From contig JAWBON010000041.1 in the NCBI GenBank assembly GCA_038826135.1, positions 1 through 10,277 of the forward strand: a stretch of 10,277 nt of DNA, in the 5' to 3' direction. The position numbers and the translations under genes were made by a program. The DNA is from Candidatus Odinarchaeota archaeon. Lineage in GTDB: Archaea; Asgardarchaeota; Odinarchaeia; Odinarchaeales; Odinarchaeaceae. Shown here piece by piece: positions 1-10,277 of the stretch. The notes beneath the pieces are model-generated. The model ran no database searches and was not told where the DNA came from. It was given only the letters and a program-made list of their open reading frames with translations. Within the stretch, counting starts at the first letter, position 1, and each line of letters opens with the position of its first letter.

Positions 1-1
1 A

Positions 2-73
2 GGTAAAGCTGACCCGGATATTCTGAATAAGCTTATTAGGAAAAGGCTTAGCGAAATACCTGAAACATTATAA
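2..73 (+). CDS. gatB: 3' end (partial) of a probable Asp/Glu-tRNA amidotransferase subunit B (GatB; GatE less likely)
   Basis: Manual translation of frame 2 gives GKADPDILNKLIRKRLSEIPETL*, with stop TAA at 71-73. GKADPxxxNxL is the typical C-terminal GatB/YqeY helix motif. Only 23 residues are visible. Confidence 0.6.
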   Translation, partial: GKADPDILNKLIRKRLSEIPETL

Positions 74-118
74 CACTCCTAGGTAACCTTAAAAATTAAT
101 AATAATAATTTATTACTG

Positions 119-874
119 GTGATTTTTTTGGAGCGCGAGGTTGAGATTAACGAGAACGCTAAGATACCTGAATCCCCTATAATTCTTCTAGGGTTACCGG
201 ATACTGGTCTTGTAGGTGTTATAGCTACTGCTCACATATTAGAGATTAATAAACCGAAGTATTTAGGTTCAATCGACTCTATATATTTCCCTCCAATGAT
301 CGTCATCCATAACGGGGAGATAATGGCTCCTGTTAGAATATACGGTCAAGGCAGCATAGTATCACTTATATCCGAGATCACTTTACCCGTGAACGGTATG
401 GATAAGATTGTAGATGCCATAGTATCCTGGTTGCAGGAGAAAAAACCACGCCTCGTCCTTTTCCTAGGTGGTATACCCGCCCCTAACAGGATGGAGCTTG
501 AAAGATCAACCTGCTACGCTGTGCCTACAAGCTCTGAACTTGTTAAACAAGTAGAAGAGTTGAATATACCCCGGCTGCTAGAGGGTTTAATGGTTGGACC
601 GTACGCTCTTCTGTTAAAAGAGTGTAAAAAGAAGGGGATTCCCTCTATAGCTCTTTTAAGCGAATCATATGCTAATTACCCTGATCCAGGTGCAGCTGCC
701 TCTGTGATAGAAACACTGAATAAAATAATTGATTTAAATGTTGAAATTGAAAGTTTACTGAAGAAAGCTGATGAGATTAGAATAAATATGAGAGATTTAA
801 TGAGACGGACCGCTAAAGAGATGAAGCAAGCTGAAAAATCCAGGGAATATGAGCTACCTCCACTATATATGTAG
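119..874 (+). CDS. PAC2-family proteasome assembly chaperone / PbaB-like proteasome activator
   Basis: Motifs IILLGLPDTGLVGVIAT, YLGSIDSIYFPP, LVLFLGG, MVGPYALLL, YPDPGAAA and a helical C-terminus ending LYM (HbYX). GGTGA at 118-122 could be the RBS for an in-frame TTG at 128-130, which may be the true start. Confidence 0.9.
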   Translation: MIFLEREVEINENAKIPESPIILLGLPDTGLVGVIATAHILEINKPKYLGSIDSIYFPPMIVIHNGEIMAPVRIYGQGSIVSLISEITLPVNGMDKIVDAIVSWLQEKKPRLVLFLGGIPAPNRMELERSTCYAVPTSSELVKQVEELNIPRLLEGLMVGPYALLLKECKKKGIPSIALLSESYANYPDPGAAASVIETLNKIIDLNVEIESLLKKADEIRINMRDLMRRTAKEMKQAEKSREYELPPLYM

Positions 875-876
875 GG

Positions 877-1335
877 GTGTTAGACGTGTCTAATGATGAA
901 TATTATGGTTTAGATGAATACATTGATAAGATTTTACAGAGACTGAGAAGACAGATGGATAGAGCTCTCCCGCTAGCTGATTTATCAATGGAATCCAGCT
1001 GGGATATTGAAGAAGGATGTATGGAGCCCCTCTTCCAGTTACAGGAGAAAGAGAATGAGATTGTTGTAAGCGCTGATCTCCCCTTAGTTAAGAAGGAAAG
1101 CATTAAAATAAAAGCTGATGAGCAGACAGTTGAAATATCGGCTGAGACTGTTAAAGAAATAGCGTTCGATAAATGGTGGGCTTCTCAGCGTAAAAAAGCA
1201 TTCTGTCGTTTCCATAAGAAAATAACTTTACCAACTAAAATAATACCTGAAGAGGCGAAAGCCTGTTTTAAAAACGGTATACTTATATTAACTCTTCCAA
1301 AGAAGAAGCGCGTTTTTGAAATAAAAGTTGAGTAA
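877..1335 (+). CDS. Small heat-shock protein (Hsp20/alpha-crystallin family)
   Basis: Alpha-crystallin core EIVVSADLPLVKKESIKI...FHKKITLPTKIIPEEAKACFKNGILILTLPK and C-terminal I-x-V (IKVE). It starts 2 nt after the PAC2 stop. AGGGGTG at 873-879 may be the RBS for an in-frame GTG at 886. Confidence 0.9.
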   Translation: MLDVSNDEYYGLDEYIDKILQRLRRQMDRALPLADLSMESSWDIEEGCMEPLFQLQEKENEIVVSADLPLVKKESIKIKADEQTVEISAETVKEIAFDKWWASQRKKAFCRFHKKITLPTKIIPEEAKACFKNGILILTLPKKKRVFEIKVE

Positions 1336-1344
1336 AACAATATT

Positions 1345-1410
1345 ACATTTTAAGAAAAACTAAAAATAAATAAAAGATTTGGAAAGGGTTAAAAACCCCG
1401 TTTTAACGGT
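1345..1410 (-). terminator. Putative terminator region between convergent hsp20 and aor
   Basis: After the aor stop the minus strand reads a short stem CCGT-TAAA-ACGG, then GGTTTTT, AACCCTTTCC and T-rich TCTTTTATTTATTTTT. Confidence 0.4.
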
Positions 1411-3270
1411 TTAAAGTTTATCTAAGCCTAATTCCTTGAGTTTTTCCTCTGATGGTATGCCCTTCGGCCAGCCTTTAACTTTGAAGTACTCTTCTCTCAT
1501 CTCTTTCAAAGGCGGTACTAAGCCAGCCGCTCCACCAGCTTTTCTAGCTGTGAAGAATCTCTTCGGTAGCCAGTAGTCTCTCTCCGGGACTAGACCGTGC
1601 TTTATATTGAACATGTTCATTAATGTGACTATTCTCTCACCGACTTTAAGCAGATCCTGTGGGGTCATATTCCACCCTGTGACAGCGTTAGTTAAATTCG
1701 TTATTCTTGTGAAATTATATCCTGAAAACTCGTAGAAGAAGCAGAATACTAGTGAGTTAGCTACAGCCATTCTATCCTGGTATTTCGCAGCTGCAAGACC
1801 CTTCAGTTTAGTGTCGTGTGGATCCATAGGCTTACTTAATTGAGGTCCAGCTTCAGGGAAGGTGACTCCCAACTCTATAGCTTCTGGGAAGCCGTGCAGG
1901 TGGCTCGCACCCTTCATAGAAGTCGCTGTCTCAACAGCCATAGACATGAATGCGCGTGGATCATGTGCTGGTACCACTGCGCCGTTGACGTGAAGCGCCA
2001 GATCAGGGCAGCCTAGTTTTTCACCAGCAGGTCTTACACCTTCACCTAGTAAGGTTGGTATTTTACCTTTTCTATGAGCTATGTCTTCTAAGAGTCTTAG
2101 CATGGCATCCCCGTCACCCCATTTAAGCTCGTAGCCTAGGTCGGCCTTCTTGATATAGCCTTTCTCATAAGCTTCCATCGCAAAAGCGCAGACTCCACCG
2201 AACTCTATGGTGTCGATACTGTACCTGTTACATAACTCGTTCGCTTTGTTTATCGCTAGAAGGTTATCTATCAAGCAGTCTGATCCAATCATTGCCAGTG
2301 TCTCATATTCAGGACCGTAGCTGTCCATAGCGTATTTTTCAGGTGTCTTCATGGTCACTCTTCTATGGCATCCCATTATACAATTTGAACACGCGTCTGG
2401 TTTAGGTTTAAGAACCTTGTTGAATTCACCGCCAGCTGAACCTATTTTCTTAGCGCCCTCAATCCAACGGGACTCTAAGAAGTTTTTAATCGGCAGCAGA
2501 CCGTTTTCCTCTCTAGGTATCACAGCCATAGCCTGGCCCTCTTCACGGTTAGCTTTAGTGAAATCCGCTTTCTTAGCGTCTTCAGTAGCTTCTTTTCTAA
2601 GCTGAGCAAGCTCATCCGGTCTCGCTATTGGGACCTTCTTAGTTCCTCTGAAGGCTAAAGCTTTCAGTTTCTTTGAACCCATGACAGCTCCCATGCCTGT
2701 TCTACCAGCACAGCCGTGCCCGTAGTTGCAGATTAGACCAGCGTATCTTACAAGGTTCTCTGCAGCAGGCCCTATGGGCGCTACTTGTATTTTATCATCT
2801 TTCAACTCTTTTTTTATAGCATCCTCAGTCTGGTAGGCGTCTAGTTTACCCCACATGTGAGAAGCGTCTTTAATCTCAGCTTTACCATCGCTTACAAACA
2901 CATAGACCGGCTTAGCCGACTTACCTTTAACAACTATTGCGTCAAACCCTGTTTTCTTAAATTCCTCAGAGTTATAGCCCCCTCCTAAAGACTCCCCGAA
3001 TATACCTGTTAAAGGAGACTTCGCGCATGCTGAAAAACGTCCACTTCCAAGTATAGCGGAACCACCCTGCCATGGACCTGTTGCGAAAACGAACACATTA
3101 TCCGGTCCGAGTGGATCAGCACCCGCAGGGATCTCCTTATACATTATATAGGCTGCTAACCCTGTTCCGCCCAGAAACTTCTTGTACACATCCTCAGGGA
3201 TATCTCTGGTTTTAATTTTATGGTTTGTAAGATCTACTTCAAGTATCTTTCCCCAATATCCACCAGCCAT
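1411..3270 (-). CDS. aor: Tungsten-containing aldehyde:ferredoxin oxidoreductase (AOR family)
   Basis: 619 aa with GYWGKILEVDL, FLGGTGLA, KSPLTG, AGRTGMGAVMGSKKLKA, a [4Fe-4S] cysteine set C294-x2-C297-x3-C301 plus C510, GPEYET, HDPR and GASH. RBS GGGAGGT lies 6 nt before the ATG. The exact AOR subfamily and substrate are not determinable. Confidence 0.92.
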   Translation of the reverse strand: MAGGYWGKILEVDLTNHKIKTRDIPEDVYKKFLGGTGLAAYIMYKEIPAGADPLGPDNVFVFATGPWQGGSAILGSGRFSACAKSPLTGIFGESLGGGYNSEEFKKTGFDAIVVKGKSAKPVYVFVSDGKAEIKDASHMWGKLDAYQTEDAIKKELKDDKIQVAPIGPAAENLVRYAGLICNYGHGCAGRTGMGAVMGSKKLKALAFRGTKKVPIARPDELAQLRKEATEDAKKADFTKANREEGQAMAVIPREENGLLPIKNFLESRWIEGAKKIGSAGGEFNKVLKPKPDACSNCIMGCHRRVTMKTPEKYAMDSYGPEYETLAMIGSDCLIDNLLAINKANELCNRYSIDTIEFGGVCAFAMEAYEKGYIKKADLGYELKWGDGDAMLRLLEDIAHRKGKIPTLLGEGVRPAGEKLGCPDLALHVNGAVVPAHDPRAFMSMAVETATSMKGASHLHGFPEAIELGVTFPEAGPQLSKPMDPHDTKLKGLAAAKYQDRMAVANSLVFCFFYEFSGYNFTRITNLTNAVTGWNMTPQDLLKVGERIVTLMNMFNIKHGLVPERDYWLPKRFFTARKAGGAAGLVPPLKEMREEYFKVKGWPKGIPSEEKLKELGLDKL

Positions 3271-3323
3271 AGTTTAACCTCCCGCCGATTAATCGAACGG
3301 TAAATATAATTTTATTATTAATT

Positions 3324-3340
3324 ATATATATATGTTTTTG
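3324..3340 (-). promoter_or_regulatory. Putative BRE + TATA promoter of aor
   Basis: Minus strand reads CAAAAAC-ATATATATAT about 55 nt upstream of the aor ATG. The region is very AT-rich, so placement is uncertain. Confidence 0.45.
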
Positions 3341-3415
3341 TAAAAAAATTACTTAAACATACATATATTTAATTTTTTAAACTAATCTCTAAATGATTAA
3401 AATATACATTCCGTG

Positions 3416-3432
3416 TTAAAAACTTTTAAATA
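3416..3432 (+). promoter_or_regulatory. Putative BRE + TATA promoter of the class-III PLP enzyme gene
   Basis: A-rich TTAAAAAC followed by TTTAAATA (3425-3432), about 55 nt before ATG 3486. Confidence 0.5.
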
Positions 3433-3476
3433 ATACTTATCCTAGTAAATAATATTTGCCTAAATAATTTTTAAAG

Positions 3477-4838
3477 GTGAGATTTATGGTGAAAATGACA
3501 ACAGAGCAAGCTATCGAAAAATCTAAGAAATGGTGCCTTCACGGCTGGGGTTTCATACCCATAGCTGTAGAATCTGCTAAAGGAGCTATATTCAAAGACT
3601 TGAATGGAAAGGAATACTTAGATTTCCTATCTCAGACCGCGGGCGTCCTAGGTATAGGTCACACACATCCGAAAATGGTTGCAGCTGTTAAAGAACAGCT
3701 TGAAAAAATACAGCACGTTCTGACAGGGTTCGTTATTCCAAGTCGTGCTGAATTCGGTGAGAAACTCGCCGCTGTAGCTCCACCCCCGCTGACAAACAAT
3801 TGCATGATGTATATTGCATGCGGTGGGTCAGAGGCTAACGAGACTGCGTTAAAAATGGCGATGTTAATAACCGGTAAGAAAGAGGTTATATCACAATATC
3901 ACGCATACCACGGTGGAACACTTGCTTTAATGGGCTTGTTAGCGCAAGCACCGCATAGAAAAGGCTTCCTAAGATACCCTGGTTTCCACAACATACCTGC
4001 TACCCCCTACTGTTACAGATGTTATCAAGGTAAAAAATACCCTGACTGCGATCATGAGTGTGCAAGACAGTTAGAATACCACTTAAAGTGGGGTGTTGAA
4101 GAAGACTCTGTAGCCGCGTTCATACAGGAACCGATAACTGGTAACGGCGGTCACATGGGTCCGAACGACAACAATCATAAGAAGGAACCTGATAAAGTAT
4201 ATCACAAAATAATCAGAGAAACATGTAACAAATACAATGTGCTATATATAAGCGATGAAGTCCAGTGTGGTATGGGTAGAATGGGTAAGAACTGGGGCTG
4301 CATGGTTTACGACATGAAACCGGACATATTCACAACAGCTAAAGCCCTAGGTGGAGGCCTGCCTGTTTCAGCAGCGGTAATCCGCAAAGACCTTGTACCT
4401 GAGAAAATGAAGGAAGCCCAGTGGCATATATTCACTATGGGTGGCAGTCCGATAACAATGGCTGCCGGCATAGCAGCGCTAGACGTTTTAGTTGAAGAGA
4501 GACTGGCTGAAAAAGCTAAGACTCAGGGCGAGAGAATGTACAAGGTTCTGAAAGAATGGGAGAACACTCACAAAATAGTCGGCGAAGTCCGCGGTGAGGG
4601 CTTATTCATCGGAATAGAGCTTGTAAAAGACAAGAAATCTAAGGAGAAAGCTATAGACGCGGCTGGCGCGGTCTTCTCAAAATGCTTAGAGAAAGGTCTA
4701 CTGCTAGGTGTCTCCGCAGTAGGCGGATGGGGTAACGTATTGAAACTAAAGCCTCCTCTAGCAATACCCAACGATCAGGCTGACAAAGGTCTGGCTATAA
4801 TAGAGGAAGCGATCAAAGAAGTCGCGAAGAACATGTAA
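3477..4838 (+). CDS. Class-III PLP-dependent enzyme (aminotransferase-III fold); possibly a phospho-lyase rather than a transaminase
   Basis: Motifs GKEYLDF, GSEANETALKMA, YHAYHGGT, FIQEPITG, ISDEVQCGMGRMG and PDIFTTAKALGGG (PLP lysine K289). The C-terminal NVLKLKPP replaces the usual NVIRxxPP. The likely start is ATG 3486, with RBS AGGTGA at 3475-3480. Confidence 0.9.
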   Translation: MRFMVKMTTEQAIEKSKKWCLHGWGFIPIAVESAKGAIFKDLNGKEYLDFLSQTAGVLGIGHTHPKMVAAVKEQLEKIQHVLTGFVIPSRAEFGEKLAAVAPPPLTNNCMMYIACGGSEANETALKMAMLITGKKEVISQYHAYHGGTLALMGLLAQAPHRKGFLRYPGFHNIPATPYCYRCYQGKKYPDCDHECARQLEYHLKWGVEEDSVAAFIQEPITGNGGHMGPNDNNHKKEPDKVYHKIIRETCNKYNVLYISDEVQCGMGRMGKNWGCMVYDMKPDIFTTAKALGGGLPVSAAVIRKDLVPEKMKEAQWHIFTMGGSPITMAAGIAALDVLVEERLAEKAKTQGERMYKVLKEWENTHKIVGEVRGEGLFIGIELVKDKKSKEKAIDAAGAVFSKCLEKGLLLGVSAVGGWGNVLKLKPPLAIPNDQADKGLAIIEEAIKEVAKNM

Positions 4839-4843
4839 ACAAT

Positions 4844-4859
4844 CCCCTCTATTTTTTTT
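4844..4859 (+). terminator. Oligo-T terminator of the class-III PLP enzyme gene
   Basis: CCCCTCTA-T8, 5 nt after the stop codon. Confidence 0.6.
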
Positions 4860-4974
4860 AAATTTTAATCTATTTTTCAATTTATTTAGAAAAGTAAATA
4901 TTAAAACAAGTTTTCCACTTATCGAGGAGATGTTAACCTAGAGTTTTCTGTAAACTTTTAATAATAAAAATTAT

Positions 4975-4990
4975 AAAAAAATAGAGAGAA
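4975..4990 (-). terminator. Oligo-T terminator of the gldA-like gene
   Basis: Minus strand TTCTCTCTA-T7, 3 nt after the stop codon. Confidence 0.6.
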
Positions 4991-4993
4991 ATT

Positions 4994-6118
4994 TTAATGT
5001 TCGCAACCGCACTTCTCATGGTATTCTGTACCGATAGCATCAGTTGCTAAAATAGCATCTTTAACCAGCTGAGGTGTTATATTCAGCGGCATATTGCCCA
5101 TCGTGTCATGTGGATCGCATGCTTTCTCAGCTGCTTTCATAAGATCGTTTTCACTGACAGCCCCTATACCGAGCTCTTTTAATGTTATCGGTAGACCCAG
5201 CTCATGCACCCAGCTGACGATACTCTCCACCTCTTCAGGAGCTCTGCCTTCAAGTATCAGTTGAGTTATAGTACAGTAAGCTACAAGTTGACCATGCTCC
5301 ACGTGGAGGCCTGGCACGATTGTTAAACCGTTATGTGTAGCATGAGCTGCAGCTAGACCTGAGCTTTCGAATCCGAGGCAGCTTAGTAATTTAACAGATT
5401 CAATTATTTTCTCTACAGCTGGTGTAAGCAACTGTTTTTTAGCATCCTTCGCTGCCTGTACACCGTAAGTCATGAGGTTTTCGAAGCATAAATGTGTTAA
5501 AGCCACAGCGGCTGCGGTTGATCTTCCTCCTGGTATATTTTTAGCATTCGGTTGAGCTGCGCACGCGTCAGCTTCGAACATACAAGCTAAAGCGTCCCCC
5601 ATACCCCATGTTATAAATTGAGGAGGCGCTTTCGCTAATATCTCTGAATCCACTAAAACTAGGTCAGGGTTCTTTGGATGGAATAAGTATTCGACAAACT
5701 GGTGTTTCTCCGTATATACTACTGATAAACCGCTCGCATCAGCGTTAGTCGCGCACTGTGTTGGCACTGTTACAACACTAGCTTTCATCTTAACAGCTAC
5801 CGCTTTAGCTGTATCCGCTGATTTACCGCCGCCGATTCCAATAACTATGTCGGCTTTGGACTCTTTTCCGATAGATACGAGTTTATTTATCGTGTCATGG
5901 GTGCACTCTTTAACAGTTGGGTCTTTGTGAACAACTTCCACACCGTTCTTTTTTAGACTTTCAGTGATTATATCCCCTGTCACTTTCATAGCTGTAGGGC
6001 CGCCGAATATCACGGCTCTCTTACCTAGTAGTTTAACCTGTTCCCCTATCTTATATATTGCTCCACGGCCTTGAACATATCTGCTTGGAGATACGAGTAT
6101 TTTCGGCACTTCGACCAT
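4994..6118 (-). CDS. gldA: Glycerol dehydrogenase-family (GldA-like) metal-dependent alcohol dehydrogenase
   Basis: Motifs SPSRYVQGRGA, GIGGGKSADTAKA, VPT, GMGDAL (D175), ESSGLAAAHATHNGLT (H259) and HG (H275); the metal ligands are spaced as in GldA. RBS GAGGTG lies 7 nt before the ATG. The substrate-site motif deviates, so the symbol denotes family rather than proven function. Confidence 0.8.
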   Translation of the reverse strand: MVEVPKILVSPSRYVQGRGAIYKIGEQVKLLGKRAVIFGGPTAMKVTGDIITESLKKNGVEVVHKDPTVKECTHDTINKLVSIGKESKADIVIGIGGGKSADTAKAVAVKMKASVVTVPTQCATNADASGLSVVYTEKHQFVEYLFHPKNPDLVLVDSEILAKAPPQFITWGMGDALACMFEADACAAQPNAKNIPGGRSTAAAVALTHLCFENLMTYGVQAAKDAKKQLLTPAVEKIIESVKLLSCLGFESSGLAAAHATHNGLTIVPGLHVEHGQLVAYCTITQLILEGRAPEEVESIVSWVHELGLPITLKELGIGAVSENDLMKAAEKACDPHDTMGNMPLNITPQLVKDAILATDAIGTEYHEKCGCEH

Positions 6119-6216
6119 TTAGTCACACCTCTTTTTTATTAGATTCAGCCCGGGATCTTCATTTTAAATAATTTTTAAGCCGTTTTTTCAGATCCCTTAA
6201 TTAACCTTATTTATTG

Positions 6217-6226
6217 TTATATATAA
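6217..6226 (-). promoter_or_regulatory. Putative TATA box of the gldA-like gene
   Basis: TTATATATAA preceded on the minus strand by AAAGCAACAA; this implies a leader of roughly 75-80 nt. Confidence 0.4.
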
Positions 6227-6254
6227 TTGTTGCTTTAATTTTACAGCGATAATA

Positions 6255-6284
6255 TATTTTTTATAATAAATATTATAAAAAATA
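6255..6284. repeat. Perfect 14-bp inverted repeat with a 2-nt spacer in the divergent gldA/permease promoter region
   Basis: TATTTTTTATAATA-AA-TATTATAAAAAATA, read directly from the sequence. Confidence 0.85.
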
Positions 6285-6290
6285 AAAATA

Positions 6291-6308
6291 ACCAAAACTA
6301 TTTATATC
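6291..6308 (+). promoter_or_regulatory. Putative BRE + TATA promoter of the APC permease
   Basis: ACCAAAACTA followed by TTTATATC (6301-6308), about 55 nt upstream of ATG 6360. Confidence 0.5.
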
Positions 6309-6359
6309 ACCGAATCTAAAGTAATAAATTAAAATCTCTAAAATTAGGAGAAACCTAGA

Positions 6360-8027
6360 ATGGCAACTGAGAAGGAAGTCTTCATTAGGAAGGCCTCAGG
6401 TCTAACTAGGGTTATAAGCGCGTGGGATGCGTTAATATACGCATTCTGCAACCCTGGCATACTATACTGTATGCTATATATAACCTGGGGTCCTTGGGGT
6501 GTCGGTCCAGGTGCTGATATGCCATGGGCGGTAGTAACAGTCTTCATGCTCTTGCCTATTCAAGCACTCTACTGGTTGTTCTCGGTTAGCATGCCCAGAA
6601 GTGGTGGCGAATACTTATATGTCAGTAGGATAATCAGTCCCGCATTCGGTTTATTCGCTTCATGGACCTTAACAATCGTTGGCATGTCTTGGACAGGCCA
6701 ATGCACAACCTGGATGATAAACTACGGTATAGGTGGCATGTTCCTGAACGGGGGTATTCTCGCACGGGATGTAGGCCTTCTAAACATTGGTAACATATTA
6801 GGTGATACAAGTCTTATCCAATATGGTGGTACCCCATATACCGCTGCAATAATCTCAGTAATAGCAACAATATCTCTCATATCGACATTCTATATAATGT
6901 ACCGTGGTGCTAAAGCCTCTATGAGACTAAGCTGGATCTGCTCAGCTATAGCTACAGTGGGTCTTCTATGCTTCGTAGCTATCGCATGGACTTCAGGTGA
7001 AACAGTGTTCGTAAACAATGTGAACACGATCTGGAGTGACCCGACGATTCAATCAAGCGGATACTTCGCATACACTAACTATGCTGCGTATATAACAGAT
7101 GTTATAGCCGCAGGGTACCCAGGTCACCCTGAACTTATAGGTACAATATTCGCTGGAACAGCTTATGTGAACCTTAACACTTTAGGATCCACATATACTA
7201 CAAGCGCTGCTGGAGAGATTAAAGGAGTCTCATTCGCTCAAGGATTAGCTCTACTCGGTTCAATAATAATGTTCATGGGTTACTGGGAGCTCTTCTACGC
7301 TTCAGCCTACGTTGGCTGCGGCTCAGACTTCTGGTGGGGTATAGCTTATGCCGAAAATGGTGGAATAGACTATGCTGCTTTCGGTACAATGGCTAACGGT
7401 ATTACGGTAGCCCCCTACCTGTCAGATAATCCATTCCTAGTATGGATGGTTGCATTCGGCTTCGTTGCAGCCACCTATGGTAGTGTACTGGGAATGTCCT
7501 TCGGACCCGTCAGAAACATGTTCGCATGGTCATTTGACGGTGTTTTACCGAACTGGTGGAACAAAGTTGACAGAAGAGGCTCACCATGGGTATCCGTCAT
7601 GGCTGGTTGTATAATCGCATGGGCGTTCATGATGCTCTACACATGGACTTCACTGCTTTACTTGATTCTATGGACGATAACAGTATGGTTCATCGGCTGG
7701 ATAATCGTAGGCATAGCCGGTATGATATTCCCGTACAGGAGAAAGGACATCTTCGAGAAATCACCCGAACTAGTTAAGAAGAGAGTCGCCGGACTTCCTG
7801 TAGTAACCATACTAGGCGCGTTAACCACAGGCATCAGCGTGTTCACCGTATGGGTTACACTGGCCCCCTCATTCGTATACGGTTGGGGTCTTGATCCTCT
7901 CTCACTGGGTGGTACAGTCCTATTCTTAGTAGTATGCCCGTTCGTGTTATACTACGCTGCCTACTTCTACAGGAAGAGTAAAGGCGTTCCCATGGACCTG
8001 AGGTTTAAGGAGATACCTCCTGACTAA
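6360..8027 (+). CDS. APC-superfamily amino acid/amine permease
   Basis: About 12 hydrophobic segments by eye; N-terminal FIRKASGLTRVISAWDA, SMPRSGGEYLYVSR, AGEIK, RNMFAWSFDGVLP and C-terminal FKEIPPD, typical of archaeal APC permeases. RBS AGGAG at 6346-6350. Confidence 0.9.
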   Translation: MATEKEVFIRKASGLTRVISAWDALIYAFCNPGILYCMLYITWGPWGVGPGADMPWAVVTVFMLLPIQALYWLFSVSMPRSGGEYLYVSRIISPAFGLFASWTLTIVGMSWTGQCTTWMINYGIGGMFLNGGILARDVGLLNIGNILGDTSLIQYGGTPYTAAIISVIATISLISTFYIMYRGAKASMRLSWICSAIATVGLLCFVAIAWTSGETVFVNNVNTIWSDPTIQSSGYFAYTNYAAYITDVIAAGYPGHPELIGTIFAGTAYVNLNTLGSTYTTSAAGEIKGVSFAQGLALLGSIIMFMGYWELFYASAYVGCGSDFWWGIAYAENGGIDYAAFGTMANGITVAPYLSDNPFLVWMVAFGFVAATYGSVLGMSFGPVRNMFAWSFDGVLPNWWNKVDRRGSPWVSVMAGCIIAWAFMMLYTWTSLLYLILWTITVWFIGWIIVGIAGMIFPYRRKDIFEKSPELVKKRVAGLPVVTILGALTTGISVFTVWVTLAPSFVYGWGLDPLSLGGTVLFLVVCPFVLYYAAYFYRKSKGVPMDLRFKEIPPD

Positions 8028-8028
8028 A

Positions 8029-8049
8029 CCCTCTGTTTTTATTTTTTTT
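8029..8049 (+). terminator. Oligo-T terminator of the APC permease
   Basis: CCCTCTG-T5-A-T8, 1 nt after the stop codon. Confidence 0.6.
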
Positions 8050-8141
8050 ATTTTAATCTTTAACAAGTTAATTTTATAAGCCAATCAAAAAAGTCATCCA
8101 AATTTTTATAGCGCTATTTTTATATTTAATCCCCTTTTTCG

Positions 8142-8157
8142 CGAAATACTTAAATAT
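8142..8157 (+). promoter_or_regulatory. Putative BRE + TATA promoter of the phosphoesterase-nucleotidyltransferase pair
   Basis: CGAAATAC followed by TTAAATAT (8150-8157), downstream of the permease terminator. Confidence 0.5.
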
Positions 8158-8171
8158 ACTGTAAAAATAAT

Positions 8172-9164
8172 ATGATGCAAAAAGTGAAGGTTGGTGTGAA
8201 ATTAATGGTAAAAACAAGATTGTTTTTCGCAACAGATGTGCACGGTTCGGAAGTATGTTTTAGAAAATTCCTTAACGCGGGTAAATTCTACGGTGTTAAA
8301 ACATTGATATTAGGCGGTGATATAACTGGGAAGATGATCGTCCCCGTTGTTAAAAAAGAGGGTGGCGTATATGAGGCTAAATACTACGGTACAGTTCATA
8401 AGGCTAAGTCTGAGGATGAGTTAAATAAGCTTAAAAGACTCATTCGCGACGGTGGCTTCTACCCGTTTATAACGACAGAGGACGAGATGAAGGAGCTTGC
8501 TAGTAAAAACGTTAACGTCGACGAAATCTTCAAAGACCTAGTTCTAGACACACTTAGAGGATGGGTTAAATTAGCTGAGGAGAGGTTGAAGCCTGAAGGT
8601 ATAAAACTATACATGACAGGCGGCAACGATGACATAGCTGAAATATCAGATATTTTAAGAAGCTCCGATTATATCATAGATCCTGAGGGAACTGTTGTTA
8701 ACATTGACGGTGAACATGAGATGGTAAGCACCGGGTATTCGAATATAACACCTTGGAAATGTCCGAGAGATATAGGTGACGATGAACTTTGGAAAATAAT
8801 TGAGAAAATGCTTAAAGAAGTTAAAGATATGAAGAAAGCGATATTCAACTTTCACGTTCCACCCTACGATGTCCCACCACTCGACTCAGCCCCAGAACTT
8901 GATGAAACCCTTAAACCAATAATGGAAGGAGGCTCAGGGTTAAAGATGATACCTGTGGGTAGTAAAGCTGTTAGAAGAGCTATCGACGAATATCAGCCGC
9001 TTCTAGGTTTACACGGCCATATACATGAAGGCAAAGGCGCTATAACAGTTGGGCGGACACTATGCGTTAACCCTGGCAGTGAGTATGGTGAAGGTATATT
9101 AAGAGGTGTGCTAGTAACAATTGATAAAGATCAGGTAAAAGAATACTTGTTCACGTCTGGTTAA
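8172..9164 (+). CDS. Calcineurin-like metallophosphoesterase (Icc-related)
   Basis: All five motifs are present: TDVHG, GGDITG, GGNDD, FHVPP and GHIHE, followed by NPGSEY. The likely start is ATG 8205 (RBS GGTG at 8193-8196), since the TATA box at 8150-8157 would place transcription start downstream of ATG 8172. Confidence 0.9.
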   Translation: MMQKVKVGVKLMVKTRLFFATDVHGSEVCFRKFLNAGKFYGVKTLILGGDITGKMIVPVVKKEGGVYEAKYYGTVHKAKSEDELNKLKRLIRDGGFYPFITTEDEMKELASKNVNVDEIFKDLVLDTLRGWVKLAEERLKPEGIKLYMTGGNDDIAEISDILRSSDYIIDPEGTVVNIDGEHEMVSTGYSNITPWKCPRDIGDDELWKIIEKMLKEVKDMKKAIFNFHVPPYDVPPLDSAPELDETLKPIMEGGSGLKMIPVGSKAVRRAIDEYQPLLGLHGHIHEGKGAITVGRTLCVNPGSEYGEGILRGVLVTIDKDQVKEYLFTSG

Positions 9165-9189
9165 ATCTTAAAAATAAAATTAACGGAGT

Positions 9190-10020
9190 GTGACCTATAT
9201 GTCATCTGACGAAGCGATTTTAGGTGAGGCTTTGAGATTAATCGATGCAGCTGAGAAAGAGGGAATAATACTGAGAATAATCGGAGCTGCAGCGGTTAGA
9301 CTGAAATGCGTTGACTTCAGAGAGCTTCACAAATCATTCAGGCAGTTAACTGACGTAGATTATATGTCTTATTGGAAATATGAGAGAAAGGTTGACGAAT
9401 TCCTTGAAAAACAGGGATATGCACCTTTACGTTCAGCTGTAACACCGGGTCTATTCGTAGGTAGACGCGTTTACAATGATAAAACCGGTCAGAACAGAGC
9501 GCATATAGACGTATTCTTCGACGAATTAGATATGTGCCATAAAGTCGACTTTCGTGGAAGGCTTGAAATAGATAAGCCTACAATATCAGTAACAGACCTG
9601 GTTTTAGAGAAAATGCAGATTGTTGAAATAAATGAGAAAGACATAAAAGATCTTTGCATAATATTCGCTCAGTTCCCGCTCTCCGAAAAGGATGAGCCGA
9701 ACAGTATAAACAAGAAGTATATCGCAAAAATACTAGCTAAGGAATGGGGTTTCTGGTATACTTTAACAACTAATCTGGATAAAGTTAGAAAATTCATAGA
9801 AAAATACACTCAGCAGGGAATTTTCAACGAACAGCATAAGGCGACAGTTCTGCAGAGAACCCAGGAATTGCGTGAAGCAATAGATAAGGAAGGTAAGAGC
9901 TTCGGTTGGAAGATGAGAGCTAAAGTTGGAACAAAGAAGATCTGGTATAATCCAGTCGGCGAGGTTGAGAGGGCGCCTCACTTAGAGGAATATAAGCCGA
10001 AAGAATATCGGCAAGATTAA
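9190..10020 (+). CDS. Uncharacterised protein with Pol-beta-superfamily nucleotidyltransferase-like motifs
   Basis: hhGxxAV (IIGAAAV, G32), D-x-D (TDVD, D55/D57), third acidic strand (HIDVF, D107) and K141...KDxxD (K150-D151-x-x-D154). The likely start is ATG 9199, with RBS GGAGTG at 9185-9190. The reading frame is solid; the fold call is by motif recognition only. Confidence 0.65.
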   Translation: MTYMSSDEAILGEALRLIDAAEKEGIILRIIGAAAVRLKCVDFRELHKSFRQLTDVDYMSYWKYERKVDEFLEKQGYAPLRSAVTPGLFVGRRVYNDKTGQNRAHIDVFFDELDMCHKVDFRGRLEIDKPTISVTDLVLEKMQIVEINEKDIKDLCIIFAQFPLSEKDEPNSINKKYIAKILAKEWGFWYTLTTNLDKVRKFIEKYTQQGIFNEQHKATVLQRTQELREAIDKEGKSFGWKMRAKVGTKKIWYNPVGEVERAPHLEEYKPKEYRQD

Positions 10021-10021
10021 A

Positions 10022-10041
10022 CCCTCTTTTTTATCATTTTT
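10022..10041 (+). terminator. Oligo-T terminator of the phosphoesterase-nucleotidyltransferase unit
   Basis: CCCTCTTTTTT-ATCA-TTTTT, 1 nt after the stop codon. Confidence 0.6.
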
Positions 10042-10103
10042 ATAGGCTGTGATGATTTTATCCCCGTTTGACTTTAAGATGATTTTTGAGGAACCGTCTG
10101 AGC

Positions 10104-10277
10104 CTAATCTTTACTGAAATACTGGTCCAGTTTAGATTGAGGTTGCCTTCTACTAATTTCACTAATCCGTGTTAAAGCAGATTTAACACGGTCTAAAGAG
10201 AAATCGTGTTTCACATGGAGTAATTCAATTATCTGATCAGATTTAGGCTCACCCCAGAAAAGGGTATACTCCCTAGT
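10104..10277 (-). CDS. fen: 3' end (partial) of flap endonuclease-1
   Basis: Manual translation of the minus strand gives TREYTLFWGEPKSDQIIELLHVKHDFSLDRVKSALTRISEISRRQPQSKLDQYFSKD*. It shows the FEN-1 W-x-E-P and HDFSxDRV motifs and a PCNA-interacting PIP box QSKLDQYF (10116-10139). Stop TAG at 10104-10106. Confidence 0.88.
   Translation of the reverse strand, partial: TREYTLFWGEPKSDQIIELLHVKHDFSLDRVKSALTRISEISRRQPQSKLDQYFSKD

Follow-up and report, generated by a model that had tools for sequence, protein, structure and literature searches.

Do the six adjacent genes between positions 1,411 and 10,020 of this Candidatus Odinarchaeota contig serve one common purpose, and if so, on what compound would they act? 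The window analysed here is the whole stretch of 10,277 nucleotides. We give about an even chance to the view that the six genes form a single catabolic system of two modules, working by the steps proposed below. Module A (permease, metallophosphoesterase and nucleotidyltransferase) would serve the uptake of small nitrogen compounds as a cassette found in both domains, and Module B (PLP enzyme, AOR and GldA-type dehydrogenase) would supply the carbon path.

Gene layout and protein families

The locus comprises the following features, in order along the window.

1411..3270, minus strand: AOR, tungsten-type aldehyde:ferredoxin oxidoreductase (Pfam AFOR_N and AFOR_C; 1AOR match)
3271..3476, no strand: AT-rich divergent promoter region of the AOR and PLP genes (sequence read directly)
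3477..4838, plus strand: class-III (fold-type I) PLP enzyme, "K-clade" (Pfam Aminotran_3; GabT alignment; motif table)
4994..6118, minus strand: GldA-type (family III, metal-dependent) glycerol/diol dehydrogenase (NCBIfam PRK09423; 1KQ3 match)
6119..6359, no strand: AT-rich divergent promoter region of the gldA and permease genes (sequence read directly)
6360..8027, plus strand: divergent APC-superfamily permease (Pfam AA_permease_2)
8028..8204, no strand: oligo-T tract 3' of the permease stop, then an AT-rich promoter-like stretch (sequence read directly)
8172..9164, plus strand: metallophosphoesterase (MPE) of the aq_1956 / TT1561 / MJ1162 group (alignment, model, Foldseek)
9190..10020, plus strand: Pol-beta-fold nucleotidyltransferase (NTase; NTP_transf_5 / DUF2204 / ANT(2'')-like) (alignment, model, Foldseek)

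All six open reading frames are intact and belong to the families and strands first assigned to them, and the arrangement as two divergent pairs and a two-gene unit matches both the strands and the intergenic sequence. Oligo-T tracts lie 3' of the PLP gene and of the permease gene. The second of these and the promoter-like stretch behind it would point to a separate transcription unit for the MPE and NTase genes, which are only 25 nt apart. Judging from orthologues, the true starts of the PLP, MPE and NTase genes are probably at 3486, 8205 and 9199, respectively.

The AOR, one of two paralogues in the genome, matches AFOR_N (2e-74) and AFOR_C (5e-110), and its closest solved structure is the P. 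furiosus enzyme 1AOR (4.4e-119). The GldA-type enzyme exceeds the NCBIfam cut-off of the glycerol dehydrogenase subfamily PRK09423 (406.6 bits vs 336) and stays under those for glycolaldehyde reductase (354) and propanediol/glycerol dehydrogenase (323); its closest solved structure is 1KQ3 (8.5e-90). The permease is recognised by AA_permease_2 (45 bits vs a cut-off of 27), and no solved relative was found at E 0.01. The MPE falls under the Pfam cut-off (18 vs 21.5 bits), and the five motifs of its family (DxH, GD, GNDD, H and GHxH) are all invariant, with an intact dimetal site whose motif III is GNDD and an inserted cap region of ~85 residues. Its model (pLDDT 93) is matched by Foldseek to aq_1956 (2yvt, 1.5e-12), TT1561 (1uf3) and the Swiss-Prot entry MJ1162 (1e-12). 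The MPE has >8000 homologues. The NTase has no Pfam match, and the Atlas clusters bear the name nucleotidyltransferase. Modelled at pLDDT 88, it shows the Pol-beta NTase fold and, at its C-terminus, a helical domain; the invariant residues are G32, D55xD57 and D107, and the closest structures found by Foldseek are MenT1 (8an5), ANT(2'')-Ia (5kqj/4xje) and LnuA (4fo1).

The active site of the PLP enzyme

The PLP enzyme belongs to class III (Aminotran_3, 1.6e-84) and, in an alignment with E. coli GabT and a paralogue from its own genome, keeps the catalytic Lys289 and Asp260. The residues with which ordinary class-III transaminases handle a carboxylate are missing: E211, R141 and R398 of GabT are replaced by N223, G147 and K423, while the paralogue retains E and R. 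Lys425 is a second invariant lysine. In a motif table of 120 homologues, GN..K.KPPL, GNGG and YHGG are present in all ~80 proteins of at least 45% identity, and the edge of this K-clade is sharp, since identity falls to 37% or less beyond it and the Arg is retained there. A phosphate or sulfonate group would fit a pocket with two such lysines.

The best solved matches of the enzyme, 9WRF (a racemase of broad specificity from P. horikoshii, 4.6e-68) and isoleucine 2-epimerase, would, in an organism that is presumably a peptide fermenter, accord with an amino-acid racemase or epimerase and a cluster devoted to amino-acid fermentation. We nevertheless hold this highly improbable: identity to the racemases is only ~35-40%, they and dialkylglycine decarboxylase keep an Arg for the alpha-carboxylate at the position where the K-clade has Lys, and the constant aldehyde-oxidising partner would have no role after a racemase. 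The same comparison tells against the original assignment to the phospho-lyase type. Among solved relatives, the human phospho-lyase 6TOR comes only 12th (186 bits vs 233 bits for an archaeal racemase) and 5G4I is absent from the top 60. The enzyme is no nearer to known phospho-lyases than to racemases.

Transamination with the hydroxyl group kept, which had been offered as a simpler alternative, has gained from the survey of other genomes, where alanine dehydrogenase and GlcDEF-like 2-hydroxy-acid oxidases adjoin the PLP gene. These neighbours, along with GldA, would suit such a reaction, although this conflicts with the clue of the two lysines. No clear alanine dehydrogenase was found in the closed Odin genome, the best match being partial and of 29.7 bits.

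Recurrence of the two modules across genomes

The survey of gene neighbourhoods proposed with the original prediction has been run: the same clades recur together in unrelated microbes of both domains, and the linkage of the six genes exceeds chance. The idea of one scheme for the whole cluster has thus held in that the genes are functionally linked, but the cluster is composite, because the trio of permease, MPE and NTase mostly occurs without AOR, PLP enzyme and GldA. Homologues of the NTase (ORF8) define 80 loci from Asgard archaea, Bathyarchaeia, Thermococci, Chloroflexota, Actinomycetota, Alphaproteobacteria and Planctomycetota. Of these loci, 71 hold the MPE, which makes the NTase its tightest partner, and 59 hold the permease family, with every other family in at most 14. 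The trio is conserved in both Archaea and Bacteria, and its variable neighbours are enzymes of nitrogen compounds (a GmaS-like ligase, an MttB-like methyltransferase, an F420-type LLM oxidoreductase and alanine dehydrogenase). In 10 loci the trio adjoins kinases of the FGGY family (sugar or polyol); the FGGY neighbour scores as xylulokinase, not as glycerol kinase. No description of the trio turned up in the literature searched, nor, in keeping with the original claim of novelty, one of the system as a whole.

Within 10 kb of the K-clade PLP gene, in ~13 independent contexts, an AOR-family gene is found in nine, a GldA-type gene in four, the trio in six, GlcDEF-like FAD/CCG oxidases in four and an amino-acid permease in nearly all. 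Both modules are united in 6 of the ~13 independent lineages, including a Thermoleophilia bacterium and Bathyarchaeia. Orthologues of the AOR (at least 70% identity) adjoin the PLP orthologue in L024, L016, L025, L050 and L111, and GldA orthologues do so in L050 and L106/L107. In the PLP-linked clade, the AORs of Odin and of bacteria (L050, L111) share 70-75% identity, which indicates that the genes cross between domains together.

Could the six genes be neighbours by inherited synteny alone, sharing no substrate? Each has a separate promoter region, orientations alternate, and the frequent independence of the trio would agree with so loose an association. Moreover, the gene order that Odin shares with its sister family continues into housekeeping genes on both sides (GatA/GatB and FEN1/PIN/NAD kinase), and is therefore weak proof of linkage by itself. 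However, the PLP clade, AOR clade, GldA type and trio rejoin in other orders and orientations, in non-syntenic contexts of distant lineages from both domains. Such contexts include L050 from a Thermoleophilia bacterium, L025 from a Bathyarchaeota MAG, the metagenomic contigs L106/L107, and L111 from a bacterial MAG, where the PLP gene directly neighbours the AOR gene and runs in the same direction. Both clades are also rare among 400 Asgard genomes and yet coincide, the K-clade PLP enzyme occurring in eight and the AOR, at 70% identity or more, in only six, each with the PLP gene adjacent. Adjacency by synteny alone is thus unlikely.

A proposed route and a possible role for NTase and MPE

In the favoured two-module system, the permease would take up a carboxylate-free primary amine. 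As the likeliest substrate we infer a C2-C3 amino alcohol like ethanolamine or 1-amino-2-propanol, or an anionic (phospho) ester of such a compound. The PLP enzyme would deaminate the amine to an aldehyde, either as a transaminase with pyruvate or glyoxylate as acceptor or through a 1,2-elimination, and the AOR would oxidise the aldehyde to an acid with reduction of ferredoxin. The GldA-type enzyme may serve as a redox valve that turns a (hydroxy)aldehyde into a diol by reduction, or it may interconvert amino alcohol and aminoketone.

The original prediction differed in starting from a glycerophospho-amino-alcohol, such as a lipid head group, which once imported would be split by the phosphoesterase into polyol and phospho-amine; an ETNPPL-type phospho-lyase would then yield aldehyde, Pi and NH3, with AOR oxidising the aldehyde and GldA the glycerol. 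The two lysines, the intact dimetal site, the true GldA-subfamily enzyme beside the PLP gene in four lineages, a Phospholip_B gene near the cluster in L106/L107 and the FGGY kinases would all fit. We consider this route improbable, as the splitting of a glycerophosphodiester has found little support. In roughly half of its contexts, the PLP clade is accompanied by other permeases and lacks any phosphoesterase or kinase (L105, L108, L109, L110 and L112), so that a phosphorylated intermediate made by its neighbours is not required, and the NTase, without which the phosphoesterase almost never occurs, is left without a role. The separate life of the trio, the rank of the phospho-lyases and the xylulokinase score of the FGGY neighbour also weigh against it, as does the fact that no GpdQ-type glycerophosphodiesterase is among the 50 structures that best match the MPE. 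APC carriers are not known to transport phosphodiesters.

Alternatively, the NTase and MPE might replace a kinase: the NTase would O-nucleotidylylate the amino alcohol, the MPE would remove the nucleoside side to leave an O-phospho-amino alcohol, and the K-clade enzyme would eliminate phosphate to give the aldehyde, with GldA interconverting aminoketone and amino alcohol. We know of no precedent for such a substitution, and its cost in energy (ATP to nucleoside and PPi) would be wasteful. It does give all six genes a role, the closest folds of the NTase nucleotidylylate hydroxyl groups of amino-sugar drugs, and a search of Odin for an amino-alcohol kinase gave nothing convincing, with APH matches of 38 bits at most. 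As an archaeal route, it would parallel the RMM route by which mycobacteria process amino alcohols, whose RMM1 locus follows the same logic with a permease, dehydrogenase, phosphotransferase, class-III enzyme and aldehyde dehydrogenase (PMC4207490). Yet the Mycobacterium member of the PLP clade lies outside any RMM locus, the clade lacks NTase, MPE or kinase in about half of its contexts, and the trio elsewhere adjoins quite different downstream enzymes (GmaS-like, MttB-like), all of which makes this route quite improbable.

Within the two-module system, the NTase and MPE would more likely act on a constant target than on the carbon path, the favoured role being a reversible nucleotidylylation of a Ser/Thr motif in the permease N-terminus, or the making and breaking of a nucleotide signal. 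The nearest folds of the NTase are small-molecule O-nucleotidyltransferases (ANT(2''), LnuA) and tRNA-acting MenT toxins, not protein-modifying enzymes. A constant target is suggested by the median identity to Odin in the 35 loci with all three genes (MPE 47% and NTase 42% vs permease 26%), an asymmetry that is weak evidence because faster divergence is common in membrane proteins, compared with soluble ones. It is also suggested by the cytoplasmic motif itself, [FY]xRxx[ST]G[LM]x[RK] (here F8..R10..S13 G14 L15..R17), which is the best-conserved stretch of the permease and is found in 51 of 55 full-length members, with S or T in every case; it may be structural, as ordinary APC carriers have a conserved basic motif there, before TM1. 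The occurrence of Module B with other permeases, and without NTase and MPE, points the same way.

Layout and identity of the genes

The window is the entire contig (C41) of a metagenome-assembled genome (MAG) of 1.26 Mb and 93% completeness, and a closed genome of the same genus (1,418,269 bases) carries the same genes with 89-96% amino-acid identity. Its nearest protein homologues bear the source name Candidatus Odinarchaeia, an Asgard archaeon. The six open reading frames (ORFs) of the original prediction were all found intact at the positions listed here, and direct reading of the sequence bore out its layout of two divergent pairs plus a two-gene unit, with oligo-T tracts 3′ of the PLP gene and of the permease gene.

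Features of the window
119-1335: PAC2 proteasome-assembly chaperone gene and Hsp20 gene, between GatB and AOR in the Odin genus
1411-3270 (-): aldehyde:ferredoxin oxidoreductase (AOR)
3477-4838 (+): class-III PLP enzyme
~4070-4130: four-cysteine segment YCYRCY..C...C (PLP enzyme residues ~199-217)
~4150-4180: 8-residue insertion ..NDNNHKKE.. (PLP enzyme residues ~229-239) in the Odin genus
4994-6118 (-): GldA-subfamily dehydrogenase
6360-8027 (+): APC-type permease
6360-6440: N-terminal motif, residues 8-17, the best-conserved part of the permease
8172-9164 (+): metallophosphoesterase
9190-10020 (+): Pol-beta nucleotidyltransferase
10104-10277 (-): 3′ end of a FEN1 flap-endonuclease gene, within which the contig ends

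Four genes, encoding the AOR, the class-III PLP enzyme, the GldA-subfamily dehydrogenase and the APC-type permease, are securely assigned by profile searches. The AOR is a full-length member of its family (AFOR_N, 250 bits; AFOR_C, 369 bits), and its best solved match, 1AOR, aligns over residues 4-617. The PLP enzyme has a fold-type I class-III domain (PF00202, 284 bits), in which K289, D260, Q263 and T320 are invariant and align with GabT, so that both the Schiff-base lysine and the aspartate facing the pyridine nitrogen are present. The dehydrogenase passes the NCBIfam cut-off for GldA (PRK09423, 406.6 bits versus 336) and falls below those of the equivalog models for glycolaldehyde reductase and propanediol/glycerol dehydrogenase; its nearest solved relative is the glycerol dehydrogenase of T. 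maritima. The permease lies outside the ethanolamine permease family TIGR00908, which it matches with 29 bits against a cut-off of 381.75 and over residues 359-440 only.

The products of the last two genes are identified by structure and conserved residues. The fifth scores below the Pfam threshold, yet all five metal-binding motifs are kept across its family (D11/H13, D39, N141, H217 and H272/H274 are invariant, motif III being GNDD), and its model (pLDDT 93) matches 2yvt and 1uf3 with a Foldseek probability of 1.00. With these motifs and a beta-sandwich fold, it is a calcineurin-like metallophosphoesterase. It shares fold and metal-binding motifs with aq_1956 (2YVT), TT1561 (1UF3) and MJ1162 (COG2129-type) but differs from them in its motif III, GNDD, and in an inserted cap some 85 residues long; these three proteins give no functional lead, because all are uncharacterised and lack a known substrate. 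GpdQ is outside the 50 best PDB and the 30 best Swiss-Prot matches, although a GpdQ-like activity may still be present. The sixth product has no Pfam match, but its model (pLDDT 88) has a Pol-beta fold nearest to MenT1, ANT(2'')-Ia and LnuA, and G32 of the Gly loop, D55 and D57 of the DxD motif and the third aspartate, D107, are invariant in the family alignment. It is thus a Pol-beta nucleotidyltransferase, and its Atlas clusters are labelled NTP_transf_5, DUF2204 and Aminoglyc_resit. Although the small-molecule O-nucleotidyltransferases ANT(2'')-Ia and LnuA and the MenT/AbiEii toxins are its best structural matches through the Pol-beta core, TM-scores are modest (0.35-0.38 by query), and the window protein has an extra conserved helical domain. 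Its context holds neither antitoxin nor resistance genes. An AbiEii/MenT toxin-antitoxin system was rejected, as there is no Pfam (DUF1814) match and the gene is constantly accompanied by the phosphoesterase and the permease rather than by an antitoxin.

Co-occurrence of the two modules

Synteny between Odin and its sister family was discarded as a proof of linkage. It carries little weight because conservation runs on into flanking housekeeping genes, namely GatA/GatB at one end and FEN1/PIN/NAD kinase at the opposite end. The sister family lacks the PAC2 and Hsp20 genes at this place and has GatA-GatB directly upstream of AOR. The FEN1 part in the window is 67% identical to its closed-genome orthologue, and FEN1, PIN and NAD kinase genes lie downstream of the permease/phosphoesterase/nucleotidyltransferase trio not only in Odin but also in the sister family and a Hodarchaeota MAG (L023).

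Relatives of the nucleotidyltransferase were scanned in one genome per prokaryotic species, and the 80 loci kept, from at least eight phyla and both domains, were analysed by local tblastn and clustering of every ORF. The phosphoesterase is present in 71 of the 80 and the same permease family in at least 59, a lower bound since several contigs end nearby, while any other family reaches at most 14. The trio is therefore a self-standing cross-domain cassette, and the locus consists of two modules. AOR-family genes occur at 10 of the 80 loci, class-III genes at 6-8 (only three of them from the clade of the window) and GldA at two. The changing neighbours of the trio are mostly enzymes of nitrogen compounds (GmaS-like 'type III' ligases, MttB-like methyltransferases, F420-type LLM oxidoreductases and alanine dehydrogenase), and xylulokinase-like FGGY kinases also recur. 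A literature search found no paper on the trio. The trio, or its nucleotidyltransferase, occurs twice within 20 kb in several Bathyarchaeia, a Hodarchaeota MAG and an Anaerolineales MAG (loci L019/L096, L057, L060, L073 and L023), which suggests paralogous cassettes for different substrates.

The second module was surveyed from the clade of the PLP enzyme, in about 13 independent contexts.

Genes accompanying the PLP clade
AOR-family gene within 10 kb: 9 of about 13 contexts
AOR at 70-75% identity: 5 contexts (Odin, sister family, Bathyarchaeota MAG L025, Thermoleophilia bacterium L050, bacterial MAG L111)
GldA-subfamily gene: 4 contexts (Odin, sister family, L050, metagenomic contigs L106/L107)
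Permease/phosphoesterase/nucleotidyltransferase trio: 6 of about 13 contexts
GlcDEF-like FAD/CCG oxidases: 4 of about 13 contexts
Alanine dehydrogenase: 2 contexts (L106/L107, L112)
Amino-acid permease of some kind: nearly all contexts

In L111, the AOR gene adjoins the PLP gene and is co-directional with it. Among 400 Asgard genomes, the PLP clade occurs in 8, and an AOR of at least 70% identity in exactly 6, which are those where the AOR and PLP genes are adjacent. That two such rare clades coincide, in varied gene orders and in both domains, argues for a common function of the two and for their transfer as a unit. None of the matches on 72,556 plasmids is a member of the PLP clade, all being below 36% identity. 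A kinase gene is found in none of the roughly 13 contexts, and the rest of the Odin genome yields only weak APH matches; for alanine dehydrogenase, Odin gives only partial matches of at most 29.7 bits. In two PLP-clade contexts (L109 and L110), a protein of about 680 residues with a weak BPL_N match and one of about 120 residues stand behind the permease in place of the phosphoesterase and nucleotidyltransferase, and may be an alternative accessory pair.

The gene-neighbourhood survey proposed in the original prediction thus found the same specific clades together in other gene orders and in both domains. As predicted, the feature is real, with functionally linked genes; it is the accompanying mechanism, the splitting of a glycerophosphodiester, that fits poorly.

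The active site of the PLP clade

Homologues of the PLP enzyme split sharply, with some 80 proteins at 45% identity or more and the next at 37% or less. Across the close group (about 75 members compared with E. coli GabT), the gateway residues E211 and R398 and the distal-carboxylate R141, whose roles in GabT are described (PMC8154272, suppl. Fig. S1), are replaced by N223, K423 and G147, respectively. A second invariant lysine, K425, follows two residues after K423 (GN..K.KPPL). With all three carboxylate-handling residues replaced, the enzyme does not fit a GabT-type 2-oxoglutarate-dependent aminotransferase; a paralogue in the same genome retains the Glu and Arg. A racemase or amino-acid transaminase also appears unlikely from these alignments, because the nearest solved relatives (archaeal racemases, isoleucine 2-epimerase and dialkylglycine decarboxylase) all retain the Arg that the clade has replaced.

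The original prediction took the enzyme for a phospho-lyase of the ETNPPL type, an identity that similarity does not support. The enzyme does resemble ETNPPL, PHYKPL and Arthrobacter A1RDF1 (6TOR, 5G4I) in fold, in cofactor residues and in the loss of the carboxylate-binding Arg, which fits a substrate without carboxylate, and the aldehyde released by such a reaction would suit AOR. However, it is no more similar to this group than it is to racemases and transaminases, and no context offers a partner kinase. 6TOR ranks only 12th among solved relatives (7.9e-54; 186 bits versus 233 for the best match), outscored by racemases, BioA-like enzymes and dialkylglycine decarboxylase, and 5G4I is outside the best 60. 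When the C-terminal 69 and 23 residues were used to probe the PDB, the matches were racemases, dialkylglycine decarboxylase and epimerases; every one has Arg, and neither 6TOR nor 5G4I was among them. In the ..V-L-[RK]-x-K-P-P.. segment, the window protein has K423-L-K425-P-P, which is conserved in the clade; for ETNPPL, K-x-K-P-P is a supposed motif. The fused kinase/class-III family NF004799 gave no match, control genomes being likewise blank. A Mycobacterium homologue (47% identity) was rejected as the phospho-lyase of the RMM locus: this clade member lies outside that locus, beside a permease, PdxS and an acetyltransferase, without shell or kinase genes, and has His instead of Lys.

A lyase is nevertheless possible, by analogy with PbfA, the (R)-1-hydroxy-2-aminoethylphosphonate ammonia-lyase, which is classed as a class-III 'aminotransferase' but works as a lyase, without the gateway Glu and Arg of GabT (PMC8154272). 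PbfA shows that class-III enzymes without gateway residues can be 1,2-eliminases, and that such substitutions can mark an aldehyde-giving elimination. The window enzyme is 35% identical to PbfA (NCBIfam, 274 bits versus a cut-off of 525), and the window has no phosphonate genes. A Lys in PbfA at the position of GabT R398 was dropped as an argument, since PbfA of the Vibrio phnW-pbfA-phnX cluster has Gln where the clade has Lys. PbfA K438 corresponds instead to the omega-transaminase Arg position (PMC8154272), a 'flipping' site about 8 residues upstream of R398, where, by indirect mapping via PbfA, the Vibrio Lys aligns with a Gly of the window protein. The two invariant lysines of the clade would be more in keeping with a lyase and with a phosphate or sulfonate group. 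Transamination is tentatively ranked slightly ahead of elimination.

Several further features of these proteins were observed. The four-cysteine segment, which the clade shares with archaeal paralogues and which E. coli GabT lacks, may serve in metal binding or disulfide formation. The 8-residue insertion of the Odin genus directly follows the GNGGHM segment that replaces the gateway Glu, and is absent from other aligned clade members. Two orthologues appear damaged, one truncated or frameshifted in the long-read Bathyarchaeota MAG (L025, 2716-3819; 367 residues with an unrelated C-terminus) and one with an in-frame TAA (G360:C49:14221-15537); these may be assembly errors or decay. In three sister-family genomes (L116, G005:C4; L117, G004:C186; L118, G006:C6), a paralogous class-III aminotransferase, about 33% identical and retaining the Glu and Arg, carries an in-frame TAG at an identical place, within a 10-codon insertion relative to homologues (..DGNR*NHTASVFQKYIDL..). 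The inserted stretch forms a hairpin kept in all three genomes with apparent compensatory changes, and PylS was not found above cut-off; it could be a protein-gene mini-intron, a programmed readthrough or a shared pseudogene.

A proposed route through an aldehyde and the possible role of the cassette

The locus is best seen as an undescribed system of amine catabolism via an aldehyde, coupled to an unexplained uptake cassette. The permease would import an amine, which the PLP enzyme would convert to an aldehyde; AOR would oxidise this to an acid with reduction of ferredoxin, and the GldA-type enzyme would handle a hydroxylated C2-C3 skeleton. The loss of carboxylate-binding residues in the PLP clade points to an amine without carboxylate. 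Neighbours of the GldA and GlcDEF-like types suggest that the skeleton retains its hydroxyl, as in ethanolamine to glycolaldehyde, glycolate and glyoxylate or a C3 equivalent, and the alanine dehydrogenase neighbours suggest a pyruvate-linked transamination. The AOR of Pyrococcus furiosus (1AOR), alike in both domains, oxidises aldehydes from PLP enzymes in amino-acid and amine fermentation, with ferredoxin as acceptor; unlike it, the window AOR belongs to a particular clade that is genetically linked with a single PLP clade and accompanies it from one domain to the other.

The closest known gene logic is that of the RMM1 locus for amino-alcohol or aminoacetone utilisation in Mycobacterium and Rhodococcus, with a permease, an alcohol dehydrogenase, a class-III PLP enzyme and an aldehyde-oxidising enzyme (PMC4207490). 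In the window, AOR stands where RMM1 has a CoA-acylating aldehyde dehydrogenase, and GldA where it has an SDR; microcompartment shell genes and an APH-type phosphotransferase are lacking, and the nucleotidyltransferase and phosphoesterase have no RMM1 counterpart. These last two could replace the kinase if the nucleotidyltransferase O-nucleotidylylated an imported amino alcohol and the phosphoesterase trimmed the product to the O-phosphate, from which a PLP phospho-lyase would release the aldehyde for oxidation by AOR to an acid, with reduced ferredoxin. Such a scheme uses all six genes and parallels the mycobacterial locus (PMC4207490), yet we consider it improbable. If true, it would provide anaerobes, including Asgard archaea, with a B12- and kinase-independent route for ethanolamine or aminopropanol, and would define a new archaeal and bacterial clade of class-III phospho-lyases. 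The weakest fit is the mechanism originally predicted, in which an imported phosphodiester is split by the phosphoesterase and the phospho-amine passed to a PLP phospho-lyase. It has no place for the nucleotidyltransferase, the closest genetic partner of the phosphoesterase; it requires an APC carrier to transport a phosphodiester; and it relies on a phosphorylated intermediate that could be neither formed nor released by the genes of half of the PLP-clade contexts.

The Odinarchaeia, Asgard archaea with small genomes, have yet to be cultured, and any catabolic route that can be assigned narrows the choice of feeds for enrichment cultures. The locus is singled out by a well-bounded, unstudied class-III PLP clade whose active site argues against ordinary amino-acid transamination, by a dedicated AOR partner moving with it between Archaea and Bacteria, and by the linkage of both to a widespread, unexplained cassette. 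The bacterial carriers (Thermoleophilia, Chloroflexota and Alphaproteobacteria loci) are more tractable enzyme sources, and the chemistry, once solved there, would provide annotations for thousands of genes that at present are labelled 'metallophosphoesterase' or 'hypothetical protein'.

As for the cassette within the amine-to-aldehyde route, we favour a nucleotidyltransferase and phosphoesterase acting on a constant target and not on the carbon path. This is because both have diverged far less than the permease (median identity over 35 loci of 42%, 47% and 26%, respectively), because conservation within the permease is highest in a cytoplasmic N-terminal motif whose Ser/Thr is invariant, and because the PLP/AOR module also occurs with other permeases without the two enzymes. 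Of 55 full-length family members, 51 carry this motif, [FY]xRxx[ST]G[LM]x[RK], the hydroxyl position being Ser in 36 and Thr in 15 and never another residue. The motif is a candidate modification site or gating element, although it may be structural instead. With its transporter encoded beside a nucleotidyltransferase and a removing enzyme, the arrangement recalls the control of a carrier by reversible nucleotidylylation of the AmtB-GlnK-GlnD type, but as an analogy only: the trio has no PII protein and no homologous domains, and S13 is no more than a candidate target residue. A structure prediction for permease and nucleotidyltransferase together yielded no verdict (score 0.00) and thus speaks neither for nor against binding. 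The orthologous permease of the sister family (L017, 8956-10893; L016) is longer, at 645 residues; it carries about 65 additional residues near Odin residue 474 and is extended at its N-terminus.

What the first reader, a model, noticed from the sequence alone, without database searches (positions are those of the whole stretch)
4731..4760. Class-III 'aminotransferase' carries the K-x-K-P-P phospho-lyase signature
Seen: G419-NVLKLKPPL with K423 and K425. Established (from memory): typical class-III transaminases (GabT, ArgD, OAT) have an Arg here that binds the alpha-carboxylate. Human ETNPPL (NVLKIKPP), PHYKPL (NILKFKPP) and the Arthrobacter aurescens phospho-lyase A1RDF1 instead use two lysines at this position to bind substrate phosphate. 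Inference: an automatic GABA/ornithine aminotransferase label would be wrong, and the substrate bears a phosphate or similar oxyanion. Caveat: I cannot see equivalents of the other phosphate-site residues I recall (the Tyr in the YLD..NN region and the Arg of NTRY); here these regions read YLDFLSQT and QHVLTGF. It may therefore be a distinct subfamily.
Basis: partly seen in the sequence, partly recalled or inferred. Interest (0 to 1): 0.75.

Follow-up and report, generated by a model that had tools for sequence, protein, structure and literature searches.

The report
Lysine-for-arginine PLP enzyme, amine catabolism cluster
This Asgard-archaeal "aminotransferase" has swapped the usual carboxylate-binding arginine for two lysines, as the known phosphate-eliminating lyases have, and it sits in a conserved six-gene amine-to-aldehyde cluster; it is therefore not a GABA/ornithine transaminase, but whether it is a lyase or an unusual transaminase is still open.

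Summary
ORF 3477-4838 (+) is an intact class-III PLP enzyme with G419-NVLKLKPPL at 4731-4760. K423 occupies the column where related solved structures and 33 of 41 outgroup representatives have the carboxylate-binding Arg. The other two residues of the 2-oxoglutarate-transaminase triad are also missing (G147, N223), so a GABA/ornithine label is unsupported.

K-x-K is conserved in 74 of 78 close relatives and in 118 of 120 ETNPPL-type proteins.

The protein is not an ETNPPL-family member. That family's other motifs are absent, its HMM scores are far too low, and no kinase is fused or adjacent. Trees cannot decide between common origin and convergence (AU p 0.62 and 0.47).

The gene belongs to a conserved cluster: APC permease, metallophosphoesterase, nucleotidyltransferase-like protein, this enzyme, GldA-type dehydrogenase and tungsten AOR. 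The cluster occurs in Odin- and Promethearchaeota and as one bacterial operon.

Best reading (about 0.4): an aldehyde-forming enzyme for a phosphate-bearing amine, lyase-like. Main rival (about 0.33): an amine:pyruvate transaminase, supported by an adjacent alanine dehydrogenase in one lineage. First-stage notes from this scan record the same cluster in other genomes.

The parts
3477..4838 (+). Class-III (fold-type I) PLP enzyme, 453 aa counted from the GTG; the likely start is the ATG at 3486.
   Evidence: Pfam PF00202 scores 284 bits. It is below the cut-off of every NCBIfam model. The AlphaFold model has pLDDT 87.9 and matches class-III structures at TM about 0.85-0.9.
4731..4760 (+). The G419-NVLKLKPPL motif. 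K423 (4743-4745) replaces the gateway Arg, and K425 (4749-4751) is a second cationic residue.
   Evidence: Residues 421-424 form a beta-strand in the model, so side chains i and i+2 should face the same side (inference).
4341..4343 (+). K289, the Schiff-base lysine in TTAKALGGG.
   Evidence: Invariant in 78 of 78 relatives and in all groups compared.
4143..4154 (+). N223-G-G-H226. N223 replaces the GabT E211 'Glu switch'. H226 is polar here (Q in the ETNPPL type) but hydrophobic in other clades.
   Evidence: N in 70 of 78 and H in 74 of 78 core sequences; group comparison.
3915..3917 (+). G147, at the position of GabT R141 (binder of the distal carboxylate).
   Evidence: G in 63 of 78 core sequences. 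R in 19 of 41 outgroup representatives; N or H in the ETNPPL type.
1411..3270 (-). Aldehyde:ferredoxin oxidoreductase (AOR), transcribed divergently from the PLP enzyme.
   Evidence: Pfam AFOR_N and AFOR_C. Orthologues of 70-73% identity lie in the same cluster in L012 and L007.
4994..6118 (-). GldA-type (glycerol / diol / aminopropanol) iron-family dehydrogenase.
   Evidence: NCBIfam PRK09423 scores 406.6 bits against a cut-off of 336. The partners in L001 and L007 pass the same model.
6360..8027 (+). APC-superfamily permease, the presumed importer of the amine substrate.
   Evidence: Pfam AA_permease_2. A permease of this superfamily lies next to the enzyme in the window and in L012, L001, L007, L010, L013, L094 and L097.
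8172..9164 (+). Metallophosphoesterase-like protein (X).
   Evidence: Pfam Metallophos matches are weak (E 0.004). Atlas feature neighbours are metallophosphoesterases. It co-occurs with the enzyme in L012, L001, L007 and L013.
9190..10020 (+). Nucleotidyltransferase-like protein (Y).
   Evidence: Atlas feature neighbours are 'nucleotidyltransferase family protein' clusters. It co-occurs with the enzyme in L012, L001 and L007.

Best explanation
The gene encodes an intact PLP enzyme of a previously uncharacterised clade of the class-III fold. In this clade the Glu/Arg 'gateway' and the distal Arg of 2-oxoglutarate transaminases have been replaced by N223, K423 and G147, and a second cationic residue (K425) and a polar H226 have been added.

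I read K423, K425 and H226 as a site for a tetrahedral oxyanion, most likely a phosphate ester, on an amine that the neighbouring APC permease brings in or that is activated inside the cell.

The proposed chemistry is as follows. K289 forms and then deprotonates the external aldimine. If the anion sits beta to the amino carbon, 1,2-elimination is expected, as in O-phosphoethanolamine phospho-lyase. The products would be an aldehyde, ammonium and phosphate. The aldehyde is then oxidised by the adjacent tungsten AOR (acid plus reduced ferredoxin), while the GldA-type dehydrogenase handles the alcohol or ketone side. One possibility for the latter is aminoacetone to aminopropanol, parallel to the mycobacterial RMM pathway.

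Shown: the residue pattern, its conservation, the conserved gene cluster, and that the product-handling enzymes are aldehyde and alcohol enzymes. Inferred: the nature of the anion, the elimination chemistry and the identity of the substrate.
For: - K-x-K is conserved in 74 of 78 core relatives. The wider clade of 31 representatives all carry [KH]-x-[KR] (SH-aLRT 95).
- The same K-x-K occurs in 118 of 120 ETNPPL-type proteins and in human ETNPPL 6tor, a solved class-III structure deposited as a phospho-lyase.
- Position 226 is polar (H or Q) in both groups and hydrophobic elsewhere.
- A second class-III lyase for a phosphorus-bearing amine, PbfA, has likewise lost both Arg and the Glu, and carries a conserved Lys where pyruvate transaminases have their Arg (supplement of PMC8154272).
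- There is no Arg in the loop before the motif either (GLLLGVSAVGGWGNVLKLK).
- A metallophosphoesterase-like gene travels with the enzyme in four lineages.
- Phosphate-handling partners recur in the sister clades: an FGGY kinase in one operon (L048), an amino-acid-kinase-family gene 2 kb upstream (L065), and a HAD phosphatase fusion (P0258).
- The genome in which the window lies (93% complete) has no alanine dehydrogenase.
- A tree that holds all K-x-K groups together is not rejected (p-AU 0.62 with the motif columns, 0.47 without).
Against: - No kinase of a recognised family lies in or next to any core-clade cluster. In contrast, ETNPPL-type proteins have an APH kinase fused or nearby.
- The ETNPPL-family motifs are absent. 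The PRK06148 HMM scores 236 bits, against 698 for a true member.
- Free ML searches place the ETNPPL type elsewhere.
- GldA-type enzymes prefer vicinal hydroxy-carbonyl compounds, not acetaldehyde (background knowledge).
- GlcD-like 2-hydroxy-acid oxidases lie near the gene in three lineages. Both this and the GldA preference fit a hydroxy-aldehyde product of transamination better.
- A true alanine dehydrogenase (TIGR00518, 505 bits against a cut-off of 392) is the divergent neighbour in the P0007 lineage.
- APC permeases are not known carriers of phosphate esters (background knowledge).
- One core member (L013) reads E-x-R-A-P.
Confidence: 0.4

Rival explanations
1. It is an omega-amine (amino-alcohol):pyruvate transaminase. 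K423 takes over the carboxylate-binding role of the missing Arg. The amine (for example ethanolamine or 1-amino-2-propanol) is converted to a hydroxy-aldehyde (glycolaldehyde or lactaldehyde) plus alanine. The aldehyde is then reduced by the GldA-type enzyme or oxidised by AOR, and onward by a GlcD-like oxidase. Alanine dehydrogenase regenerates pyruvate.
For: Most class-III enzymes are transaminases (background knowledge). A true alanine dehydrogenase is the divergent neighbour in loci L001-L006. The GldA subfamily model is passed in the window, L001 and L007, and the next-best model is glycolaldehyde reductase. GlcD-like oxidases are present in L001, L094 and L097, and an aldehyde dehydrogenase in L094. 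The APC permease fits a free amine. No kinase is present.
Against: No Arg is available for the keto-acid carboxylate, either at the GabT R398 column or in the preceding loop. Alanine dehydrogenase is adjacent in only one lineage and was not found in the window's own genome. This reading explains neither the invariant second cation K425 nor the co-inherited phosphoesterase.
Confidence: 0.33
2. It is a PbfA-like ammonia-lyase, or a transaminase acting on a phosphonate or sulfonate amine (2-aminoethylphosphonate, its 1-hydroxy derivative, or taurine). K423 and K425 would bind the phosphonate or sulfonate, and the aldehyde (phosphono- or sulfo-acetaldehyde) would be reduced or oxidised by the neighbouring enzymes.
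For: The PbfA model is among the better NCBIfam matches (274 bits). PbfA shows the same loss of the Arg/Glu/Arg triad with a Lys replacement. Iron-family alcohol dehydrogenases are known in phosphonate and taurine routes, and the neighbouring dehydrogenase gives weak SarD and PsrA matches.
Against: 274 bits is far below the PbfA cut-off of 525. No phn, Xsc or C-P-cleaving gene was seen in any of the clusters. The neighbouring dehydrogenase is GldA-type, not SarD-type.
Confidence: 0.12
3. It is an amino-acid racemase/epimerase, or a dialkylglycine-decarboxylase-like decarboxylating transaminase acting on an imported alpha-amino acid.
For: The best solved-structure matches by sequence are archaeal broad-specificity racemases (233 bits), isoleucine 2-epimerase and dialkylglycine decarboxylase. 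The fold search gives the same set. The enzyme has a Gln in the SQTAG loop (Q53), and I recall that dialkylglycine decarboxylase has a Gln at about this point. The permease is of the amino-acid type.
Against: All of these relatives keep the Arg that K423 replaces. The aldehyde-handling neighbours (AOR, GldA) do not fit a racemase. Identity is only about 30-34%.
Confidence: 0.08

Closest known systems
Human O-phosphoethanolamine phospho-lyase ETNPPL/AGXT2L1 (PDB 6TOR) and the bacterial APH(-M23)-fused PRK06148/PRK06149 family
   Same: Both have the class-III fold and K-x-K-P-P at the gateway-Arg position (NVLKIKPPM against NVLKLKPPL). Both have lost GabT R141 and E211, and both have a polar residue after the GGG turn.
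   Different: Identity is only about 30%, and 6tor scores 186 bits against 233 for a racemase. The family motifs NNV.HVGH and NTNSRF are absent. No APH kinase is fused or adjacent. A one-residue insertion (T54, SQTAG) and the W316-H317 pair are specific to the window's clade. A sister relationship is neither shown nor rejected.
A1RDF1 phospholyase of Arthrobacter aurescens TC1 (PDB 5G4I/5G4J)
   Same: It is deposited as a phospholyase, and I recall activity on O-phosphoethanolamine without transaminase activity. It has Lys at the gateway-Arg column and a cation two residues later.
   Different: It reads K-M-R-P-P, not K-x-K, and it belongs to the ETNPPL-type family. The paper with its phosphate-site residues was not available.
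PbfA, (R)-1-hydroxy-2-aminoethylphosphonate ammonia-lyase (PMC8154272)
   Same: It is a class-III lyase for a phosphorus-bearing amine. It lacks both Arg and the Glu, and uses a conserved Lys in place of a carboxylate-binding Arg.
   Different: Its Lys lies at the pyruvate-transaminase Arg position, not the GabT R398 column. The HMM score is 274 against a cut-off of 525. PbfA sits in phnW/phnX clusters, which are absent here.
RMM (aminoacetone / 1-amino-2-propanol) microcompartment locus of Mycobacterium and Rhodococcus
   Same: The gene logic is similar: an amino-acid permease, an amino-alcohol dehydrogenase, a class-III 'aminotransferase' and an aldehyde-oxidising enzyme (PMC4207490). A dedicated 1-amino-2-propanol kinase has been characterised there; only the titles of those papers were seen.
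   Different: Here the dehydrogenase is GldA-type rather than SDR, and the aldehyde enzyme is a tungsten AOR rather than a CoA-acylating dehydrogenase. There are no shell proteins. In place of an APH kinase there is only a nucleotidyltransferase-like protein plus a metallophosphoesterase. The phospho-lyase step in RMM is taken from my memory, not verified here.
GabT / ArgD / OAT-type 2-oxoglutarate-dependent omega-transaminases (the usual automatic label)
   Same: They share the fold and the PLP-binding residues (K289, D260, Q263, E218, T320, GGS 116-118).
   Different: R141, E211 and R398 are all replaced, and the scores are far below the family cut-offs.

Membership tests
Class-III aminotransferase fold (Pfam PF00202) | HMM match above the gathering score over the full length. 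| tested here: met
   284.4 bits against a cut-off of 30.5, covering residues 27-446.
Class-III aminotransferase fold (Pfam PF00202) | PLP-site residues: the Schiff-base Lys, the Asp that contacts the pyridine N, and the phosphate-binding GGS and Thr. | tested here: met
   K289, D260 and E218 are invariant; Q263 75/78 and T320 71/78 nearly so in 78 relatives.
2-oxoglutarate-dependent omega-transaminases (GabT/ArgD/OAT) | Gateway Arg (GabT R398) in x-x-R-x-x-P-P. | tested here: not met
   K423 occupies this column.
2-oxoglutarate-dependent omega-transaminases (GabT/ArgD/OAT) | Glu switch (GabT E211) and distal-carboxylate Arg (R141). | tested here: not met
   N223 and G147 occupy these positions. 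The roles of the residues are described in the supplement of PMC8154272.
2-oxoglutarate-dependent omega-transaminases (GabT/ArgD/OAT) | NCBIfam equivalog score above the cut-off. | tested here: not met
   GABAtrnsam scores 239 against 507, argD 240 against 410, and Orn_aminotrans 214 against 378.
ETNPPL / PHYKPL / A1RDF1 phospho-lyase family (PRK06148/PRK06149 aminotransferase domain) | K-x-[KR]-P-P in place of the gateway Arg. | tested here: met
   KLKPP here; K-x-K in 118 of 120 family members; KIKPP in 6tor; KMRPP in 5g4i.
ETNPPL / PHYKPL / A1RDF1 phospho-lyase family (PRK06148/PRK06149 aminotransferase domain) | The N-terminal D..NNV.HVGH motif and the N-T-N-S-R-F motif. | tested here: not met
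   These are present in 107 and 115 of 120 family members, and absent here and in 10 relatives tested.
ETNPPL / PHYKPL / A1RDF1 phospho-lyase family (PRK06148/PRK06149 aminotransferase domain) | A family HMM score comparable to that of true members. | tested here: not met
   PRK06148 scores 236 bits here against 698 for the stand-alone member P0350.
ETNPPL / PHYKPL / A1RDF1 phospho-lyase family (PRK06148/PRK06149 aminotransferase domain) | Forms one clade with the family. | tested here: inconclusive
   Free ML searches separate the two groups. The constrained tree is 7.5 lnL better with the motif columns (p-AU 0.62) and 3.2 lnL worse without them (p-AU 0.47).
ETNPPL / PHYKPL / A1RDF1 phospho-lyase family (PRK06148/PRK06149 aminotransferase domain) | A partner APH-type kinase, fused or adjacent. 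| tested here: not met
   None was found in nine core-clade contexts. No fused form of the core clade appeared among longer proteins. The family itself has APH fused (P0264) or nearby (L096).
ETNPPL / PHYKPL / A1RDF1 phospho-lyase family (PRK06148/PRK06149 aminotransferase domain) | Phosphate-eliminating lyase activity without transaminase activity. | not testable with these tools
   This needs an enzyme assay.
PbfA (NF049939) | HMM score above the cut-off, and a phnW/phnX gene context. | tested here: not met
   274 bits against a cut-off of 525. No phn genes were seen in the clusters examined.
Amine:pyruvate omega-transaminases | A 'flipping' Arg in the loop that precedes x-x-x-P-P. | tested here: not met
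   Residues 405-425 (GLLLGVSAVGGWGNVLKLK) contain no Arg. The position of the flipping Arg comes from background knowledge and the supplement of PMC8154272.
Amine:pyruvate omega-transaminases | An alanine dehydrogenase partner. | tested here: inconclusive
   It is adjacent in L001-L006 (TIGR00518, 505 bits). It is absent from the window, from the other clusters and from the window's own genome at 93% completeness.

The most novel reading that the evidence does not exclude
The six genes encode a kinase-independent and B12-independent route for fermenting amino alcohols (ethanolamine or aminopropanol) in Asgard archaea, Bathyarchaeia and some anaerobic bacteria. In this reading, the nucleotidyltransferase-like protein activates the hydroxyl group as a nucleotidyl or phospho ester, with the metallophosphoesterase trimming or proofreading it. 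The K-x-K PLP enzyme then eliminates that ester to give aldehyde plus ammonia, and AOR and GldA dismutate the aldehyde. This would be a second, independently evolved lineage of PLP phospho-lyases with a new way of activating the substrate.
Probability: 0.1. Interest if true: 0.8.

Novelty: new variant of a known kind. Interest (0 to 1): 0.55.

Why it matters
Class-III "aminotransferases" are mass-annotated as GABA or ornithine transaminases. This clade cannot be one of those, and it occurs in Asgard archaea, Bathyarchaeia and anaerobic bacteria.

The clade is fixed inside a conserved permease/AOR/GldA cluster, so working out its reaction would assign a whole catabolic pathway for an environmental amine. 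That pathway could be phospholipid head-group or amino-alcohol fermentation that yields reduced ferredoxin, in organisms whose energy metabolism is debated.

It would also show whether the Arg-to-Lys-x-Lys switch is a general predictor of phosphate-eliminating chemistry in this fold. So far that chemistry is known only from the ETNPPL family, with a related Arg-to-Lys change in PbfA.

Tried and rejected
- Papers on the phosphate-binding residues of A1RDF1 and ETNPPL (Cuetos 2016; the 6TOR paper) and the Mallette & Kimber kinase paper are not held.
- Searching solved structures with the C-terminal 69 residues alone did not bring the phospho-lyases to the top; racemases and dialkylglycine decarboxylase still lead.
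- The fold search of the AlphaFold model does not discriminate. All class-III structures match at TM 0.80-0.88 by query length, and 6tor ranks 29th.
- The 'careful' IQ-TREE run did not finish in about 1200 s. Quick PMSF trees and AU tests were used instead.
- The scan of genome contigs returned only two true core-clade loci among its 80 (L012, L013); the rest were other class-III clades.
- Context look-ups for the sister representatives P0127 and P0123 gave contigs too short to use.
- No riboswitch or other Rfam family was found in seven cluster loci.
- The HAD domain fused to the sister protein P0258 is a generic phosphoglycolate-phosphatase-like domain, not PhnX. The idea of a fused phosphonatase was dropped.
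- No fused form of the core clade was found among proteins of 794 aa or more; the top long hits are ETNPPL-type APH-M23 fusions at about 34% identity.
Full report
**1. The observation**

The window holds one long ORF at 3477-4838 (+). Bases 4731-4760 translate to G-N-V-L-K-L-K-P-P-L, so the motif and its coordinates are as reported. Numbering from the GTG at 3477 gives K423 (4743-4745) and K425 (4749-4751). The 96%-identical homologue P0002 is 450 aa long, so the real start is probably the ATG at 3486.

The protein is a full-length class-III PLP enzyme (Pfam PF00202, 284 bits). It reaches the cut-off of none of the 69 NCBIfam models it touches. The best is PRK08360 at 333 bits against a cut-off of 608. 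GABA, acetylornithine and ornithine transaminase models score about half of their cut-offs.

**2. What K423 replaces**

In HMMER alignments to the closest solved structures, K423 pairs with the Arg of GNVLRIAPPL (racemase 9wrf), GNVIRITPPL (9wqz), SAIRLIPPL (7vno) and GGVFRIAPPL (dialkylglycine decarboxylase).

I aligned 80 representatives. The K423 column is Arg in 33 of 41 outgroup sequences and Lys in the window's clade. The K425 column is Q, A, S or T in outgroups, and K (or R) in the window's clade and its sisters.

Two further positions of the classical 2-oxoglutarate-transaminase triad are also changed. GabT R141 corresponds to G147, and the E211 'Glu switch' corresponds to N223. The roles of these three residues are described in the supplement of the PbfA paper (PMC8154272).

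Among the 78 full-length close relatives, the counts are: K-x-K 74, H-x-K 3, K-x-Q 1; G147 63; N223 70; H226 74. The PLP-site residues K289, D260 and E218 are invariant. The enzyme therefore looks catalytically intact, but it cannot bind 2-oxoglutarate or glutamate in the usual way.

**3.

No tool hands out reference sequences directly. I therefore took an APH-fused relative found in the exhaustive search (P0264, 952 aa) and searched the PDB with its aminotransferase domain. It matches 6TOR (human ETNPPL, 394 bits) and 5G4I (A1RDF1, 325 bits).

The printed alignments show NVLKIKPPM for ETNPPL and NVLKMRPPL for A1RDF1. A1RDF1 has K-x-R, not two lysines.

In 120 ETNPPL-type proteins, K-x-K is present in 118, the N-terminal D..NNV.HVGH motif in 107, and the N-T-N-S-R-F motif in 115. 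Neither of the last two motifs occurs in the window's protein or in its relatives.

**4. Family structure**

The big-database search shows a sharp step. Relatives run from 96% down to about 45% identity, then drop to 37%. They are named as Odinarchaeia, Promethearchaeota, Thorarchaeota, Bathyarchaeia, 'bacterium' and one Mycobacterium. At 50% clustering the clade collapses to two representatives.

A FastTree of 262 sequences and a PMSF ML tree of 80 both recover a clade of core plus sister lineages. All of its members carry [KH]-x-[KR] (support 96 and 95). None of the sister lineages reaches an NCBIfam cut-off either.

The ETNPPL-type group forms its own clade on a long stem (1.17 substitutions per site). 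In free searches it lands among Arg-bearing sequences, with or without the signature columns. However, a tree that forces all K-x-K groups together is 7.5 log-likelihood units better with the motif columns (p-AU 0.62) and only 3.2 units worse without them (p-AU 0.47).

Common origin and convergence are therefore both open. The group was defined after I had seen the data, and a long branch is involved, so I draw no conclusion beyond 'unresolved'.

The AlphaFold model (pLDDT 87.9) puts residues 421-424 in a beta-strand. Its fold matches do not discriminate between functional classes.

**5. Gene context**

In the window, the enzyme is flanked by a divergent AOR, a convergent GldA-type dehydrogenase, then an APC permease, a metallophosphoesterase-like protein (X) and a nucleotidyltransferase-like protein (Y).

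The contexts found in other lineages are:

| Locus / lineage | Enzyme identity | Genes around the enzyme |
|---|---|---|
| L012, Promethearchaeota MAG | 61% | The same six genes in the same layout; partners 56-70% identical |
| L007, bacterial contig | 54% | One tight co-directional run, gaps of 10-94 bp: permease-X-Y-enzyme-GldA-AOR |
| L001-L006, P0007 lineage | 62% | X, permease, Y and GldA; plus a divergent true alanine dehydrogenase (505 bits against 392), a C45/phospholipase-B-like Ntn hydrolase and a GlcD-like oxidase |
| L013, Bathyarchaeia | 47% | AOR, X and a permease; the motif reads E-I-R-A-P |
| L094 and L097 | 55-57% | A second arrangement: enzyme, a different APC permease, a 680-aa BPL_N-like protein and a 124-aa protein; also a GlcD-like oxidase with a CCG protein in L094, a divergent FAD_binding_4 protein in L097, and an aldehyde dehydrogenase in L094 |
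| L098 | 59% | Again a C45/phospholipase-B-like gene |
| L010/L011, Mycobacterium (H-x-K variant) | 46% | The enzyme lies between an APC permease and PdxS |

The common theme is an imported amine converted to an aldehyde, which is then oxidised or reduced. No recognised kinase lies in any of these contexts.

By contrast, ETNPPL-type proteins are fused to an APH kinase or have one nearby.

Outside the core clade, phosphate-handling partners do recur with K-x-[KR] enzymes:
- an operon of the enzyme, a class-I/II aminotransferase, an FGGY kinase and a RuBisCO-like protein in a Baldrarchaeota MAG (L048);
- an amino-acid-kinase-family gene 2 kb upstream in L065;
- a HAD phosphatase fusion (P0258).

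The window's own genome is 1.26 Mb and 93% complete. It has only one other class-III enzyme, no alanine dehydrogenase, and a GlcD-like gene on another contig.

**6. Weighing the mechanisms**

*For a phosphate or other oxyanion site with elimination chemistry:*
- The K-x-K pair and the polar residue 226 are shared with ETNPPL, a solved class-III structure deposited as a phospho-lyase.
- PbfA, the other class-III lyase for a phosphorus-bearing amine, has made a parallel Arg-to-Lys change.
- No Arg is available for a keto acid.
- A phosphoesterase is co-inherited with the enzyme.
- Phosphate-handling partners recur in the sister lineages.

On chemical grounds, any PLP enzyme that deprotonates the amino carbon of a beta-phosphoryloxy amine should eliminate phosphate. 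The question therefore reduces to the identity of the substrate (inference).

*For transamination:*
- A true alanine dehydrogenase lies next to the gene in one lineage.
- The GldA-type partner and the GlcD-like partners suit hydroxy-aldehydes and 2-hydroxy acids better than acetaldehyde.
- APC permeases carry free amines.
- There is no kinase.

I put the lyase-like, oxyanion-substrate reading at about 0.4 and the amine:pyruvate transaminase at about 0.33. A phosphonate or sulfonate variant gets about 0.12, and a racemase or decarboxylating transaminase about 0.08.

A one-to-one analogy with the mycobacterial RMM locus is attractive: permease, amino-alcohol dehydrogenase, kinase, class-III enzyme and aldehyde dehydrogenase (PMC4207490). 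It requires, however, that the nucleotidyltransferase-like protein, with or without the phosphoesterase, stands in for the kinase. That is pure speculation.

**7. Verdict**

- The protein is not a member of the ETNPPL family. It belongs to a distinct, uncharacterised K-x-K clade that may work like that family.
- First-stage notes from this scan record the same cluster in three other genomes. I used them only as leads. I re-tested here the HGGT/GNGG point made in one of them.

Noticed in passing
window 8172-10020: The metallophosphoesterase-like and nucleotidyltransferase-like genes follow the APC permease as a unit. They stay with it in an archaeal MAG (L012), in the P0007 lineage (L001) and in a bacterial operon (L007). 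Their chemistry is unknown, and another report of this scan covers them.
   Followed up: partly
L048:2466-7891: A Baldrarchaeota MAG has an overlapping-ORF operon: a K-I-K-P-P class-III enzyme (34% identical), a class-I/II aminotransferase, an FGGY sugar kinase and a RuBisCO large-subunit-like protein. This suggests a phospho-sugar or amino-sugar pathway that uses a K-x-K enzyme.
   Followed up: partly
P0258 (757 aa; no locus fetched): A sister-clade enzyme with K-V-R-P-P is fused to an N-terminal HAD phosphatase domain. The domain is phosphoglycolate-phosphatase-like, not PhnX.
   Followed up: partly
L094:8001-17359 and L097:9001-14728: A second conserved arrangement of the core clade: the enzyme, a different APC permease, a protein of about 680 aa with a weak BPL_N match, a 124-aa protein and, in L094, a GlcD-like FAD oxidase with a CCG iron-sulfur protein.
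   Followed up: no
L013:10001-11326: A Bathyarchaeia member of the core clade (47% identical, with AOR, a metallophosphoesterase and a permease nearby) reads G-N-V-L-E-I-R-A-P-L. The first Lys is Glu and the second is Arg, so the second cationic position is the more constant one.
   Followed up: no
L001:12648-14006 and L098:1651-3033: A C45 / phospholipase-B-like Ntn hydrolase (54% identical between the two loci) lies beside the enzyme in two related lineages. It could be an amidase that releases the amine substrate.
   Followed up: no
window 119-1335: A PAC2 proteasome-assembly-chaperone-family gene is followed directly by an archaeal Hsp20. These look like housekeeping neighbours unrelated to the cluster.
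   Followed up: no
window 4839-4865: A run of T residues immediately after the stop codon of the enzyme gene (…ccctctattttttttta) looks like an archaeal terminator, placed between the convergent enzyme and GldA genes.
   Followed up: no
G000:C55:4534-5646: The only other class-III enzyme in this 1.26-Mb genome (424 bits to PF00202). I presume it is the ArgD/LysJ-type biosynthetic transaminase.
   Followed up: no

Follow-up and report, generated by a model that had tools for sequence, protein, structure and literature searches.

GlnD and RelA/SpoT are both built from a transferase with the NTase fold linked to a metal-dependent phosphohydrolase, and signalling nucleotides typically come with fused synthetases and hydrolases (RelA/SpoT, GGDEF-EAL). 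Other nucleotidyltransferases of this fold include the AbiEii/MenT toxins (DUF1814, PF08843; MenT1, MenT3/TglT and MenT4 of M. tuberculosis) and the resistance enzymes ANT(2'')-Ia (AadB) and LnuA, which nucleotidylate the hydroxyls of amine-bearing small molecules. Among metallophosphoesterases, aq_1956 (2yvt) and TT1561 (1uf3), representatives of PF14582 Metallophos_3 / COG2129, are structural-genomics proteins whose entry titles give no function. Here, we compare these systems with a gene pair from a Candidatus Odinarchaeota archaeon that encodes a metallophosphoesterase (MPE) and a Pol-beta-fold nucleotidyltransferase (NT). The pair follows the gene for an APC-superfamily permease, and we refer to permease, MPE and NT together as the trio. 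A literature search for a module of MPE, NT and an APC permease found no description.

The genes lie in a window of 10,277 nucleotides, which is the whole stretch of DNA that was analysed (GenBank assembly GCA_038826135.1, contig JAWBON010000041.1, positions 1 to 10,277). Its relevant features are as follows.

6360-8027, + strand: APC-superfamily permease, 555 aa (Pfam AA_permease_2, 9.2e-12)
7983-8024, + strand: permease C-terminal tail (GVPMDLRFKEIPPD-COOH), with an end motif shared by 76 of 79 trio permeases
8036-8049, + strand: oligo-T tract (T5, T8) directly 3' of the permease stop, archaeal terminator-like
8150-8157, + strand: TATA-box-like TTAAATAT, upstream of the MPE gene
8205-9164, + strand: MPE, 319 aa, COG2129 / aq_1956-like (ORF opens at ATG 8172)
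9184-9192, + strand: Shine-Dalgarno-like GGAGTGTGA, preceding the NT start, read from the sequence
9199-10020, + strand: NT, 273 aa, NTase core plus helical C-terminal domain (ORF opens at GTG 9190)
10027-10041, + strand: oligo-T tracts (T6, T5) directly 3' of the NT stop, terminator-like

The open reading frames of the pair span 8172-9164 (MPE) and 9190-10020 (NT), both on the + strand. The database gene call opens at M12 of the MPE frame, as do MPE homologues, and thus ATG 8205 is the likely MPE start; the TATA-like box about 50 nt before this codon also seems to favor it. The likely NT start is ATG 9199, which is shared by a 93%-identical relative and by an ESM Atlas record. The gap between the genes is 25 nt by ORF bounds, or 34 nt when measured to the likely NT start. 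A scan of the + strand from 8228 to 10026 for runs of at least five T found none. Judged by these signals, MPE and NT are a two-gene unit with its own TATA box, no internal T-run and oligo-T tracts on both sides. The first-pass annotation of this DNA had described the same arrangement (adjoining genes with no T-tract between them, a TATA element upstream, terminator-like Ts downstream and a preceding APC permease), and all of these elements are seen in the sequence.

That annotation also assigned catalytic motifs for nucleotidyl transfer to one protein and for phosphoester hydrolysis to the other, and both sets prove to be conserved, in 37 relatives of NT and 32 of MPE. The metal motifs of MPE (D11-x-H13, G38-D39, G140-N141-D142-D143, H217 and G271-H272-x-H274) are invariant or nearly so. 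All five motifs of the calcineurin-like group are present, but with GNDD in place of GNH[DE] (D for H), and the score of MPE against Pfam PF00149 is 18 bits, below the cutoff of 21.5. The solved folds closest to its AF2 model (pLDDT 93) by Foldseek are 2yvt (E 3.1e-11) and 1uf3 (E 2.5e-8), with TM scores by target of 0.70-0.71, and Mre11/SbcD is also among the matches. MPE differs from aq_1956 and TT1561 in being ~60-90 aa longer, in carrying GNDD and in having an insert of ~90 aa between motifs II and III (residues ~44-135), and its identity to them is 13-17%. More than 7,999 relatives of MPE were scored, and several sources label such relatives 'Icc-related predicted phosphoesterase'.

NT carries the glycine motif, the [DE]h[DE]h motif and the third carboxylate of the Pol-beta-like superfamily. 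G32, D55-x-D57 and D107 are invariant in the alignment of 37 relatives; the first motif reads GA at G32 rather than GG or GS, and the middle motif is D55-V-D57, with the codons for its two aspartates at 9352-9360. An AbiEii-like helix, K141..K150-D151..D154, is conserved in the same relatives. MPE and NT are both real, active-looking enzymes. The AF2 model of NT (pLDDT 91) has the alpha-beta-alpha-beta-alpha-beta NTase fold, and its top solved matches are all NTases. By VIA-align, these include ANT(2'')-Ia (Z 11.7), MenT1 (11.6), LnuA (9.9), MenT3 (9.7) and MenT4 (8.9), as well as Rel/SpoT synthetase domains (7.5-8.4). NT is closer to the small ANT/MenT/AbiEii group than to cGAS/OAS-type or Rel-type synthetases.

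Family searches place the two proteins less precisely. NCBIfam has no family for NT or MPE, and searches of both sequences against solved structures returned nothing usable. The NT query has no match to the PF14907 (NTP_transf_5) model, whereas weak matches occur in 23 of 37 relatives (best E 1.1e-6); P0318 scores 19.7 bits, below the gathering score of 31.2. PF14907 is also found in 19-46% of the members of ESM Atlas clusters that look like NT. To our knowledge, PF14907 has no known function, so that membership would explain nothing, and a literature search on it found nothing relevant, the match being unrelated phosphonate work. ANT(2'')-Ia and LnuA are the best or near-best folds (Foldseek E 3.4e-4), but they are 160-177 aa long, lack the C-terminal helical domain, share 13-17% identity with NT, and are resistance genes without an MPE or permease partner.

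There is full-length likeness of fold to MenT1, MenT3 and MenT4, which share with NT the Pol-beta core with G[GSA], DxD and a third Asp, the K..KD..D helix, a helical C-terminal domain and a length of ~270 aa. Perhaps NT might slow growth in nutrient scarcity by extending tRNA or some other RNA, with MPE trimming the product. The pI of NT (8.2) and the existence of nucleases among metallophosphoesterases, including the Mre11/SbcD matches, are in keeping with this proposal. However, the query does not match the PF08843 (AbiEii) model and only 3 of 37 relatives do so, weakly (best E 0.019). The proposal would also leave unexplained the obligate tie to one permease family and the conserved permease tail described below, and we regard it as very improbable.

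The first-pass annotation suggested that a trio of permease, phosphoesterase and NT, with no function yet described, recurs in other prokaryotes, and neighbor counts made from either gene bear out this impression. Among 81 loci with NT homologues, MPE is found in 70 and the permease family in 61. Counts based on MPE, which took only loci with at least 3 kb on each flank (n = 23), yielded NT in 20, the permease in 21 and both in 19. In a survey of 301 Asgard genomes, NT is present in 109, MPE in 106 and the permease in 102, and the family-level distributions of the three are near-identical. All three are absent from Asgard families f4 (29 genomes), f9 (68), f14 (11) and f27 (11), and they occur at similar frequencies in f6 (NT 55, MPE 53 and permease 50 of 76 genomes) and f21 (14, 14 and 13 of 21). 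Sampling of the window's genus and of its order, whose genomes are small (1.3-2.0 Mb), found the trio in 3/3 genomes each.

MPE and NT also occur as a single polypeptide. Thirteen clusters of MPE-NT fusion proteins (572-581 aa; for example, L013 499-2244) were found, and a shape search of the ESM Atlas for MPE fusions revealed none outside the family. Together with the mutual gene linkage, these fusions sustain the functional link between the two proteins that had been proposed. A complex prediction for MPE and NT (score 0.06, mark 0.32) counts for neither side. The trio is an obligate module in which MPE and NT are soluble and a dedicated family of APC permeases supplies the third part, and it is co-inherited across archaea and bacteria. 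Mean identity is 0.25 among the permeases, which are very divergent, and 0.41 for NT and 0.44 for MPE, which are conserved. Pairwise identities among the three proteins correlate (r = 0.57-0.77; NT-permease 0.69), but this signal is inseparable from shared ancestry and is not counted here as evidence of co-evolution. Many genomes hold several paralogous complete trios, and G025 has seven NT and seven MPE matches.

Fusions of this kind bring to mind the synthetase-hydrolase proteins mentioned above. NT might make a cyclic or linear signalling nucleotide that the Icc-like MPE degrades, the permease then serving as sensor or effector, and the names given to MPE relatives and the Rel/SpoT domains among the fold matches point the same way. 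We nevertheless consider this improbable. No receptor domain was seen in the permease or in any constant neighbor, the fold of NT lies closer to the small ANT/MenT/AbiEii group, and a dedicated pair beside each permease would be unusual for a diffusible signal.

The same distribution bears on the suggestion of the first-pass annotation that NT is a toxin whose product is detoxified by MPE. Such a toxin-antitoxin or abortive infection role draws on the fold kinship of NT with AbiEii/MenT toxins and on the finding, by shape search, of other proteins in which related NT domains are joined to a Fic or PRTase domain. A type II toxin-antitoxin system would be an autonomous, patchy and mobile pair; these genes instead are strictly co-inherited with a permease, are placed in metabolic operons, share one Asgard family-level distribution and are present in every genome sampled from the genus and order. 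Their partners in the window and at most loci are each other and the permease, with no AbiEi wHTH or MenA-type antitoxin, and their distribution looks vertical. Furthermore, identity across phyla is high (41-44%), and 'toxin' and 'antitoxin' would be on one polypeptide in the 13 fusion clusters. The suggestion is a poor fit and we give it almost no credence.

The permease has a clear match to PF13520 (45 bits, cutoff 27) and retains the P-x-x-G-G-x-Y signature of the APC superfamily as M78-P-R-S-G-G-x-Y85; a search of its sequence against solved structures found no relative. Despite their divergence, the linked permeases end alike. The motif [FYW]xx[IVLM][PS][PIVTY]x-COOH terminates 76 of the 79 permeases found in trios and 108 of all 113 full-length matches, with the consensus …GID..L.FKEIPPE-COOH. 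G542, P553 and P554 are nearly invariant, and the aromatic position is mostly F, with Y in some. The last hydrophobic segment is followed by a basic cluster, which suggests that the tail is cytosolic, and this shared, apparently cytosolic tail of the linked permeases is a new observation made here. No invariant Ser, Thr or Tyr that could be a modification site was found in the tail, which therefore would be at most a docking site. The window's genome encodes three tail-bearing permeases (two ending in DLRFKEIPPD and one in DLRFKDIPPD) versus one MPE and one intact NT, and G001, a complete genome of the same genus, has three permeases, one MPE and two NT matches.

The genes that flank the trio vary by lineage. 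They include MttB with a corrinoid protein and URO-D; a GS-like protein with AllG and a BetI-type TetR regulator; a class-III aminotransferase with AFOR and Fe-ADH; FGGY kinases with HAD and DAO; and, in other lineages, GlmM/GlmU-like proteins or adenine deaminase. Because these downstream catabolic genes differ so widely, MPE and NT have no constant partner other than the permease. Apparent families f8, f28 and f39 in high-GC Alphaproteobacterial loci are probably shadow ORFs from crude ORF picking and were ignored.

These catabolic, amine-centred surroundings speak for small-molecule processing, in which NT would O-nucleotidylate an imported amine or amino alcohol and MPE would cleave the phosphodiester. 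The outcome could be a phosphorylated product (a kinase substitute) or an ATP-driven trap and release that makes uptake irreversible. Two of the top folds, ANT(2'')-Ia and LnuA, act on amino sugars, the paralogous trios suggest substrate-specific sets, the identities of NT and permease co-vary (with the caveat of ancestry already given), and enzymes for consecutive steps are often fused. On the other hand, no downstream enzyme is constant across loci, and thus no common product is consumed. Three permeases are served by one enzyme pair in the window's genome, sequence conservation is far higher in NT and MPE than in the permeases, and some linked pathways (MttB-type quaternary-amine methyltransferases) may use substrates that lack a hydroxyl. 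We therefore judge this processing rather unlikely. A particular form of it, kinase-free activation feeding a phospho-lyase encoded in the window, had been offered by the first-pass annotation and is not supported as an account of the trio in general. Pyrococcus-type racemases/transaminases (233 bits) are the nearest match of the window's class-III aminotransferase, ethanolamine-phosphate phospho-lyase ranking only 12th (186 bits), and the phospho-lyase reading found no support; moreover, this aminotransferase family is near the trio in 6 of 81 loci only.

The remaining proposal of that annotation, reversible NMPylation, has the most plausible logic of the three it offered. We favor a cycle of this type acting at the transporter over the processing of an imported amine or amino alcohol, and the trio probably controls or assists the uptake of small nitrogen compounds. 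In this scheme a hydroxyl group would receive a nucleotide monophosphate from NT, and MPE would hydrolyse the resulting phosphodiester; such writing and erasing would affect transport itself and not the catabolism downstream of it. The pair would most likely switch or tune uptake by the permease, which it may recognize through the invariant cytosolic tail as a candidate docking site. Consistent with such a role are the linkage seen in both directions, the co-distribution, the fusions, the invariant catalytic residues of both enzymes, the conserved tail on otherwise divergent permeases, and the ratio of three permeases to one MPE and one intact NT. That MPE and NT form a reversible nucleotidylation cycle at the transporter is nonetheless held tentatively, at somewhat less than an even chance; beyond co-inheritance, fusion and motif conservation, it is what we infer. 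The nearest folds include small-molecule O-nucleotidylyltransferases and tRNA-modifying MenT toxins, and hence fold alone does not favor a protein target. Likewise, several complete paralogous trios per genome fit substrate-specific enzymes as well as dedicated regulators. A broader proposal, that the tail of a permease family spanning archaea and bacteria recruits a dedicated MPE-NT complex and that reversible nucleotidylation controls or energetically drives uptake, is possible but on the doubtful side.

The resemblance to GlnD/GlnE lies in the pairing or fusion of an NTase-fold transferase with a metal-dependent phosphohydrolase, and amtB-glnK likewise shows gene linkage to a transporter of nitrogen compounds. 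This analogy is one of logic only, with no homology beyond the NTase fold. Domain searches found no HD or ACT domain in NT or MPE, which sets the pair apart from GlnD/GlnE, and there is no PII component; the calcineurin-like MPE would replace the HD domain as the putative removing enzyme. No obvious sensor domain was seen in the pair.

The NT family is widespread, comprising 889 clusters at 50% identity (E<=1e-30) and occurring in about one-third of the sampled Asgard genomes, and the trio adjoins genes that break down small nitrogen compounds, among them methylated amines and amino alcohols. Should uptake prove to be controlled or driven by the pair, this would be a new coupling of nucleotide chemistry to membrane transport, and the annotation of nitrogen and methylamine cycling in uncultured archaea and soil bacteria would be affected. 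If the tail does recruit the pair, then a new form of transporter control would exist in Asgard archaea, Bathyarchaeia, Chloroflexota, Alphaproteobacteria and others. The tail peptide and the natural single-chain MPE-NT fusion are concrete reagents for testing these ideas. Separately, one rare protein elsewhere (P0339) is a fusion of a MarR-type wHTH with NT.

The linkage of a metallophosphoesterase (MPE), a Pol-beta-fold nucleotidyltransferase (NT) and an APC-type permease is real on three independent tests. Our survey of NT homologues comprised 80 loci from species-representative genomes (81 with the window), drawn from Asgard, Bathyarchaeia, Nitrososphaeria, Thermococci, Chloroflexota, Actinomycetota, Alphaproteobacteria, Planctomycetota and Caldisericota. 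Tabulating neighbors bore out the recurrence of the trio that the first-pass annotation had suggested: MPE is present at 70 of the 81 NT loci and the permease family at 61, counted in the fetched flanks only, and many loci without MPE or permease lie at contig ends. Among MPE homologues on metagenome contigs, the 23 loci with at least 3 kb on either side carry NT in 20 cases, the permease in 21 and both in 19. Of 301 Asgard genomes, 109 have a profile match for NT, 106 for MPE and 102 for the permease. The tallies are also nearly equal by family (55, 53 and 50 among the 76 genomes of f6; 14, 14 and 13 among the 21 of f21), and the profile search found none of the three in f4 (0/29), f9 (0/68), f14 (0/11) and f27 (0/11). 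The few one-sided Asgard cases are uninformative because many of those genomes are incomplete. Gene order and orientation vary, the commonest arrangement being that of the window (Permease>MPE>NT>, 23/81), and thus the linkage is functional and extends beyond one conserved operon. MPE and NT also occur as a single chain in thirteen clusters of fusion proteins of 572-581 aa (e.g., 499-2244 of locus L013).

The window is a complete contig (C41) of a genome totaling 1.26 Mb, and its proteins have their nearest named relatives in Odinarchaeia MAGs. Its genes are listed here, the first six identified by ORF and Pfam.

119-874, +, PAC2
877-1335, +, HSP20
1411-3270, -, aldehyde:ferredoxin oxidoreductase (AFOR)
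3477-4838, +, class-III aminotransferase
4994-6118, -, Fe-alcohol/glycerol dehydrogenase (Fe-ADH, glycerol-dehydrogenase-like)
6360-8027, +, APC-type permease
8172-9164, +, MPE ORF, likely start ATG 8205
9190-10020, +, NT ORF, likely start ATG 9199

The MPE start is placed at 8205 because relatives and the database gene call open at M12; relatives and the gene call likewise begin NT at ATG 9199, ahead of which lies GGAGTGTGA (9184-9192). The layout first described for this pair holds, with TTAAATAT at 8150-8157 upstream of MPE, no plus-strand run of at least five T between 8228 and 10026, terminator-like T6 and T5 runs after the NT stop (10027-10041), and the permease upstream. The permease stop is itself followed by T5 and T8 runs (8036-8049). 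Given TTAAATAT, the interior without such T-runs and the T-runs on both sides, the two genes appear to form a bicistronic unit under a promoter of their own, with a terminator-like tract dividing them from the permease.

All five metallophosphoesterase motifs are kept in an alignment of MPE with 32 relatives, with GNDD replacing GNH[DE] and about 90 residues inserted between motifs II and III. The nearest folds to its predicted model (pLDDT 93) are aq_1956 (2yvt) and TT1561 (1uf3), depositions whose titles state no function. In NT, the invariant residues are G32, D55-x-D57, D107 and a helix with K141, K150-D151 and D154, and the predicted model (pLDDT 91) has a Pol-beta NTase core and a helical C-terminal domain. 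Its fold matches, in a comparison also run with Foldseek, are ANT(2'')-Ia (Z 11.7), MenT1 (11.6), the fungal NTase-like protein 5uvd (11.4), LnuA (9.9), JHP933 (9.8) and MenT3 (9.7); an RNA modifier of the MenT kind is a lesser candidate for its role. No Pfam family matched the window NT, and weak matches to PF14907 occur in 23 of 37 relatives. Therefore, NT is a distinct family within the ANT/AbiEii/NTP_transf_5 clan, comprising 889 clusters at 50% identity in a full HMMER scan (E<=1e-30). The module components are new families within well-known superfamilies, and our literature search found no description of an MPE/NT/permease system. Its closest parallels lie in GlnD/GlnE with amtB-glnK, for logic only, and in ANT/Lnu or MenT, for fold only.

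A new observation is that the permease carries a conserved C-terminal tail, with the consensus …G(I/V)D..L.FKEIPP(E/D/A/V)-COOH (7983-8024 in the window). Bacterial and archaeal trio permeases alike end in [FYW]xx[IVLM][PS][PIVTY]x-COOH (76/79), and the three exceptions appear truncated or broken. The tail is present in 108 of 113 full-length permease hits, the other five ending …IP, …IPV or …PPE/V. It should be cytosolic, because a basic cluster stands between it and the final hydrophobic segment. The body of the permease is divergent (mean identity about 25% outside the tail), whereas the tail is conserved, and so are both enzymes (41% for NT and 44% for MPE).

The window genome has one MPE of the module family, one intact NT and three tail-bearing permeases, whose tails read DLRFKEIPPD twice and DLRFKDIPPD once. 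Besides the window copy, these are:

G000:C17:18688-20376 (locus L161, 6689-8377), +, tail-bearing permease
G000:C79:2998-4593 (locus L162), -, tail-bearing permease

Neither MPE nor NT was found near these two. The C17 copy neighbors an AstE/AspA-like deacylase, a Zn-ADH-like protein (ADH_N only) and DUF998, and the C79 copy a short-chain dehydrogenase. An ordinary APC permease on contig C6 lacks the tail. Contig C16 has a second copy of NT at its end (G000:C16:23623-24425, +; locus L163, 5624-6425). This copy is split over two frames that overlap (profile positions 10-86 and 89-251) and so is either a frameshifted pseudogene or an artifact of assembly; no MPE of the module family was found alongside it. 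A complete genome of the same genus (G001) has three permease, one MPE and two NT matches. Thus, one MPE-NT pair can accompany three permeases.

The genes beside the trio vary with lineage. They include an MttB-family methyltransferase with a corrinoid protein and URO-D; in Alphaproteobacteria, a glutamine-synthetase-like ligase with AllG/DUF1116 and a BetI-type TetR; in Chloroflexota, FGGY kinases with HAD, DAO and GntR; and elsewhere GlmM/GlmU-like genes, or adenine deaminase, D-serine-dehydratase-like and luciferase-like enzymes. What these contexts share is the breakdown of small nitrogen compounds. In two Bathyarchaeia loci (L032, L048), SnoaL-like, corrinoid (B12-binding) and MttB-family genes lie between MPE and NT on the same strand, which ties the module to methylated-amine use there. 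Class-III aminotransferase, AFOR and Fe-ADH occur together in the window (1411-6118), L001 and L010, and suggest a route by which an imported compound might pass from amine to aldehyde and then to acid or alcohol. In several lineages a small protein of unassigned family, with soluble parts on either side of two predicted membrane helices, recurs inside the module as a possible fourth member; it is absent from the window. One type has 226-235 aa (L023 6253-6951, L053 4362-5042, L042 4408-5088, L070 8842-9519, and others); the other is a 141-169-aa pair, fused to about 300 aa (up to 302) in some loci. Further loci are L061 4023-4925, L076 52-960 and L043 2922-3866.

No downstream enzyme is constant across trio loci. 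Because the permease is the sole constant partner of the enzyme pair, we infer that the function of the pair belongs with the transport step itself and with no particular catabolic route. Established here are three co-inherited families, two of them naturally fused and with catalytic motifs intact, the third with a family-specific conserved tail. Pairing an enzyme that transfers NMP with one that cleaves phosphodiesters, at times within one chain, is how reversible-modification enzymes such as GlnD are built. Given this likeness and the constant permease, we tentatively favor, at somewhat short of even likelihood, a write/erase nucleotidylation cycle at the transporter. NT would be the writer, transferring NMP to a target there, and MPE the eraser, cleaving the phosphodiester, with both perhaps docked on the permease tail. 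The main weakness of this cycle is that no hydroxyl-bearing residue of the tail is invariant.

The chief rival, which we consider rather unlikely, is that an imported amine or amino alcohol is O-nucleotidylated and then cleaved, as a kinase substitute or trapping step. The fold kinship of NT with ANT/Lnu and the several paralogous trios per genome speak for it, but no consumer of a product is constant across loci. The version first proposed, feeding a phospho-lyase, is not supported in general: the window aminotransferase is nearest to Pyrococcus-type racemases/transaminases (233 bits), ethanolamine-phosphate phospho-lyase ranks only twelfth (186 bits), and the family is near the trio at just 6 of 81 loci. 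A toxin-antitoxin pair, also suggested initially, fits the data poorly and is a lesser alternative, as is a pair acting on a second-messenger nucleotide.

Several other forms were also seen. By shape, the whole NT fold is fused to Fic domains in 677-aa proteins of Actinomycetota and to phosphoribosyltransferase domains in archaeal proteins of 576 aa. Two further forms, both rare and each a single cluster, are P0339 (396 aa), with an N-terminal MarR-type winged helix, and P0386 (426 aa), with an unassigned N-terminal extension of about 170 aa and a proline-rich linker. These four may indicate that the wider clan has functions in regulation or related to nucleotides, without settling the function of NT here. 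Finally, in several Asgard copies of MPE an otherwise full-length match is interrupted by one in-frame stop codon (TAG, TAA or TGA):

G250:C2:164358-165281
G169:C91:1684-2607
G256:C25:2516-3439
G268:C112:6859-7782
G154:C3:556390-557325

Follow-up and report, generated by a model that had tools for sequence, protein, structure and literature searches.

A nucleotidyltransferase encoded in a conserved unit with a metallophosphoesterase and an APC permease in an Odinarchaeota genome

The window (the whole stretch of Candidatus Odinarchaeota DNA analyzed here, 10,277 nucleotides) carries genes for an APC-superfamily permease, a metallophosphoesterase (MPE), and a nucleotidyltransferase (NTase), with the MPE gene ending at 9164 and the NTase gene starting at 9190 or 9199 (Table 1). 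The NTase reading frame is uninterrupted. Because its close homologues all have MSSDE as their N terminus and a GGAG sequence lies 10 nt upstream of ATG 9199, this ATG, and not GTG 9190, is probably the true start; the spacing of the GGAG does not fit the GTG, and the profile match to the NTase within the source genome begins at 9199. True residue numbers would then be 3 lower than GTG-based ones; the residue numbers used throughout this text are counted from GTG 9190. Termination in archaea occurs at oligo-T, and on this basis the two oligo-T runs that lie just beyond the NTase stop form a candidate terminator closing the MPE-NTase unit.

Table 1. Coordinates of the genes and sequence features discussed in the text
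Feature	Coordinates	Strand	Details
APC-superfamily permease	6360..8027	+	555 aa; Pfam AA_permease_2, 9e-12; third member of the unit
MPE	8172..9164	+	330 aa from ATG 8172; likely start ATG 8205, 319 aa
GGAG, Shine-Dalgarno-like	9185..9188	+	10 nt 5' of ATG 9199; spacing misfits GTG 9190
NTase ORF	9190..10020	+	276 aa from GTG 9190; 273 aa if ATG 9199; stop TAA 10018-10020
Motif I, IIGAAAV	9277..9297	+	Strand beta1, G32, helix start; hG[G/S/A] nucleotide-binding loop
Motif II, T54-D55-V56-D57	9349..9360	+	Two predicted metal-binding Asp, strand 55-60
HIDVFFD	9502..9522	+	D107, the third carboxylate (strand 105-110), with conserved F109 and D111
Motifs III/IV, L139-E-K141-M-Q143-IVEINE-K150-D151-I-K-D154	9604..9651	+	Helices 134-142 and 149-161
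C-terminal basic/Trp-rich signature, G-K236-S-F-G-W240-K-M-R243-A-K-V-G247-T-K-K-I-W252-Y253	9892..9948	+	Family-specific
Two oligo-T runs (T6, T5), candidate archaeal terminator	10027..10041	+	Read from DNA, just 3' of the NTase stop

An earlier note on this DNA had identified a set of nucleotidyltransferase motifs in the NTase: IIGAAAV with G32, RQLTDVD with D55 and D57, HIDVFFD with D107, and LEK141...K150-D151-I-K-D154. All of these lie where it placed them (D55 is encoded by GAC at 9352-9354 and D57 by GAT at 9358-9360). In 40 homologues with 40-93% identity, R29, G32, D55, D57, R92, D107, H117, K141, Q143, K150, D151, and D154 are invariant. In a wider set that extends to ~30% identity, all 93 sequences keep D55, D57, H117, K141, Q143, W186, R243, G247, and W252, and position 107 is Asp in 87 and Glu in 6, so the aspartates whose conservation the note had proposed to check are conserved among homologues. 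Motifs III/IV are nearly as constant (position 150 is Lys in 83 sequences and Arg in 7, D151 is present in 90/93, and D154 in 92/93), as are F109 (84/93) and D111 (83/93). The C-terminal signature contributes K236 (92/93), W240 (91/93), and Y253 (91/93) in addition to its three fully conserved residues, and further conserved acidic residues outside the catalytic triad are found at D111, D128, E149, and D185. Judged by this conservation, the motif set is far above chance.

Two departures from the canonical motifs that the note had pointed out are real. G32 is kept in 90/93 sequences and the residue after it varies (Ala in 42, Gly in 32, and Ser in 17), so the GAA glycine loop is an ordinary variant. 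In place of the Ser/Thr expected two residues ahead of the first Asp there is L53, and across the 93 sequences this position is hydrophobic (Leu 31, Tyr 18, Ile 13, Pro 8, Val 8, and Phe 7).

Searches of PDB sequences with the single NTase and with a profile gave chance matches only (de novo TIM barrels and filaggrin). The AF2 model of the NTase (pLDDT 90.8, pTM 0.87) has a strand at 28-31 followed by a helix at 32-39, with D55 and D57 on strand 55-60 and D107 on strand 105-110, and its C-terminal signature makes a helix at 238-249. Comparison of the model with known structures by VIA returned 10 PDB chains at Z >= 8, the top seven of which are all NTases (Z 9.0-11.8, spanning NTase residues ~1-244): ANT(2'')-Ia (Z 11.8, rmsd 3.4, 154 aligned), MenT1 (Z 11.6, rmsd 3.5, 173 aligned), 5uvd (Z 11.3), JHP933 (Z 10.9), TglT/MenT3 (Z 10.6), LnuA (Z 9.9), and MenT4 (Z 9.0). 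The best Foldseek matches are the same set. Most of the structural matches stop by NTase residue ~186-244, and the C-terminal signature is without a counterpart in them. As regards the fold, the structural check that the note had called for comes out in its favor, placing the protein near MenT1/3/4, ANT(2'')-Ia, and LnuA, and the strand register and structural alignments suggest that the carboxylates of D55, D57, and D107 cluster in space. On its predicted structure the NTase is a nucleotidyltransferase of the Pol-beta superfamily, and it is predicted to be catalytically competent.

Assignment to a family within this fold is less direct. Scans of the NTase protein against Pfam, NCBIfam, and PADLOC gave nothing significant. 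The note had assigned the NTase to the DUF1814/AbiEii/MenT branch, whose toxins have four conserved motifs, I-IV (PMC7450476, PMC11375011), and in which MenT3 K189 and D211 are the experimentally tested equivalents of motif III/IV residues (PMC7450476). The part of this assignment that stands is the resemblance in fold. When we aligned the NTase family with 14 real Asgard AbiEii proteins using hhalign, the match was weak (probability 20%, E 1.1e-3), with the four motifs in register: IIGAAAV lies with GGT, L53 opposite the AbiEii Ser, D55 and D57 with S-x-D-l-D, HIDVFFD with the K-V-D-I strand, and motifs III/IV with eK...RDlyD across a gap, the III-IV spacing being 2 residues shorter. Membership in the branch is not borne out at the level of sequence families. 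PF08843 (AbiEii; cut-off 22.5 bits) has no match in the NTase or anywhere in its genome and matches only 3/40 NTase relatives (E >= 0.019), and true PF08843 members reach 136 bits in other Asgard genomes.

PF14907 (NTP_transf_5; cut-off 31.2 bits) is the nearest sequence family. It matches 24/40 relatives weakly (best 1.1e-6) and does not match the NTase itself, which puts the NTase family at the edge of PF14907; there is also nothing at E <= 0.001 in the source genome. Most Asgard matches to PF14907 fall below 31.2 bits, and hhalign against the one strong member in the Asgard sample gave a probability of 1% with a one-sequence profile (Neff 1). In the protein atlas, clusters of the family are automatically named 'nucleotidyltransferase family protein', and PF14907 is found on 19% of members. 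By these sequence comparisons the NTase belongs to a large unnamed family that is close to but outside PF14907. The search returned 1,228 matches to this family, which has 1,749 representatives at 50% identity; roughly half of the Asgard genomes sampled contain it, as do many Bathyarchaeia, Chloroflexota, Actinomycetota, and Alphaproteobacteria. We found no description of it in the literature, where PF14907 was mentioned only once, as an 'uncharacterized nucleotidyltransferase' next to a phosphonate gene. The same genus encodes a second NTase paralogue without an MPE, and the family can therefore work without this partner.

The resemblance to AbiEii and MenT raises the question of whether the NTase is a toxin, which the note had doubted, in part because it saw no adjacent AbiEi antitoxin. 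The cognate antitoxins of this branch are AbiEi/COG5340, MazE-like, or COG4861 proteins. Across 80 NTase loci, neither AbiEi nor any other antitoxin-like gene is among the recurrent neighbors; as a positive control, AbiEi Pfam models match 4/6 of the genes upstream of real Asgard AbiEii. Some DUF1814 genes are without an antitoxin (PMC7450476). The phospho-acceptor Ser/Thr of MenT toxins (MenT1 T39, MenT3 S78; PMC11375011) occupies the position that is hydrophobic in the NTase family. No match to the NTase was found in 50,697 phage records, and the single match in 72,556 plasmids is on a 398-kb non-mobilizable replicon. The absence of an antitoxin neighbor, the hydrophobic acceptor position, and the scarcity of phage and plasmid matches indicate that the NTase is very probably not a toxin, and the doubt expressed in the note was well placed.

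The note had also described the NTase as an orphan, and this description does not hold: the MPE and the APC permease encoded upstream are conserved partners. We assessed linkage by tblastn across the 80 NTase loci. An MPE is present in 67 of them and lies within 300 bp of the NTase in 49; a permease homologue was detected in 53/80, and more were found by clustering. At the 53 loci with full flanks, the MPE occurs in 47, the permease in 39, and both in 38. The trio appears in ~20 gene orders and orientations and in two domains of life, including Asgard archaea, Bathyarchaeia, Thermococci, Chloroflexota, Actinomycetota, Alphaproteobacteria, and Planctomycetota, and RefSeq annotation independently shows it in the cultured Halobellus limi (NTase and MPE, WP_160113950.1 and WP_103992469.1). 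At locus L015 a single reading frame joins NTase to MPE in a 581-aa protein, and 13 natural NTase-MPE fusion clusters (572-581 aa) were found. Among 61 Asgard genomes, which are related to one another, 29 have both NTase and MPE and 30 have neither; the MPE occurs alone in 2 genomes, of 76% and 84% completeness, and the NTase alone in none. Copy numbers of the two genes track each other (7/7, 5/5, and 4/4). On the strength of this linkage and of the fusions we dropped the orphan reading. The NTase (9199-10020) is a member of a conserved three-gene unit with the MPE and the permease, and we are highly confident that it works with these two proteins and that the module is not a toxin system. A description of this trio was not found in the literature.

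The MPE looks active. Its metal motifs (DxH, GD, GNDD, H, and GHxH) are in place, and the ligands D22, H24, D50, N152, H228, H283, and H285 are invariant in 29 sequences. In structure comparisons, its AF2 model (pLDDT 93.6) came closest to aq_1956 (2yvt; Z 24.7, rmsd 3.3, 235 aligned) and TT1561 (1uf3; Z 23.5), and the next matches, at Z 17-20, include Mre11, MPPED2, and Rv0805.

The permease has weak NCBIfam matches to amino-acid and ethanolamine permeases, and its C-terminal cytoplasmic tail ends in RFKEIPPD. Fifty-one module-linked permeases share a conserved tail, G542-x-d-x4-f-x-e-i-P-P, and a conserved N-terminal motif, F8-x-R10-x-a-s-G-L-x-R17. A search for permease fusions gave one record, P0287, in which an MPE is joined to the opening ~80 positions of a permease of the APC type; as a single member it is too thin as evidence of a fusion, and we set it aside.

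The genes that accompany the trio differ by lineage and include those for FGGY kinases/GlpA/HAD, MttB, type III GS-like proteins, class-III PLP/AOR/GldA, and Fe-ADH/ALDH. Alcohol and aldehyde dehydrogenases nevertheless recur beside it in distant archaea (the window, loci L004, L012, and L049, and Halobellus), with GldA-like and AOR genes in the window, L004, and L012 and Fe-ADH and ALDH genes in Halobellus. The role of the trio is likely to be centered on the permease and not on a specific pathway, because the accessory genes vary in this way, because the permease diverges more from the window's protein (22-40% identity) than do the NTase (39-48%) and the MPE (36-58%), and because the permeases share subfamily-specific motifs at their cytoplasmic N and C termini.

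Most likely, the NTase is the nucleotide-adding half of an NTase/phosphodiesterase pair dedicated to this permease. It would bind NTP-Mg2+ through G32, D55, D57, and D107 and pass NMP to a hydroxyl acceptor, and the binuclear MPE would hydrolyze the resulting phosphodiester again; the two enzymes would therefore form an add/remove pair serving its own permease. The fusion of enzymes with opposing activities is a usual feature of switches (GlnD, GlnE, RelA/SpoT). By analogy, the reading that we favor, at somewhat less than even confidence, is that NTase and MPE reversibly nucleotidylylate the uptake machinery, the mark being placed on the conserved cytoplasmic ends of the permease or on the MPE itself, where it would gate or couple uptake. 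Several observations tell against such a switch, among them the ability of the family to work without the MPE, as in the second paralogue. The closest structures are small-molecule O-nucleotidyltransferases (ANT(2'') and LnuA) and tRNA nucleotidyltransferases (MenT), none of which modifies proteins, and the 1:1:1 co-duplication of the three genes (up to 7 sets per genome) equally fits enzymes that handle the substrate of each permease.

The latter possibility, which we consider somewhat unlikely, is that the NTase O-nucleotidylylates an imported amino alcohol or amino polyol and the MPE cleaves the phosphodiester, so that the substrate is trapped or activated; the pair would serve for metabolic trapping, or would stand in, at a cost, for a kinase that supplies a phospho-lyase. 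ANT(2'') and Lnu, which O-nucleotidylylate aminoglycosides and lincosamides, provide the model for this activity. Such a role is consistent with ANT(2'')-Ia being the best structural match and LnuA being among the top seven, with amines being the cargo of APC permeases, with the conserved acidic residues outside the triad, and with the strict co-duplication with the permease, which suits substrate-specific enzymes. The alcohol and aldehyde dehydrogenases beside the trio also hint at a transported substrate bearing a hydroxyl group that the NTase could modify directly. However, the net reaction would either be futile or do the work of a kinase at high expense (NTP going to NMP or nucleoside, with PPi released). 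The catabolic genes around the trio vary by lineage while the NTase and MPE are conserved, and there is no match to a small-molecule NTase Pfam family (PF10706 matches 2/40 relatives, E >= 0.096).

If the NTase instead made, and the MPE degraded, a small nucleotide messenger controlling the permease, the pair would be analogous to RelA/SpoT and to cyclase/phosphodiesterase pairs. Fusion of a synthetase to a hydrolase is a common arrangement in messenger turnover, Rel/SpoT synthetase domains match the NTase model at Z 7.3-8.4, and the cyclic-nucleotide phosphodiesterase Rv0805 (Z 17.5) is a fold neighbor of the MPE. We nonetheless regard signal turnover as improbable: one pair per permease copy would be wasteful for a diffusible signal, the Rel-like matches span only ~105 residues of the core and score below the ANT/MenT group, and the permease is without a known messenger-binding domain.

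More improbable still is a pair acting on RNA 3' ends, in which the NTase would extend tRNA or another RNA as MenT does and the MPE would trim it. This could account for the presence of MenT1, MenT3, and MenT4 among the best fold matches, for the alignment of motifs III/IV with AbiEii, for the conserved C-terminal K/R/W-rich segment, which could bind nucleic acid, and for the Mre11/SbcD nucleases among the fold neighbors of the MPE (Mre11, Z 19-20), but it leaves the obligate permease linkage and the metabolic neighborhoods unexplained, and the MPE matches aq_1956 and TT1561 better than it does nucleases. Least probable of all is that the unit acts against phages or as a toxin-antitoxin pair in the manner of AbiEii/MenT, the MPE then being an enzymatic antitoxin of an unconventional sort, a reading that draws on the MenT-like fold and motif set, the patchy, multi-copy, cross-domain distribution of the NTase, and a weak PADLOC match of the MPE to PDC-S10 (over 40 residues only), and that we dropped in view of the antitoxin (including HTH and small-antitoxin genes), acceptor-site, and phage and plasmid evidence given above, the lack of a PADLOC match to the NTase, and the constant location of the unit amid permease and catabolic genes.

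Returning to the permease-dedicated pair, it is conceivable, although on balance doubtful, that the trio represents a previously unrecognized way of operating a secondary transporter, in which each permease has its own nucleotidyl writer (the MenT/ANT-like NTase) and eraser (the MPE) that either switch it or trap its substrate; in the trapping variant, conversion of the substrate to a nucleotide adduct would energize uptake and would amount to NTP-driven group translocation through an APC permease. Most characterized proteins with the fold of the NTase are toxins (MenT and AbiEii) or antibiotic-resistance enzymes (ANT(2'') and Lnu). The NTase family is a large sister family (over 1,700 clusters at 50% identity) that shares their catalytic motif set but has taken on another role, in obligate partnership with a phosphodiesterase and a nutrient permease. 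The trio is widespread in energy-limited anaerobes, Asgard archaea included. Should the pair indeed mark the permease or trap its substrate, transport in the organisms that dominate anoxic sediments would be controlled or energized on a new principle. In annotation pipelines, the label of AbiEii-like toxin is unsuitable for the NTases of such trios. As the module is present in a cultured haloarchaeon, Halobellus limi, the question is directly testable.

The NTase and the MPE can be set beside known proteins. PF14907, the nearest sequence family to the NTase, has no known function either. The NTase has in common with MenT1, MenT3, MenT4, and AbiEii the bi-lobed Pol-beta NTase fold, but MenT and AbiEii are tRNA-modifying toxins, whereas the NTase has an MPE and a permease as partners and no antitoxin gene, and it has its own C-terminal W/K/R signature. 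With ANT(2'')-Ia and LnuA it has a catalytic core in common at 13-17% sequence identity, and their acceptor, a hydroxyl on a cationic amino compound, would suit a protein with an APC permease as its partner; unlike these enzymes, the NTase is ~100 residues longer (a conserved extra helical domain), is paired with an MPE, and has no resistance genes in its neighborhoods. The closest folds to the MPE, aq_1956 and TT1561 (Pfam Metallophos_3), are also its only sequence-level PDB match (7.9e-5), and they lack an insertion of ~70 residues (about residues 55-135) found in the MPE; both are structural-genomics proteins whose function is not known.

The nearest functional analogy is with GlnD and GlnE, in which a Pol-beta-type NTase is likewise encoded with, or fused to, an activity that removes the nucleotide, and in the GlnD-GlnK-AmtB system what is finally controlled is a membrane transporter. 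For the trio the analogy is one of architecture, an NTase with an opposing hydrolase that is at times fused to it. The remover in the trio is a calcineurin-type MPE, whereas in GlnD and GlnE this task falls to an HD domain or to a further NTase domain. Unlike those systems, the trio is without a PII protein or ACT domains, and it has one enzyme pair per permease where GlnD and GlnE act as one master regulator.

We took 80 loci containing relatives of the window's nucleotidyltransferase (NTase) from one-genome-per-species contigs and clustered all neighbouring ORFs. Two neighbours recurred massively: homologues of the metallophosphoesterase (MPE) and of the APC permease encoded upstream in the window. 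In tblastn searches, MPE was found in 67 of the 80 loci and lay at most 300 bp from the NTase in 49. In the subset of 53 loci flanked on both sides by 2.5 kb or more of sequence, MPE was present in 47, the permease in 39, and both in 38. The three genes (the trio) occur in about 20 distinct orders and orientations in Asgard, Bathyarchaeia, Thermococci, Nitrososphaeria, Chloroflexota, Actinomycetota, Alphaproteobacteria, Planctomycetota, and Caldisericota, which indicates that selection, rather than inherited synteny, keeps them together.

At one Planctomycetota MAG locus (L015), NTase and MPE form a single in-frame protein of 581 aa, and a search for longer NTase relatives returned 13 clusters of NTase-MPE fusions (572–581 aa) and no NTase in any other architecture. 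Of 61 sampled Asgard genomes, 29 carried the NTase together with a full-length MPE of this type; two (76% and 84% complete) had MPE without NTase, none had NTase without MPE, and the copy numbers of the two genes move together (7/7, 5/5, 4/4). These results show that the NTase-MPE pairing is obligate, is sometimes achieved by fusion, and comes with a dedicated permease. Given this linkage, the earlier note's description of the NTase as an orphan does not hold. The trio is also present in the cultured haloarchaeon Halobellus limi, on a 398-kb replicon, where RefSeq annotates IclR, Fe-ADH, ALDH, metallophosphoesterase, "hypothetical protein", and APC permease; the NTase (WP_160113950.1) is labelled only "hypothetical protein". 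This organism offers a tractable experimental host.

Three single records join MPE to other domains: the first ~80 positions of an APC permease (P0287), a GcvT aminomethyltransferase domain (P0285, 952 aa), and an SMP-30/gluconolactonase domain (P0284). All could be gene-calling artefacts; if P0287 is real, it would argue for physical coupling of permease and MPE. The window's genome also carries a second NTase paralogue (~40% identity, canonical GGLA loop), split over two reading frames at a contig end, either by a frameshift or assembly error or as a recent pseudogene; its equivalent is a single open frame (244–273 aa) in three same-genus genomes. Neither MPE nor permease adjoins it (MoaD/ThiS-like and aminopeptidase-like ORFs lie upstream), so the NTase family has MPE-independent members.

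Coordinates of the features discussed
Feature	Sequence	Coordinates	Strand
PAC2-family proteasome-assembly-chaperone-like gene (3e-42), 2 nt, then Hsp20 gene (3e-14)	window	119-1335	+
AOR	window	1411-3270	-
Class-III PLP enzyme	window	3477-4838	+
GldA-like dehydrogenase	window	4994-6118	-
APC permease	window	6360-8027	+
MPE	window	8172-9164	+
NTase	window	9190-10020	+
NTase D55 codon (GAC)	window	9352-9354	+
NTase D57 codon (GAT)	window	9358-9360	+
Gene convergent to NTase	window	10107-10277	-
Second NTase paralogue	C16, contig of the window's genome	23623-24422	
Same, two frames	L003	1411-1743; 1740-2210	
Halobellus limi locus with the trio (L127)	NZ_CP031312.1	382277-389795	
Neighbour without Pfam/NCBIfam match	L024	3324-4249	-
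Same	L042	2922-3866	-
Same	L027	8338-9293	+
Same	L050	7768-8745	-
Same	L074, L060, L075, L015		
~226-aa protein	L053	2362-3042	-
Same	L026, L029, L030, L032, L041, L069, L072, L079		

The NTase frame is open for 276 aa counted from GTG 9190, the start from which residues are numbered throughout. The true start is likely ATG 9199, because all close homologues start MSSDE, the family profile match begins there, and a GGAG sits 10 nt upstream. The four motifs singled out in the earlier note were all found in place in the translated ORF: IIGAAAV (containing G32), RQLTDVD (D55 and D57), HIDVFFD (D107), and LEK141...K150-D151-I-K-D154. The D55 and D57 codons were read directly from the DNA. No Pfam, NCBIfam, or PADLOC model matched the protein, which is to that extent unannotated, and some family members are auto-annotated "nucleotidyltransferase family protein".

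A search of a 90%-clustered database gave 1,228 relatives, the closest in Odinarchaeia MAGs (69–93% identity), followed by Hodarchaeota, Bathyarchaeia, Chloroflexota, and Actinomycetota; an exhaustive HMMER search gave 1,749 representatives at 50% identity. In a 40-sequence alignment, none of the proposed catalytic residues varies. Across 93 sequences, down to ~30% identity, D55, D57, H117, K141, Q143, W186, R243, G247, and W252 are invariant; G32 is conserved in 90, D151 in 90, and D154 in 92, and position 107 is D in 87 and E in 6. By this conservation the NTases are a real family of putative enzymes. The residue after G32 is A, G, or S in 42, 32, and 17 sequences, so the GAA loop, correctly read as a departure from GGS, falls within the normal variation of hG[G/S].

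The 40-sequence alignment yielded an AlphaFold2 model (pLDDT 90.8, pTM 0.87) that predicts a strand (28–31) leading through G32 into a helix (32–39), with D55 and D57 on strand 55–60 and D107 on strand 105–110. In an all-against-all structural search of 48,161 PDB representatives, the top match was ANT(2'')-Ia (Z 11.8, rmsd 3.4, 154 aligned), followed by MenT1 (Z 11.6, rmsd 3.5, 173 aligned), 5uvd (Z 11.3), JHP933 (Z 10.9), TglT/MenT3 (Z 10.6), LnuA (Z 9.9), and MenT4 (Z 9.0); Foldseek placed the same structures first. The predicted fold is thus that of an NTase, in exactly the structural neighbourhood that had been anticipated.

All seven MPE metal ligands (D22, H24, D50, N152, H228, H283, and H285) are invariant; the NTase motif set and the predicted MPE binuclear site are both intact. 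The MPE model (pLDDT 93.6) is closest to the uncharacterised aq_1956 (Z 24.7) and TT1561 (Z 23.5), from which it differs by an extra ~70-residue insertion, and then to Mre11, MPPED2, and Rv0805. The permease is a divergent APC protein. Common to 51 module-linked permeases are a cytoplasmic N-terminal motif, F-x-R-x-a-s-G-L-x-R, and a cytoplasmic C-terminal motif, G-x-d-x4-f-x-e-i-P-P (RFKEIPPD in the window).

The other recurrent neighbours are metabolic and vary by lineage. Anaerolineae loci carry two XylB-like FGGY kinases, a GlpA-like dehydrogenase, a G1P-dehydrogenase-like Fe-ADH, a HAD-IIA phosphatase, and GntR; Bathyarchaeia loci an MttB-type methyltransferase, an F420/LLM oxidoreductase, and a BhcC-like aldolase; and Alphaproteobacteria loci a type III GS-like ligase. 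The window shares a class-III PLP enzyme, AOR, and a GldA-like dehydrogenase (NCBIfam glycerol dehydrogenase, 8e-122; glycolaldehyde reductase, 1e-105) with L004 and L012, and partly with L049, L054, L073, L032, L066, and L079; these are lineage-specific add-ons, not core. A neighbour without Pfam or NCBIfam match, present as two adjacent genes of ~145–170 aa or one of ~300–325 aa in eight loci from Bathyarchaeia, Actinomycetes, and Planctomycetota, could in some lineages constitute a fourth member of the unit. A ~226-aa protein, whose sole match is a weak one to DUF2207_C (predicted membrane protein), lies near the trio in nine Asgard/Thermococci loci and is absent from the window. The window's PAC2-like and Hsp20 genes are a proteostasis pair unrelated to the trio. 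The convergent gene is truncated by the end of the contig; its final 57 residues close with RRQPQSKLDQYFSKD, a PCNA-interacting (PIP-box-like) Q-x-x-L-x-x-Y-F motif, and the preceding sequence presumably resembles the C terminus of archaeal flap endonuclease FEN-1. Pfam gave no match for the short fragment.

The NTase would add an NMP to a hydroxyl acceptor, and MPE would hydrolyse the resulting diester. We tentatively favour a nucleotidyl mark centred on the permease, a GlnD/GlnE-like switch assembled from other components, because identity to the window's proteins is 39–48% for NTase and 36–58% for MPE versus 22–40% for the permease, the pathways around the unit are interchangeable, the permeases have common cytoplasmic end motifs, and fusion of enzymes with opposing activities is a typical feature of switches. 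That the NTase instead modifies the transported substrate directly is somewhat less likely: the trio co-duplicates 1:1:1, the NTase resembles ANT(2'')/Lnu, and alcohol- and aldehyde-oxidising enzymes recur next to the trio in distant archaea, which would indicate a hydroxyl-bearing amine as substrate. Messenger turnover by the two enzymes is improbable, and RNA 3'-end chemistry more so. We found no published description of the family or the trio; that the module represents a novel way of controlling or energising transport is a real possibility, though less likely than not.

A toxin-antitoxin role is the least credible reading; the absent antitoxin neighbours, the metabolic context, and near-absence from phages and plasmids make a toxin or defence gene very improbable. 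No antitoxin-like gene was among the recurrent neighbours of the 80 loci, which bears out both the non-toxin assignment and the reported lack of an adjacent HTH/AbiEi gene; as a positive control, four of six genes directly upstream of real Asgard AbiEii genes matched AbiEi models. The family was absent from all 50,697 phage records searched, and its single match among 72,556 plasmids lay on a non-mobilizable haloarchaeal replicon of 398 kb.

The AbiEii model (PF08843) matched neither the window's NTase nor anything in its genome, and only 3 of 40 relatives (all E >= 0.019), whereas genuine Asgard AbiEii genes reach scores as high as 136 bits. The nearest sequence family, PF14907 (NTP_transf_5), weakly matched 24 of 40 relatives (best 1.1e-6) but not the window's NTase or its genome, and most Asgard matches fell under the cut-off. 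Compared profile to profile with 14 genuine Asgard AbiEii proteins, the family gave a probability of only 20% (E 1.1e-3), with all four motifs in register: GA opposite GGT, R-x-L-T-D-x-D opposite R-f-S-x-D-l-D, H-I-D-V opposite K-V-D-I, and EK...EKDIKD opposite eK...RDlyD with a 2-residue gap. The AbiEii Ser pairs with L53, the Leu already remarked on two residues before the first Asp; this position is L, Y, I, P, V, or F family-wide. The failure of PF08843, the weak profile match, and L53 make the NTase a distant relative of the AbiEii/MenT proteins, a sister to their group and not a member, so that the proposed DUF1814/AbiEii/MenT placement is not supported by the family model. In MenT1 (T39) and MenT3 (S78), the residue at this position is the phospho-acceptor through which antitoxins inactivate the toxin (PMC11375011). 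The window's NTase lacks this regulatory residue of the AbiEii/MenT group.
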